64,000 bases of DNA from Squalus acanthias (lineage: Eukaryota). The stretch spans positions 127,286,001-127,350,000 of the forward strand of contig CM059434.1 in assembly GCA_030390025.1 (NCBI GenBank). The letters are read 5' to 3'. The notes under the pieces were generated by a model. The model made no database searches. It was given only the letters and a program-made list of their open reading frames with translations, and had not been told where the DNA came from. The position numbers and the translations under genes are program-made. Below, one piece after another: positions 1 through 64,000 of this stretch (position 1 is its first letter; each line of letters starts with the position of its first letter).

Positions 1-267
1 GGTCCCAAGGTAGCAGTGCTAACCAGAAAAAGTTATGCGCCTGCTCCTTCAAAAAATTCCTTCAGAGGCACTCTCAACAAATCTGAATCACGCCTATGCT
101 CTTTGTGCATGCGTCCAGTCTGCGACATACGAGATCATTCAATGCAACTTTGCCAGCGATGGTAGAAAATTATTCTGAGCCAGTGAGTTTCAGAACCCTT
201 TATATAAGCCTTTAGTTCCAACGTACAATTTCCTTTCATGCTTGCCAAAGTAGATATAGGGGAAAAG

Positions 268-693
268 AGAGGAACTGGCATTTATATAGTGCCTTATGAC
301 CTCAGGAAATCCCAAAGCATTTAACAACCAATGAATTACTTTTGAAGGGTAGCCCATATTGTGTGGGCAAACATGGCAGCCAATTTGAATACAGCAAGGT
401 CCCACAAACGGCAAAGGAGTTTAATGACCAGTTAGTCTGTGGTTCTGGTTGAAGGAGGTAAGTTTGCCAGGCTACTGGGAAAACTTGCTGCTTCTATTTG
501 AATACTATCTAGGGATCTGCCATGCCTATCTAAACAGGCAGATGAATCTGAAAAACAGCACCTCTTCACAGCACAGTAGTCCCTCAGCACTGCACTGAAG
601 TGACGACGTAGATTATGTGCTGCGGTCCTGGAGTGGAGCTTCAATCCACTGCCTTCTGAATCAGTCAAGAGTGCTACCGATTGAGATAAGCTG
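268..693 (-). mobile_element. Deu-domain SINE (SacSINE1-like), nearly full length
   Basis: Reverse complement of the family seen at 1319-1645 (atataaatgc tail, ctgtgcacaaattggctgc-like core). Confidence 0.7.
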
Positions 694-1318
694 GAACCTA
701 ATGGGAGTGAGAAACTCATTCCCATTCCTGTTAGTGAACAGTAAAACAGCAAATACTATAAATTTTAAATAAAAACAGAAAATGCTGGCAATATGGAGCA
801 GGTCCCTTGTCAGAACTGGTAACCGTGAGATAAGAGCCCTTTAATGGAGCTGAATAAAACGGGAAGGCGAGAACAACAGGTAAAAATCAACAATGAGGAA
901 TATTGACTGCTCTGAGTGGAGTCACTGGGTACAAGTCCAGCAAAAACAGGCTATTGAAAAGCTGGAAAGGAATGAAAATGTGTGGGTGATGTCTAAAGGT
1001 AGTCTCTGAGGCATTGAAAAGTCATTAAAAAGGACAAAATGTTATGAAAATAGCCAAATAAGGCCGATAACGTGCTTGGGAAAGATTCTCACAGAAAAGA
1101 TTGCAAATTCAGTAACTAAAAATATAAAATGCCAGGCACACAGATTTGCCGGCACCCTAAAAGGGAAAATACAGTCCCAACACCTTGGGGTACGGACCAC
1201 TCGCCAGAATTGTGTTTGGACAAAAGGTCGACATCGAAAGGCCAACCTGCATCCTCTACCCCAGCATCACCTGTGTCCAAAAAAATGGAGGAACTAGCAA
1301 AGCTTTGAAGTTAGCAAA

Positions 1319-1645
1319 ACTGAAGTGCTGTCTTTCAGATAAGGCATTGAACCGAAACCCTGTCTGCCCCCTCAGATGGATGTAAAATATCCCATGACAC
1401 TATTTCGAAGGACAGCAGTGACGTTCTCCCTGGTGTCCTGGCCAATATTTATCCCTCAATCAACATCACTAAAACGGATTATCTGGTCATTATCACAGTT
1501 TGTGGGAACTTGCTGTGTGCAAATTACTACCGCGTGCCCTATATTACAATAGTGACTACACTTCAAAAGTGGTTCACTGGCTGTAAAGCACTTTGTGACA
1601 TCCTGAGGTCATGAAAGGTGCTACATAAATGCAAGATCTTCTTTT
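1319..1645 (+). mobile_element. Deu-domain SINE (SacSINE1-like)
   Basis: gtgctgtctttcagat...gtcctggccaatatttatccctcaa...aaaggtgctacataaatgcaag; many copies in the window. Confidence 0.75.
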
Positions 1646-1802
1646 GTTCTTTACTTGTCACTTGGATCATGGCCATGCTACATTTGCCTCTGAAAATTAA
1701 CCTCAAGGCTCCAGAAGAGAGAAGGAAAGCAATCAGCAAATTTGTCTTTGCAATAGCTGCAAACAGATCTCATAATACCACAAGGTAGGGCATGTCTGCC
1801 AG

Positions 1803-4232
1803 ACATGGGGCCTGCAGCAGGTGGTGAGAGAACCAACACGAGGGGAAAAACCTACTTGACCTCCGTCCTCGCCAATCTAGCTGTCGCAGATGCATCTGTC
1901 CATGACAGTATTGGTAGGAGTGACCACCGCATAGTCCTTATGGAGACGAAGTCCCATCTTCACACTGAGGGCACTCTCTATCGTGTTGTGTCGCACTACC
2001 ACCATGCTAAATGGGATAGATTCAGAATAGATCTAATGGTGCAAAAATGGGTATCGATTAGGCGCTGCGGGCTATCATCAGCAGCAGAATTGTACACCAC
2101 CACAATCTGTAATCTCATGGCCTGGCATATCCCTCACTCTATCATTACCATCAAGCCAGGGGACTAACCCTGGTTCAATGAGGAGTGTAGAAGAATATGC
2201 CAGGAGCAGCACCAGGTGTACCTAAAAATGATGTGCCAACCTGGTGAAACTATAACACAGGACCAAATACATGCTAAACAGCGGAAGAGCTAAGTGATCC
2301 CACAACCAACGATTAGATCAAAGCTCTGCAGTCCTGCCGCATCCCGTTGTGAATGGTAGTGGACAATTAAACAACTCATGGGAGGAGGAGGCTCCATGAA
2401 CATCCCCATCCTGAATGATGACGGAGCCCAGCACATGAGTGCAAAAGACAAAACTGAACCATTCGCAACCATCTTCAGCCATAAGTGCCGAGTGGGTGAT
2501 TCATCTCGGCCTCCTCCTGAGGTCCCCACCATCACAGAAGCCAGTCTTCAGCCAGTTCGATTCACTCCACGTGATATCAGGAAACGGCTGAGTGCATGGG
2601 ATGCAGCCAAGGCTATGGGCCCCGACAACATCCTGGCTGTTGTGCTGAAGACTTGTGCTCCAGAACTAGCCGCACCTCTAGCCAAGCTGTTCCAGTACAG
2701 CTACAACACTGGCATCTACCCGACAATGTGGAAAATTGCCCTGGTATGTCCTGTCCACAAAAAGCAGGATAAGTCCAATTCGGCCAATTAGCGCCCCATC
2801 AGTCTACTCTCAATCATCAGCCAAGTGATAGAAGGTGTCGTCGACACGTGCTATCAAGCGGCACTTACGCACCAGTAACCTGCTCACCGATGTTCAGTTT
2901 GGGTTCCGCCAGGACCACTCGGCTCCAGGCCTCATTACAGCCTTGGTCTGAACATGGACAAAAGAGCTGAATTCCAGAGGTGAGGTGAGAGTGACTGCCC
3001 TTGACATCAAGGCAGCATTTGACTGTGTGCCATCAAGGAGCCCTAGTAAAATTGAAGCCAATAGGAATCTGGGAAAACTCTGCACTGACTGGAGTCATAC
3101 TGCGCATAAAGGAAGATGGTTGTGGATGTTGGATGCCAATCATTGCAGCCCACGGGCATCCTCAGGACAGTGTCCTAGGCCCCACCATCTTCAACTGCTT
3201 CATCAATGACCTTCCCTCCATCATCGGGATACTGAATTGGAGGATCAGCCATGATCTCATTAAATGGCGGAGCAGGCTCGAAGGGCCGGATGGCCTACTC
3301 CTGCTCCTATCTTCTATGTATCTATGTATCTATAAGGTCAGAAGTTGGGATGTTACCTGATGATTGCAGTGTTCAGTTGCATTCGCACCTCCTCGGATAA
3401 TGAAGCAGTCCGTGCCCACATACAGCAAGATCTGGACGACATTCAGGCTTGGGCTGATAAGTGGCGAGTAACATTCGTGCCACACAAGTGCCAGGCAATG
3501 ACTATCTCCAACAAGAGAGTCTAAGCACCGCCTCTTGACATTCAATGGCGTTACCATCGCTGATTCCCCCACCATCAACATCCTGGGGGGATTACCATTG
3601 ACCAGAAACTTAACTGGACCAGCCACATAAATACTGTGGCTACAAGAGCAGGTCAGAGGCTGGGTATTCGGCGAGTGTCTCACCTTCTGACTCCCCAAAG
3701 CCTTTTCACCATCTACAAGGCACAAGTAAGGAGTGTGATGGAATACTCTCCACTTGCCTGGATGAGTGTAGTTCCAACAACACTCAAGAAGCTCGACACC
3801 ATCCAGGACAAAGCAACCTGCTTGATTGGCACCCCATCTACCACCTTAAACATTCACTCCCTCCACCATGCGTACCATGGCTGCAGTGTGTACCATCTAC
3901 AAGATGCACTGCAGGAACTTGCCAAGGTATCTTCGACAGCACCTTCCAAACCTGAGAGCTTTACCATTTTAGAAGGACAAGGGCAGCAGGCGTATGGGAA
4001 CACGATCACTTCCAAGTTCCCCTACAAGTCACACATCATCCTGACTTGGAATTATAATGCCGTTCTTTTATCGTCGCTGAGTCAAAATCCTGGAACTCCC
4101 TCCCTAACAGCACTGCGGGAGTACCTTCATCACGCAGTTCAAAAGGGCGCCACCTTCTCCAGGGCAATTTGGGATGAGCAATAAATACTGGTCTTGCCAG
4201 TGACGCCCACGTCCCATGAACAAATTTAAAAT
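1803..4232 (+). mobile_element. 5'-truncated, decayed non-LTR retrotransposon (CR1/Jockey-group) ORF2 and 3' end
   Basis: SDH endonuclease end, AMGPDNI..VLKTCAPELAAPLAKLFQ, ALDIKAAFD, PQDSVLGP..F..FINDL, QVRSVMEYSPLAW; stops and frameshifts. Confidence 0.9.
3225..3333 (+). mobile_element. CR1/HER1-type 3' tail nested inside the LINE RT region
   Basis: gatcagccatgatctcattaaatggcggagcaggctcgaaggg...(ctatgtat)n interrupts NDLPSII|RSEVGM. Confidence 0.8.
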
Positions 4233-4337
4233 AAGTTGTCTATCTCATTTGGTATTCTGTGTTGGAGCACAGTTGTGCTAATTTACAAATATATAAATTT
4301 GTCAAGTTTGGCAGCAACTCTGTTATTTTATGTTATG

Positions 4338-4489
4338 AGCGCACGTCAACCCAAGCACCCCACCCACCCACCGTCTGCCCCACCTGTGACCGAGACTAGG
4401 TCCCGCATTGGACTCATCAGTCACCTGAGAACTCATTTTTAATGTGGAAGCAAGTCATCCTCCGTTCCGAGGGACTGCCTAAGAAGAAG
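4338..4489 (+). mobile_element. RTE-clade LINE 3' end
   Basis: CPTC...SRIGLISHLRTH zinc-finger-like end, short UTR and (aag)3 tail. Confidence 0.7.
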
Positions 4490-6082
4490 TGGTATTTTAT
4501 GTCTGGAGGTAGGAGTTTGGCTCAGACTAGCTGGTATGGTCGGGGTGTAGTCCTCTCGAATCTTGTCCAGCCAGTCATTTTTAATGCATGAGCCCAGACA
4601 GTGAATCTTGGCAGACTATTAGATGGTGCAGCGCATCACAGATGAGCACAATTTTCACATCTATGTAGATGCGTTTTCTGGCAGGGGTCAGCATTAGCAG
4701 CAGGGGCCCTGGCTAAACTCTTTCTCCCCACCCTTCCCAAGGCCAGGAACACAGGCAATTAACGGTGCTTCAATTTGACATCAGATAACGACGTGCATAT
4801 TGATTCTGGAACTTTCCTGGTATGTCTGCTCATTGGAACATTTTACATGGAAAAGCTTAAGAAAGGAGGTTGCTCACACATTTGAGTGAGAATGGTTTAG
4901 GAGCTTTGTAGTGCATATTTATAAATTAAATACATAGCTTTTTCCACCTTTTGGTGCAGACTTGGGGCTGAGTAGGTGGCATTTGAGGGAAACTGTGCTT
5001 TAGTTCAGCCTTGGTTAGTGACCTGATTTTTAAAATTTTTTTTAATGCCATCTTAATAGAAAAGCAGTGTTCACACTCCTGCATACCTCAGGCAATTCAA
5101 CACAACCTAATGAATTTAAACCAAGGATTTGAAGGATTATTCTGATTACCCTCTGTGTTTGTGTAACTCCTCATTAAAGTACTGTTGGAGCGGATTTTGA
5201 GGGGAAAAAAAGCCTATTCTTTGAAGTTGACGAGTGAAAGCACATTGCTGCATTTTGTATTGTAGGATAATTATTTCAAAGCTTGGCTGCCTTCTGTCCC
5301 TGTGGTGCTAGTTTTTAGTGTACAAAAGTGCTTTTAGGATCCTTTGATCAAGACCTTCAGGGAGGACAATTGGCTTTGCCAACTTGAAATCCTGGATCAT
5401 CTTGCACCGCACGGGATGGGTAGAGGAGCGCTTAATTTCCAGTGTTTTGTTGGCACCGTTCACAAACAATTAAATTGCTTGACATTAGTCAAAGGCGGTG
5501 GCTACTGAAGCTTGTGAGTTTTTTAAAGAATTGCTAACATGGGCATTATTTCTCTCCCCTCCCTTCCTGTCCTGAAGGTGCTGACTCTTTGGTGGGTTAT
5601 GGTTCTTTAGCTGTCGGCAGCCCTCTGGTATCTTGCCTAATCCAGTAGCGGAGCCAGTGGGGAGTCGGCTGATTGCTCTGGCTGATTGCTATTCTCGCCC
5701 CCCCCGCCCCCCCCCTCCCGCAACTAACCTAGGGGTGCCGAGAGCTGAGCTCGTGTGTTATGCCTCAATTGCAGGACTGACGAGATCAACTGATTTGGCA
5801 CAAACTGGGGTTTGAGTTTGATGATCTGTTTGGCTCAGTACCACAATGGCTGGTACATTTACCCACGAAAATGATCGGGGGGTGGGGGAAAGCTGCAGCT
5901 TCTCAATTGAACTGGTAATGTTTATAATGCTTGAGCACCACCATCAGGCCTAAATCAGCCAAAAACTGTGTTTCAGATGTTGGCAAAAAAAATTTTGTGG
6001 GACAAAAAGTGCCTGTGATCAGTCATTTATAGTTCCTACACAAATTAGAATTTTAAAAAATGTACAAAAGGTAAGATTAATG

Positions 6083-6297
6083 AAAGAACTTGCATTTATA
6101 CAACGCTTTTCACATCCTGAGGCTGTCACAAAGCGCTTTACAATTAATGAAGTACTTTTGAAGCGTAGTCACTGTTATAATGTAGGAAACGTGGCAGCCA
6201 ATCTGCACATAGCACAATCCCACAAGTAGTAACAGGATCATGACCAGATAATCTGTTTGTGATGTTGGTTAAGCAATAATTGTTAGCCAGGGCACTT
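6083..6297 (-). mobile_element. Deu-domain SINE 3' part
   Basis: aaagaacttgcatttatac...gtagtcactgttataatgtaggaaac matches the family in reverse. Confidence 0.7.
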
Positions 6298-7185
6298 GGC
6301 CCAAAAAAATTGTCTCTGATTGTTGTTGTTTCTTAATTTCAATCTGCTTTAATTCCACCTTTATTGAGAAATAGTCTACAGCTGATTAGTGTGAAATTCC
6401 TAGTACAGGATGTATAGCAAGCATGGTGTCCTTGTTTGATTGTTCATGGTCTCCTTAAAACTACTCTGTGGAATATCCTAGTAGAATTTGGATTATTCCA
6501 ATACAGTTTTCTTGTGTTGAGTACAGCACATAATGCAGTTAATTTGCTGAAATGTAATATTTAGTTTGTAGCCATCTGAAGTTCAACTTTAGATGGTTTT
6601 AAGTCTCCAATAGACAGAGCTGTAATATAGCACAAACTGCACTTGACCTAAATCATTGAGGCCGCTGTGTTTTTAATAACTTGAAGTATTCTTCCCCTTC
6701 CCTTCCCTTCCTCATTAAACTCTTTCTGTACTTCTACAATGGGTTGGAAAGCAACACAGGCAACCTTGTGTAAAATACACTGATTTGGTTTCTTCTCTTC
6801 GCTCCCCTTCTCGTCTTTTTCAAATAGCAGTCTATCTGCCTGTAAATATGATAACCGCGTCGTAGCAACGACTCAAACCAATCATGCTGGCCACAAATGA
6901 CCTTGTTTCACTAAGTTCTTTGTTTGTAAGTACAGGTCTGTCTGTGATTCTGTAAAACATTAACAGCGAATTGCCTGCATGATTCTTTTGCACAAGAATG
7001 TTGCGAGGGCTGAATGCAAGTTAACCACTTAGTCTGCTTCCAACTTGGGTAGCAGTGAGCTGTCTTCCCTTTGACTCGCCACCCCCCCCTCCACATCTCT
7101 ATCGGTGCTGGAAACTAGCTCAAAATCTTCTCTGCTTGCTCTCGAAGTTTGTAAAATTAGCTTGGGCTGTCTCTATCCACTTTGT

Positions 7186-7400
7186 AGTCCTGGCCAATAT
7201 TTATCCCTCAACCAACATTACTAAAAACAGATTATCTGGCCAATATCACATTGCTGTTTGTGGGACCTTACTGTGCACAAATTGGCTGCTGCGTTTCCAA
7301 CGTTACTACAGTGACTGCACTTCACAGCCAATTAAGTATTTTTGAAGCGCTTTGGGATGAATTGAGGTTCTGAAAGGCACTGTATAAATGCAAATCTTTC
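7186..7400 (+). mobile_element. Deu-domain SINE 3' part
   Basis: gtcctggccaatatttatccctcaacc...tataaatgcaaatctttc. Confidence 0.72.
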
Positions 7401-8777
7401 ATGCAGTTCCACAACAGAAACTTTCCACGGTTTAGCACTAAAATTGACTGTCTCTAACGCCATAAAGATGGCTGGTGTGTGAAATGGAAAAAATTGACGC
7501 TGGTACAGTACAATTTTGAAGTTGGTATTGAAATGAGACGAGAGGAGCTTTACCCTGCAGCTGTCTACTATTGCCTGACCTGTGTGTGGTTAATGCTGAG
7601 TGCCAAAAGTAAAAATATATTCCTTCGCACCAAAATCCCTTACTTTGAATACAAAAGACCAACGGGTATAAATTTAGCTAAGTGTTGCTGCAAGAATTTC
7701 AGTCAAGTGCAAGTGTAACATTGTCATGTTATTAATTTGAAACGTGGAAAAACACCCGAGAGTGCAGTTATAGACATCGTTCACTTAAATTTGGTTACAT
7801 CTGATGAGCAAATTGAGCTATATAGTATGAACAGTAAGTAACTACACGTAGTTACGGGTCTGTTCCTGACTAGGGGCCGTTTGAGTAAATTTAAAGCATT
7901 GCAATGTTAAAGAAAGGCTCCCTCCTTACACCCAGTAACTTATTAGTACCAGTACTGGGTGGAAGTATCCATTTTTCACTGGTGCTATTGCTTTTTCACA
8001 TTTTGTAGATATAAATAGAGGATATATGACTTGCCCCAGCAATTTGTAAGCTAATTCCACATGCCAACTCAATGCACAAGACACGTGCATCATTAATGCA
8101 TCAGATCATGGGCATGTGTAGAAGTCTCAGATCCTATTCAGTTCAGATTAAGCGCAATAATCTTTTTTTTCTAATTGGTTAAGTTGCAGTTCACTGTCTC
8201 TTTTTTTCCTGTTTAGCTTTTAAAGTTGATTTGATCCTGGCATCGTGTGTGGAAATAATTCCTAACTGCTAGTCGTTCTACGGCTCCTTCAACTCTAAAG
8301 ACACGTTTGCCACATAGGTTGAATGTTGATATAAACATTTTACTCACGTCGCCACACATGCTGAGCAGACTTAGCCCACTATCCTAGGACTTGCTATTAT
8401 TAGCCTCTTCTGAAGTAATGGAATTAATTGCTCCTTTTTTAAGAAAAGCAAATACATTTGCATCATCTATGCAGTATATTTTTCAGAGCAAAACGTGGAA
8501 TATTTTTGGAAATTAGTTTTTATTGTTTTAATATATTATGCACAAGCTTTAAAATTCCTCTCTGAAAGTGGTACTTTGGCTCGATAGTTTCTGGGAACAC
8601 CACTTGCTACGCTGGCACGTGAAAATGTTGATGTTGCGTATGGGCAGTGCCGCACGTGGATCCTTACCCGTGGTTTCATTTATGGCGAAGAAATTGTTGG
8701 CCTGTAGTTTTATCTGCTGCCACCTAAGTCAGAATTGGACCATCAAATCCACAATGTAGATGTTGTTTGGGCCCTAA

Positions 8778-9082
8778 TCTAGACTGGCACTTCACTGGAG
8801 TACTGAGGGTGGTGCTGTCTTTCAGATGAGTCGTTAAACCGAGGCCCCGTCTGCCCCCCTCCGGCAGATCTTCCGGCAATATTTAAAGAGTAGCTGGGGG
8901 CATTCTCTTGGTGTCCTGGGCAATATTTATCCTGCCTCAGCCCATCTGCTGCTGAAACCCTCATCCATGCTTTTGCTGCCTCCAGACACGACTATTCCAT
9001 TGCACTCCTGACCTGCCTCCCATCTTCCACCCTCCGTAGCCTTTAGCTCATCCAAAACTCTGCTGCCCGAATCCTAACTCAC
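8778..9082 (+). mobile_element. Deu SINE fragment joined to an L2 LINE fragment
   Basis: SINE core to ~8933, then ETLIHAF..SR.DYS..LL..LP...LIQNSAAR.LT (L2 ORF2 C-terminal part). Confidence 0.65.
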
Positions 9083-9914
9083 TAGGTCCAAATGTAACCG
9101 TGACTATATTTTATACAAAAAGTATCATTTGGTTTATTATAGCTGAACGCATCACTTTCTCCTGTTCAAATGACTGCTCTTGAGATTCTAAGTAGTTTTG
9201 TAGTTCATTTTTGCAATTGCAAAGTTTTTGACTGGGGCTATGAGGTGGATTTACATTTTGTTGCGAGTTCCCAGTTGATTGACGTTGGCGAATCTTAACT
9301 GAGGCAGAGAACTATTTGAAATTTCACGGTTTTAGTATTTGATTTGTAATGGGTTGTGATCTCAATCATAGTACTTGCTGTAGATGCACTTGAAATGTGT
9401 ACATTCAAATGAATTGAAAGAGAGTGAGTCAGCAGGTGCTTTTCTCCACTTTAGTTTCTGTACAGTATGAAGCAGTTACCTTCGTGATATTCATACAAAG
9501 GTTCATGACCAAGGCCACTAATTCACGGTGTTCACAGAAAAATGAATGGAATTGTAGCACCGAATCGCCAAAATCCCAGTATCTCATGAAATAAAAATGG
9601 GATTCGATTTATTCAGTCAGTATAATCACTGGCCTTGCTTTTGGCCCATATTGTTCACTGAACTGTAGGTTAATCTTGAACTTAGTAGATTCTTGCTGCT
9701 TCGGTGTGGACCACACCTGAAAATGTGCATTACAAGAACTTGCAATTTTAAGACACATTCTTCGGGTTAATTCGCAAGTTTACAGGGTTTGGATATGAAA
9801 GGCATTTCAAAGCCAGTGATTTCATCCTTCCATTATACCATTCTGCTGTCTTCCCATTACAGTTGTAACTTCCCTAACTGTACAGCCACAGATGTCCCCC
9901 TAATGGCCATGTGT

Positions 9915-10205
9915 CCCGACAATGCAGCACTTCACTGGATCTCTAGGCTACATTATGTGAAGTCCTTGAGTGGGCTTGATATCAGAACCCTTTGAGGCGA
10001 GATTGCTGCCAACACAGCTAAGCTAACACTTAAAGAAAAAAAGAAAGACTTGCATTTCTATAGCGCTTTTCACGACCACCAGACGTCCCAAAGCGCTTTA
10101 CAGCCGATGAAGTACTTTTGGCGTGTAGTCACTGTTGTAATGTAGGAAACGCAGCAGCCAATTTGCGCACAGCAAGCTCCCACAAACAGCAATGTGATAA
10201 TGACC
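9915..10205 (-). mobile_element. Two adjacent Deu SINE fragments (decayed head, younger tail)
   Basis: 9915-10030 resembles 580-690; 10040-10205 is a clean reverse tail copy. Confidence 0.65.
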
Positions 10206-10831
10206 GGAATTTTTTTCAACTGTAATGAATCCAAAAATTTGTATAATTGAGAGATTGTGCGCAGTTTCAGAAAATGTTAACTTTACCCTAATGTGTGTGT
10301 GTGTGCAAAAATATTGCCCAATTTTTTTTTTTACATTAACTCGATTTGCAACTTTCTTCATGCCGCATCCTCACAGATTATAGCGTGGTTTGATAGCTTC
10401 TGGGGGAACTGCTTGCTTGGCACGCACATGGTGTTGCAGATAACTGGTGCCATACGTGGTCTTCTGGTCCTGTGTTGTATAAAGCCAAAGGATCTGCACC
10501 TTTTGTGATCATTTTTACCAGTATAAGGTTCTTTGTCCTAAACTTGCGGAGAATGAGAGCCTTGATGTAAGGAGCAAAGTATTCCCATTTCTTCAAAAGG
10601 AGTAGATGAGATTAGTCACTGGTCAGCATCAAACGTTGGCTGATATCCTCGGCTTCAAACTGCTAACAAGGTGGCTGTCTGACTTTTTCAACCTACATTT
10701 TTATTACAAGATATTGAACATTACTAATGGATTGCGAAGTTGAAATAAGCATACTGGTTAAAAATTTAGCAACTAACTGACCAGGTATAAACAATTATTT
10801 AATTTTAAAATATTCAAAACATTGAACAACG

Positions 10832-11255
10832 GGGGTATGGTAGCATGATGTTTGTTAACTGGACTAGTAATCCAGAGGCTAGACTAATGATCTGGAGACA
10901 TGAGTTCAAATCCCACCACAGCAGCTGGGGAATTTAAATTCGGTTCATTAAATAAATCTAGAATAAAAAGCTAGTATCAAACCACTCCGCTAGTGTTCAG
11001 TTCCATTCGCAGCGCCTCAGATAATGAAGTAGTCCGTTCCCGCACGCAGCAAGACCTGGACAGCATTCAGGCTTGGGCTGATGTGTGACAAGTAAAATTT
11101 GGGCCACACAAGTGCCAGGCAATGACCATCTCCAACAAGAGAGAGTCTAACCACCTCCCCTCGATAGTCAGCCTACCATTGCCTAATGCCCCAAGGTGGT
11201 TAGACTCTTGCTGGAGATGGTCATTGCCTGGCAGTTGTGTGGCACGAATGTTACT
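10832..11255 (+). mobile_element. tRNA-derived SINE head followed by a LINE fragment with a fold-back inversion
   Basis: B-box-like gagttcaaatccc at ~10902; 10994-11156 matches LINE 3369-3532; 11194-11255 is an inverted copy of 11091-11156. Confidence 0.72.
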
Positions 11256-11635
11256 GTGCATTTTTAAAAGAGGTTTGAAGACACTATGTTATTTTGGCCT
11301 TGAGGGTATATTTTGTTTGTGGGTTGAGCAATGAAGGATCAGTGCTCTGGTCATAGCGAATAAGTGGACCGTAATTGCAACTGTTCATTCATTTGTGTTT
11401 GGAGTATCAGAAACATTTCACGCCAAACAGTGTTTTGTGGTGATTAGGATTCACTGGAAGAAGTAGGTTCAATTGCAATTGTATTTTATTTTATAGAGCT
11501 TGCTCTGAATAAATTTTCAACCTGTTAGTTGAAATATTGAGGCCACGATGTTCAGCCAGTATGCAAGGTGATGCCTTGTGTACGCTTGTTCAATCTTGTA
11601 TTTTTAAACAGCATTTCATAGTTCTCTGCCTTTAA

Positions 11636-11884
<249 letters not shown>

Positions 11885-12291
11885 TGATACACTGGGGTCT
11901 TGAAACTCAGTTTAGAAGGAACGGTTAGCCTGTGCTCATTGTAGATGTCAAAATTTGTTTTATTTGAGTATTTGAAAAATCTGCTGTTTTAAGGTGTTTT
12001 TTTTGTACATTTTTCAATTTTCTTCATCTGAAAGAGTGAGTGGTCAGATGGAGATTATTCATGACTACCACTAATGTCACTTTATCCCTGATCAAGAATG
12101 CATGCTTGTGATGGGGCAAGACGACACGTTTCTTTTTCTTCTTCTCTCCTTTTAAAGATTTAAACTGATCTGATCTTCTAGTTAGTTTTGTGGGGGCAGG
12201 ATTAAAGTAATATACAGTTGATTTAATTTTTATTCCCGGTTGATTTCCTTTCAATAAATTTGGTACCAAAAAAATTATTTCTTTTTCTTAG

Positions 12292-12567
<276 letters not shown>

Positions 12568-12624
12568 TAATTAAGTATGGGGCACCAAGTTTTTGAGGAT
12601 CTTCCACTGAGTACTTAAACACCT

Positions 12625-13900
12625 GTATTTAAATAGTGCTTTACAACACCTGAAAGATCTCAATGTTTCACAATCACTGAATTTATTTCTTTACAACACA
12701 GTGATTACTGTTATGGAGATAATTGCAACATCAGTTTTGCTGATAGTAAGACCTCATAAACAGCAATAAGGTGAGTAGCCTATCAGTCTGTTTTTGGTGG
12801 TCCGTGGCTGAGGGAGGAATATTGCCCAGGAAACTCCCATTCAGGCATGGAAGGAGAACCCATTTGAAGTGATGTAGTGTCAGTGATGCAACAGGAAAGA
12901 TGGAACCAGGAGAGAGCAGTGCCTTGGAGGCAAACTGCAGAGGAGAGTGGAGTGGTCAATGGTGTTGAAGACAATGGAGAAGTTGAGGATTTGAGACCGT
13001 GATGCATGGTTGCAGTCACACAGGATGTTGGCGGCATTGGCCAGTATGATCTTTGTGTTGTGGGTGAGGCAGAACCCTGATTGAAGATCTCCCACAAGGA
13101 GGTAGTGGAAGCAGAAGGATAGTCAAGCTTGGATGCTTACCAGGTACATTTGAATGAGATCACAGATTTTGTTGTAGGGCGGGAGTCGTGGTGATATCAC
13201 GCGAGAGTGTCCACGATCTGTCAAATGAGTAGCCGAGGCAGTCATGGAGGAGATGGACAAAAGTGGTGGTGTCATCTCGGGTGGCGGGTGTGAGAGGTAG
13301 ATTTTCCAGAGATGGAAAGCTATAGTGTAGGTGCTTTGGTGATGCACAAGATCAAGGATATGAGGAAGTGATCGGTGTGACCGGTTGGTGATGGAGACTT
13401 CCATATCTCAAAACAATGTGTGATAACTGTCAAGGGAATGCTGTGTATGTGGATGGGCAAATCACTGGCAGGTTGGGTTAAGGGAGGTGAGCGGGGCAAG
13501 TACATTAGCATTGATGGGGGAGGGGATGTTCAGCTGGAGGTTGATGTCACTAAGGAGAAATCTTTCCGTGCAAAGAGAATAGATAGGAGAATTCAGCGAC
13601 TAAGGTGGTAGTTAGGGGGGTGTGGTAGATGAGGAAAATCTTTAAGGAAAGGTGCGAAGGGTGCTTGAGCTTGGAGAAGGCACTGAATTAGTAATGGGAG
13701 GGTTTAGGGTATGATTAGAGATGAGCTCAGATGGTAGTCTGAGATTTGCATTAATGTTGGAAACTAGTACAGCATTGCAGGGCTGGAAGCTGGAGAGCAG
13801 TTCTGGGTTAGTCAGGGTTCCCATGGAGATTGGAGAGTCTGTGGTCACTGGATTTCCACTGGAACAGGCAGACAGCACTTCATTGTTTGCATTTCATTTG
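12625..13900 (-). mobile_element. Decayed Deu SINE followed by decayed L2 LINE sequence
   Basis: SINE remnant to ~12840; minus-strand LQSGF...ILNFSIVFNTIDH..LL and ALSWF L2 RT motifs; purine-rich + strand. Confidence 0.6.
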
Positions 13901-15159
13901 AAGGATGCCACTCCCTTCGAACTGCTGTGGAGTATCAGTTTATATCGTGAGCTCAAACACTTGATATAGGGCTCAAATCCACAACATTCTGACTCATGAG
14001 AATGGGACCAATGGAACATAATGAGCAGAAATCCCTTAATGTAGATCTGCAATGTAGAATTGCAAAACTGTACCAGCTGAGGGGGTTCAGACAAGGTATG
14101 GTTTGTTGAACGTCCTGAGATTGCAATATTGCCTTAAATGCATTTGAAGTAGGAAGCCCCAAGTAACCCCACGTGGTTTGTTACTCTTAGTTCTCAGCTG
14201 CAACATGCAGTACTTTTCGATTCCATTTAAAACTAGCTTTAAAGCCAGTAACAATGAAGGTTTCATTGTATTGCACAGCCAAACATCAGTGTAGGATTGA
14301 CTATCTTGTATTTTTTGGGGAAACTTTTGTAACTCATCAGATGACTTTTGGATGCATCCTTCTTGGTGTTGCAAGTTTAGGAAGGTTGTAGGCAATTAAA
14401 AATCTGTTGGATTGCAGTGCCACAGGAATTTTTACATTTTGAATTCCCCAACGATGTCTGTGTAAACGGGGACCATCTGTGTTGAACACTAGCTTTGCAG
14501 TGACATTTTATCGTGCATGGATCAGAGGCCAGCTGCAGTATAAATGAATGTGTTGTCAGAAATTTGGGTAGACTTGCTGTTTTTTTTGAAGTGACCAATA
14601 GAAATATATACATTTGATATAGTGGATTACAGTAATATCTTCAAAAGGAAGCAAGACCTCTTAATTTGGGCATCTTGTTTTCAGATCATTGGAAGCTATG
14701 TAACTTGTATTCCTTTATGAATAATTCCTGGCCTGTGACATATATTCTGTTGTCATGAACAAATCCTGTAATTGTGTGAAAATGGCAGAAGGTAATTGGC
14801 TTTTTCACTCTAGTTTGTCAACTACTTTTATCTTGTGCATGTGTGTGTACGAAGAGCAGAATGTGGGCTGCCAAGAATGGAGAATTCTGAGATCCGAGAT
14901 GTTCGACTACCCATTCCAACATTTTTTTGACTGTATAATATGATGGTTTTGACATTTTGCAAAAAAGGCAGCTGCCTGATTTTCTCCACTTTCAATTTCT
15001 GTCTAATATGTTCGCATCCGCTCGCATTCTCTCAACGCTTCCCAACCCAGTTATATATCCATTTTTTCCTTCTCATTGTTGCTGTATGGAAGCTTTCTGT
15101 TTTAATTCTTGCAGTGCAACAGAGAGAGGTAAGGAAATAAACAACTTTCATTAATACTG

Positions 15160-16155
15160 AGGATGCTGCGCGAATGCAAGCAGCTTAGAGCCCTCCTTGT
15201 GATCTAGCGTTTGTAGGCTTCAATAATGATGATTGCGGTTTCAGAGGCCAATCATCGCAGCTCCAGGTCATCACTGTTGGAGTTCCTTGGGACAGAATGC
15301 TTGGCCCAACCATCTTCAGCTGCTTCATCAATGATGCTTCCTCTGTCATTAGGTCAGGAGTGGGGCTCTTTGCTGACAATTGTACCGTTTTCAGCCCCAT
15401 TCAGCAGGACCTGGGCAATAAGTAGCAAGTAACATTCACGCCACACAAGTCCTAGGTAACAACAATTTCCAACTTGAAAAGTCCCAACCAACTCCTCTGA
15501 ACTTCAGTGCTGCCACCATAATCAAGTTTCCCCACTATCAACGTCTTGGGCATCACCACTGACCAGAAGCTTAATTGAACCAGCCATAGCAACACCACGA
15601 GTAAAAGAACAGGGCAGCTGGGTTCTCTGCAACGAGTGGCTCACCACCTGACTGCTCACTATCTCTCTACAAGCTCGAGTCTGTAACATGATGGAATACT
15701 CGCCTGGCTGGGTGCAGCTGCAGCAATACTCAAGCAGTTCAGCACAATCAGGGCACAGTAGTGTGCTTAATTGATGCCCCTGTTACTGAACTCAACATCC
15801 ACCACCTAGGCACTGTGGCTGCAGTATGTACCATCTACCGGATGCACTGCAGCAAGTTGCTAAGCTTGCTGCGACAACACCTCTCTCCTCCGCGACCTCC
15901 AGCACCAAGAAGAACAAGAGCAGCAATGTCCTGGGAACACCGTCACCTCCAGGTTCCGCTCTAAGTCACACATAGACTTGGACATATATCACCATACCAT
16001 CATCATCATCGCTGGGTCAAAATCCTGTAATTCATGACTTAACCCTGTTGTGGCAGCACCATCAGCATAAGGACTTCACTGTTCAAGGAGAAAGCCTACT
16101 GCCAGCTGGGGATAAGTAATAAATGCAGCCCACACCCCGAGAGCAAATGTAAAAA
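15160..16155 (+). mobile_element. Older, internally deleted copy of the LINE family at 1803-4232
   Basis: Collinear similarity with ~3010-4230 (caaccatcttcagctgcttcatcaatga, gaccagaagcttaa, tgtaccatctac, aataaatgc end). Confidence 0.75.
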
Positions 16156-17217
16156 AAAATTGGCCTTTTAGGATCCGTGCTTAACTTTATGATCTTGATG
16201 CAAAAGTACGGTCAAGATGAAAAAGGAGAGACTGTGGAGGAAAAGGCAGGGGCTTTTAGGCACACATGCCAGGAAGTTAGGGGATGGAGGAGGGAGAGGA
16301 TCTGAGATGTGGAGAAACCCAGCAGAGATGCTGTTCTCCAATTTTTTGAGAGATTCTTTTAAGTACAATGAAAGGATAAGCCGATCTCTCTCCTCTCGCC
16401 AGTTGCACTGTTGTAGGGAATCATCTTGTGGGCCGGCAAACTTAGTAGAACTCCAGCCTGGGAAGGCTAATTAAGTTTTTGAGTATTGAAGGCTGATATT
16501 TGAACACAATACTGTGGAACATCAATGCTCTTAAGAGCTGCTGGACTGCCCTGTTTGACTGGCCTTGTTTAAACAGTGAGTCTGCAGAGTGGGAGAAGCT
16601 GCTACGCCAGACTGAGGGAGTTAAATTAACTGCACAGTGGAAGTTGCACAATTGCAAAGAACATCCTGGATTAATTTTGTCTCCAGCTGCCACACACTGT
16701 CAGGTAGAGTAATTCTTTCCAGCCAGGGCTTAATGAGAAATCACTTTTATAATTCTTCGTAATATTTTGACTTTTAAGGAGGTTAATGAAGTTTCCTTTT
16801 TACAGAATATGGTGACATTTTTGCACTGAAAACATTTGCTTGTAAATTGGATTTGGAAAGAAGAGGAACTGAAGTAGGAAGACACCAGTTTCACTCTCCG
16901 TAGTACCGTTGAGATTGGTGCCATGATCTTCAGTTTGTGGAAATGCTGAAGGTGGATTATTTGTACTGAGTGCATTCTGTGTACACTTGAATTAGTATCA
17001 CAGTGAAACCAGCTGTAGAGGTGGGCTTGATTTACATCCACTTGGATGGGCATTTGTGCTTAATTGTGTGTTCCACCTCACGTCTTGGGTTGAATTGCTG
17101 CCAATTTCAGAGCCACTTCAATCTTTGATGTGCCATACTAGACTTGTAGAAGTCCGAGATATTTCTGCAGATCTTATCAAGCAGATGGACTCTCTCTAAC
17201 TTCATATCCTCCCATGA

Positions 17218-17433
<216 letters not shown>

Positions 17434-17782
17434 TGAATTCTACATCTGGCATTGTAACTTTGAGTTCATGGGCTAGCAATCCATAAACTGAGTCTAAGAA
17501 GCGAGACCTTTTAACCTATTTTAATTAGCCGTGTGCTGCGATGTCGTGTGATCCTGACAGTTGGTATATTGTGGAATCTGGTGGGTTCAGTGAAAGGCTT
17601 CTACTTCAATTTATTACAACTTTTATGCCAAACAAATAAGACAGGCACCATCATACAACATAGCTCTTAATTAGAATGATCTGATCATTTTTTTTAGCAC
17701 TAAATTGCCACTTTACTGTGTTGGTTTAAGAATTTAAGGCAGTGAAGTAGGCAGGTTGGTTGTTACAATGCTTTCATATTTG

Positions 17783-18990
17783 AGGACAAAGGTGAACCAG
17801 TGGATGTGGTGTATTTGGATTTCCAGAAGGCATTCGATAAGGTGCCACATAAAAGGTTACTGCTTAAGATAAGAGCTCACGGAATTGGGGGTAATATATT
17901 AGCATGGATAGAGAATTGGCTAACTAACAGAAAGCAGAGAGTCGGGATAAATGGGTCATTTTCTGGTTGTCAAACGGTAACTAGTGGGGTGCCACAGGGA
18001 TCGGTGCTGGGGCCTCAACTATTTACAATCTACATTAATGACTTGGATGAAGGGACCGAGTGTAATGTAGCCAAGTTTGCGGATGATACAAAGATGGGTG
18101 GGAAAGCAAGTTGTGCAGAGGACTCAAAGAATCTGCAAAGGATATAGACAGGCTAAGTGAATGGGCAAACATTTGGCAGTTGGAGTATAATGTGGGAAAG
18201 TGCGAGGTTATACACTTTGGCAGGAAAAATAAAAAAGCAAATTATTATTTAAATGGAGAGATTACAGAATGCTACAGTTCAGAGGGACCTGGGGGTCCTT
18301 GTGCATGAAACACAAAGTTAGCTTGCAGGTACAGCAAGTAATCAAAAAGGCAACTGGAATGTTGGCCTTTATTTCAAAGGGGTTGGAGTATAAAAGCAGG
18401 GAAGTTCTGCTACAACTGTACAGGGTATTGGTGAGACCACACATTGAGTACTGCATACAGTTTTGGTCTCATTTAAAGAAGGATATACTTGCATTGGAGG
18501 CAGTTCAGAGACGATTCACTAGGTTGATTCCTGAGTTGAGGGGGTTGACTTATGAAGAAAGGTTGAGCAGGTTGGGCCTATACTCATTGGAATTTAGAAG
18601 AATGAGAGGTGATCTTACTGAAACATATAAGATACTGAGGGGGCTCGACAAGGTAGATGCAGAGAGGATATTTCCCCTCGTGGGGAAATCTAGAACGCGG
18701 GGGCACAGTTTTAGAATAAAGGGTCGCCCTTTTAGAACTGAAATGAGGAGGAATTTCTTCTGAGGGTCGTAAATCTGTGCAATTCTCTGCCCCAGAGAGC
18801 TGTGGAGGCTGGGTCATTAAATACATTTAAGGTGGAGATAGACACATTATTGCAAGATAAGGGAGTGAAGGGTTATGGGGAGCAGGCAGGGAAGTGGCTT
18901 TGAGCCCAAGATCAGCCATGATATTGAATGGCGGATCAGGCTCGAGGGGCCAAGTGGCCTATTCCTGCTCCTATTTCTTATGTTCTTATT
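17783..18990 (+). mobile_element. 5'-truncated CR1 (HER1-like) LINE: RT domain and 3' tail
   Basis: [50 protein letters not shown]; frameshifts; ttatgttcttat tail. Confidence 0.93.
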
Positions 18991-19134
18991 TCGGTTACTG
19001 TATGTAAGAAATATAAGAATGTGTTATCATATGCTAATAATGGTTACAAACATGATGTCATGGTAACTCAGCTGGCCAGCCTGTGCAGTATTCTAATCTG
19101 CGGAAGCAGCAGCTGATCAATTACATACAATCAG

Positions 19135-19280
19135 AGAATAGTACAGCACAGAAGGAGGCCATTCGGCCCATCGAGTCTGCGCCGGCTTTTTCGAAGAACA
19201 ATCCAGTTAGTCCCGCTCTTTCCCCATAGCCCTGCAATTTTTTTCTCCTTCAAGTATTTATCCAATTCCCTTTTGAAAAG
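19135..19280 (-). mobile_element. CR1 3' end fragment
   Basis: acagcacagaaggaggccattcggcccatcg...caagtatttatccaattccc; same family as 34640-34830. Confidence 0.7.
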
Positions 19281-20524
19281 TAAAATAGGGGGAGGGAAAT
19301 GTGTACAAAAAGAGAGTCATTTAACTGTTTCTTTTCTCTAAGCCTTGACTAAAGGAAGAGTGCCAGCCAGCACTGTCGCCTTAACTGGTCTCGTGGTTGA
19401 TCCACAAACATTTCTCCTGCGATGCTAACATTGGTGGCAACTTGGTTGGGTTTGGTGGGCGAACACACTGCAGGTCAGAGGGAAAAGCAGTCGGGCCAAA
19501 TTTAGTGACTCATGGGCGGTGGCCTGGTCATGACTGACTTATACTAAAGTGAGTATTTTTAGAACATGTGCAGAAATACACAGTAGACTGTGTTTGTCTT
19601 AACACTGGACTGCAGTTTAAATTTGCGAGCCGGAGCATAGTGTTTACTTCCTGTCTCTTTCATTTAGCTTTCAATCTCTTATAGAATGTGGTGTTGCCCT
19701 CATGGACCTTTTAGAACGGTTTGGGTTTTTCCAGATAATCAGTGAGCAGTGCTTGATCTGCCTGAAGGGACCATGCTATTTAACAATCTCAACCAAGGGA
19801 TTAATACTTTTATCCCTTTTTTATATTTTACATTTTCTCTTCTCCTATAACTCACTCTAGGTTGGGGCTCACCAGTTGCTGACCACCTATATTGTACCTC
19901 AGTATCTCATTCTTCATGTGTAGGCTTGGACAGTGATTGCTGACAGACTATTCAGCCATGGTGCTCTGATGTCCGCTCGTTGCCCAACCATGCAAACCTT
20001 TTCTACAGGAATTGCTTAGCTACAAGTGGGAACGCTCACTTTTTTTCCTTCTTCCTCCACCTCATCCCAGGTTTGCGAAACCCAATTTTAGTGCCCCACC
20101 AGCTATTTTTTTGGTATTTGGGGTTGAACTCGCAGCAGTCTGTAACCAGGGTCATACTCTGTATAGCTGTGCCCAGTTGTTGTGCTGTTCTCTTTTTTTG
20201 ACAACTGTAATTGCCCTGAAATTTACCATGCCCAACGTTCTGTCAGTTTGCAAATTCTTCACGAAAGGTTTGCATACAGTCAAATCTGTAGACTTGGTTA
20301 GATGCCTCTTCTATAAAATTAATTTAAGTTGTGTTATTTAACCTGGCTACTTGGGGCTGGACGGGAGCTATCAATGCCTTGTACGCTCCTGATAACTGCA
20401 AAATCTGGCTTGATATAAAGTCGGAGTAAAACACCCATTGGAAGCTGGATTTGGAGGAGCGCAAAAGAAGAGGGCTAGTACCAGTGTGATGCATTAAACG
20501 CTTGGATGTGTTTATTTAAACAAA

Positions 20525-20932
20525 TTAGGGCTGTATTCCTTAGAATTTAGAAGGTTAAGGGTTGATTTGATCGAAGTTTTCAACATATTAAGGGGAACAG
20601 ATGGGGTCGATAGAGAGAAACTATTTCCGCTGGTTGGGGATTCTAGGACTGGGGCGTAGTCTAAAACTTAGAACCAGCCCTTTCAGGTGTGAAATTAGGA
20701 AACACTTCTACACACACACAGGGTGGTAGAAGTTTGGAACTCTCTTCCACAAACGGCAATTGATACTAGATCGATAATTTTAAATCTGAGATTGATAGCT
20801 TTTTGTTAACCAAAGGTATTAAGGGATATGGGCCAAAGGTGGGGAAATGGAGTTAGGTCGCAGATCAGCCATGATCTCATTGAATGGCGGAACGGGCTCA
20901 AGGAGTTTAATGGCCCATTCCTGTTCTTATGG
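20525..20932 (+). mobile_element. CR1 3' end fragment
   Basis: Similar to 18570-18990, including gatcagccatgatctcattgaatggcgg. Confidence 0.8.
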
Positions 20933-22126
20933 TTATCACTGAAACTCACAAAACAATTCCCTTAACATTCTGATTGTATTTGAGAGTTAACCTCTGCCCT
21001 TGCATTATTTGTAACGTTCTTTTGAGTACTGATGGAATGAAGAAACAATAACTGCTGTTAGAAAACAAATGGAAAAATTCTATGTCAAATAACTTGCTGA
21101 TGTTTCCCATGAATGAATGACTGACTCTTCGCTGTTCTTGCCTTAAGATGTAAATAAACAACTCGGAGCCATTTCCTTATTTACAGACTGAGATGAGAAT
21201 CACTTGCTGCTTTGAAATTGGGACAAAGAGCTAATGTTCTGATACGGGTGTTAATGCTGCAAAGAAATACAGAGAACTTGTTCAGCTGTTCCACACTAAA
21301 AGCAGGACAGATTCAATGCCCCAGTCTTTCAGATGCTGACTAACCTGTTGTGCAATTGAGGCATTTTCTGTTTCTGTTCCTACTTTTCCATTGGTTCATT
21401 TGTACTGCAGTTAGACTTTTTTTTGCTTATTTACAGAACATTGGCCTGCACACTCTATTTTAATTAGTTAACCTCACGAACAGCAACCTATTCAGTGACG
21501 TATTTTGGTTACCCCAAAGTACTGAATTCAAGTTCTTCGTCCTTTTTTACAAATCATCCTACACTAACTCTTCTACTTCCTCGAGCTAATTTCCCAGCCC
21601 TCCTATCTTCTAACTTCCCTCCTGTGCATTTCCCCTTCTCTCTACTCCATTCCCCCGCCCCCAACTGTGGGGGTATTTCACTAAACCTTCCACTGTAGGG
21701 CCGTGCATTGGGAGCTGGCAGCTCTAGCAAAGCACCTAACTCAATATAAAAGAAATGAAAGAAGCAATATACATCCACACCCCAGATGACATGCCAAATG
21801 CCCCAAAATTATTGAATAACTAAGCTGAACAAGTACAACTACCATTACTAGCTGTTGCAAAATAGTTTGGATACAGTCTGAATTTGAAAGTGATGTGATA
21901 AGTGTAGCATGCTTGGGAGGAACAGGTGATGCTGTTCCCAAAGTGTTCCACTACTCGGGGTTTCTTTTGAAGTGGGGGCGTGTCCATGCGGGGAGTGGGG
22001 TGCACTTCAGACAAGGCAAACACACACTACTTGCATGGATTTCTCGGCAGTTTGTTCATTTTGTTCTCTGGATGTGGACAACACATGCGAGGTTGTATTT
22101 GTTGCAAATCCCGAGGTGACTTTTTA

Positions 22127-22575
22127 TTTATTCATTCATTCACTGGATGTGGGCAAGGCCGGCATTTATTGCCTATCCCTAATTACCCTTGAGAAAGTGG
22201 TGGTGAGCCGCCGCCTTCCGTGTGGTGTAGGTACTTGGTATACTTCTTTGTAGAAGTTTGGTGCAACTGAGTGGCTTGCTAGGCCATTTCAGAGGGCAGT
22301 TAAGAGTCGGTGGATCTGGAGTCAGTTATGGGCCAGACCAGGTAAGGACGGCAGATTTCCTTCCCTAAAAGACATTAGTGAACCAGATGGGTTTTTACAA
22401 CAATCCGGTAGTTTCATGGTCCCCATTACTGATGGCTTTTTATTCCAGATTTATTTAATCAACTGAATTTAAATTCCCCAGCAGCCGAGGTGGGATTTGA
22501 ATTTGCGTCTCCGGATCGTTAGTCCAGGCTTTTGGATTACTAGTCCAGTAACATAACTACTATGCTCCCGTACCC
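22127..22575 (-). mobile_element. tRNA-derived SINE sharing its 3' tail with the LINE at 1803-4232
   Basis: Head is the reverse complement of 10835-10980; tail gcatttattgcctatccctaattaccctt matches the LINE end at 4160-4220 in reverse. Confidence 0.75.
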
Positions 22576-22804
22576 ACATGAGGGCATGAAGAGTGAACCA
22601 CGCTATGTGGGACTGGAGTCACATGTAGGCCAGACTGGGAGGGATGGCAAAATACCTTCCCTGAAGGACGTTTTTTGGCATTATTTTAAAAATGGCTTAT
22701 ACAGCAGATGTTATGTTGCCACTTGCAAAGATTAGTCTTGGAAAGATTGTATGCTTCTAGCAACTCCAATTGTAAATGGAACAGACTTGCTAAGTCGCTT
22801 ATTA

Positions 22805-23200
22805 AAAGAACTTAAATTTATGTAGCACCTTTATAACATCTCAAGGTCCCAAAGCACCTTGGATATTATGAATTACTTTGAAATGCAGTGGCTGTTTTGC
22901 AGGCGAAAGCAGCAACCATGCAACGAAATGAAAGATTCATCTGAGTTTGTGGTGTTGGTTGGTCACCGGGAAAAATCCTTGCTCTTCAAATTGTGATGTG
23001 GGATCTTTAACAGCCACTTAAACCAGCGAACGATACCGTAATTAAATGTCTTGTGCAAAGGATGGTGTCTTTGACAGTACTGGACTCTGAGTACTGCATT
23101 GAAGTGTTGCTCTAGATTATGTGCTCAAGCCCTAGAGTGAGCCTCAACCCGAAATTTCCCGATTCTGGAGAGATAGCGTTACCAGCTGAGTCAAGGTGAC
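22805..23200 (-). mobile_element. Decayed Deu-domain SINE, nearly full length
   Basis: Collinear with 268-693. Confidence 0.62.
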
Positions 23201-23623
23201 ACATCAGGAGTGACGCAGCAGGGATTATCAGTAGCTATAAAGAGAAAAAAACATTAACTTTTCAGGTATAACTAAGATTACAGAACCCTCTATTAGGGTT
23301 GAGCAAAACGGGCAGGAGCGCAAGAGTACAAGAAGAAAAAACCACCAGGGATGCTGACGAGTAATTGGGTTCAATAGGCAGCAAGCAGCTTGTGTGAAAA
23401 GCTGGGAATCGGGCTATTTAACTCCTTAACTCCTCCTGACAGGAGTCAGTATTACTGACCCTTTGTCCTCTCTCCTTTCCCCTGGTCCCTGACTGCCCAG
23501 TAATGTTTTGTTCAGCCCTATTCAGGGGCTCTCTTATCTTTTGGTTTCCAGTTGTGACAAAGGACACGCACCCAATAACTTAATCTGTTCTTTCGCTTCT
23601 TGGATGCTGATGGGCCTGCTGAG

Positions 23624-23738
23624 CAGTGTTGCCATGAAGCTGCGCAGCGCTTTGAAGATCCCACGCAGTTGGCTCACGGCTTTTAAATAAAATTTTGAAT
23701 GGGCTGCGCGGCCCCCCAAAAAATTAGAGGGAACATTG
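23624..23738. mobile_element. hAT-type MITE
   Basis: TIR cagtgttgcc...gggaacattg; 8-bp TSD ctgctgag/cagctgag. Confidence 0.75.
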
Positions 23739-25749
23739 CAGCTGAGTATTTTCTGTTTGTTCATTTGATTTGTTCATCACCAGTGGCGGTTGCTCACTTT
23801 GGTTTAAAATGTGACCAATATAAAACATAGCCCAATATATTTAATCACAATTGCAGCCTGTGTTACTCTTGCTGTTCATAACATGCACTGTTAACACTTC
23901 TCCGATATTACTGCTCTGAATAAGACCACATAAGTCACTCCTTGCACTTGTGCAAATCTGTTGCTCCCAATGCATAATTCTATTTAAAGGAAGTCATCAG
24001 CTCCCCGTTTTCAGAATTGGTAGGGCCATTTATTTCTTGTGGCAGTCTTTAAACTTTCACGCTCAGTGTTGAGTTATTATGAATTGCCTACACGACTTAA
24101 AAGCACTAAATTTTAATTGATCCACAAAACATATCAACTGTACTCTTTAATTGATGTACATTTACTGTAGATAGGATGTTGTTCAAATGTTAGAAAATTA
24201 GTACACTGGATAATGATCTCACCACAGCCTTACATTATCTGAAAAAAACTTGAGGGATTTTGTGCTGCAGCACTGGTCTTGGGTTGATAATATACCGGTC
24301 TTGCTGCTGAAAATTTCTACTAAGCAGAAGTGGGACTGCCAAGTCCCTGGCGTCAGCTCTCTGCTGCTCCAGGAACAAGGCTATTTGTATTTGTAACTGA
24401 AACCTAAGCAAGAGAATTGCAGATTTGCTGTGGCCTGCAGTTGTTATACATTAAAGCACCGTGGTTGCTTTCACTGTTCTTCATCCACAGAACCCAAAGT
24501 GGTGCCTGGCTGATGGAAGGAGAAGGGAACAATATACAGCTGAATGAATGAATGTTTTCTGTGGAAGTGTCCTTTAGTTGAAATGTAACTTGCAGTGAAC
24601 AAGTAATATAAAGTAACTTAAGATCGTTTATGATATGAGATTTGAGAGATAATACTTTCTCCCTTGTCAACTCCCTGCTGCTACATCCTCCTTCCCCCGC
24701 ATCTCCAAGCAGCTGCCAGGTTGAGCTGCATTCAACAATCCAGCTCCAGTGTGAGATACCAACAAACAAATGAAAAATCAGACTCGGTGGTACTCTTGAA
24801 TTATTTAAAGACACCCTGAGAATGCATGTAATAAGTCGACTCAGTTGCTTGGAAGTCTGCAGTTATTGAGTTGGCTTTCCTCCTGTTCCTGCATCAGGCC
24901 GGCACCTTACAAGCTACCTTCATATTCCTTGCAAGCAGCTTTCGACCTTGCACATTTTTGCAGCGGTGAGCGCTGCCGTAGCCATTCTATGTGCGGGTAA
25001 ACAAATTTCTGCAAGGGTAGTAATTCGGGAAGGTTTTAAAAGCATTTTTACGGTAGTATTTAATGCTTATAGACGCAAAGAATTTTGTTGCCACGGGCTT
25101 CTCCACAACAACCCCTCTGAGGATTTAGAAGTTCTTGCCTGGACTTGTTAAACCTGGTAAGACACGATTGAAAACTTAAAGAGCAAGACCTTTTGCAAAT
25201 AGCACCTGTTATTATAATAGCAAATAACAGGTTCAGTAACTTGTGGCTCATGTTTAGACCGTCTCACGAAGAACTGTAACACCAGGGAAGTGTTGGGTGT
25301 TATTTATGAACATTAAGGGTAACACGGGTTGCAGCCTTTGTTCAAATATGTTGGGATATGTTTTCTATTTAACAGTGGCGTGCAGAAAAATGGTCGCATT
25401 TTAAACCAAAATGAGTGACACTTGCTCTGAGTGACGCTTGGCAAGTCTATTCCATTCACAACAGCACTTGGCTGCAAGGATTCAAAAACAGCACCTTTTC
25501 AGGGCTGAGGAATTGCTAGGTGCCATGGTAGCATCTGATGTAAAAGCCATTTTTACTAATGCAAGAATTTGTCCAAATGTTTCATGTAGTTGAAGGGTAG
25601 AAATATGTTCCTGTGACAAATATATAAAACATGCAGTAATTTTAAAAAAAAACAGTGGAACTTAGCTGTATTGTTTTTATAATCCCACTTCCAAAATGTG
25701 AGTGATTTTATGTACATATCGGCAGTCTTTCCAAATGCTTGAAGTGGGA

Positions 25750-26965
25750 GGGTCACTTGTATGTACACTCTGCTGTATCTGGAAATGAAGGAACGCTCCT
25801 GGAAGCCAGTGTACACTGAATTACATCGCACTGAATTGTTTCCAATGCGCTGCCTCCACAGGCCACCTTCCATGGCACTGCTCTCATGATTGCAGTCTTG
25901 CCTCTCGCACCGAAGGCCTGCAGTGTTTTCTTCTCCCAGCCTAGGACCCTCTCTCTACATGCTGCCCCTCTGACATCTTCTGAAAGCATGGAGTTAACTT
26001 TTGCACATGTGCCAAATGACTCTCAGCTTTGCCTATACTGATTCCATCGTTGTTGCTACCCTCTACAACTCATAACATTAAGACCTGGATGGGTTGTAGC
26101 TTCTTCCAGCTTAATATCGGTTGAAGCCAACCCTCTGGCTCCTGCCAGCATCTCTGTGCCACTGGGTGGGGATGGACTCCATCAAGCTCTCTGGCTACCA
26201 GGCATAGTGCCGAGTTGTGTCGCCTTGGCTGAACTTAGTTCCTCACATGAAGTCTTTTACCAAGAACTGCTTTTTACTCACCTCTGAAACGTTGCCTGCC
26301 TCCATCCCCAAAACTCTCGCCACCTAATCCATGCCTTTATTCCCTCAAGGCTTGACATCTCCAGTTGTCTCTTTGCTGGCCTCTCGCTTCTACTTTCCAT
26401 AATCTAGCGATTATCCACAACATAGTGGCCATGTAATTTCCTGCAGAGTCCTGTGCACTCATCATTCCATCTTCGGCAAGCTCCAGTAGCCTACCATACT
26501 CCTCTCTCTCCGTCAGTGTTCCCGCTGAGCTGCGCACAGGCATCTGCAAGGTCCCACGTAGGCCGCTCACCGGCTTTCACATTGTAAATACCGTGCATGC
26601 ACAGAAATTTAAAGCAACAGCGCATTAAAAGAAACAGGCCGCGCAGAACAAAGCACAACTTACAAGGAACATTGCTCATTGTACCTCTGCAATCTCCAGC
26701 CATAGGTCCCCATGTGTACTATCTCCTCTTTGAACAACCGATTACTTACTCCTTCTGTTCCACTATGGGCAGCCATTCTTTTACCAATATGTTCCTGTTT
26801 GGAACTCAAAATCTCTTTGCCCTGCTGCCATCTTGCTTGCCTTCAAAAGTCTGCCTAAAACTCTTCCCATTGACTGTTATTTTACCTCCACCTCTTTCTT
26901 CTCTCCTGCTTGCCAGTCACCTGTAAAGTATTCGCAGACCTCCTGGACATGATAAATGTTCCAGA
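25750..26965 (+). mobile_element. Highly decayed L2 LINE with a nested hAT MITE (26514-26674)
   Basis: Pyrimidine-rich L2-like motifs (ctaatccatgcctttattccctcaaggcttgac); MITE cagtgttccc...ggaacattg. Confidence 0.55.
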
Positions 26966-29900
26966 AATCTTAGTTGTTTGAAGCATGTGGTTTACAAATG
27001 GACATATATTGATGAACCCGACCTTCCCCTTTTCACCTTCAACTCGTAGTCCAGAGTTGGTGTTGGGGCAAACTCCACACCCCCAACTTGGTTTAGACAT
27101 GGTGGACATCACACTCGGAGTAGTATACCGTTCATTCTCCTTCTCTAATCAGTACAAGTTGAAGTCGGATTCCATTCAAACTAAGGTAAGCAGAGATTAC
27201 CTACACTGCTCAGCAAGAGTACAATTGCTCTCCCATCCGTAGAGGATATCCAGCAGTTTCACTTACTGTGCGCTGTGAAGAAGCTCCATTAATGTGGAAC
27301 TGATTTTGAATCTTTACAGGAGCACCAGGTGGCTTAAGGAAGCAAAGCAGTACAGGAAAATTAGGAAACTGCAAAACTGAAACATTCCAGACAGTGATCC
27401 CAACCCGTGTGCTTTACATGACATCACTGTATACTTGTCTTCCATGGTGTCTTTGTCCCTACATTATCCTGTTCCATTTTAAACCCCGTCATTACGATAT
27501 ATTTTACGCATATTATACAACTAAAATGCTCTTCAAATGTTTACATTGCTGTTGGTAGAGCGTTCTGTTTTCTGCTGCAACTGCATCAAAACTATATTGC
27601 CCATAAAATGTTGATTAAGAAGCATCTATGAATTACCAGCAATAAATCTTCACATACCACTTACTGCGGTCTGCGGAGTTCGCTCAACTCCTGAGACTCT
27701 TACCCTTGTATGCACAAATTCAAATATGGAATGAACAGTCATTTACTTAGTTTGTTGAGGTAACCATTGGAAAATAGGTGACTTGGATATTAGGACCCCA
27801 GCAGTCTTCTTGTGCTCCTGGCAACAGCCAAAGTCAAATTTGAGTTTTTGTCCTTGTTAAAGTTGCTGCTAACTGCACCCTGTTTAGCTACCCAATAAGA
27901 TTGAGTTTAACTTTACACTATCAGCTACGGCTATATTTTCAAAAACGCAAATTACTTTTGGGTAGTCTAAAGAATGGCCTCTTTCAACACTTTTTCTCAA
28001 AGTTCTTGCTCCAGAGTTTGAAAGGGTGTGTATTGGGCATAATCTACATCTACTATAACTCGCCACATTGTTGAAGGTGCACCTGAAGATTTATACTTGT
28101 AACAACAATAAAAGCTTTTTCAAGACCTTGCTGTGCAATGATGAACTTGTACCAGTCAATGGGCTTTACTTTTGCCATGTAGGAATTTAAGAACCGGTTT
28201 AGGCCACTTGGCCCATTAAACCTGCATTGCCATTTTGTGAGCCATGGCAGCTCGCTAATCCAATTCCCCACCCTTTCTCAATTTCCATTAATAAACATCG
28301 TCTCCAGCTCAGTCTCTGTTTTGATTTTAATCAGCTCAGTTGATTCTGCAGCAGTATATTCCACGTTCACTGTGGAAAAACATTTTCCTGAACTGACTCA
28401 TAACTGTCTTGGCTCAAATTCTGAGATCATGCCCCCTTGTTCTGCCACAAGTAAGACCCATTCCCTATCTACCCTGTGAATTTCCATCATTTTATACACG
28501 TTAACCCCTTAACCACCTCCATGTCTGGGGAATATAACCCCAAGTTTTCCAGTCTCTCATGGCTAATGTGCTTTATCCCAAATAGCAACCTGGTGAATCA
28601 TTGCCACGGCCATTTTCAACCCTCTGTGTATGAATTCCTCTGGCTGTGTGTTTCATACCTGTCTGATGCTGGTTCCCATGTAAGGCAAATGCTTGGTTCA
28701 TTTCTGACTGGAGGGAGAATTTCTATTTCTCTTGTGTGCTTCCAGGAAAAAGAAGCCCTCGTTCGTGACACTGGCATGTGACCAGGTGTTCACGCTGACT
28801 TTGTGTTTGGATAGTCCATTGTCAGTATTAATGCAAGTTGCTGGTATCCTGAGTGAACCATTTGAGGTACCAATATGAACAGCATTTGATGCCTCAATTA
28901 TTCTTTCTAGAACTGCTTAGTTTTCTGTAAAACAGAAAATAGAGAAATCTAAATGAAGGGCTAAGGCCCATAGTGCAGAACACTACCAAGATTAAAAAGA
29001 GAAAGGTATAAAATATATAAATTTTAGAATTAGTTGCTAAGTGACACTAAACGTAGGTTTTACAACCTTACGCACTGTAGGAAAATATTGAGCTAGATGA
29101 GAAGTTTCACGGGTATATATACCTGACACCATGATGGATGCTCTCTAAACCTTTATATATGCAGGTTTCTGAACTCTGCTCTCTTTGTCCACTAAATCTG
29201 TCTATAATAATTTTCTGGTTCGCTTTATAGCTATTGATAAAAGTTCTTGGCTCACAGACCAATTGTATGGTTTTGGAGTGACTGCTCCTACAATGTCTCT
29301 CGGTGGTACCTGGCCAAATTGTAGTGCTCAGTTTCCTTAATTCGGAATACATTTTTGCAACTAAGCGGATGTTAATTTGTGCGGCTGCTGTTTGCCACTC
29401 CATCCTCCCCTTCCCTCCTGAAAGCCGTGAGTAGTACTGGTTCCAACAGAGCCAATGTGAGCCTTGAGTGTGTTGGCAGACTATTTCACACACAGGCATT
29501 GCCGCCAAATCTAATCCGGTTCACTCACACAGCCTTCCAGCAAGATTCAAAGGATAGTCATCAGGAGTAACTCCCTTCTCCCAAAACCCAGCAATATCTC
29601 CTGTTCTGGCAGGGCTGAGACCAGGAATCTCCTGGAGGTTTCTTATTTTGTATGGGTCAGTAAGCTGTAGTTTCTTTTTATATTCGTACTGTTTTTATTT
29701 GGATTTCAAGAGACCAGTGTCCCTGCACCAGCTCCTGGTGCTTGCATTGCTAAATCTGATGGTGTTCTATATCAAATTAGCCCAAATAAATATTCTTTGC
29801 ATAATTGTTTTCTATTATTTTTCAAGAAAAATTCTGTTTGGCATGCATTGAATTATAAAGCAGTTAAACTCATCAATATAACCATTTCATTTAATTCTCT

Positions 29901-30154
29901 TCTGTTAAATTAGCTAACCTGCACTCCTAGAACAAACACTTACGTCATCCAAGAAAGTTTCCCAGCACGGGTGATCCATTGCATAGCAAACATTGTATGG
30001 GATACAGTTCCATGTACCAAGCTGAAGGAACAGTATGATCTGTAGAGCCAGGGTTATTACAACCTGTACCTTGTGGGTTATTAAATCTGCCAAGTTTTGC
30101 TCCTCAGGAGTGATGTTGATTTAAAAAAAACACATACACACCTCGGTTTTACAG

Positions 30155-31165
30155 CAATATGCACTTATACAATGCCTTTAAAGTTAAAAAAATGTTCCAG
30201 CCAAAGAGCAAGATATTCTGAAGGGTGGCTAAAAGCTTGGTTGAAGATGTAGGCTTTATGAAGTGTCTTTAGAAAAGAGGGAGGTTGATAGTTGGAGGGG
30301 TTTAGGAAGAGAATTTGAGTGGGGGCTGAAGGCACAGCTGCCAATAGTGGGATGAAGGTACACAAGAGGCCAGAGTCAGAAGAACAGATTTCAGGGAGCC
30401 TTGTAGCAGTGGAGGAGCTTGCAGAGAAAGGGAAGGGTGGGGCCATGGAGGGATTTTAACACAAGGATGAAAATGTTTACATTTGACTCTTTGGGAAGCA
30501 GGCAGCCAATTGTAAGTCAGCAAAGATAGAGGTGATGGACAAGTCGGAATTGGTGCTGGATACTACACGGGTAGAGTTTTGGGCAAGCTGGAGTTTACAG
30601 GGAGTGGAGGTTTGGAGGCTGGCTGGGAGAGCATTGGAATAATAGTCTGGAGGTGAGAAAAGTATGAATGAGGTTTTCAGTATGAGATGGGGCAGAGGTC
30701 GGCCATTTTATGGAAGTAGGTGATCTCTTTGACAGAGAGGATATGCAGTCAGAAATTCCACTCATGGTCAAATAGGACACAGAGGTTGTGAAGAGCGAGA
30801 TGGTGGTAGGGAAATAGAGTTGGTGGTGAAGGCACAGAAGTTGTGTCTGGGGAACTAAGGAAGATTGTTTTGGTCTTCCCAATGTTTATCTGGGGGATAA
30901 AAAATGCACCTCAGACAAGTAGTCTGACAGCGGTGAAGGTGGTGGAGAAGTGGAGCTTGACGTCCTCAACGTACGTGGACACTGACCCTGTGTTTGTGGA
31001 TTATGTTGCCAAGATGCAGCATGTAGATGAGGAAGGGGGCTAAGGATGGATCTTGGACAGACTTCCTCGGTGATGACCTGCGTAAGGAGACGCCGTTGCT
31101 TGAGATGCTACAGTTACACTCGGATAGGCGAGAGTGGAACCAAGCAAGGGCCATTCTACTGAGCG
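30155..31165 (-). mobile_element. L2 LINE fragment, continuing at 33321-33560
   Basis: Minus-strand ALAWFHS.LS, FLIYML.LG.II.KH.V, ENLIHTFLTSRL; upstream part ESFQSGF...LLIFLDLS at 33321-33504. Confidence 0.75.
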
Positions 31166-31423
31166 GTTTCCTCTCCCCCGCTATTCCTCCTTCATATCAA
31201 ATCATCTCCAATTAGCATCGAGCCCTATCTACTCTTTTGGTGATTACTCCAGTTTACGTTCATTAACTTCCTTCAGAGCCCACTACCTTCATTCCCCTCA
31301 GTACAACGGTTGGAACGTGGTAACTTGCTCTCCACGTATTGATCAATGCTAAGCCAGTTACAGTATTCAAAAAAATGAGAAGTCGCACAACACCAGGTTA
31401 TAGTCCAACAGATTTATTTAAAA

Positions 31424-31461
31424 TTACAAGCTTTCGGAGCTGTCGCCCCTTCGTCAGGCAA
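31424..31461 (-). ncRNA. Minimal hammerhead ribozyme motif, left-arm copy
   Basis: Exact reverse complement of 33130-33167. Confidence 0.82.
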
Positions 31462-31699
31462 AGGTACAGTGAGTGAATCTACAACATTACACCGTATATA
31501 AACACAGACACTGCAGAGATACAATCTTTCAGGGAAGGTGTCCTTACATCAAAGACATACCAGAGCACAGCCAAGACAATGAGATGTGTCACAGGGGGTC
31601 CAACGTGTCAAATCCTGCTGTCTGCAGTTGTTTTTTTTGGGGGTTTGCTTTTTTTAAAGTTTTTTTTTAAAAACTGGAAAGACAGACAACGATGTCGAG

Positions 31700-32186
31700 T
31701 CACGTTCTGTAGCGTGACATGAACCCGATATCCCTATTGAAGCCATCCTCATGGGTGCGGAACTTGGCTATCAGTTTCTGCTCGATGATTTTGCGTTGTC
31801 GTGTGTCTCGAAGGCCGCCTTGGAGAACGCTAACCCGCAGATCCGAGGCTGAATGTCCTTGACTGCTGAAGTGTTCCCCGACTGGGAGGTAGCAATCCTG
31901 CCTGGCGATTGTTGCGCGGTGTCCGTTCATACGTTGTCTCAGTGTCTGCATGGTCTCGCCGATGTACCATGCTCTGGGGCATCCTTTCCTGCAACGTATC
32001 AGGTAGACAACGTTGGCCGAGTCACATGAGTATGTACCATGTACCTGGTGGGTAGTGTCCTCACGTGTGATGACGGTATCTGTGTTCATGATCTGGCATG
32101 TCTTGCAGAGGTTGCCGTGGCAGGGTTGTGTGGTGTCGTGGTCGCTGTTCTCCTGACAGCTGGGTAATTTGCTGCGAACGATGGTA
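31700..32186 (-). pseudogene. Penelope GIY-YIG endonuclease remnant (left arm)
   Basis: ORF 31700..32089 (-) nearly identical to the right-arm protein (QDCY/QYCC, V/A, F/L differences). Confidence 0.9.
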
Positions 32187-32399
32187 CTTTGAGGTTAGGC
32201 GGCTGCTTGAAGGCGAGTAGTGGAGGCGTGGGGATGGCCTTAGCGAGGTGTTCGTCGTCATCGATGACATGTTGAAGGCTGCGAAGAAAGGCGCCATGTT
32301 CTTCGCAGCCTTCAACATGTCATCGATGACGACGAACACCTTGCTAAGGCCATCCCCACGCCTCCACTACTCGCCTTCAAGCAGCCGCCTAACCTCAAG

Positions 32400-32886
32400 T
32401 ACCATCGTTCGCAGCAAATTACCCAGCTGTCAGGAGAACAGCGACCACGACACCACACAACCCTGCCACGGCAACCTCTGCAAGACATGCCAGATCATGA
32501 ACACAGATACCGTCATCACACGTGAGGACACTACCCACCAGGTACATGGTACATACTCATGTGACTCGGCCAACGTTGTCTACCTGATACGTTGCAGGAA
32601 AGGATGCCCCAGAGCATGGTACATCGGCGAGACCATGCAGACACTGAGACAACGTATGAACGGACACCGCGCAACAATCGCCAGGCAGTATTGTTGCCTC
32701 CCAGTCGGGGAACACTTCAGCAGTCAAGGACATTCAGCCTCGGATCTGCGGGTTAGCGCTCTCCAAGGCGGCCTTCGAGACACACGACAACGCAAAATCA
32801 TCGAACAGAAACTGATAGCCAAGTTCCGCACCCATGAGGATGGCCTCAATAGGGATATCGGGTTCATGTCACGCTACAGAACGTGA
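32400..32886 (+). pseudogene. Penelope Cys-rich linker plus GIY-YIG endonuclease remnant (right arm)
   Basis: PCHGNLCKTC...SC linker, NVVYLIRC...WYIGET...RQRMNGHR...EHF...E...GLN motifs; no RT domain; frameshifted relative to the upstream PPLLAFKQPPNLK frame. Confidence 0.9.
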
Positions 32887-33129
32887 CTCGACATCGTTGT
32901 CTGTCTTTCCAGTTTTTTTAAAAAAAACACTTAAAAAAAAAACAAACCCCAAAAAAAACACAACTGCAGACAGCAGGATTTGACACGTTGGACCCCCTGT
33001 GACACATCTCATTGTCTTGGCTGTGCTCTGGTATGTCTTTGATGTAAGGACACCTTCCCTGAAAGATTGTATCTCTGCAGTGTCTATGTTTATATACGGT
33101 GTAATGTTGTAGATTCACTCATTGTACCT

Positions 33130-33167
33130 TTGCCTGACGAAGGGGCGACAGCTCCGAAAGCTTGTAA
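33130..33167 (+). ncRNA. Minimal type I hammerhead ribozyme motif in the Penelope terminal repeat
   Basis: UUGC-CUGACGA-A-GGGGC gaca GCUCC-GAA-AGCU-U-GUAA: stem I, core, stem II and palindromic AGCU in place of helix III. Confidence 0.82.
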
Positions 33168-33884
33168 TTTTAAATAAATCTGTTGGACTATAACCTGGTG
33201 TTGTGCGACTTCTCATTTTTGTCCACCCCAGTCCAACACCGGCATCTCCGCATCATGACCAGTATTCAAAAAGGTAGTGGATAATTACAAATACAAAAGG
33301 ATATGGGGAGACAGCGGAAATAGAAGAGAGGTCAAGAAAGATGAGGAGAGATAATGCACGGTGGTCGCAGTGTGTGGTGTCCGTGACTTTGTTTCGGGCT
33401 CTTTTGGTGCTGTGGGAGGAGTGGAAACCTGATTGGAAGGATTCAAATGGCGTTGTGGGAGGGATGGGCATGGATCCAGGAAGCGGGAACATTTTCAAGG
33501 ACATTGAAGAGGAAAAGGAGGTTTGAGATGGGGTTGAGGGTGGGTTTATTGAGGGAGTGGTGATGTATTGTTAATAGGCTTAGTGGCAATTCTTTATGGC
33601 ATAAACTGATCACTATTTGTATTGATCAGTCACTTATAACAATCAAAATCTGCTGTGCAGAGGTCTTTCGATGGGTAGTTTTATTTTCCGCCGGTGCTCA
33701 CGGGTTTCCCCAAACACTGGCCTTGCAGCGGGCAACAAACCAAATGTAAAGTTGCCAGGACTTTATAAAATCAGTGACTTGGAAAACATAAACATAGAAC
33801 TTATTAGCCATGAGAAGGCCATTGGACCCTCCTTATCTGCACTGAATGAGCAGTGCTCTCTGGAGGCAATTTTACAGTCCCATT

Positions 33885-34143
33885 TTTCCACTGTCTCCCC
33901 ATATCCTTTTGTATTTATAATTATCCACTACCTTTTTGAATACTGTAACTGGCTTAGCATTGATCAATACGTGGAGATCAAGTTACCACGTTCCAACTGT
34001 TGTACTGAGGGGAATTAAGGTAGTGGGCACTGAAGGAAGTTAATGAACGTAAACTGGAGTAATCGCCAAAAGAGTAGATAGGGCTCGATGCTAATTGGAG
34101 GAGATAATTTGATATTAAGGAGGAATAGCGGGGGAGAGGAAAC
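33885..34143. repeat. Uninterrupted donor copy of the inverted duplication; contains the empty Penelope target site
   Basis: ccactacctttttgaatactgtaactgg is the reverse complement of ccagttacagtattcaaaaaggtagtgg, with a single TSD copy. Confidence 0.9.
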
Positions 34144-34639
34144 AGGGACTAGCGAACTCCTGACATAATGAAAAAAGAGTTAAGTGATCAGCTAACGATT
34201 AAAGCACAGCAATTTGGTAGGGCACTGCACAGCCATGACCATACCCATAAACATACTTCGACATATGGTTTAGACAAAACTTTCAAGATGCTGGATAATT
34301 TGAGAGTTTTATAACTTTATAAAGGGTAATAGGATTTGAAGGGTTAGGGTGAGCACAAGTCAGTTTCAAGTTGAGAAAAGTTGGACTGGAAAAGAGATCA
34401 CAAAATTGAATTTTTCCATCACGCTAAGAGACAAAGTTGTTGACAATGGGAGAGATACCATCATGGCCAGAAAGAGGATGATCTGACAGATCTGGCAAAG
34501 AAAAAAGTTGATGCCTGCAATAATAGCACACAGTGCAAGGAGGTTCTTTAACAAGATTCGGTGAGCCATAACGGTTGGGGTTCTTATTGGAAAATCGACA
34601 TCTAAACCATCAGAATGGGAGAAGAGTGGAAAGCAGGAT

Positions 34640-34830
34640 ATAGAATCATAGAATGATACAGCACAGAAGGACACCATTCGGCCCCTCACGCCTGTGCCAG
34701 CTCTTTGGAAGAGCTATCCAATTCGTCCCACTCCCCAGAGCCCTGCAGATGTTTCCCCTTCAAGTATTTATCCAATTTTCTTTTGAAAGTTACTGCTTCC
34801 ACCACCCTTTCAGGCAGTGCATTCCAGATC
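34640..34830 (-). mobile_element. CR1 3' end fragment
   Basis: atagaatcatagaatgatacagcacagaagg...caggcagtgcattccagatc. Confidence 0.72.
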
Positions 34831-35269
34831 ATGAGAGTCAATTTTAACAAGAGACCAGAAGAAGCGATTGCCAGAAGGGCAGGAAGACAGCAGTAAACTT
34901 GTCATTAGCAGCCCCAATGGTGGATATTTAATGAGTTCTGATTGGGAAGCAAACTTAACATTGCAGAAAAGTATGGAAGCTGTTTTGCAGTTGCGAGCAA
35001 TTAGTTCTCAGACTGACCTCATTTTAAGCCCGGTTTTGCTGTTCCCAATTGTGCATGTTCTTGTTAGTTTCTCCCACGTTGTTGATCTTTTTGTAATCTG
35101 CATATAAAAGGTGGTAGATTTTTGTGTGTGGTGAATCCTCAATATAATGAACAACTTGAGAACTTTTGGGAATAATACTGAAACACTGTTTGATCAAACA
35201 AGCTCACTGCAGTTTGATTGATCTCAACCCCCATCTATCTACTTTATCACTATGTCCCAATCCCTTTTA

Positions 35270-35622
35270 CAGGAAACTCTTTCGTATCCGGCACCAACGG
35301 GACCGGGATGGTGCCGGTTGATTAAAAATTCCGGATAACGGAGAGGTATATCTACCGAGGCTATTTTTAACAAACAAAAATAAAAAAATCAAGAAATGTG
35401 CAGTATGATTGGGTACTCCCCTACAGAATGTTGTTAAATGGATGGTGGAAGATGCTTGATTAAGTACAGTAATGCCAGTTGAGGGTAATCCATAACTCTT
35501 TAATTACTTAACAGTAAAACAAAACTTATAAACGACTGTATACTGTAGTTTTCGGAGTATGAATTCTGCCGGTTATTAGAGAATTCCGGATATTTAGGTG
35601 CCGTTTAAACGAGAGTTTCCTG
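35270..35622. mobile_element. Tc1/mariner-Tigger-type MITE
   Basis: TA|caggaaactct...agagtttcctg|TA; subterminal repeated (t)ccgg(at) motifs. Confidence 0.8.
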
Positions 35623-37556
35623 TACTTCCCAGAATATCATCTGGTTAGCTCTTAAACACATTTACACTATTTACTTCGATGGCTTTCCCTGGTAACTTGT
35701 TCCATATGTCTTTTTAAACCTTTAAAATCTTGTGTTCTGCTCCTTCAAACAGGAAAACCACTGTTCAGTGGATTGTATTGTGTGCCCAAATATTTTTCAG
35801 GGAGATATTGGCAATGCACTCATACATTTTATGGTGAAGTGTGCTGCTCACCATGCTACTTGTAAGTGGTTGACATCTGCTGAGTGTTCAAACCCGTGGT
35901 TGCTGTTTATCTGTTGACTATCTAGTGACTATTCTTCTTGGGTAAAGGGAGGTTAAGTTGGGTCGTTTTCAGATCAAATCAGCTCATGGGTGATGCATCT
36001 AAAGATGGAAAACTGGAATCAAATGATAGACTTGGTAATCCAGTACCAGAGCCAGGCAGGTCAAGGACCCTTTGCCTTATTGAACGATTTGCCTCCATCA
36101 TGTTTGTCCATTACTAGGTACTGTTGATGACTAACCAGCAGCCTGGCTCATTAATGGGATATGCAGGGGTAGACCTACCACTAGGACCTGAAATTCTTCC
36201 CACTCAGCATCACACATCGCTGCCCTAATGGGTAAAGAAAATGGGAAGACAGAAGTAAGCTCATTGCTTTGTGCTGGTAAAATGTTGTGCTTAGCTGGTT
36301 AAACTCCAGTACCCCTGCGCACACTTGGGTGTCCTTAAACCTTGACTGATGCCAACCTGCATCTAAACCCTCCAGACTTAAGTAAGTGGAATGCCTCCCA
36401 ATGTAAAGGGAGGGGGGAGGACGAGAGAGAACTACGCATTCTATACTGGGCAAACAGAATTTCTATTTTTGTGATTTCTGAATTGCTTGGTTTGGAAACT
36501 CTGAAGCATGGGATATATTTTTGCAGTTGTTGGCTACCTCATTGATGAAAAAAATCTTTTATGCTATTATCCTGAATTTTAAGTTGCATCACCTGCTATT
36601 TGCCGAGATGAGGAAGGCTGTTGGCCCCATTTTAGCTCCTCTGTCGAGAAAAATCTATCCTTTTCCCTACCCTCAATGATGGTGATTTCAGGGGTTTTGC
36701 CTCCATTACCTTAACGAGAAAGTTTAATTCTTCTAAACTGAAAAGCCCAAGTATCTTCAGTCTTTTGTTCAAAACTCAATCCTCTGATGCTAAGGCTCAA
36801 TCTCATGGGTATTGTATTCCCTGCGTTATCATCGTGGCTTCAATGTCTTCTTCAGCAGAGCTGGACACCGTGCTTAAGGTGTGGTTTTACCAGAGCACTA
36901 TTCAGTTTAATCATCTCTTTACTGTTTTGGTTAGATAGCTCAGCACTCTATTTGCCTTGTTGATTGCTGCTCTGATTTGATTGGACGCACTGCTTCATAA
37001 ACTTAACAAAAATTCAATTAGATTCCCGTAAAGTACTTTTCCAAAGAAACTTAAGCCCAACTGAGACTTTCCCAATAATGTAGATAGATCCTTGCTGCTG
37101 TCCCAAAGTAACACAAGATCTGAAGAATGGAGATGTTGGCTTGTGAGAGTACTTCACAAAAAGCTTCGAAATTTCATTTTATGGAAAGCATTATGAAGTA
37201 TGAAAAGTGGGTCTTTTTCCCCAGCTGCTTTTATCAGCATTTCATTACAAAATAATTAGACTTCAACATGCAGCAAAACATTGTAAACACTAGTGCCTCA
37301 ATATAAGTCCCAACACTTTTTGAGAGTATATTGAAAGCCACTTGTCAGCTGAGCAATCTAATGAGTACAGTATATTTTTGTTATGAGATATTTATTTTGG
37401 TATTTTAATGTGTTGCTTATAAATGAATGATTTTCATTGATCATACCTAAGGATAGAATTTTTATTTGAAAAGACTGATACAATATGAGTGCAATAGAAA
37501 CAGAAATCGATGGAGACACTCATCGGGTCAGGCAGCATCTGTTGCGAGAGCACAAA

Positions 37557-37596
37557 TCAGTTGACGTTTCAGTTATAAACCCTTCCTCAGAACTGA
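37557..37596 (-). ncRNA. Minimal hammerhead motif of a second, probably Penelope-derived, repeat family
   Basis: Minus strand reads UCAGUU-CUGAGGA-A-GGGUU uau AACU-GAA-ACGU-C-AACUGA; 6-bp stem I and ACGU palindrome; inside a repeat at ~37495-37630. Confidence 0.68.
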
Positions 37597-37695
37597 AACA
37601 TGTTACACAGATGAACAGCATTTGAAAAGGAACAGAACAAGTGGAAGGGGTACACAATGCTCTCTCTTTTTCCCACTGTCATTCTCACGTGTGTG

Positions 37696-37700
<5 letters not shown>

Positions 37701-37740
<40 letters not shown>
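37701..37740. repeat. (AC)20 microsatellite
   Basis: Direct read. Confidence 0.97.
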
Positions 37741-37742
<2 letters not shown>

Positions 37743-38146
37743 AAGCACCAACCCACTTGTTCCAAGAAATGCCAGTGCACCCATCCTACATTTCCATCAC
37801 TTGTGGCCCGTGAGAAAATGTGAGCTATAGTTTGGGTCTGAAGTTTTTCAAGTCACAATTAAGGCCATCTGCAGTATTTGCTTTTTGTGTAGTCTGAGTG
37901 CATTTGGTTTGCAAAGAACTGTAGAGGATAGGGCTGATCAGTATTGTCTAGCATTTGAGATGTAAAAATAGGTTTATGCTTCTCTTCACTTGATTAAAGT
38001 TACTGAAAGAAAATTGGAATCTTGTGCCGCATGTTAATATTTTTACTCGACTTTGAGTTAACCACAGGATGGATGTAGGTTTCAGAGACCATCCAAAAAT
38101 GGTGTCACTGAAAACATTTTACAACTTTTCTAAATATTTGGTTTGA

Positions 38147-38329
<183 letters not shown>

Positions 38330-38494
38330 TAAGTTCTAAAGTGAAGGATTACCTGTAGTACTTAACCACAAGTGCTTCCATCATTGCAGTTCCCTGACGG
38401 TTTTGTACTGCTCGACATTCACGGGCACTGTTTTTTTGCTGTTCACAGCACTTGTATTTTGGAGGCCTGCAGAGCCTATAAATGTAAACATAAA

Positions 38495-39198
38495 GGGGCT
38501 GAATTTGTGGTCGGATGCTTCCCGCAAACAGATGCTTCCGACCAGCAAAACAAATCTACGAACTTACCTGATGGTCCTGGGCCTGCGTAAAGGCCCACGT
38601 ATCCCAGGGGCGCAGGCGGTTCACAAGCGCCCCTGGGATCACGTGGGCCGGCCCAACCAATCAAAGAAGCGGGCTCCCCATTCATACTTATGGAGGTTCC
38701 ATTTGTACGGAACCTCCATAAGCATGAACGGGGTTGACGGAAATAGATTTAAATTTTTTTTTTTACATATTTAAAATTAATTAAAATACAATATTTAAAA
38801 CATTTAAAACAAAAGTTTATTTTTTTGAAAAATAAATTTACATATTTTAAATGGTCGAAAAATAAACTTACCTTTATTGTACATGTGTTTTAATGTTTAA
38901 TTGAATGAAAAAAATTTACTTTTATGTTTTTTAAAACTCTTAAGCTGGTAAAGCAGGCCTTACCCCTGCTTTTACCAGGCATAAAAATTTCATGGGTATT
39001 AGCTGGGCAGAAGTTGGGCAAATAGCCCAAATCTCCGCCCGTGGAGGATCTTTTCCCGGGGATGCAGAATCTTCTGAACAGATCGCAAGTTCCGGGTTTT
39101 AGCGCTTGCGTTTCGCATTCCTAAACCCGGAACTTGCGTGGCCCCTATGGGCGCATGCGCACCTTGTACACACCCATAGGGGTCGCAAATTATGGCCC
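38495..39198. mobile_element. Non-autonomous DNA transposon (Harbinger-like MITE) with GC-rich ends and an AT-rich core
   Basis: ggggctgaatttg...caaattatggccc imperfect TIRs; several internal hairpins. Confidence 0.6.
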
Positions 39199-40398
39199 AA
39201 ACTCGGTGGATCATTCCAACCAAGAATTAAAAAAAAAATCAAAATCAAAACTGCATTTGCACAACTTTGGATTTTTAGTTTCAATATTTTCCACGTAAGT
39301 TTGTGTACTTAAACCTTTCCCTGCCACTCCCCCAAAATAGTCATACTGTGATCCACTGCATCTTCTAAGATTGCTACTTTCTAGATCACACATGAGCAGG
39401 TTGACTATCCCTTTTTATTTTCCTCATTTGTTTATCTCCCTGGAAATAGTTCACATGAATCCATGCCTGACCTTCCTCTTGCTCAGCATGTGCTTGTGCT
39501 TATCCACTGTGGCACTAGGACAGCAGCATTTACTCAGTGGCATTGACAAGATAGGAAGATTGGAATTTGAAAAGTAATGGTTGAAATTTTGGTCATACCA
39601 TTATGGAATAGTTGTGACCATCTAACCTCTTGGTCCTTTTTTGGCTGCCAAATTTAGTGTTTTATGAGATGGCTTGACTCTGTTTACCCTACTTTTCAGT
39701 TCCTTCCACAAGTATGGCGTACAAGAACAATGAAGGGGGTAACTTTAATACCAGTTTTAGAGTAGAGGCAGTGTACTCGCCCACGAGGCAGGGTCAAGCC
39801 TTTGCTTCATGCCTCCCTCAGACATCATCAAGAATGACAACTTTAGCAAACAGGAAGTACCCCAAATCGTATCGATCTTTGGTGGTGTGTTGGAATACCA
39901 ATGGACTGCACTTCCTGGGATCGTGGCGTTTAAACCACCTAATTGAATTGCAGTCTTCCAAGTTGAAAAGTACATTTTAATTTCCCTGATCCATACATTC
40001 ATGATTGCTGTGGATATTTAGCTGGCAATGCAGGCTAAACATTGTTATGCAGCGATCTTTACTGATTACTCTGATCTTGATATTTGAGGGATGTAGTAAA
40101 TGGTATATTTGTTGAATTATTTTGTGCAAGTACCAGTAATATTCTACACTTGTGGATTGCGCCAGAAACAGAACCTATTTCAAAATGCATTACCTGTACA
40201 GTGAGAATTCTCCACTGATAAGTTCTCATTAGTGTGGGTTTGTGCTATACGTTTTGTGGTACTTCCTTATGCACTTCAGTCTCTTATTGCATGCAAATGA
40301 AATCTTTTGTTTGAAAACCATAAGGCTTATTTGTGTGTGTTTTCATTAGGGCTACGATTTCCAGGTGAAAAATATCCACAGCATTCCCTTCATAATAA

Positions 40399-40578
<180 letters not shown>

Positions 40579-40754
40579 TAACATATTGTACTCCCAGAGC
40601 CTTTGCCTCACGTATCCAGTCAGGAGATCTGCTGAAAGCAACTATGAAGATGAGTGGAATAATTTTGAACCTAAAGAATAATCTGACGTGTGCCCTGTCG
40701 TCATAACCTTGTTAGAAATAGGAAAAAAGCCACTAGAGCCAACAAAAATGCTTC

Positions 40755-40985
40755 TTCCAGGAAGAGTTTTTTGGTGTCCTGGCCAAAACTCTTCCTTCAA
40801 CGAAGGCCACTGAAAATAGATTAACTTGCATTCATCTGACTTGTTACTTTTGGGACCTTGTGTGCAAAATGGCTGCCATCTTTACCCAAGTAACAGTAAC
40901 TGCACAGTGTAGTTCTTCATATATGAAGCATTTTGGACCATTTGAAAGACTTGAAAAGAGTCCTTATTTAAAGAGTTTTTTCTTC
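40755..40985 (+). mobile_element. Decayed Deu SINE 3' part
   Basis: ggtgtcctggccaaa...tgtgcaaaatggctgcc. Confidence 0.55.
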
Positions 40986-41060
40986 AAAATTCTGTTTTTA
41001 ACACATTAAATTAGTTTCTTCTTTCCCTGCAAATGGATTAGTTTCCCTCTCTTTCTCCCC

Positions 41061-41092
<32 letters not shown>

Positions 41093-41293
41093 TTGTTAAA
41101 ATGTTTTTAAAATCCCAGTGGTGCATTTCCGACTGCCCTAGATCCACAAATGTAGAAATCCTGGATTTTCGGCTAGCAGGCCTTGATCAGATGTGGTAAT
41201 GGGAAAAAGCCTTTGAAAGTAAGGTATTAAGTAGTGGGAACAGGATGTATTTTTTTAGAAAGTCTAAATAATGGAGATGGCAGAGTGACTGAT

Positions 41294-41731
41294 GGGTAAC
41301 ACGGTGGCATAGTGGTTAGCACTGGTGCCTCACAGCGCCAGGGACCCGGGTTCGAATCTGACCTCGGGTGACTGTCTGTGTGGAGTTTGCACATTCTCCC
41401 CGTGTCTGCGTGGGTTTCATCCGGGTGCTCCGGTTTCCTCCCACAGTCCAAAAATGTGCGGGTTAGGTTGATTTGGCTATGATAAATTGACCCTTAGTGT
41501 TAGGGGGGGATTAAATATGTGGGGTTATGGGGATAGGATGGGATATGTTAGGGGGAATTAAATACGTGGGGTTACGGGGGTAGGGTGGGATATGTGTACT
41601 GTGGGGATTAAAGCAGGGACAGGGTACTGGATTTGAATGATCAGCCATGATCGTATTGAATGGTGGAGCAGGCTCGACGGGCCGAATGGCCTACTCCTGC
41701 TCCTAGATTCTATGTTTCTATGTTTCTATGT
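41294..41731 (+). mobile_element. HE1-type V-SINE (tRNA head, V domain, HER1/CR1 tail)
   Basis: A box tggcatagtgg, B box ggttcgaatc, tgtggagtttgcacattctccccgtgtctgcgtgggtttc V domain, (tatgtttc)n tail. Confidence 0.88.
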
Positions 41732-42519
41732 AACAGAAAACGAGAAGTTAAAAGCAACGTAAAAAAGGCTGAATTTGAAATGTTTAACTTTGAAGTAGAT
41801 GTGCTGGCAGTGTCAGCACAGCAGTGAAACTGGTACATAATTGTTTTTCCCTTTTCTAGTTTTCCCATATTTTATCACTTCTTACAAGTTGAAGTACATG
41901 GAAAAACCATGCGTTCTGAAATATATAAAAAAAAAACGAAAGTCCTGGAAATACGTAGTCAGCCTCTGAAAGAGATTAGACACTTTTCCATTAGAGCCAG
42001 GGTTCTGAGAGAGCTGCACTCGAGCAGAGCTGCGTGATTTCTGAGCATCTGTCTGCCTCCTGTGTTTTGTTGGTTTGCTCTGTTGGGTCACGCCTGCAGA
42101 GCTTGTACTGTGTTAACTGTTTAACACTAATAGGTACCAAATTATTCCACCTGTCTGGGTCGGGAGCTCGGAATGTACAGGATTTGAAAAGACCTTTGAG
42201 GTCCCAGTGAGACTGAACATATTAAATATGATTACTGGGAAAGTGATAGTAAACTTGTACCTATTAAATGTGTTCGCAGTAGGGCTACAAATGTGTAGCG
42301 ACACAGCAACTTGTGCGTCATCACTGTATGTGAGGTCACAGTGGTCTCAAAACAGGCGCCTTGGCCGATGAACAAGCCCATCATCACCTTGTGACCAACA
42401 TTGAATAGATTAATACTTAGTTTTTATTATTAATGTTATGGCCTATTCGCTTCACTCTTAAAGGGGCAGTGTCATCATGAAAATGGTTTTTGCCAAACAA
42501 GTTTTTCCTCTTTCAATTT

Positions 42520-42910
42520 GCTCTCCTCCATTCCTGAAGGGACTGACAGATGCTGGCATGTGGCTCTACAGGCACTGGCCAACATTCAGTACCTCTCCTC
42601 AGTGACCATGCTTTATTTGTGATCCTCAACACCCAGGATCTCGCAGGGAGCACTACAGCTGAGGCTGTTGCCATTCTTGCCTCATATCTGCATATGTGTG
42701 TGCTTCTGCAGATGTCGCAGCACAGCTGGAGTTGGAAGTGGTTGATTTACTTCTCTTCCTCCACCGCCCCTCTTTCCAGCTTAGGGACCCTGCAGCTCTG
42801 GCTGACATCAGTGAACTGCGCACAGACTGGGGTCAGACCTGGGACCTCCGAGATTATATGGCTCAATTCCACACTGGACAGTGAATTGTTACAACTGAAC
42901 CATCAGTAGA
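42520..42910 (-). mobile_element. Old SINE-like family; related copies near 4550-4830, 5550-5880, 19840-20190, 29400-29750, 49000-49330 and, on the + strand, 50290-50570
   Basis: Shared degenerate blocks (cctgaagg..ctgac, gctgacatcag....cgcacagac..ggg); family not named with confidence. Confidence 0.45.
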
Positions 42911-44179
42911 AACAATAAATTTTGTTTGGGAGGGAAGAACAGCCATATTTTTTTTTCGAAGCATGTATTTCATATGATGTATTTCAAAGCAATTTACATC
43001 TTTGTCCCTTTGCAAACAGAGGATATGTCAAGCACTTCTACCCTTGCAAATAGAGCTCCTTCAAATGACCCGGTCTGCTTAATCAACTCTGCTTGCTTGC
43101 ACACAACTGGCTTTGTGCCTACTGGAGTCAGCAGTTGCAAGGCTGAGCTTTAGTACTAAACTCACAAAGGAGAATCGTCAATTTAAAATTCAGTCCAGAA
43201 AATCCAATTATCTTTGAAAAGAGGCAATCCCCTCCGATTTCAACAAAGCTAAAAACTTTTGCAGTTCAGTGTGTTTGCTCCATCAGGTGTGTCGGAGCAG
43301 CCTTTTGCTGCCATGCACTTTGCAGCAGGAGTCAGAGTCACCGGGTAGCTTTGTGGACTTCATTCTGTCAAAGCGGACTGTGATGCCTCCAGCAAGTTAA
43401 TGCAGCTTAATTCACTTCCTGTGAAGTGGAATGAAACCAGAGCCAAAACCCTTTCAAAGGTAATTGCTCAAACACTTCAGCTGCGTTCACAGGGATGTCC
43501 TAATGGAAACAGACACAAATGAGCATTTTTGTATTTCTAAATAGGGATGGTCTGTCTTATTGACAGGGCAGCAGAATCAAATTATTATAAATAGTTCTAA
43601 GAAGGGCTAAAAGCACCTTAAATAATGGAGCAGCGCTCATCCAGCTCGAGCTGTAGGATTACAGCTCTATATTAAATATATGGGTACAGCAAGTTGATAT
43701 AATGTGCTTCCCATTCAGTGACTGACTGCAGAGGCACAGCAATCTGATAACTGGAGTTCCTGAAGGAGGGACTGCAGTACAGCTGAGTGCATCGTTTAGC
43801 AATCTACCACTGACCTGTCCCATATCTTCTGATTAGTGTACACAATGAGTGCCCATTGTGTATTATCCTCTGCCTCTGAAGTATTGACATACAGCCTATA
43901 TTTTACCTACAATTATCGAAACCATTAAGCAGTGTTGCGGCTGGTCATTCAGACCTTGCATACGCCTAACTCTGACACGAGATTACGGATAGCTGGGAAT
44001 GAATTACAAGGCTGCAATTCGCAGCTGGGGGTTTAGATGATATGAGAACCACAAGGGTGAAGTTTGTGTGGTTTATGAATATAATGGTACTGTAAACAAA
44101 TTGTAGCTCTTTTTGGAATTTAAAAAAAATCTTAAGCTAAAAATATATAGTTTCTCTGAAGCTTCTCTCTCTCTTCAGA

Positions 44180-44495
44180 GGTGTTTAAAATCATGAAGGG
44201 ATTTGATGGAGTAAATAGGGAGACAATGTTTCCACTGGCAGGAGGGTCGGTAACCAGAGAACACAGATTTAAAGTAAATGGCAAAAGTGCCAGAGGGGAG
44301 ATGAGATATCTTTTTATGCAGCGAGTTATGATGATCTGGAATGTACTGCCTGAAAGGGTAGTGGCAGCAGATTCAATAGTAACTTGCAAAAGGGTATTGG
44401 ATAACTATTGAAGGGGAAATATTTGCAGGGGAGTGGGACCAAAGAACCAGCACAGTCACGATGCGCCGAATGGCCGCCTTCAGTGCTGTATTCTA
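44180..44495 (+). mobile_element. CR1 3' end fragment
   Basis: VFKIMKGFDGVNRETMFPL...TREHRFKV...RV..IWN.LPE.VV.ADS. Confidence 0.8.
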
Positions 44496-45882
44496 CGCAT
44501 CCTCCCCTCTGGGTTGGCCTTGTGTTTGCCGCCAGTTTAACTGCAGTGTTTCAGGCAGCGTGTGAGACCCTGGTCATGGTGGAGTTCTGTGATGTAAATA
44601 GGACCCTGACATGATTTTAACGTGTAATCCTGCGGCCCATGCCGGGCTTGCTGGCTGCAGGCAGGAGCAGGCTTAGTAAAGGACTTGGGTTGTAGGTTTA
44701 AAATTAAAAAAAAAAAATAATTTAAAGGTTTCCTTGCAGGCTAGGAGGAGCAAGCGGGGGTGTTCGACTTCTCCTGCCCTGGAATTCCCACACTCCCTCC
44801 CCAACTGTGCTCGACTCCGGACACCCCCGTTCTCTTTCTTTCTCCCACGTCCTCGATGTACTTACCCGACTGCCGGGAGGCTGGTTTTTTTAATTGTTTG
44901 TTCCTAAGATGTGGGCGTCGCTGGCGAAGCCAGCATTTATTGCCCATTCCTAATTCTCACGGATCCCCCAGCAATGGCTGCCCGCCGTCCAGAATCTCGG
45001 CCACTGGGCAGGTGCTGATCCCTGCCAGGATTGTCCAGGTGATGAAGCCAGGGAGTTCTCCACCACGGTCTGGTCACTAACTTCTTTGAGATGTCCCGAC
45101 TCTTTCCTGTTTTCGATTACTGTTACCCACTCTGAAATTTCTTTTCAAAATCAGAAGAAATGGTCATTTGTTAGCCATCTTCCCACTGCAGTTCGTTTCA
45201 TGTCTGAAGTCCCAAGAATACACTGGTATGTTATAAGGGATATTGATACCAATCTTGTAATTGGCTCTAGTCAACAGGGACTTCAACTCCAAAAAGTATG
45301 AACAGCTGCACAGTGTATTGGTGAGGGGGGTGCGAGTAACAAGTCGAATTTTTTTTCCTAGGGGGTTGGGGGGGAGTTATGTGGGGTGCTGGTGACTGTT
45401 TACAAATATTCAGTGACTGAACTGGATAGGTGACTTCCTCGCAGTAAATGATTTGTGGTCTTGTTGCACTACCACAGGTACCCCTCAGGGGAAGGTACTT
45501 GGCCTCCATTCTGTTAATAGTGGCTGTCTTCAAAACTGATGGTGTTCTTTTGCTGATGAAACCACTCTCTCCAGAGTTCTTAACTCCCTATCTGAAGTGT
45601 GATTGATTACTGAATCGCTGCAGACAGGTAGATGAAGTGGGAGGGAGGGCAGACAAACGGTGAGCTGCCTTCAATGATGAAAAGACCAAGCAGTAACTCT
45701 GATAGATTGGTCGTAACATTGCTATTCCCATCAGGGTTTCAAATTCTCTTCATTATAAACACTCGGCTTAGCTTGATGACTGCACATCGATTCATACCAG
45801 TGAATTTGCTGCAAAAGTTAATCCTCAAGAAGGCCTCGCCTTACTTGTTGATATGAGAACTTCAGTGTTCTACAAAACTTGA

Positions 45883-46051
45883 GTGTCCAGTGATAGCAGA
45901 TGGTACAAGACCACCTGTTATTCCTGGACTCTGTATGGTGCCCAGTGATGATAGCAGATGGTACAGGACCACCTGTTATTCCTGGACTCTGTATGGTGCC
46001 CAGTGATGATAGCAGATGGTACAGGACCACCTGTCATTCCCGGACTCTGTA
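45883..46051 (+). repeat. 58-bp minisatellite, ~2.9 copies
   Basis: atggtac recurs at 45900, 45958 and 46016. Confidence 0.93.
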
Positions 46052-48387
46052 CAGTTCAGATCTATGCAGACCACTAGACACGGTGGCCTACTCCGTGACG
46101 ATGTCCATACTTCACCGGAGAGATGTGGCTCTGCTGTTAGATGTCTACAAATCTAACCACAACAACACCACACAAGTTAGACCACAGCCTCGTGTGAATC
46201 CGGAAACGAGAGATGCTGCACCTCAACATTTTCAGTCAACTTAAGTTTGTGCAAAATACCAACGTCTCACACGCCTCTTCTCCTGCCTATGGAGCTATCA
46301 TCCAGACAGTGCCTCTGACCTTCTGCAAATAAGGAACACAGTTCCAGATAATGACAAAGTTAACTATTTCTTGCTGAGCGAGGGTTGCTGCAATGTATAT
46401 GGGATTTCTGACCTGCCCTAGCACTGTTTCTCCAAGTATTTTTATGCTTCCATTAGCCAGCAGGGTCCACATTGTGAGAACCTGTTCTTGGTTACATCTG
46501 TTTTCAAATGCACCCTTTTATGACACTTTTTTGCATATCCCCTTCCAAAGAAAATGCTTTCATATTTTTTATTACTGGCGTGTAACTCTGGAAATATCCT
46601 GAGTTTCTTCTAGTGCCAGAAGTGGAGTACTGCAGCAACAGTTTCCTTATTTTCCATTAATCTATTCTACAGCCTTTGGTTCCATCCTAGGTCCAATCAT
46701 TAAAAAAGGTGATAGAACAATGCAGCATATTGGAAGTTCCTTTACCCTGCTCTTGCCTGCTGTTAGATGCTGTATGTGACAGACATGGGTTTCATTATAT
46801 ACTGTGTTGTAAAAATATTCCTGTATCATACCTTTTCATATGAATATTTAGTGGATCTAGAATGGACTGTAGCCAGTGGTTCTGTAGGGGAAGCTTATTG
46901 TTCCTAGAGCTTGGCATGTGCAGTGTAGTTGTCTGATTTGTAGCTCCAGTAACCTTTGAACTTGAACCAAATTATGGCTCTTTGGAAGGACAATGGGTAA
47001 TTTATTTGTAGATTCCAGTCCGGTGGCCAAGAATGCAAGCTTGTTGTTAACTCTGACTGAACCATCAGAAAATGAGTTGTTGTTCTTCAGAGCGCAGGTC
47101 AGGTGTTTTGATTTGAAAATCAGTCAGGTTCTGGATAGCTCTTGCCAGGACCAGTCTGATTATGCCTCATCAGGGCATTAATTGAGGTGAGCTGTTCAAA
47201 TAGTCCTATGTTCAAAATGTATTTGGTCTGGCTTGATTTGCAAATTTATGTTCCGATGCGCCTCTGTCCGGGATAACTTTAACAAGGTGTTGACCATCTC
47301 CTTATTTTATTCAGCCCAACTTTATTTCTATGTTATGGTGATGAGGTGTAACTCAGTGGAACTAAAGCATCCCATGTTACATTCATCTAAGATTTAGTTA
47401 AAGGAATCTGAAAGAGAATTCTGAATCTTGAAATGCTTTATTATTTTGATTTCATAAACTTTGAAATATCATGATCCAAATTAGGCGCTGAGACATTCAT
47501 CTACTGATTTATCTTGCGTCTGTATAAGTTTACATATTGTAATAAATTAAATTTGTAGCATTAACCTGAAGAATATCTTTATCAGCATAGTGGTTTTTCT
47601 ACCTTGAAGCAATCGGGAAGCTAAAGTGCGGATCCTCCATGTCTTTCAGTACAAAATAACTGAGTAATTGTAATCCTGCGACATGCTAATACATTCATTC
47701 CATACGTGAGTTTTATAATTTTCTCATCATTGAGGTATAAGCCTGCCTCTGGAAACTGCCTTTTCACTTTCAGCGCGTATAAAGTGCTTTGGGGAGAAAG
47801 TGAGAATTGGAATCCTGCATATAGAACAGTTATTTTCCCTTGGGATGGAAAATCCGAGGATTAGAGGCTAGTTGCGAAGTAACCGCAATAAAGGCCTAGG
47901 AGCCAGTCTCCAGGAATATCTTTGTAATTGGTGCGTGACTTTGGGAAGGAATAACTGATGAAAAAAGAACACTTTCAAAAATCTATTTAAATGTGCCGCC
48001 TTCTACTCTTTTGCCCCTTCACCCTTTCTCAACTTTGATTCCGCAGTGTTAGATGGCAGTACATTTGTGAGAATTAATACTAGCTCAGATGCCAGTTCAC
48101 TGTATCAAATAATTGTCCTGCTTCTTTAATGATTGCCCTGCACATTTGGTAGAATGGGAAAATCTGGAATACAACTGGGTATTTCAAGAATAAGCATCAT
48201 CTGGTTTATGTGATCCCCCCCCCCCCCAACATGACCTACATGTTCTGAAGCTAAATCAAAAGGTAGGATACAAACCTATCTGGTGCAAACTTTTGAGCAA
48301 GAGGTTCAGGCTCTTTTGCAGATAATGTATGTTGCTTTTTAGAACGTTGACCCGGTGTTTTGCATTTTTACTGTGTGCATCAAATGA

Positions 48388-48585
<198 letters not shown>

Positions 48586-49922
48586 TAATACACTGAGGTC
48601 ATAGGGCACAACACTTAACTACCACTGGGGGCTTGGGATAAAATTGTGCCTGCGGATGAGTGATAAAAGTTTAGCTGTTACGCGTTCTTGTTGATCCCCA
48701 GCTGTTCTTGGTTGCTTAGTCTGATCTGATGTAGGGACACGTGAAAAAGAGGTTTTCTTTTTACTAAAATTTCCTAAGCTGTGCTTCATTGAGCTTTATG
48801 TGCACAGTTCTTAGCCAGAAATATTTGAAACTTGCAGAGCTGAGAGATGTAGTTATGATTAAAAGATGCATTTTCCTTCTGGGCTCATCTTTAATTTTAT
48901 CCGACCCCTCCATGTTCTCCTCTTGATGATTCATGCTCGGGTATGGTTCTGCGTGCAGCAACAAGCTTCCGATACCTTGCCCAGGTGGTCATTCTTTACT
49001 GGTAAGAAGCTATCGAGCAAATGCGGTCACTTGGCCATGATGGTGGTGGGTGAGAAGGACGGAAGGACATCACATCCAAGCCCAAATCTGCCCAGACGTG
49101 CATAGCTTGCAACAGCAGTTACTTGGATAGTGACCAGGAGCAGAAGTATTGGACTAACATTACTCCCATTGCCCATCGACCCCGCACCCACCGCCCTTCC
49201 TTCCCCAAATCTTATGGATGCTTTATTTAATAATTGTGCATCCACTGCTTCCCTGAGATCCGCACAGACCAGAGATCGAGTCTGGATCATTTCTGGTCTG
49301 CGTGGCTATGTACGGCACCAAATGTTACATTTATTTGTTGAGAACCAATGGATGCAAGTCTTAATTTTTTTCCAGCTTTCCTATATGTTGATAATTAAAT
49401 GACCCAGCAGATGTTAGAAATGAGCATTGCGATTATTATAAACTGCCCTAGTATTTTGTAAGAAACATAACATCCCTTTTGTGTTATGGAGTTTGTATGG
49501 GCTGCTGGGAAATGTAGTGAAAAGTGATTTAAAAAACATTTGAACAGCAGTCAGGAACCTTTTTCCTGTGTAATTTTGTGGCGGTTTCTTCTTGGCAAGG
49601 CTCTCCTATAAGGTGGTTTCCCCTTCTTCTGGTCTCCTTGTACCTGCGAACTATCCTTGGTTGAGAGCAGGTGGCACGTGCCTGGATCCCTGGCGATGAA
49701 GCTCTGCAACTGGCCACAAGGAGGAGCAGTGAAATTGGTTTTCCCTCACACAATTGGTTCTCTTCCCCCCCCCCCCCCCCCCCCCCACCGTCCCAACCCC
49801 TTCCCAGATGGGAATACCAGGCTTCCAAACCACATTTCCCTCCACGACCGCACAGCTGAGCTTGTTAACTTGGCTTTGGGGGATTGTAAACCATTCTGTC
49901 GCACAAATGTAGTGTAATGTAA

Positions 49923-50177
<255 letters not shown>

Positions 50178-51321
50178 TAATAATTACCGCAAGTGAGGAT
50201 TAGAGGCTGCACTTTGTGCGCCATTATTCCTTTATTAAACAATTGTAAGGAGACGGCACTTTTGGATTAAATACAGTCAAATTTGCAGTTTGTGGCTTGC
50301 TAGCTGATCTCGGCCTGAGAGATAATGGGGGATTACTACAGTTGACCTCAAAGCCCGTTGACTAGAAAGGGGAGAAAGGCAGCCAGAGCTGCTGCTCATT
50401 GCTATTCAGTAATTCCTGGAAGAAAGTGCATGCATGTTGGACGTATGGTTGAGGACATATCTGGGCTTGGCTGTGAAGCCAGCATTCACTGCCCAGGTTC
50501 CAATATGAAGAATGACTACTTGGGTGAGGCAACAGAGGGCTCGTGGGCCTGAACCCCAGCAGTTTCTGTTGAATAAGGAAACTTGTTTTGCACAGTGTGC
50601 AGGAAGATCATAAAGAAAGGGATGACGGGCAGACAGCTGTAGGAAGTGGCAAAGGCGATGGTGAGCTGTTGTGGTGTTTTGGTCAGCCTGTTTATGATGA
50701 CTGACTGCAGTAGCATTTATGTCTGTCTGACCATGCTTCTGCTAACAAAATAGTATTTTGAGAATTAACTCATGAAATCTGGTAGAAAATACAACTCCTC
50801 AAGGTGTTCCAGATCGTAACCAGTATGGAAAAGGTAAATCTCACACATTACTTCAAACTGTACTGCAAGCCTGGAACGTGGGTTCAAGATAGTACGAGGC
50901 AAATTTAGGACGGATGTCTGGAAGTTCTTCATATGCAGTGATCAATACATGGAACGGACTCTCGGGTACTGGAGGTGAAAATACTGAACTTGTTTTAAGG
51001 ATGCCAGAATGGGAGGACTCGGGGCAGGGCTGTCTGTCTGGATGAACTAAAATGCCCAATGGGCTTTCCTTTTCTTGTGATCAAGCCCTGGTTTACTTTA
51101 AGTGCCCTCACTTGTGCACCTGTCTTTGAAAATACTGGTTGATCCAGCCGTGAAAGTTGTTCCCGGATCTTGGGACTTAACTTCTGGGATTGTTTCTAAA
51201 GTGATGTTAGAAATTGGCTCGATATCCAAACTTGCTGCTTAATTATGGTGAAAGAATATATTTAAATGGCCTTGAATTTTCTTGTGCAGTAAATTGAGGG
51301 ACCAAAAAAGATGGTGGTAAC

Positions 51322-51469
51322 CAATGTTCCCTTTAAGCTGCGCAGCCCTCGGGATCTCCCGCGCAGCCGGCTTTTCAATGCGAAAAACTGCGCATGCACG
51401 GTATTTTGAATGGGCTGCGCAGCCCCTTAAAGGGGTCGCGCACCCAGAAATATATAAGAGGGAACATTG
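51322..51469. mobile_element. hAT-type MITE, same family as 23624 and 26514
   Basis: TIR caatgttccc...gggaacattg; 8-bp TSD gtggtaac/gttgtaac. Confidence 0.8.
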
Positions 51470-52676
51470 GTTGTAACCTGAGCAGATATAACTGGGCTTG
51501 TTGCTGCAGTTCTTCAGTTTAGTGCTGGAGAAGTTTTACAAAATGAATGTGTGGCAAGGTTATCTGTTATATTTTGATGGTGTACTCTTGCTGTTTGGCT
51601 TGTGGCATGTATCTTTTGTTTCTGTTTTACTTTTTCTCCTGGATTTGTTTGCCTTATCCAATGCTCTTATACTGCTGCTGTTAGTTTAGGGTCTGTCATT
51701 TTCGTATTAATAGGCATGGCGTTTAGCCATCCCACTCTCTGCAGCCACTCGCTAATCTATGGTGGTTATAGAGTAGCTTCACTCTCTTGCTGAAGACTTG
51801 GGGTATGCTCTGCCTCAGCTGGGTGTGTGCCGCTCCCCTCCTCTCAACCTTCCGTTCAGTAGTGGGAACCAGACAGTGGCTTACCGCTGCACTATTTAGA
51901 GTGTATTAGACCAGTGTGTGGGGTCCAGCATGGTTGTAGAGTGTGACTGGTTTGTGCAGAGATGGTGCTTTCTGTGCAAGACTGGTTTCTGTGTATTTGG
52001 AAGTAGTTATTAACGTGTCTGTCCATTTTCCCCATTTATCAACCCAGTGGTCTTTCAGCTGAGGTAGCACATTAAGACGTCATTTGCTATTTATGGTCCT
52101 TTTTGACTAATGGCAGAATTAATAGCTGTTTGAAAGGCTGCATTTACAGTAGGGAAATAGAACACATTTGAAGTTGCGTCTCAGTTAAATGACTGATGTA
52201 CTGGGAGATATTAGCTCTGGAATTCACAATGTGTCTTTAGACTAGGTTCAGATTGTTAGAGTAATTTTGGAGTGAATTAACTACCACTATGCTGCATTTC
52301 TGTGTGAGGTTTTGCTTTCTGATTGACCCCTCTGCTACCCCATGCACCATTTTCTTGGGGCAGGGCGGATGACTGAACAGCTTGCATTCAAAATTCTGTC
52401 AGTGCCACTCTATAATCAACCGTCAGGAGATGCGCAGTGGTGATCTGGGATGACTCGTCCACAGATTTCCTTTCTTCCATCCCACTCCCTTGAAGCAGCC
52501 AGCCATCGCTTGGTGCCTCCTTTCCCTGACTACCTCCTACAGATTGGGAACTTGCCACATGTGTGCCGGCACTCGGGGCTGCTGCTGGGATTTTGTGTTG
52601 ATGTCCATTCCTTGAATCAGCCCTCCATCCCTCCATTTACTGTGACCTACTAATGTCTGTGCTTTCTTTTTTGTTG

Positions 52677-52873
52677 AGTCGCACAACACCAGGTTATAGT
52701 CCAACAGCTTTATTTGAAATCACAAGCTTTCGGAGCGGCTGCTCCTTCGTCAGGTGAATGAGCAGCAGCTCTGAAAGCTTGTGATTTCAAATAAAGCTGT
52801 TGGACTATAACCTGGTGTTGTGCGACTTCTCACTTTTGTCCACCCCAGTCCAACACCGGCATCTCCGCATCAT
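52677..52873. mobile_element. Miniature inverted Penelope terminal-repeat insertion with TSD
   Basis: Left arm from 52677 pairs with 52760-52827; same tail (gtccaccccagtccaacaccggcatctccgcatcat) as 33221-33256; tcttttttgttg at 52665-52676 and 52874-52885. Confidence 0.9.
52720..52757 (-). ncRNA. Minimal hammerhead ribozyme motif in the mini-Penelope
   Basis: Minus strand reads UCAC-CUGACGA-A-GGAGC agcc GCUCC-GAA-AGCU-U-GUGA. Confidence 0.82.
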
Positions 52874-53115
52874 TCTTTTTTGTTGCATTTGTACTGCCTT
52901 TAAAAGGATTTCTTGTTCCCCCCCCCCCCCCCTCCTTTTTAAGAAGCAGGGTATGGAGCTGTGGTTGAGCATTGTTACAGAATGGAATTAAGGCTAGTTA
53001 GCCTAATAGGATTCCATTTATTATGAGCTTGATATTATACATTTTTACTACTGTCATTTATTCCAGTTGCTTGACTTTATGCATTTGTAACTAATTTGTT
53101 ACTTTTATTCTTAAG

Positions 53116-53170
53116 TTTCAGTTACTGGCTCAGGCACTCTTCAAGTCCAGTTCGGATTTCATCCCATTAG
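53116..53170 (+). CDS. MKLN1: Muskelin small coding exon, 55 nt, phase 0-1
   Basis: ttcttaag|TTT CAG...TTA G|gtaagt; FQLLAQALFKSSSDFIPL(G); frame fits both neighbours. Confidence 0.92.
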
Positions 53171-53239
53171 GTAAGTGTTCTTAAAATGCTTACATATCCA
53201 ATATTGATCGTCTGCTTTGCAAACTGCTTTAATAATTTG

Positions 53240-53475
53240 AACAGAGTGGTGAGAATGTGGAACTCGCTACCGCGTGGAGTGGTTGAGGTGAATAGCATAG
53301 ATGCATTTAAGGGGAAGCTAGGTAAGTACACGAGGCAGAAGGGAATGCAAGGATATGTTGATTGGGTGAGATGGCGTAAGGTGGGTGGAGGCTCGTGTGG
53401 AGCATAAATATCAGCACAGACCCGTTGAGTCCAAATGGCCGGTTTCTGTGCTGTAAAATTGTATGTATTCTATGT
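53240..53475 (+). mobile_element. CR1 3' end fragment
   Basis: RVVRMWNSLPRGVVEVNSIDAFKGKL followed by a tail. Confidence 0.75.
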
Positions 53476-54713
53476 CTACTGGATAAATTGCTGTTCAGGT
53501 GGTTTTGGAACAAAGTTTAAACCTGTTTATATAATCTGAGAGCCTGTGTGTGGGTAGTCAAGTTCCAGGGTTCTGACAAAAGGTCATCAAGCTGAAACTA
53601 CTGTCCTCCCTCCACAGATGCTAGCTGACCTGAGTGTTTCCAGCATTTTCTGTTATTCCAGTTAATGCCACAGTGCAAAAGTGGATCGAGTACGAGAGTT
53701 GTCATGAGTATTGCACGTGTTCACGACTTCAGCTGTTCATTTGCTGCCTTTGCACGTGATTAGACTTTTCAACTTGAGCTGCTGTGACAGTTAGGATGTG
53801 GCCCACAATTTTTTTGTTTTGCTTTCTTTAGGGAAGGAAGGTGGTGTAGGACTAAGCCAATAATTGTTTTTTGGCCTGCTCATTTGCAAACGATTTCTGC
53901 ACTCCTGACACACTGCTTATTGTGCGTCAGTGGAATGAATGCATTCCTAATTGAAGAATTGTGCTTTATTCAGAAGCTCAATGTGACTAAAACCTACAGG
54001 TGTGACAGAAGGTTCATTTGGAAGTTCAGGGGCCTAGATAAACAGCTTAACTAGGTCTTAATCGTTTATTGCACAGCATAGACACGATGGGCTGAATGGC
54101 TCCTTCTGTGCTGATTCTTGAACTTGCTATGGGTAAATGGATTTTTTTTTTCAAACCGATCATGTTTTCAATTTTCTTTTTCAGCTGTAGAATTTGAACA
54201 ATTGCACTATATTCCCAAATAATTTGAAGAAAATTATAACTTTTGAGTGCAGGTGGCGGGCAGGATATATTGGAACCAGGAATGTGCTGCTTTGCAAAGC
54301 AGGTTCACTGAGCTTTCCTCCACAGGAGGCAGGGAGGGGAATGTGGCAGCAGTCGCTCATAGGCTGCTGTCATTCTGATCTCTTGGAGACCAATTTGGCA
54401 CAACATTGGCTTTAGGCCTTAGAGCTAATGGCCCACAGTTGCTTTGGGGCCTGAAGGAATTTAGCTGAAAGACCAAAATAAGTAGGTTAAAAAATGTATT
54501 GGAGAATGGGTTTTGCTGTACTGTTGACTTTTAATTTGATGGAGCTATTTATAGAAAGGGTGTGGGATGTGGCTTCCATTCAGTTAGTTAGGAGTTTCAT
54601 TGTGAGTTTCAGCTGAATGGGATTTTACTGTGATTTATTACAAGCTTTTCTAATGAGCTGTAACATTACTCCTTTTAAAATTTTAAAACATAATGTCCTC
54701 TTTTAAACATATA

Positions 54714-55586
54714 GGGGGAAAAATTCAGTATTGCCCCATTTGGGGCGCAATTATTGGCCGGGCGCAAAGATTATCGCCTCCGACTGCAAACTTGGCTTTT
54801 ATCGCCCCTGGAGGTGATTGGAGCGCTAAATCAGGTGCTTCACACCTGTCTTAAGGCGCAAAGGCCGAGGAGCGAGGCGCTACCTCAGAGCGCTGGCGAA
54901 GCTCATGTGATGTCAGTCAGCAATGGAACAAAGACACACTGGCGCCAGCCAGTTCTTAAAGGGGAGGGTTGATCTTGTTCTCCATCCACATCCTGCTTAT
55001 TGCAGCCTTGAATCTCGGCCTGGAGAGACCTGTACATCAAATCTGCTGGAAAGAACAATGGAGAGAAATGGAAAGAGCTCAGAGTGCAGCCCCCACAGTC
55101 TCTTCTAAATAGATGCAAGGAAGGGCAAATCAAAATGAACCTGCAAAGTGCTGCTCAGTACCCAAAACTCCTTCACACAGCGTTGAATCTCCCCAGAAGT
55201 CTGTCTGTCTCTCTCTCTCTCTTTCTCAGAATGCGTGGTGCAAAAATGTCACCAACAAAAAAAGGCAGGAAGCGTTCGCCTTTAAATCGCGCTCCCCCAG
55301 GCCCTTCCTGACTGCAAAACGCTCCCCTCAACCTGTCGTTGCTAGCGGCAGGCGGTAAGGCAGGGGGCGCCACTCCATATCCGCACCGGGGCGCTGCGTA
55401 CTCGACTGACGTCACGATCTGCTGGCGCAGGAGATCGTGGCGCTAGTGTTTAGTGCAGCCGCAAAATGTCTAGTTAATTTCGCGAGCGGCGCAAACATCG
55501 CCGCGCCCGGGCGCTAGTTGCTTTGCGCCCCATTAGCGCCCTCTTAAGGCGCTAACGGGAGGCGCAACCAACTGAATTTTTCCCCC
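54714..55586. mobile_element. CpG-rich non-autonomous DNA transposon (Harbinger-like)
   Basis: Perfect 16-bp TIR gggggaaaaattcagt/actgaatttttccccc with ata on both flanks (3-bp TSD). Confidence 0.8.
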
Positions 55587-55839
55587 ATAATGTCCTCTAG
55601 TTGGTTGGAGTCCATAAACGGTACACTGGGGGCAGCAATAACATCCGGGAATGTCAGTAATGTAGCCTATGGAGAACGGGGCTGATATTTAGTCCTGTTC
55701 GGTAGCGCAATTTTGTTGAATCCGTACCTTTCCCATGGCCCAAATTCTATCTAAAGTGATGTTAAATGCCTCTCTTTGGAGTCATATGCTGTATTTCTCC
55801 AGTGCCATTATTTCTCGCTCTATAAGCATCACAGAATGA

Positions 55840-56004
<165 letters not shown>

Positions 56005-56287
56005 CTGGACAGCAATTGATGGATTCTGGCTGAAGAGAAAGTGAATCACAAATCTGATCTCCCCGTTTTATACGGGTTAGATTGGCTTATGATTTTGGCT
56101 GGCAAAGATGGTTTATGTAATACATCACCTTTCATCTAGTTTTGATTTGAGTGTCCAATTTCAGTGCTGTTTCCGTACAGACTATAAAACTGGGTTGGAA
56201 CAGATGACAGCTTTGTGAATATGGGTTTGCTTCCCATTGTGTGTTAAGTCCTTTGCTGCATTGGTAAATATTTAAAACTATTTTGAG

Positions 56288-56300
56288 ATTAAATAATAAA
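56288..56300 (+). promoter_or_regulatory. Candidate proximal polyadenylation signal (ATTAAA plus AATAAA) of MKLN1
   Basis: attaaataataaa about 290 nt after the stop; usage not demonstrable from sequence. Confidence 0.4.
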
Positions 56301-59300
56301 TCCTGCCATCAGAGTGTCCATATAAACACGCAGTTGATGTTCTTCATGTCTAGGCTGCTTCCCGGAATAATGCTGCAGTGATCTAGACTGACTTTCATCA
56401 GTATTTCGGTCCACTTTGATGTCCATTTATCAGTCCAGTAGTCCACACACCCTTGACATCACATTAAGGTGTTGTTTCATGTCTGCTGTTCCTATTCTCT
56501 TTGGCCTCTTTAGCAATATTAATAACTGCTTTGAAAAGCTGCACCTACACTTTTGACATCAAATGAATTCGAGTGCTGTGCATCATGTCCAATGATTGCA
56601 ATGTTATGCAGTGCCCTGTGGGGCTGCCGACTCCGGAATTCTCAGCGGGCGGAGTCGATTTGCTGCCATTTTTACTCCAGAATCGATCGGTTCTACCGTT
56701 AATTTACTTCCTGCACTTCAAAGTTGCAGTCCTATTGTAAATGGGGCTAACTTTAATCTTCACATTTCCCTCTTTTTTTTGATGGCGTGGCCAAACCAAA
56801 ATCCAGCGTTCAGGCTATCTGCTGCTGAGCTGGCTGTTTTAAAGGTATGAAAGATCCAGCATGGTCTTTTCCTCTTGGGGACAAGATTATTCCAACACAA
56901 CAATTGCTATCAAAAATTGTAGTTATCAGCAATTTGCCTTTCTATTGCAGCTGGCCCCCAGAGCGTGATGCACGGATGGCCAGTTTACAAAGCCCGCTTT
57001 TAAGTAGAATTACCTGGAAAGCGCAGTGCGTCAGTTTTTGTTTTTTGAGGCGAGACCGTTCTCACTCTTTGCAATGACTGATTTCACCTCTTGGTTGTGA
57101 TGTAGGCTGCAGAAAAATGGGTGGCAATGATCGCCTTCAGTCTCTGGGTTTGGAGGTGCGTACTGAGTCTGGGAACATGCTTATGAAGAGGCCTGTTTTA
57201 TGGCAGAAATTCAGTGGTAGAGTGCATTTCCCCGCTACAAGCCAGGACGCATGTCTTCTACATTGTCCATTTTTATCCAAATTGAACAAAAATGCTAGAT
57301 GTTTTCTCTAAAACGACGACAAAATCCTCTGACTTTATTTGTTAAATAATAGGCAATATTGATCAAACGTGCGCGATATGTGGACAACTGTCAATTTGCC
57401 TGTGTTCCTGAAATGGTTGCCTCCAAGCTGCGGAGGTTCTGGCTTGGGATACTTTCTGCACTTGGTTCTTAGCTTCCATTGATAGTAAAGGAGTCCAGAC
57501 CTCAGTCATTTCTTGCATCTTGTGTTCTTTTTCATCATCTCAATGATGTCAGTCATGTTGAGTAACGTTTAGTCATCAGTTGTAACATAATTTCTTGGAA
57601 CATGTAAAGCTGATGCCTTGAAGTAAGTGCTTTTTAAAAAAAAAACAATTCCAGCTCAGCTGCCAAAGATAGTGATACAGTAAAGTGTGCCGATGGGAAA
57701 TACATGTCTGAAACTGTGTCTAGGAAATGAGGACCTTGTCACAGTATTTTAATTTTTGATAAGTTTCTCAGATAAACTATTTTAACTCTTTCACATCTTT
57801 AAGAATCTGAACAAATTATTGTAATTGCTGTAAAGGAAATTGTGAAAGATTTTTTTTGCACTGATGCAGGTTTCTAAATTGTACTGCTTTGTACAATAAT
57901 TATCTATGTATTTTTAATCCATTGGCCCCCTTCGATTTAAATTCCACATACAGTGATCTTGTGTGTAGGATGGTAACAGCAAAGGTGTTAAACGGCCACT
58001 GCTAGTCAGCAGTGACTAACTTAAAGGCTTTCACTTGTCTTAGAAATGCACGTGATTGCAGTGCTTTACCTCAGTGATTGGATTGTTCTCTTTATGCTGC
58101 TTATGTGCTAGACTACTAGAGGCAAAGTCCCTTCATTTTTTTCCCCCCCCTGTAGAAGTAAATTTTTAATTTGTTTTTCACGAATGGCACCAACATACTC
58201 TCTATCAAGTCCTAGAAAGAGTATCTTTTATTAAAAAATCGAGTTGAATGAAGATTTTTCTCCCTTGCTGCATTCATGCCTCTGCCGAACATCTCGCACC
58301 TCTGTGAAAATTCTGATTTCCTTCTGTAGATGGGAAGACTGTTAGTGAGTCAGGATTTTGTTAGCGTTGCTGCTGGTGGCTGCCCTCATTTATTTAGAGA
58401 TGGCCCTGCAGATATTAAGTTTGCTTCATTTTGATAGATTCTTCAGTCTCATAACTACAGACACTTGGTGTATGAGATTGCCCTTGTGGTTTTTTGGAGA
58501 AGAGGGAGGAGTGTTGAAGAGTAGAATTAAAAGAACATCTTCCCCAGTAGTGTGTATATAATGTGTTTAAGGTACAAGGCAAAATCTGTGTTGGGCAAGC
58601 CTGTTGCTCAAATGTTGCCATCTCCCAACGTGTAAAATGGACCGTTTGCTGTATGTACCAAGTAATCAGTGCACCTCTTGTGCTACCAGGTATTCAGTGA
58701 ATCCTTTACGACACCAGATATTCCCATACCCCCCCCCCCACCTACCAAGTAATACTGGTAGGAATTCAATCAAGGGAAGTTTTATAAAATTGAAACTTGT
58801 AATCTCTGCTGTCGCAAAGAGGCAAATAATTTTCACTCATTACTGAGCAGATCCCATTCAGAATCATAGTTTTCACAACTGGTCAACTTAACCAAACCTG
58901 GTAGTTTTGCATTGAGGTCACTTTTAATTGATGACCAACCTGACCTGATGGCCTTGGTCAGGACAGTTGGAAATACAGACATGAAGAAAACATTCACTTT
59001 ATTCAGTCGGTCCTATTTAAAACCGTGTAAAGATGACACCAGCAAGTACTACGCAGAATTTAAAAACCTTGCTGACACTCCAGATGTCATAACCTTTTGT
59101 GAAGGTGCACCTTCTGCACCAGATTCCATGGTTTAAAAATCTACCTGCAGATCGTGGGGTGTTCAAGAATTGTACCCAACAAAAGCTCAGTCCAAATGTT
59201 TCATATACACTGTTCTACTGTTTAATATATGGAGGAGTGTTGTAACTCAAACTATGTTTCAGCAAGCCCCCTTTGTCCCTGTCGGCTAATGCTCTTGTTG

Positions 59301-60944
59301 ATGTGGTCTCGCATCGTCATTGTGTATTTATAAAATTGGGGGCGGGGGCTGGAAAGTGTCATAGCAAAAACTGGCAAGCCTTAATGATCAGAACAAAATC
59401 ACTGATAACCAAAGAAAAGTTAAAACATCCTGTATAATCGTGGTGACTTCTCATGGAAAGAAAAGAAAAAGCTTGCATTTGTATAATGCCTTTTGCAACC
59501 TCGGGTAGTCACAAAGTGCTTCACAGCCGAATTGGGATGGCGGGGGCATGAACCATTCCCTCTGAACTTCAGCTTTGTTTAATAAAAGAAAGTGCTGAGA
59601 GCGCAGAACCAGTCGGTCAACATCTGAAAAGATAAAGATTGGTTAAAGTATCTGACGAAACGTCGCACCCAAAACATTAACCTGTCTTTTTCTCTTGTCG
59701 GCTGAACTGCTATTTTTGTATTACTGATTTCCAACCATGTCTTTTTAACTGTTCAGTTTTATGCTATTTTCTGAAGTACCGCAAACTACGTACTGCTTGT
59801 AAAGCACAGAAGACTGACCATAATCTGGTATAATTTAGCACTAAGCATCCATATAGTAAATTAATGGAAAATACAAATGATTAATATGGCAGGTGTTTCT
59901 GTATTATAGTTGTTTGACTTGTGACCCAAATAGTTACATGGCAATATCTGATGCATTGAGTTCACTCCTATTCGGCTGGAGTGTATTTAAGGCAGGCAGC
60001 TTGCAGCTGTTTTTATCGCTAAGAAATATCACTTACTCTCGCTGACTGATTTTGTCTAGTTGATGTTTTAATTAACTAGCTGAAACAAAATAAGAGCAAA
60101 ATTTGTCAACTTTTGAAGTGTAGAACAAGCCTGGAATTATTTTATAATTGGAGGAAAAATACAAATGCACAGGTCAGATTTTGGCATATTAAATTACTTT
60201 GGCCTGGCTCAGCTCTAAAACTGTCAATAACTGGCTCTGAGCACTATACAGCTTGAATCATTTTTCTCTGTAGGATCAGACCTCCTGCCTAGATTTACAG
60301 CTTAATAATGCATTGTTCTCCTTAATAGTTAGAATTGAAGCAATGCATAATAGGAATTTTTTTTTTTTTTTAGAAGTTCCTGAATTTTTTTTTTAAAGTT
60401 CACAAACCATCAAATGTTTGCATCTGCAGAAAGTGGTTTCACCCTTTTTTTTTAGTATATAAAAGCCAGTGTCTCAAGACTAGGTTATGGGATCTTGTGA
60501 ATACCCAGAGGAAGTGATTTGACATGGTGAGACAGCCCATTATAAATCTCACAAGCATCTGTAATTGCCTTGTGTAACGCGATTTGCAGCTCAAATACCA
60601 CAGTTTTAGATTAATGATCCTGGTGGTATGAAAACTGACTCTTACCGAGGGGGGAATCTGAGTGATAAATCGGTTGCTGCGCCAGATCACTTGCTCTTCT
60701 AATACCTGGGAGATTACTAAATATTGAATTTTGGATAGCAGTTTGGTAATCAGTTCTGCATTGTGTTTCGGGGTTGATCACCAGGTGCATCAGTTTACTG
60801 TGCGCTATCTGATTGGAAGCAGGGTAGCTTTTACTCTGCTACATGCACATCTTTCTCTCTCGATGCTCTTGACCACTTCTGGTTATATTATTGTGGGCAG
60901 ATTAGGAAGTCACATTGTTAGTAATCTGGCTAACATTGAGTATT

Positions 60945-61120
60945 GCCTTGGCCAACATTTCTCCCTGATCATTCATTCTGTCATTGTTTATGGGACCTTG
61001 CTATGTGCAAATTGGCTGTTGTGTTTGTCTGTGTAACATTAACTGCACTTCCAAAAGTAATTGATTGTAAAGCACTTTGGGACGTCCTGATCAGGTACTA
61101 TATAAGTGTTTTGCTTTCTT
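60945..61120 (+). mobile_element. Deu SINE 3' part
   Basis: tgggaccttgctatgtgcaaattggctg...aaagcactttgggacgtcctga. Confidence 0.62.
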
Positions 61121-64000
61121 TAACTAGTTAGCCAACATTTAAAGGAGAAGGATAGCCCGTTACATTTTATTTTAAATGCGCTCTCAAGTCTTAAATTTGT
61201 TTGAGGTTTGTTGGAACAATGTCCTTCATCCTAATGGACCACAAGGATGGCTCATGGAAACGTATTCTTTAAGTGGAGTTGGCTATTCTTAGTTTTGAGG
61301 TTCATTGAATAACATTGCCCAGAATTTGTCACTAATTGATGCTAAATTGGCATCTCTCGAAGATCACTTGGGGAAATGGGAAAGTTCAGTAGAGTTTAAA
61401 GCTGTGTGGTGGAGTATTTCAGTGTATTGTGGGGCACTGTAGAGGAAACTACAGTCTGCACTTAATGTTAACCCATTCTTTGAGAGCTTTTTGATCCTTT
61501 TTCCGAAACATCTTTGCGCCTAATTTGCATAAACTCATATTTTTGGATGGGGAAGGAGAGAAATGCTGTTGTTTAAACCAGGTTAGCTGAAATGCTAATA
61601 CATGGAGGCTAGATTTGGAAGGTGAAAACTGAACGTATAGGTCAGGTTCGAGGAGCTGAGTGGCCCACGTATGTAAAGAGCATGGTTAGGCAGAGGCCAA
61701 GAAGGGTGGTTGAGAGCAGGTTATTGGCCTGCTGTAAGAAGCAGCTCAATGCTGGAAGGGGAAGCTGGTGGAATTGGTATTCTGGAAAGAGATAGTCTTT
61801 AGATGGTGGACTTTTATTTTTAATTGTGCTTATCCAACATATTGGAATAAACCAGGTTTGACCGTTTGGTTAAAAACTAGCATGGAAAAGAAGAATGGAA
61901 AAAGGTGTGAAACAGGATGGATGATAAACAAAATAAAAACCAAAGCAAAATTCGGATTGAAACGCACGCTGTGTTAAAGAAAAACTGAAAAGAGGAGCCG
62001 TTTCAAGTTCCAATTCCCAATAGTAGCTCTTAGTTGAGCGATCCTAAAAAAAAAAATTCCTGTTAAAAGCCAAGTTTGAAGCAGGAGTGTAATCTGAAGA
62101 GATTGGATTAGTTTTATACCTCCTCGTAGTCAAAGGATGTCTGTGACCCTTTAAAAATGAAAATAACTATGAAAGTGGTATTAAATGAATTGGAGATGTG
62201 TTGAATTGGGTGAATGCAATGGGAATGGAAATCCCTTCAAGCCCTGAAATTGGTCTATTCCTTCCTGCAAAGTAAGTTAGTGTTTACAATACTTTTGGAC
62301 CCAATTTGGTGTAAGGACAGTACAGCGCTGCATGTTTTCAGTACAGCAAGAATTGATGTATTGTCATTTTCTGTGTTTACATTTAAAAAATAGATTCCTT
62401 GTTTATTGTATAGGAGGTGACATTTATCAAAGCCCAAAAAATGTATTAAGTTGCTTAGGTAGGGAAAAACATATTCAATATAAATATTGCTTAACTGTAA
62501 TTGTAAGTTTCTAACTGCACTGCCTTGCAGGACAAATTGAACCATAAGACGCTGGACTTGTATCAGTCGTCCAAATCCCATAGAATAAATCAAGTAACGT
62601 ATTCCTCACGCTATCCTTTCCAACATTATTGAAAGGTGTTTGTCTTTAGTGGGCACTGTTGGTAAGGTGGGGGTATCTAAAGCCAAAAAAGGTCTTTGTA
62701 TTTCTGAACATGTCTTGTGTTGTTTTTTGGTGTTGCCGTTTAAGAAGTGGCACAGTGGATCAGCACACCTGTACTTTCACCTCCTGGGACCTGAATTGAA
62801 AGCCCAGACCGATGGAATTGTCACATCAATTCTGACTGAGTGTTTGGTTCACAGCACAAAGTTGCCCCTAACTTGGTCATCTCTAGCAGTGGCCACGAGG
62901 ATAACTAATGTGGGGAAAGGTCACACTGCAGTGGGGTGATTTCTGAAGCTAAGATGAGAGACATGAGGTAGAGCAGAGGGAGCTTTACTGTGTAGCGGGC
63001 TGTGCTGTACTTGACGTCGTGGTGCCGGAAATGTCCAGTACTGCTAATGTCTTGAGCACAACAGTTCGTCATGATATTAAAAGGAAGAATATGTTGATTT
63101 AGAGTTTTAATTTTGTAAACATAGAAAGTGATACTAGATCAGCTCCATTGTTCAGTGTTGAATTGTTCTGCCTTCTACTCTGAACGGAGGGGTGGGTTCC
63201 CACCCAACGCTGTTGCTGGCCAAATTAGTTCCCGCCTTCCCATTAACACCGCTGACGAGGGCAGAGGTCAACCAAGTGTCCAGATTAAAGAAAACAACCA
63301 ATGCTGGAGATTGGAAACAAAAACAGAAAATGCATTGGTTAATGTTGAGAGCACAAACCCTGCATCACTTAATACACACATTCCGATGAAGGGCCCTTAT
63401 CCAGACGTTAACGTGTCTTTCCTCTTGAAACTACTATATTTCCACCACCTATGTTTTTCAACTGTGTGTAATTGGGATATACAAAGAATGTAAAAACTCA
63501 GTAACCAGGTGAAAAGGAAAATGCACCATTTGGGGGGTTTAAAAGCTAGACATTAATTTTTAGCCCCTTGACGGAAAGAGCTGTTTTTTTTAATGGCAAA
63601 CGCCTCGTCCATGGCACTTGCTAGTAAACGTAATGAGGACTGTAGTTGTGAGTTTGTAAGTCCAAAATACAGCAAGTTCCTCTCCCTGTAACATTAATAT
63701 TATTATAACGGGTATTGTATAGCTTCCCAATGCACAAGATGCATATATTACTTTTCAGTATAACCGGGTTTTGGAGGTTATTTTACAGCTTAGAGCCTGA
63801 TCAAGCAGATTAGTTGCATTAATAAAAATTCTCTTTGAAAAAGGATTACATAATGTCTGATATCCCCTGTTCAGCCAAATGCATTTTCTGGAACTCTGCC
63901 TTTGCTCAGACTTGGTAAATAATCTACATTTTCTAGTGCGCATTCAGCTTTTATATAAGGTTACAAAGTAAATTCGTTGCAGGTTAATAATTCCACCTTT

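Follow-up and report, generated by a model that had tools for sequence, protein, structure and literature searches.

The window, that is, the whole stretch of 64,000 nucleotides of Squalus acanthias DNA that was analysed, contains exons of the muskelin gene. ORFs at positions 17218-17433 and 38147-38329 match residues 480-528 (E 1.3e-31) and 527-578 (E 2.1e-31), respectively, of muskelin in PDB 8ttq. From these matches and the splice ends, one exon was placed at 17290-17419 and the next at 38181-38328, both on the plus strand; the intron between them has GT/AG ends at 17419 and 38181. Because the two ORFs are consecutive exons with proper splice ends, the element described below lies within a muskelin intron of approximately 20.8 kb, and the location proposed in the earlier note on this DNA was verified. 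Six further segments of the window are presumably additional muskelin exons. For the interval 50091-55882, where a small exon of muskelin was expected, a motif search gave no match.

The intron holds a palindrome, which is real. In a self-blastn comparison, the top non-trivial match of the window was the segment 31371-33220 against its own reverse complement (97.6%, 1858 columns). The left arm (31371-32288, minus strand) is a tail-less, 5′-truncated Penelope-like copy comprising an ORF end, an A-rich tract and a pLTR. The right arm (32299-33220, plus strand) is likewise a 5′-truncated copy and is oriented in the sense direction of muskelin. When the left arm (918 nt) was globally aligned with the reverse complement of the right arm (922 nt), 905 positions matched; there were 12 mismatches and 6 gap columns, and the longest perfect run was 290 nt. 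The arm differences cluster in an A/T-rich homopolymer tract near 31630-31670. Three mismatches are inside this tract and nine (eight transitions and one transversion) are outside it. These values agree with the two arms of about 920 bp and the roughly nine substitutions plus small or homopolymer indels that had been counted in the earlier note.

The apex lies at 32289-32298 (plus strand). It contains GGCGCC at 32290-32295, where the left arm is without two non-adjacent bases. DNA folding and RNA folding agree that the stem closes on AGAA/TTCT and leaves a 10-nt loop, 32289-32298. Thus, the motif was found at the position given for a GGC|GCC axis and the description "nearly spacerless" is fair, but the zero-loop axis is one reading only. 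The last 7 nt of the loop are sense sequence of the element (Arg-His of the ORF) and so belong to the right arm; this assignment takes the natural apex sequence from protein homologues only, the motif KLRH being found in seven of the ten shark proteins listed.

Both arms are enclosed by one pair of target-site duplications (TSDs), at 31361-31373 and 33260-33272 (plus strand). The left TSD is 10-13 bp long, its last A's overlapping the T-run of the element; at the left junction, up to 3 nt of A-run/T-run microhomology are present. A 13-mer search found the TSD sequence on the plus strand only at 31361 and 33260 and on the minus strand once, at 33933-33945. The minus-strand occurrence is the single TSD, with an empty target site, of an uninterrupted copy (33885-34143, minus strand) of an older block. 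The other copy of this block, in inverted orientation, holds the insertion and spans 31166-33320 (31166-31373 plus 33260-33320, plus strand); self-comparison of the two gave 247 matches, 9 mismatches and 3 gap columns. The inverted flank duplicate sits 0.6 kb downstream of the element. Because it keeps the pre-insertion site with the 13-mer once, the TSD cagtattcaa(aaa), which the earlier note had reported around the unit, is independently confirmed. The flank duplicate differs at 9 of 269 sites and the arms differ at 9 of 875 sites (Fisher P 0.02; 875 is a manual count of the arm sites outside the homopolymer tract). Given its higher divergence, the flank duplication is a separate event that preceded the insertion. 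As for the surrounding DNA, sequence motifs suggested a decayed antisense LINE reverse transcriptase (RT) at 30500-31165 and 33321-33570, an assignment that was borne out neither by Pfam nor by pairwise BLASTP or a PDB search. The sole match found for the DNA around the older duplicate was between 30573-30691 and another repeat copy at 8941-9061 (72%).

The right arm carries an ORF remnant at 32292-32886 (plus strand), which was assigned by Pfam and by the homologue P0001 to an RT-endonuclease (EN) linker and a GIY-YIG endonuclease; it is frameshifted near 32398-32400. The corresponding remnant of the left arm (31700-32288, minus strand) was found by homologue comparison and alignment, and its frameshift near 32188 is at the same codon. 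The Pfam GIY-YIG match of the right-arm ORF (E 5.2e-4, 20.7 bits) is below the cut-off of 22.6 bits, and no Pfam family was found with the left-arm ORF alone. When 162 residues of the right arm were compared with 167 candidates (only longer proteins were searched), 37 proteins matched. The best relatives were shark proteins from Heptranchias (89%), Scyliorhinus (86%) and Mustelus (82%). The Heptranchias protein, P0001, is 89% identical over 98% of the query, and the matched region is within its C-terminal quarter. In EN+ Penelope-like elements, a telomerase-related RT precedes the endonuclease within one ORF. P0001 and another homologue, P0010, carry RVT_1; the insertion itself is cut off downstream of the RT, and both arms start just past the homologue motif FPGAEKL. 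The Penelope/Poseidon clade is told from Neptune, Nematis and Naiad by RT phylogeny, a C-terminal EN and a linker free of an additional Zn-finger motif. By eye, the P0001 linker just before the matched region has no Cys cluster, and the endonuclease is C-terminal. Amino acid changes specific to one arm occur on both arms (one on the left, two on the right, and one unpolarised). The shared frameshift codon indicates one source template for both arms. Because both arms are frameshifted there, it is probable that the template had lost its function beforehand and was mobilised in trans.

In the pLTR of the right arm, a descriptor scan, folding and the description in PMC4209133 identified a minimal type-I hammerhead motif at 33130-33167 (plus strand), and an identical motif is present in the left arm at 31424-31461 (minus strand). 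The motif consists of a 4-bp stem I, the core, a bulged A, a 5-bp stem II and a palindromic mini helix III. According to PMC4209133, hammerheads of Penelope-like elements (PLEs) combine a short helix I with a base that bulges out ahead of helix II, which is 7-8 bp in the Schistosoma motifs; the shark motif is alike except for its helix II of 5 bp. The hammerhead call rests on our custom descriptor scan of both strands of the window, which gave three hammerheads, all of them inside the Penelope-like copies described here, and none of 60 shuffles reached three. The predicted folds show stems I and II, with weak folding z-scores (-0.5 and -1.9). A search with Rfam gave no match at the gathering thresholds in the whole window, and gave only two chance matches in 32880-33280.

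Only the right arm continues into a tail, at 33221-33259 (plus strand), which was delimited by the 13-mer search and the hammerhead scan. In the tail, 27 of 39 nt are A or C (manual count), and it ends 118 nt away from where hammerhead stem II starts. The earlier note had claimed an extension of 36 nt on the right arm only. The one-sidedness stands; the length is corrected to 39 nt, up to the TSD, and 36 nt is the portion common to the miniature copy described next.

Self-comparison together with the 13-mer and hammerhead searches revealed a miniature sister insertion of the same family at 52664-52885 (plus strand). Its TSD of 13 bp (52664-52676 and 52873-52885) encloses two arms of 72 nt each (52677-52748 and 52756-52827), a 7-nt apex and a tail to 52872, and it carries one intact hammerhead, on the minus strand. 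It is diverged from the large copy (103 of 108 and 71 of 78 positions match), and its tail is that of the large copy, 3-4 nt shorter. The apex of the miniature was donated by the tail-less arm: it continues into the core of the hammerhead, a part that the tailed arm does not have, and it matches the sequence of a Scyliorhinus copy (P0014). Measured from hammerhead stem II, the outer ends are at +118 in the large copy and +114/115 in the miniature, and the inner ends are at +76-79 and +69, respectively. Because a diverged miniature repeats the head-to-head layout, this layout is a habit of the family and not a one-off.

Taken together, the locus is almost certainly a dead, 5′-truncated Penelope-like insertion of a shark family, in the head-to-head form known for such elements, within a muskelin intron. 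A foldback DNA transposon or MITE, which would have symmetric terminal inverted repeats up to the TSD, was considered and rejected; the two ends differ by 39 nt, and the end of a retroelement ORF and a hammerhead lie within the arms. The flank itself shows that a local inverted duplication happened here, so that a later duplication of one copy, or two independent Penelope insertions in opposite orientation, should be weighed. However, the flank duplication is the older event established above, the single TSD pair surrounds both arms, and the apex contains neither host DNA nor a TSD. Moreover, the two arms are truncated no more than 10 nt apart and have the frameshift in common. Origin by duplication or by two insertions is accordingly highly improbable, and the single insertion named in the earlier note is upheld by the one TSD pair, the absence of host DNA at the apex and the shared frameshift.

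An artefact of the assembly or library (a fold-back read or an amplification chimera) would also give a mirrored structure. The clustering of arm differences in the homopolymer tract is compatible with this idea, and such structures trouble assemblies (PMC8557442). In contrast, the mirror symmetry does not reach into the flanks, the independent empty-site copy confirms the TSD, the one-sided tail is typical of the family, and the second, diverged copy shows the identical layout. Transitions account for eight of the nine substitutions (under equal error rates, P 0.001). Because of the empty site, the asymmetric ends and the transition bias, we regard an artefact as very unlikely.

The observed/expected ratio of CpG is 0.84 in the arms and 0.41 in the window. 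Although each arm has 45-46 CpGs, a CpG is affected by only one of the nine substitutions (P 0.01-0.30, according to which CpG rate is assumed). Because of this small share, simple decay after insertion is not fully established. Three of the arm substitutions cluster within 8 nt, and some of the arm differences may date from the insertion itself. With the rate of the epaulette shark (7e-10 per generation; PMC10587355), the age of the insertion would be 2.8-37 million generations, a range too broad and too dependent on assumptions for dating. We also looked for an ADAR signature in the arm differences, and this was set aside because the changes could not be polarised.

From the anatomy, we infer that the two nicks in the target each primed a cDNA, at the two RT start sites of the element, and that these convergent cDNAs were linked through microhomology; we hold this with slightly less than even confidence. 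Working in trans on an RNA that already carried the frameshift, the element protein would nick both target strands about 13 bp apart, and each nicked 3′ end would prime reverse transcription. An outer start site would produce the tailed arm, and an inner start site, 39-42 nt further in, the tail-less arm. The cDNAs would stop within about 10 nt of each other, probably by copying the same RNA to the same end. A short self-complementary overlap would then join them head-to-head, and fill-in would yield the palindrome and the TSD; the arms would since have drifted about 1% apart. The required activities have been described for the PLE protein of the anole, which in vitro cuts and extends both strands of the target and initiates at two internal sites of the RNA, the interval between them being the genomic tail (PMC11167929). 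One start region is 111-118 nt from hammerhead stem II, and the text does not state which of the two sites this is (PMC11167929). Two-ended priming is favoured because the two copies in the window have almost the same pair of end points and because the apex polarity is opposite in the two copies, so that either arm may be the longer one; this comparison has n = 2 loci, both in the window. Our literature search, which covered few subscription journals, found no two-ended explanation of inverted Penelope copies in print.

Alternatively, a tail-primed cDNA could have stalled, folded its 3′ end on AGAA/TTCT with a 10-nt loop and copied itself, and the product could have stopped at the inner site and joined the left flank by the A/T microhomology. 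This snap-back explains the coincident truncation and the shared frameshift without extra assumptions. Two-ended priming must assume a coupled stop of two cDNAs about 920 nt deep, which snap-back gets for free, although the shared frameshift fits both equally well. The loop of the large copy belongs to the tailed arm, and the hairpin with the 10-nt loop is the predicted fold. In repair-deficient yeast, snap-back duplication is driven by inverted repeats of 5-9 bp that are separated by 3-12-nt spacers (PMC7999016). However, the loop polarity of the miniature is opposite: a tail-primed strand cannot directly leave an apex from the tail-less arm. The common inner stop site of the two copies is also unexplained by snap-back, and the 4-bp priming stem was the preferred fold at none of the nine truncated cDNA end positions tested. 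Palindromes are subject to central revision, and a later asymmetric central deletion in the miniature could mimic its loop polarity. On balance, snap-back, although the main rival, appears rather unlikely. Its more specific version in the earlier note, a fold-back exactly at GGCGCC, is not supported. An intramolecular hairpin needs a loop, with 4-6 unpaired central bases (PMC7999016), and a zero-loop snap-back is sterically implausible; moreover, the folded apex has 10 nt and the miniature apex comes from the tail-less arm.

The published model places the palindrome before integration: self-priming on an antisense or hairpin template gives a hairpin, which the endonuclease resolves and integrates with the tail on one side. 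It was proposed from the abundant junction palindromes (PMC3846280) and for the tail (PMC8557442), and it permits either loop polarity. Against it, the anole protein in vitro uses sense RNA, and its internal start sites coincide with the genomic tail ends (PMC11167929); the authors of PMC3846280 themselves left a sense-template alternative open. We therefore consider a pre-integration hairpin improbable.

We then considered the RNA of this locus. The central 991 nt fold with -1073 kcal/mol (z -90), none of 20 shuffles being as stable, and 4 of the 12 arm mismatches become G-U pairs in the pre-mRNA. By folding only, the duplex of about 0.9 kb that the earlier note had placed in the muskelin pre-mRNA is thus predicted. 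Upon transcription of muskelin, the arms should, according to this model, pair as an intronic duplex. By analogy with other paired repeats, editing of the duplex by ADAR is likely, and the edited duplex would then be discarded together with the intron. Production of small RNAs from the arms is possible, and an endo-siRNA locus would give Dicer-dependent RNAs of 21-22 nt from both; somatic production of endo-siRNAs is weak in vertebrates. The duplex presumably keeps the sense hammerhead paired and inactive.

The sense arm contains a putative cryptic exon of 154 nt at 32598-32751 (plus strand), which is suggested by annotated shark isoforms. Ten shark host-gene models, which are automatic annotations from other species, hold pieces of the element: three begin their match at the acceptor 32597/32598, two end exactly at the donor 32751/32752 and two more lose similarity at that codon. 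If spliced in, the exon would, as read from its sequence, give muskelin a premature stop. We hypothesize that the left arm, which is transcribed first, could pair with the sense arm and mask the cryptic splice sites. A combined reading, in which two-ended priming from two RNA start sites made a palindrome that hides its own cryptic splice sites and is therefore better tolerated in an intron than single sense copies, is offered tentatively, and we think it rather less than probable as a whole.

If the combined reading is true, the two copies in the window would be genomic evidence for two-ended target-primed reverse transcription. How the tandem and inverted structures of Penelope-like elements form is called unresolved in PMC8557442 and PMC11167929, and counting the apex polarity of genomic copies offers a simple way to tell snap-back from two-ended priming. 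Sharks appear to carry many young copies, and the present locus, which is long and well preserved, could help to test the origin of such mirror copies. A 98%-paired duplex of 0.9 kb with a 10-nt loop belongs to the class that stalls forks and breaks chromosomes in model systems (PMC7999016). Since it has persisted in an intron of a conserved gene, it could be used to study the ADAR load and the tolerance of palindromes in cartilaginous fish.

The surprise expressed in the earlier note was overstated: the anatomy, the mechanism and the functional idea all have precedent, and the locus is not a new kind of system. In twin priming of LINE-1 (5′ inversion), both nicks prime cDNA, the cDNAs join by microhomology and the non-overlapping 5′ part of the RNA is inverted. 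The mechanism proposed here is similar in its two-nick priming and microhomology joining. In contrast, the shark locus holds the same segment twice, and an L1-type twin-priming inversion was rejected on this point. Our literature search, which covered few subscription papers, found no paper on shark Penelope palindromes, on twin priming by Penelope or on editing of Penelope-like palindromes.

The layout itself, inverted partial copies with a short extension, had been cited in the earlier note as known for Penelope-like elements, and this is borne out by PMC3846280 and PMC8557442. In PMC3846280, inverted copies lie head-to-head, with palindromes at their junctions, a 31-bp tail and TSDs of 8-10 bp, and self-priming is proposed; an inverted truncated copy and a 30-40-bp tail are general features of Penelope-like elements (PMC8557442, PMC8969392). 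The closest systems are the EN+ elements (Pen2a/Pen2 of the rotifer Adineta; Craig et al. 2021, Fig. 2), which share with the shark locus the head-to-head inverted truncated copy, the junction palindrome and a one-sided tail of 30-40 nt (PMC3846280, PMC8557442). The Adineta elements also resemble it in their 8-10-bp TSD and the GIY-YIG domain at the ORF end. However, the inverted part in the rotifer is mostly a pLTR of about 200 bp beside a longer copy, whereas in the shark both copies are truncated near the same point and form a palindrome with 0.9-kb arms and without a unique middle.

PAc, a Poseidon element of Anolis carolinensis (PMC11167929), has a pLTR hammerhead, an AC-rich tail and an AT-rich target, as the shark copy does, and in both the tail ends about 114-118 nt from stem II. 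In contrast, the PAc work was performed in vitro, and its main text describes no inverted copies (the sole "inverted" is an inverted-dT block); the shark copy is without RT and immobile alone. For the RNA, in transgenic Drosophila melanogaster, rearranged Penelope copies have siRNAs that coincide exactly with their inverted regions; these long inverted repeats could form dsRNA, as could those of the shark locus (PMC3681739). The shark locus differs in that transcription would come from an intron of a vertebrate host gene. In zebrafish, palindromic repeats such as ANGEL are heavily A-to-I edited (PMC8096273). These are self-complementary transposon sequences in transcripts, like the shark palindrome, although they are DNA-transposon and SINE repeats and the shark locus is Penelope-like.

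A miniature head-to-head insertion of the Penelope family to which the large palindromic copy (31371-33220) belongs was found at 52664-52885, in a muskelin intron further on than that of the large copy. This miniature insertion possesses its own 13-bp target-site duplication, a tail and one intact hammerhead, and the hammerhead core begins where the apex sits. When the hammerheads of the large copy (33130-33167) and the miniature copy (52720-52757) were compared by motif scan, the differences in stems I and II were found to preserve pairing: one is a double change and two are A-U/G-U changes. These stem changes are consistent with a conserved fold.

In the pLTR and tail of the large copy, the segment 33190-33231 contains a branch-point-like word, a pyrimidine tract and CAG. 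Its pyrimidine fraction (0.84) reaches the level of the true muskelin acceptors. These signals are possibly the 3' end of an intron in the element's own 5'-UTR, and the ATG at 33255-33257, at the end of the tail, is possibly the start of the element ORF.

The flanks of the large copy (31166-31373 and 33260-33320) and 33885-34143 form an inverted local duplication of about 260 bp with 96% identity. Part of the older repeat around it seems to have been displaced by the duplicate, and the arrangement looks like a templated insertion during break repair. By its motifs, we take this older repeat to resemble a LINE RT; Pfam, pairwise BLASTP and PDB searches did not confirm this reading. Elsewhere, a LINE-like fragment has 51-nt inverted arms (11091-11255) with 90% complementarity, separated by a 63-nt gap, and may be a LINE insertion with a 5' inversion.

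Self-comparison of the window revealed a short interspersed repeat with at least six copies in both orientations (263-440, 1433-1653, 6079-6295, 7187-7402, 10031-10208 and 60965-61108; 70-79% alike), which would provide further putative intronic duplexes, weaker than that of the large copy. An imperfect palindrome (38676-38733; 58 nt, 83%) lies directly downstream of a muskelin exon, and an intronic tandem array (45891-46064) comprises about three 58-nt units.

In several shark isoform annotations, those of XRCC5, PPP1R12A, IQCK and USP8, the boundaries of the pieces contributed by the element fall on the splice sites of the putative cryptic exon in the endonuclease region of the large copy (32598-32751). 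These annotations suggest that the family has been exonised recurrently.

Follow-up and report, generated by a model that had tools for sequence, protein, structure and literature searches.

Does a hammerhead ribozyme motif that lies on the sense strand of an intron, together with its own exact complement, protect the host transcript from itself, or is it what remains of an ordinary transposon insertion? This question is raised by positions 33130-33167 of a 64,000-nt stretch of Squalus acanthias DNA (the window). An initial annotation proposed that the inverted insertion carrying both motifs is self-neutralising, and for this reason tolerated inside MKLN1. Our analysis leads to a different answer. 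The motif is real, and most likely it is a passive relic in an ordinary, recently inserted and dead copy of a Penelope-like element (PLE). The gene and its strand are as first proposed, since an exon at 11669-11881 on the plus strand matches muskelin in the PDB (8ttq_A, E 1.2e-55) and Muskelin_N exons lie upstream on the same strand. Further MKLN1 exons were placed with the use of short peptide motifs; the host intron (17420..38180, plus strand; 20,761 nt) lies between the exons 17290-17419 and 38181-38328.

All parts of a minimal type I hammerhead were found in order at 33130..33167 on the plus strand, that is, the sense strand of MKLN1, within the pLTR of the right arm of the insertion. As read from the sequence, these are the 5' strand of stem I (33130-33, 4 nt), the CUGACGA core (33134-40), an extra A before stem II (33141), stem II (33142-55; 5 bp, GGGGC/GCUCC, with one G-U pair and a 4-nt loop), the GAA core (33156-58), a palindromic AGCU (33159-62), U at N17 (33163) and the 3' strand of stem I (33164-67, with one G-U pair), all on the plus strand, and the predicted cut falls after U33163. 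The core pattern CUGANGA with GAAA..NUH is represented by CUGACGA, GAAA (33156-59) and CUU (33161-63), and the closing pair G10.1-C11.1 of stem II by G33142-C33155, with A33141 ahead of it; this cleavage triplet follows the general NUH rule (PMC3138052). The AATAAA hexamer reported downstream of the motif, a candidate poly(A) signal, is present at 33173..33178 on the plus strand and is followed by a GU-rich stretch (~33198-33206). An identical motif on the minus strand of the left arm (31424..31461) is the exact reverse complement of 33130-33167, and would be antisense in the MKLN1 pre-mRNA. The description of the ribozyme as intact thus holds for its letters, the core and both stems, and we limit it to them.

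Folding of the single motif and covariance models say less. In the lowest-energy fold of the 38-mer, stem II and three of the four stem I pairs are formed; this folding is no better than that of shuffled sequences (z -0.68), and in a 71-nt context another structure than the hammerhead has the lowest energy. A search with hammerhead models had been recommended in the initial annotation. No Rfam family reached its gathering score anywhere in the window; within 33050-33260, none of the hammerhead families appeared even at E<=10. Such a miss would be expected, as the motif is without helix III. The palindromic AGCU, a helix III remnant of the kind found in minimal hammerheads, allows a dimer, and in a co-fold of two copies pairing is predicted through 33158-33163, which agrees with the original classification as a type I minimal hammerhead with a dimer-type palindrome.

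We regard comparison among related copies as better evidence for the motif than either folding or Rfam. The set comprised 46 distinct variants from 154 occurrences, some of them at overlapping loci; the variant counts are not independent events, because the search pattern required the core and the variants share descent. Eight of the nine stem positions are paired in 91-100% of the variants and the outermost position of stem I in 78%; within stem I the range is 78-96% per position. A compensatory swap is seen at one position of stem I, where 22 variants have U-A and 18 have C-G. Loop II has 3 to 8 nt, depending on the variant; the extra A ahead of stem II is present in 46/46 variants, and both the standard closing pair and the AGCU palindrome are present in 45/46. 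Position 17 is U in 39 variants and C in 7. At 33158-33163 this U lengthens the palindrome to six bases (AAGCUU), and A14 could pair with U17 in the dimer, which is predicted to hinder cleavage; U17 is nevertheless the norm of the family (39/46). The exact 38-mer occurs in 702 copies genome-wide (356 forward, 346 reverse), and a reversed control 38-mer in none; together with the stems kept in relatives, these numbers indicate that the motif is not a product of chance. Another hammerhead-like motif (CUGAGGA...GAAAC), which does not belong to this family, lies on the minus strand of the window at ~37550-37590 and is probably the terminal repeat of another PLE.

Minimal hammerheads were described in the pLTRs of metazoan PLEs, including fish Xena, Poseidon and Neptune (Cervera and de la Pena 2014, PMC4209133). 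With respect to the motifs presented in that paper, the one in MKLN1 differs in its helix II, which has 5 bp vs 7-8 bp in the Schistosoma examples, and in its cleavage triplet, CUU. A literature search for Penelope, shark and hammerhead ribozyme gave nothing beyond one review. PLE hammerheads reportedly cleave as dimers, as is said to have been found by Lunse et al.

The motif is part of a 1,886-bp insertion (31374-33259), in which two head-to-head arms are joined at their truncated 5' ends, with the 3' ends directed outward. The left arm (31374..32288, minus strand) is tail-less and consists of a pLTR and the end of the GIY-YIG-region ORF (164 codons open). The right arm (32292..33259, plus strand) is tailed and, compared with the left one, lacks 1 nt near 32396. 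Both arms are 5'-truncated PLE sequences, and the 3 nt between them (32289..32291) have no match in the full-length family copy. The tail of ~40 nt (33221..33259, plus strand), present on the right arm only, holds the ATG (33255) that opens the ORF of longer copies. The insertion is bounded by two identical 13-bp target-site duplications (31361..31373 and 33260..33272, plus strand). Penelope ancestry, suggested at the outset, is borne out by the pLTR, the inverted 5'-truncated copy, the one-sided tail, the target-site duplication and the RT-ORF end in the arms, and it is by the hammerhead-bearing pLTR, inverted truncated copy, tail at one end and target-site duplication that the insertion belongs among EN+ PLEs.

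The ORF ends in both arms are nearly identical to the C-terminus of the 814-aa ORF of a full-length family copy (L227 2118-4559). This reading frame of 814 codons is uninterrupted (RVT_1, E 1e-8), and the presence in L227 of an RT together with the C-terminal domain is consistent with recent activity of the family. The motifs VVYLI..WYIGET and CxxC/H..H in the C-terminus, read by eye, are what we take to be the GIY-YIG region. This assignment was made by motif because Pfam did not call it (0 families in the 164-aa arm ORF), and no match to the 814-aa ORF was found among PDB sequences, hence no solved relative.

The head-to-head layout with a target-site duplication and a one-sided tail is already known for this class of elements. 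Craig et al. (PMC8557442) regard as typical of PLEs that a 5'-truncated copy lies inverted and that one end bears a tail of 30-40 bp; an inverted copy, a tail and target-site duplications were described for Adineta elements (PMC3846280), inverted ends for Penelope of Drosophila virilis (PMC2377424), and pairs of hammerheads on opposite strands, 100-700 bp apart, for other PLEs (PMC4209133). The MKLN1 insertion shares with the EN+ elements described in these sources the head-to-head arms, the tail at one end holding the ORF start, the target-site duplication and 5' truncation. It differs in a target-site duplication of 13 bp, vs 8-10 bp in the Adineta examples, and in that both arms are cut at nearly one point in the endonuclease-proximal ORF, with no partial tandem.

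The boundary of the insertion is fixed by an older local inverted duplicate of the target (33885..34143, minus strand), which matches 31166-31373 and 33273-33320 and preserves the target uninterrupted. The two arms of the insertion differ by 12 substitutions and 6 gap columns in 923, most of the substitutions being private to one arm, whereas 9 substitutions and 3 gap columns in 259 separate the copies of the local duplication; thus, the PLE insertion is the younger of the two. The local duplication itself is 259 bp long, with a 564-bp spacer, and the PLE landed in its left arm. No other close copy of the 259-bp duplicate was found among 40 scored genome candidates, and its opposite-strand joint was seen in sequencing runs of organisms A, B and C.

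Long-read data are known to contain long, near-perfect palindromes as artefacts, and the insertion might in principle have been made in assembly from a fold-back chimeric read. The substitutions between the arms, most of them private to one, argue against it, and so do the target-site duplication and one-sided tail that bound the insertion, the continuity of the flanks with the older duplicate, and the recurrence of the same layout across chromosomes; we consider an artefact extremely improbable. Among the pieces listed for runs X1 and X2 (organism A), no contig bridging either junction was found. A 168-nt contig from run X6 (organism B) agrees with 31247-31373, after which its remaining 41 letters depart from the element; its depth is 23.9 vs ~15 for single-copy neighbours, and a depth of 46.3 at 33289-33315 fits a continuation of this contig into the right flank. 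The depth suggests an empty site in organism B, although the local duplicate gives the same letters. Neither X6 nor X7 covers 33100-33126, which carries no evidential weight.

A young insertion with a ~915-bp nearly perfect hairpin predicted in the pre-mRNA could also be regarded as a co-opted regulatory element, in which the hairpin or the ribozyme has been domesticated to tune MKLN1 through editing, small RNAs or splicing. Long near-perfect duplexes are typical substrates of editing. Such a role is, however, very unlikely in view of the youth of the insertion (12 substitutions and 6 gap columns between the arms, identical target-site duplications), its being one among hundreds of copies, and the empty site suggested by depth in organism B.

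The remaining question is whether the antisense arm is there because it masks the sense arm. According to the initial annotation, the arm with 31424-31461 is transcribed first, and the order of the arms on the plus-strand gene, minus and then plus, agrees with this. The further claim that the hairpin masks both the ribozyme and the poly(A) signal is supported as a prediction, as 33130-33200 pairs with the left arm in the modelled fold of the whole insertion. In this predicted hairpin 97% of bases are paired, and the 38-nt duplex has an energy of -78.7 kcal/mol vs -8.9 for the hammerhead fold. During transcription of MKLN1 the left arm would be made first, and the right arm would then zip into the ~915-bp hairpin, burying the motif and AATAAA. 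With the minus-then-plus geometry, whichever direction transcription takes, the sense ribozyme is preceded by an antisense arm. The first 100 places listed include 20 pairs of neighbours no more than 5 kb apart; all 20 have the minus-then-plus order and none is tandem. The antisense-first order follows from geometry, and therefore says nothing special about MKLN1.

If the insertion were self-neutralising, its sense arm would cleave or terminate the MKLN1 pre-mRNA, most plausibly via AATAAA, the antisense arm would prevent this, and inverted copies would survive in introns from which unpaired sense copies are lost. The strong predicted masking favours such a mechanism, as do the GU- and U-rich stretches downstream of AATAAA, the lack of mutations in both motifs, and the position of the left arm, which covers the hexamer and the GU-rich stretch. 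A preprint also describes depletion of related retrozymes from Xenopus introns, and reports that eight of nine tested dimers were uncleaved (10.64898/2026.07.22.740005). On the other hand, minimal PLE hammerheads showed undetectable cleavage as monomers, and low cleavage as dimers, in the in vitro assays of PMC4209133. Among the matches listed in a literature search on intronic hammerheads, antisense and pre-mRNA, nothing concerned masking in PLEs.

The orientation of related insertions in genes bears directly on this mechanism. With a 134-nt pLTR-end query we searched 1,529,808 bases in ten genes (MKLN1, four plexins and five myosins; a Sec8_C search for another long gene found none). Gene strand and spans were inferred from Pfam exon hits, and nested genes on the opposite strand may be included. 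Of the 47 insertions found, 31 were inverted; the solo copies numbered 7 in sense and 9 in antisense orientation, and were mostly of sister subfamilies with different stems rather than the exact 38-mer, with subfamilies mixed. When solos with an intact core and AATAAA were counted, 6 were sense and 6 antisense (95% interval of the sense share 0.21-0.79). The first 30 matches listed from the chromosome sample represent 24 insertions, 17 inverted and 7 without a partner within ~6 kb on the 5' side. The inverted share was hence 66% in genes (31/47) vs 71% in the chromosome sample (17/24), two samples that differ in subfamily mix, the second being taken without regard to genic status. In this small sample of 47 insertions, neither depletion of unpaired sense copies nor enrichment of inverted copies in genes was found.

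MKLN1 itself carries other copies. An unpaired sense pLTR with an intact core, both stems, AATAAA and a tail lies in intron 1 (G000:C10:127220624-127220753, L067), and no antisense partner of it was found within 10 kb or in MKLN1. A dimer in cis between this copy and the motif ~98 kb downstream was rejected as implausible. A second unpaired sense pLTR in an MKLN1 intron has a substituted core (127268739-127268819, L072). A sister PLE subfamily left a 196-bp inverted stub (52664-52885), with a duplicated T-rich target, in one of the later introns of MKLN1; the stub has a full hammerhead on the antisense strand only, its sense arm being without the CUGA core.

The proposal that masking makes the insertion tolerated is thus not supported, given the equal numbers of intact solos and the 7 vs 9 split of all solos, an inverted form that is the usual outcome for the family and shows no excess in genes, and the unmasked sense copy in intron 1. 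The orientation test, with its small sample, excludes only strong selection against unmasked copies. We therefore regard self-neutralisation of the MKLN1 insertion as improbable. Slightly better, though still slim, is the chance of a broader variant, in which self-masking across the class lowers the cost of intronic insertion and aids spread in expressed genes, with a moderate effect that would be invisible in 12-16 solos. Masking is most likely a side effect, predicted from the fold, of the geometry of insertion. It is very probable that the locus holds a dead, passive head-to-head PLE copy that would not cut the MKLN1 pre-mRNA even if unmasked, and that its antisense arm arose in normal insertion and not by selection for masking.

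By analogy with published relatives, a single copy of the motif is probably inactive; it would need a partner copy with which to pair via AGCU, and probably a protein of the element. The latter would be in line with Poseidon PAc of Anolis, whose hammerhead was cleaved only with protein, and at whose cleavage site no ends were seen in RNA-seq (Frangieh et al. 2024, PMC11167929). A requirement for a dimer or protein would matter for the RNA of the source element, not for the dead copy in MKLN1.

The most likely origin of such a passive copy is as follows. The element endonuclease would nick both strands 13 bp apart, and each nick would prime reverse transcription, which would start from the tail end (33259) in one case and ~40 nt further in (~33217-33220) in the other; both cDNAs would end early and be joined at their truncated ends. 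For PAc, cutting and extension of both strands was described, two RT start sites defining the tail (PMC11167929). The shark insertion has in common with PAc two element ends one tail-length apart, an AT-rich target and a hammerhead in the pLTR; the ORF of PAc starts at stem II (PMC11167929), whereas the ATG of the MKLN1 family lies 92 nt past the predicted cut. Loose contig ends cluster at 33213-33220 and 33256-33257 in four of four sequencing runs. Of 34 rows of inverted pairs, 31 have the tail on one arm and not the other, and 27 have a 7-14-nt target-site duplication; the rows take in two duplicated places and one spurious pairing.

The second arm of the MKLN1 insertion may alternatively have been made by fold-back copying of the first, and its arms do stop within 7 nt of each other. 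As a general route this meets a difficulty, since in 7 of 23 inverted pairs the arm without a tail exceeds the tailed one by more than 15 nt (two pairs with tails on both arms or on neither were left out), a result that fold-back copying of the tailed arm cannot give. With its 7-nt difference, the MKLN1 copy may come either from one broken RNA or from fold-back copying. Arms stopping <=15 nt apart were seen in three of 15 long-armed pairs (both arms >250 nt), at 32288-32292, L002 and L014, which may point to one RNA as the template of both cDNAs.

As found, the insertion is of little consequence, being one more dead copy of an abundant PLE family. If masking were shown to be needed, the inverted layout that has long been noted for Penelope insertions could be explained by fitness, and the locus would be a natural example in which a ribozyme and a poly(A) signal are controlled co-transcriptionally by antisense RNA. 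The family is in addition a convenient dataset on how the inverted repeats of PLEs form.

Follow-up and report, generated by a model that had tools for sequence, protein, structure and literature searches.

Layout of the insertion and its larger relative

The locus is a short fold-back insertion at positions 52677–52872 of the window, which is the whole 64-kb stretch of DNA analysed and contains no long host coding frame at a cut-off of 130 amino acids. Within a 13-bp target-site duplication (TSD), its 196 bp are made up of two arms, one inverted and one direct, and a tail of 45 bp; the order on the + strand is duplication, antisense copy, sense copy, tail, duplication. BLAST with this small element matched only itself and one larger element, and no third copy is present in the 64 kb. 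Public contigs were placed on positions 52540–52990 at 85% likeness, using four of 24 runs; X6–X21, with small shares, were left out. X1 and X5 are two samples of organism A (97% and 55% read, with 15,285 and 11,150 contigs placed), and X22 and X24 are organisms L and M from one study (2,840 and 3,038 contigs). X1 is possibly the source sample of the window itself and is not independent of it. The features discussed below are as follows.

31374–33259: comparison copy from a sister subfamily, a head-to-head insertion of a Penelope-like element (PLE), 1.9 kb in length, with a Zn-finger linker, a GIY-YIG ORF end and a pseudo-LTR in each arm
52664–52676, + strand: left TSD, 13 bp, with T at 10 of 13 bases; the longest exact repeat flanking the unit, present as a single copy in the empty site of X22 and X24
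52677–52758, − strand: inverted arm, a PLE pseudo-LTR end without the tail, stopping at the outer edge of hammerhead helix I; the family sequence runs on past 52758
52720–52757, − strand: complete minimal type I hammerhead motif in the inverted arm, from a descriptor scan
52756–52759: fold-back junction, a probable 4-nt microhomology common to both arms with one substituted base at 52759
52756–52827, + strand: direct arm, a pseudo-LTR end 5′ truncated within the hammerhead core, with a C-to-T change in helix II at 52772 (arm comparison and contigs)
52828–52872, + strand: unpaired tail, the PLE 3′ extension, with one difference from the tail of the large copy; family 3′ ends cluster just behind 52873
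52873–52885, + strand: right TSD, 13 bp, an exact match to 52664–52676, supported by the empty-site contigs

The exact 13-bp repeat, for which we roughly estimate a chance occurrence of 2e-5, sets the limits of the element at 52677 and 52872. The palindrome-plus-tail architecture of ~200 bp in the original prediction is confirmed, and the TSD is real, with both duplications exactly 13 bp instead of the 12–13 bp proposed. Position 52885, which had been given as the end of the unit, is the end of the right duplication; the element itself ends at 52872. The empty site was recovered in one 524-nt contig each from X22 and X24, which are two of the four runs compared and belong to one study. In both contigs, 52560–52663 is joined without a gap to 52873–52990, and exactly the element plus one duplication is missing. 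The contigs listed for organism A end at 52660 or share only 23 letters with the element. Organism A can be told from organisms L and M by this site, which serves as a clean presence/absence marker.

The paired portions of the arms (52677–52748 and 52756–52827) are 72 nt long and 96% complementary, and the + strand of the small element folds at −128.8 kcal/mol (z −18), a value reached by none of 200 shuffles. Rfam gave no match at the gathering threshold across the 64 kb. At E values up to 10, the 12 matches within 52600–52950 are all to microRNA precursor models, below their cut-offs and attributable to the hairpin, with no hammerhead model among them. PLE stubs resemble MITEs or microRNA hairpins and are open to misannotation.

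Elsewhere in the window, three head-to-tail copies of a 58-bp unit occupy 45891–46064, with 98% and 81% identity of the second and third copies to the first. Fragments of decayed LINE-type reverse transcriptases, presumably CR1-like, are recognizable by eye at 1757–4184 and 17746–18763.

The large copy has the same layout as the small element, which, as originally proposed, is a non-coding version of it without any ORF. The large copy is flanked by a 13-bp duplication (31361–31373 and 33260–33272), its arms differ at 12 of 917 aligned bases, and its ends are 91–95% identical to the small element. The tails, described as identical in the original prediction, have one difference, at 52833, and the tail of the large copy extends 4 nt more, to ...CATCATGAC, which is the usual family end. 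The outer ends of the inverted arms in the window lie at positions equal to 52827 and ~52837.

The large PLE is located within one arm of a ~270-bp host inverted duplication (31166–31373 plus 33260–33320, and 33885–34143), whose arms are 96% complementary and 564 bp apart; its empty site can still be read in the second, inverted host copy. The spacer between these host arms translates on the minus strand like a decayed reverse transcriptase, which we take to be of the LINE type. At the left end of the large copy (31369–31376), the final A run of the target matches the inner end of the element over 5–6 nt, with two extra A; no such match is seen at the left end of the small copy and only 1 nt at its right end. 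A short self-complementary hexamer is found at the center of the large palindrome (32289–32298), where the arms join.

The ORF end in both arms of the large copy contains a CX4CX2C linker and a GIY-YIG-type domain, with a weak Pfam GIY-YIG match (E 4.5e-4) that is under the curated cut-off. This ORF end matches 31 longer proteins among 315 candidates, several of them with an RVT_1 domain, which is present in all three relatives scanned. The top three relatives are from sharks, with 75–82% identity, and on this basis alone a shark is the probable host. A CX2-5CxxC Zn-finger linker is found in both large-copy arms and in three of the proteins (P0001, P0006 and P0017), and such a linker between RT and EN is given for Neptune and Nematis (PMC8557442). 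Judged from sequence, with the ORF evidence coming from the large copy of the sister subfamily, the small element is the 3′ end of an endonuclease-bearing PLE. Its linker would make this PLE Neptune-type, although the feature is shared with Nematis and the window is without an RT domain.

PLE endonuclease pieces also occur, with 70–88% identity, in shark gene models for cytochrome P450, septin 5a, XRCC5, PPP1R12A and follistatin-related 5 (the proteins with such pieces are P0004, P0007, P0009, P0013, P0019, P0022–P0026, P0028 and P0031). They are probably intronic copies in predicted isoforms, and possibly cases of real exonisation.

The ~200-bp size, the long inverted repeat and the target duplication could also suggest a cut-and-paste DNA transposon, i.e. 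a true MITE. However, the right-hand arm does not abut the duplication, as the 45-bp tail lies between them, and the sequence derives from the 3′ end of an RT/GIY-YIG element. Other copies, as judged from the best 15 of 107 joints described below, show a continuum of arm lengths. The true MITE reading is, therefore, largely refuted. A deletion remnant of a longer copy could be envisaged for a single copy, by later central deletion of a longer palindrome; we regard either origin as very improbable.

The hammerhead motif

The complete motif in the inverted arm consists of a 4-bp helix I, the core, an extra A, a 5-bp helix II and a helix III formed by the palindrome AGCU. The predicted cut is after U17 at 52724, and the equivalent of U17 in the direct arm is 52780. 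The hammerhead descriptor gave three matches on both strands of the window, in the two arms of the large copy and in the inverted arm of the small copy. The features of the minimal hammerhead (min-HHR), namely a CUGANGA and GAAA core, helices I and II, a base after A9, a palindromic helix III and H17 not G, are all found in the inverted arm only. The direct arm is without CUGAC, in agreement with the original prediction, and has T at 52772, a base read as C in 39 contigs of X1, 30 of X5, 6 of X22 and 9 of X24 (a small share in the last two). The start of this arm had been placed in stem II; it is probably at 52756, inside the catalytic core, with a substitution at 52759.

Stem I is UCAC/GUGA in the small copy versus UUGC/GUAA in the large copy, and stem II is GGAGC/GCUCC versus GGGGC/GCUCC, both as originally described. 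The different loop mentioned there corresponds to three changes in loop II. Between the two hammerhead versions, 7 of 38 positions are changed (four of them in the stems, three in loop II and none of the 16 core positions), and the four stem changes consist of one double change and two one-sided G-U/A-U changes. Outside the hammerhead, the copies are near-identical, with two changes in 52677–52719 and one in the tail (3 of ~88 positions). Divergence between the subfamilies is greatest in the hammerhead (33127–33173 versus 52714–52760), echoing the variability noted in PMC4209133.

These differences had been put forward as covariation support for a conserved fold. The double change is indeed present, but it is not significant alone, since 147 of 500 shuffles equal the observed covariation in an alignment whose four rows are really two subfamily sequences. 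With four random stem changes, all nine pairs survive in 4–19% of trials, and seven changes that spare the core and keep the pairs are obtained in 0.02–0.2%, for a structure drawn from the same sequences. Among the contigs, position 17 carries C in place of U in 10% (X1) and 22% (X5) of the depth and not in X22 or X24, and a one-base loss in loop II is found in 51, 38, 41 and 49 contigs (X1, X5, X22 and X24, respectively). Both C at position 17 and the loop II base loss are tolerated under established hammerhead rules. We consider the hammerhead fold of the family credible. The conserved fold belongs to the parent PLE subfamilies and reflects selection on these parents; the small element would have inherited it with the pseudo-LTR of a parent, the motif being maintained by selection on active parents.

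In folding calculations, the pair probabilities of the hammerhead helices are 0.0 within the whole element, compared to 0.87–1.0 for the isolated motif, and on the minus strand the complementary arm is transcribed before the complete motif. The ribozyme of the small copy is thus predicted to be locked within the 72-bp hairpin and to be unable to cleave. When two copies of either motif were co-folded, the dimeric hammerhead was not the lowest-energy structure, a modeling result that neither supports nor excludes activity as a dimer.

Fold-back junctions in public contigs

The 3′ end of the family is sharp, with 156, 132, 37 and 51 contigs (X1, X5, X22 and X24) loose behind 52873. Past this position, the contigs start with GAC and then disagree (agreement 0.37–0.41), as expected for unrelated flanks. 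The usual end is, therefore, that of the large copy, and the small copy is 4 nt short of it. Further family ends among those listed are at 52837 and 52842 (X5), 52830 (X22) and 52866 (X24). In the other direction, family sequence runs on past 52758 in 56, 56, 18 and 13 contigs of the four runs, and 17 X1 contigs run on from 52755 as in the large copy. The two continuations indicate two subfamilies, both longer than the small element.

The left-arm mirror and the family continuation both predict G at 52759, where the window has T, and the three bases preceding it are compatible with both arms. The simplest reading of these letters would be an overlap of 4 nt at 52756–52759 followed by one later substitution; alternatively, the base at 52759 could be non-templated. 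The arms mismatch at three positions, all in the inner 17 bp (52756–52772), and the outer 55 bp are perfectly complementary. The inner mismatches could have come from the use of two templates, from errors made close to the junction or from repair of one arm by the other.

A total of 107 joints of the fold-back type were found in the contigs. The best 15 of them represent 15 different position pairs, connecting 52703–52758 to 52772–52838 with implied direct arms of 35–101 nt, and each occurs in 1–3 contigs per run. The evidence consists of short contigs with 20–38 letters on the shorter side of the joint, and no copy is seen end to end. The two organism A samples have seven of these 15 joints in common, and organisms L and M share one; such sharing is an argument for the joints being genomic. 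None of the 15 is common to organism A and L or M. The original prediction had proposed junction variability as a test between a propagating family and independent truncations. Run here on contigs, with the best 15 of 107 joints all different, this test favors independent truncation. The varying junctions and the longer parents that continue upstream also support the proposal that the element is an extremely 5′-truncated retroelement.

The summed depth at the junction of the small copy is 33,456 in X1 (at 52759), 7,207 in X5 (at 52761), 183 in X22 and 583 in X24, compared to 4.3, 1.4, 1.0 and 1.3 million, respectively, in the tail bin 52844–52859. The junction, thus, accounts for at most 0.8%, 0.5%, 0.02% and 0.04% of the tail depth, and these are upper bounds because contigs that merely end at the junction are also counted. 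Summed depth is not equivalent to copy number, and exact matches to the junction of the small copy would be absent from the difference tables. Deletions of 1–6 nt at 52759–52762 were found in 17 contigs of X1, 9 of X5, 2 of X22 and 9 of X24, and may represent near-identical junctions. Some fold-back junctions probably recur in several copies.

Such recurrence raises the second proposal of the original prediction, a non-autonomous, MITE-looking family, in which one fold-back copy is transcribed and re-copied in trans by a PLE protein that needs only the pseudo-LTR end, so that many copies inherit its junction or junctions. The top joints among the 15 are at ~4–28 times the flank depth (summed depths of 32–420 versus 8–17 in the flanks), the small deletions gather at 52759–52762, and seven of the 15 recur in both organism A samples, although fixed insertions should be found in any two samples of the same organism. 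Sequence unrelated to PLEs can be mobilised in trans by PLE ends (PMC3846280), and non-autonomous Chlamys PLEs have been reported (PMC8557442). However, no junction dominates, that of the small copy reaching less than 1% of the tail depth, and the absence of joints common to organism A and L or M, among the 15, is unfavorable. Where a family is very abundant, hot spots of microhomology would presumably yield recurrence without re-copying. The 72-bp hairpin is predicted to be a poor template and to inactivate the ribozyme, and the longer parents run on upstream of the small element. A family with a shared junction is thus not supported, and we consider it distinctly unlikely as an explanation of this copy. 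It is a similarly slim prospect that some shark fold-back stubs were re-copied in trans, with a hammerhead-favored junction giving rise to small MITE-looking retro-families whose ribozyme is locked by the antisense arm. Under that reading, structure would stall the RT, and the hammerhead core would offer microhomology with helix I; if it is true, two-primer PLE insertion would also have left an in vivo record in the thousands of stubs.

Origin of the insertion and comparison with known systems

We conclude, with a probability of about 0.8, that the small element is a single dead-on-arrival insertion of an endonuclease-bearing PLE with a Neptune-type linker, with both arms cut short. Two copies of the element's 3′ end lie head to head with starts 45 nt apart. 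Both arms include the predicted ribozyme cut site (U17 at 52780 and 52724) and sequence beyond it, indicating that the template RNA was uncleaved. This geometry, the ends and the junction are directly observed. We infer the priming, the source of the protein and the joining of the cDNAs. The RT/GIY-YIG protein of a full-length relative would nick both strands, 13 nt apart, and each free 3′ end would prime reverse transcription on uncleaved element RNA. On the bottom strand, synthesis would start at the tail end, and on the top strand at a second, inner start site 45 nt further in. The two cDNAs would halt at lengths of about 80 and 117 nt, on reaching the hammerhead or within it, and would then be joined via the 4-nt microhomology. 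A halt of the cDNAs at the ribozyme cut itself was considered and rejected, as only ~2–3 of 30 ends (from the best 15 of 107 joints) are within one base of it, which is near chance, and both arms pass it.

This scheme is consistent with the behavior of a purified Poseidon PLE protein, which nicks and extends both strands, prefers AT-rich DNA and inserts uncleaved RNA (PMC11167929). The same protein, a predicted dimer, starts at two adjacent internal sites whose spacing equals the tail (PMC11167929). This in vitro support comes from a Poseidon element, not Neptune, and the joining of two cDNAs is not demonstrated in the accessible part of that source. Inverted 5′-truncated copies with tails are typical of PLEs (PMC8557442; PMC3846280; PMC8969392).

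The palindrome of a single truncated PLE insertion could also arise without a second primer, by self-priming or fold-back of one cDNA or antisense template. Self-priming has been proposed for rotifer PLEs from palindromes at inverted junctions (PMC3846280), and the perfect complementarity of the outer 55 bp is what copying of one arm from the other would give. In the small element, however, the direct arm stops ~10 nt short of the 5′ reach of the inverted arm, and three inner positions differ between the arms; the inverted arm, therefore, cannot have been made simply by copying the direct arm. At the junction there is an overlap in place of a self-complementary palindrome, and extension of both strands has been observed in vitro (PMC11167929). 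Self-priming fits less well than two primers, given the longer reach of the inverted arm, and we consider it unlikely.

The small element alone matters little, being one of very many truncated copies. The stub population could be used to test how PLEs make inverted ends, since the outer ends and junctions record the start sites and the joining. In the literature covered, mostly without subscription papers or supplements, we found no paper devoted to the shark family or to fold-back stubs below 200 bp; the family may already be catalogued in Repbase or Dfam. A link to Eulor/UCON hairpin repeats was considered and dropped; the accessible part of PMC5753468 lists UCON13 as Penelope and is silent on its structure. 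Matches to a 17-nt pattern in metagenome contigs (17) and in viral contigs (one) extend by at most a few matching bases and are attributed to chance, and a protein-led scan of viral contigs gave 22 pattern matches, none of them confirmed.

Metazoan non-LTR retrozymes (PMC7229834; bioRxiv 10.64898/2026.07.22.740005) are likewise small, non-coding and PLE-related, with a type I hammerhead. In contrast to these head-to-tail tandems with a complete ribozyme per unit, the small element is a single head-to-head unit with one buried, complete motif and one broken motif, and it is not a non-LTR retrozyme.

The motif in the small element resembles the min-HHR of metazoan PLE pseudo-LTRs (PMC4209133) in its type I layout, with a helix I of 4 bp, one additional base between positions 9 and 10.1, the pair G10.1-C11.1, a palindromic 15.2–16.2 and helices that vary between subfamilies. 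In that source, min-HHR pairs are described that lie on opposite strands at distances of 100–700 bp, and most motifs are attributed to truncated PLEs. Helix II has 5 bp here, compared to 7–8 bp in the Schistosoma examples, the small element has the full core in one arm only, and shark families are not named in the accessible part of PMC4209133.

PAc (Poseidon from Anolis carolinensis; PMC11167929) shares with the small element two adjacent start sites that define the tail, an AT-rich target and cDNA that passes through an uncleaved hammerhead. It belongs to the Poseidon clade, in contrast to the shark relatives, which have the CX4CX2C linker of Neptune and Nematis.

A close parallel in layout is found in the complex insertions of EN+ PLEs (PMC3846280; PMC8557442), which have a head-to-head inverted copy, a tail at one end, a target duplication, strong 5′ truncation and an inverted arm shorter than the direct arm at the 3′ end. 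The small element, at 196 bp and without an ORF, is far shorter than these insertions. The tails of EN+ PLEs are quoted as 30–40 bp, compared to 45 bp here, and the rotifer duplications are 8–10 bp, compared to 13 bp. The small element is an ordinary example of a pattern already described for PLEs and does not represent a new kind of element.
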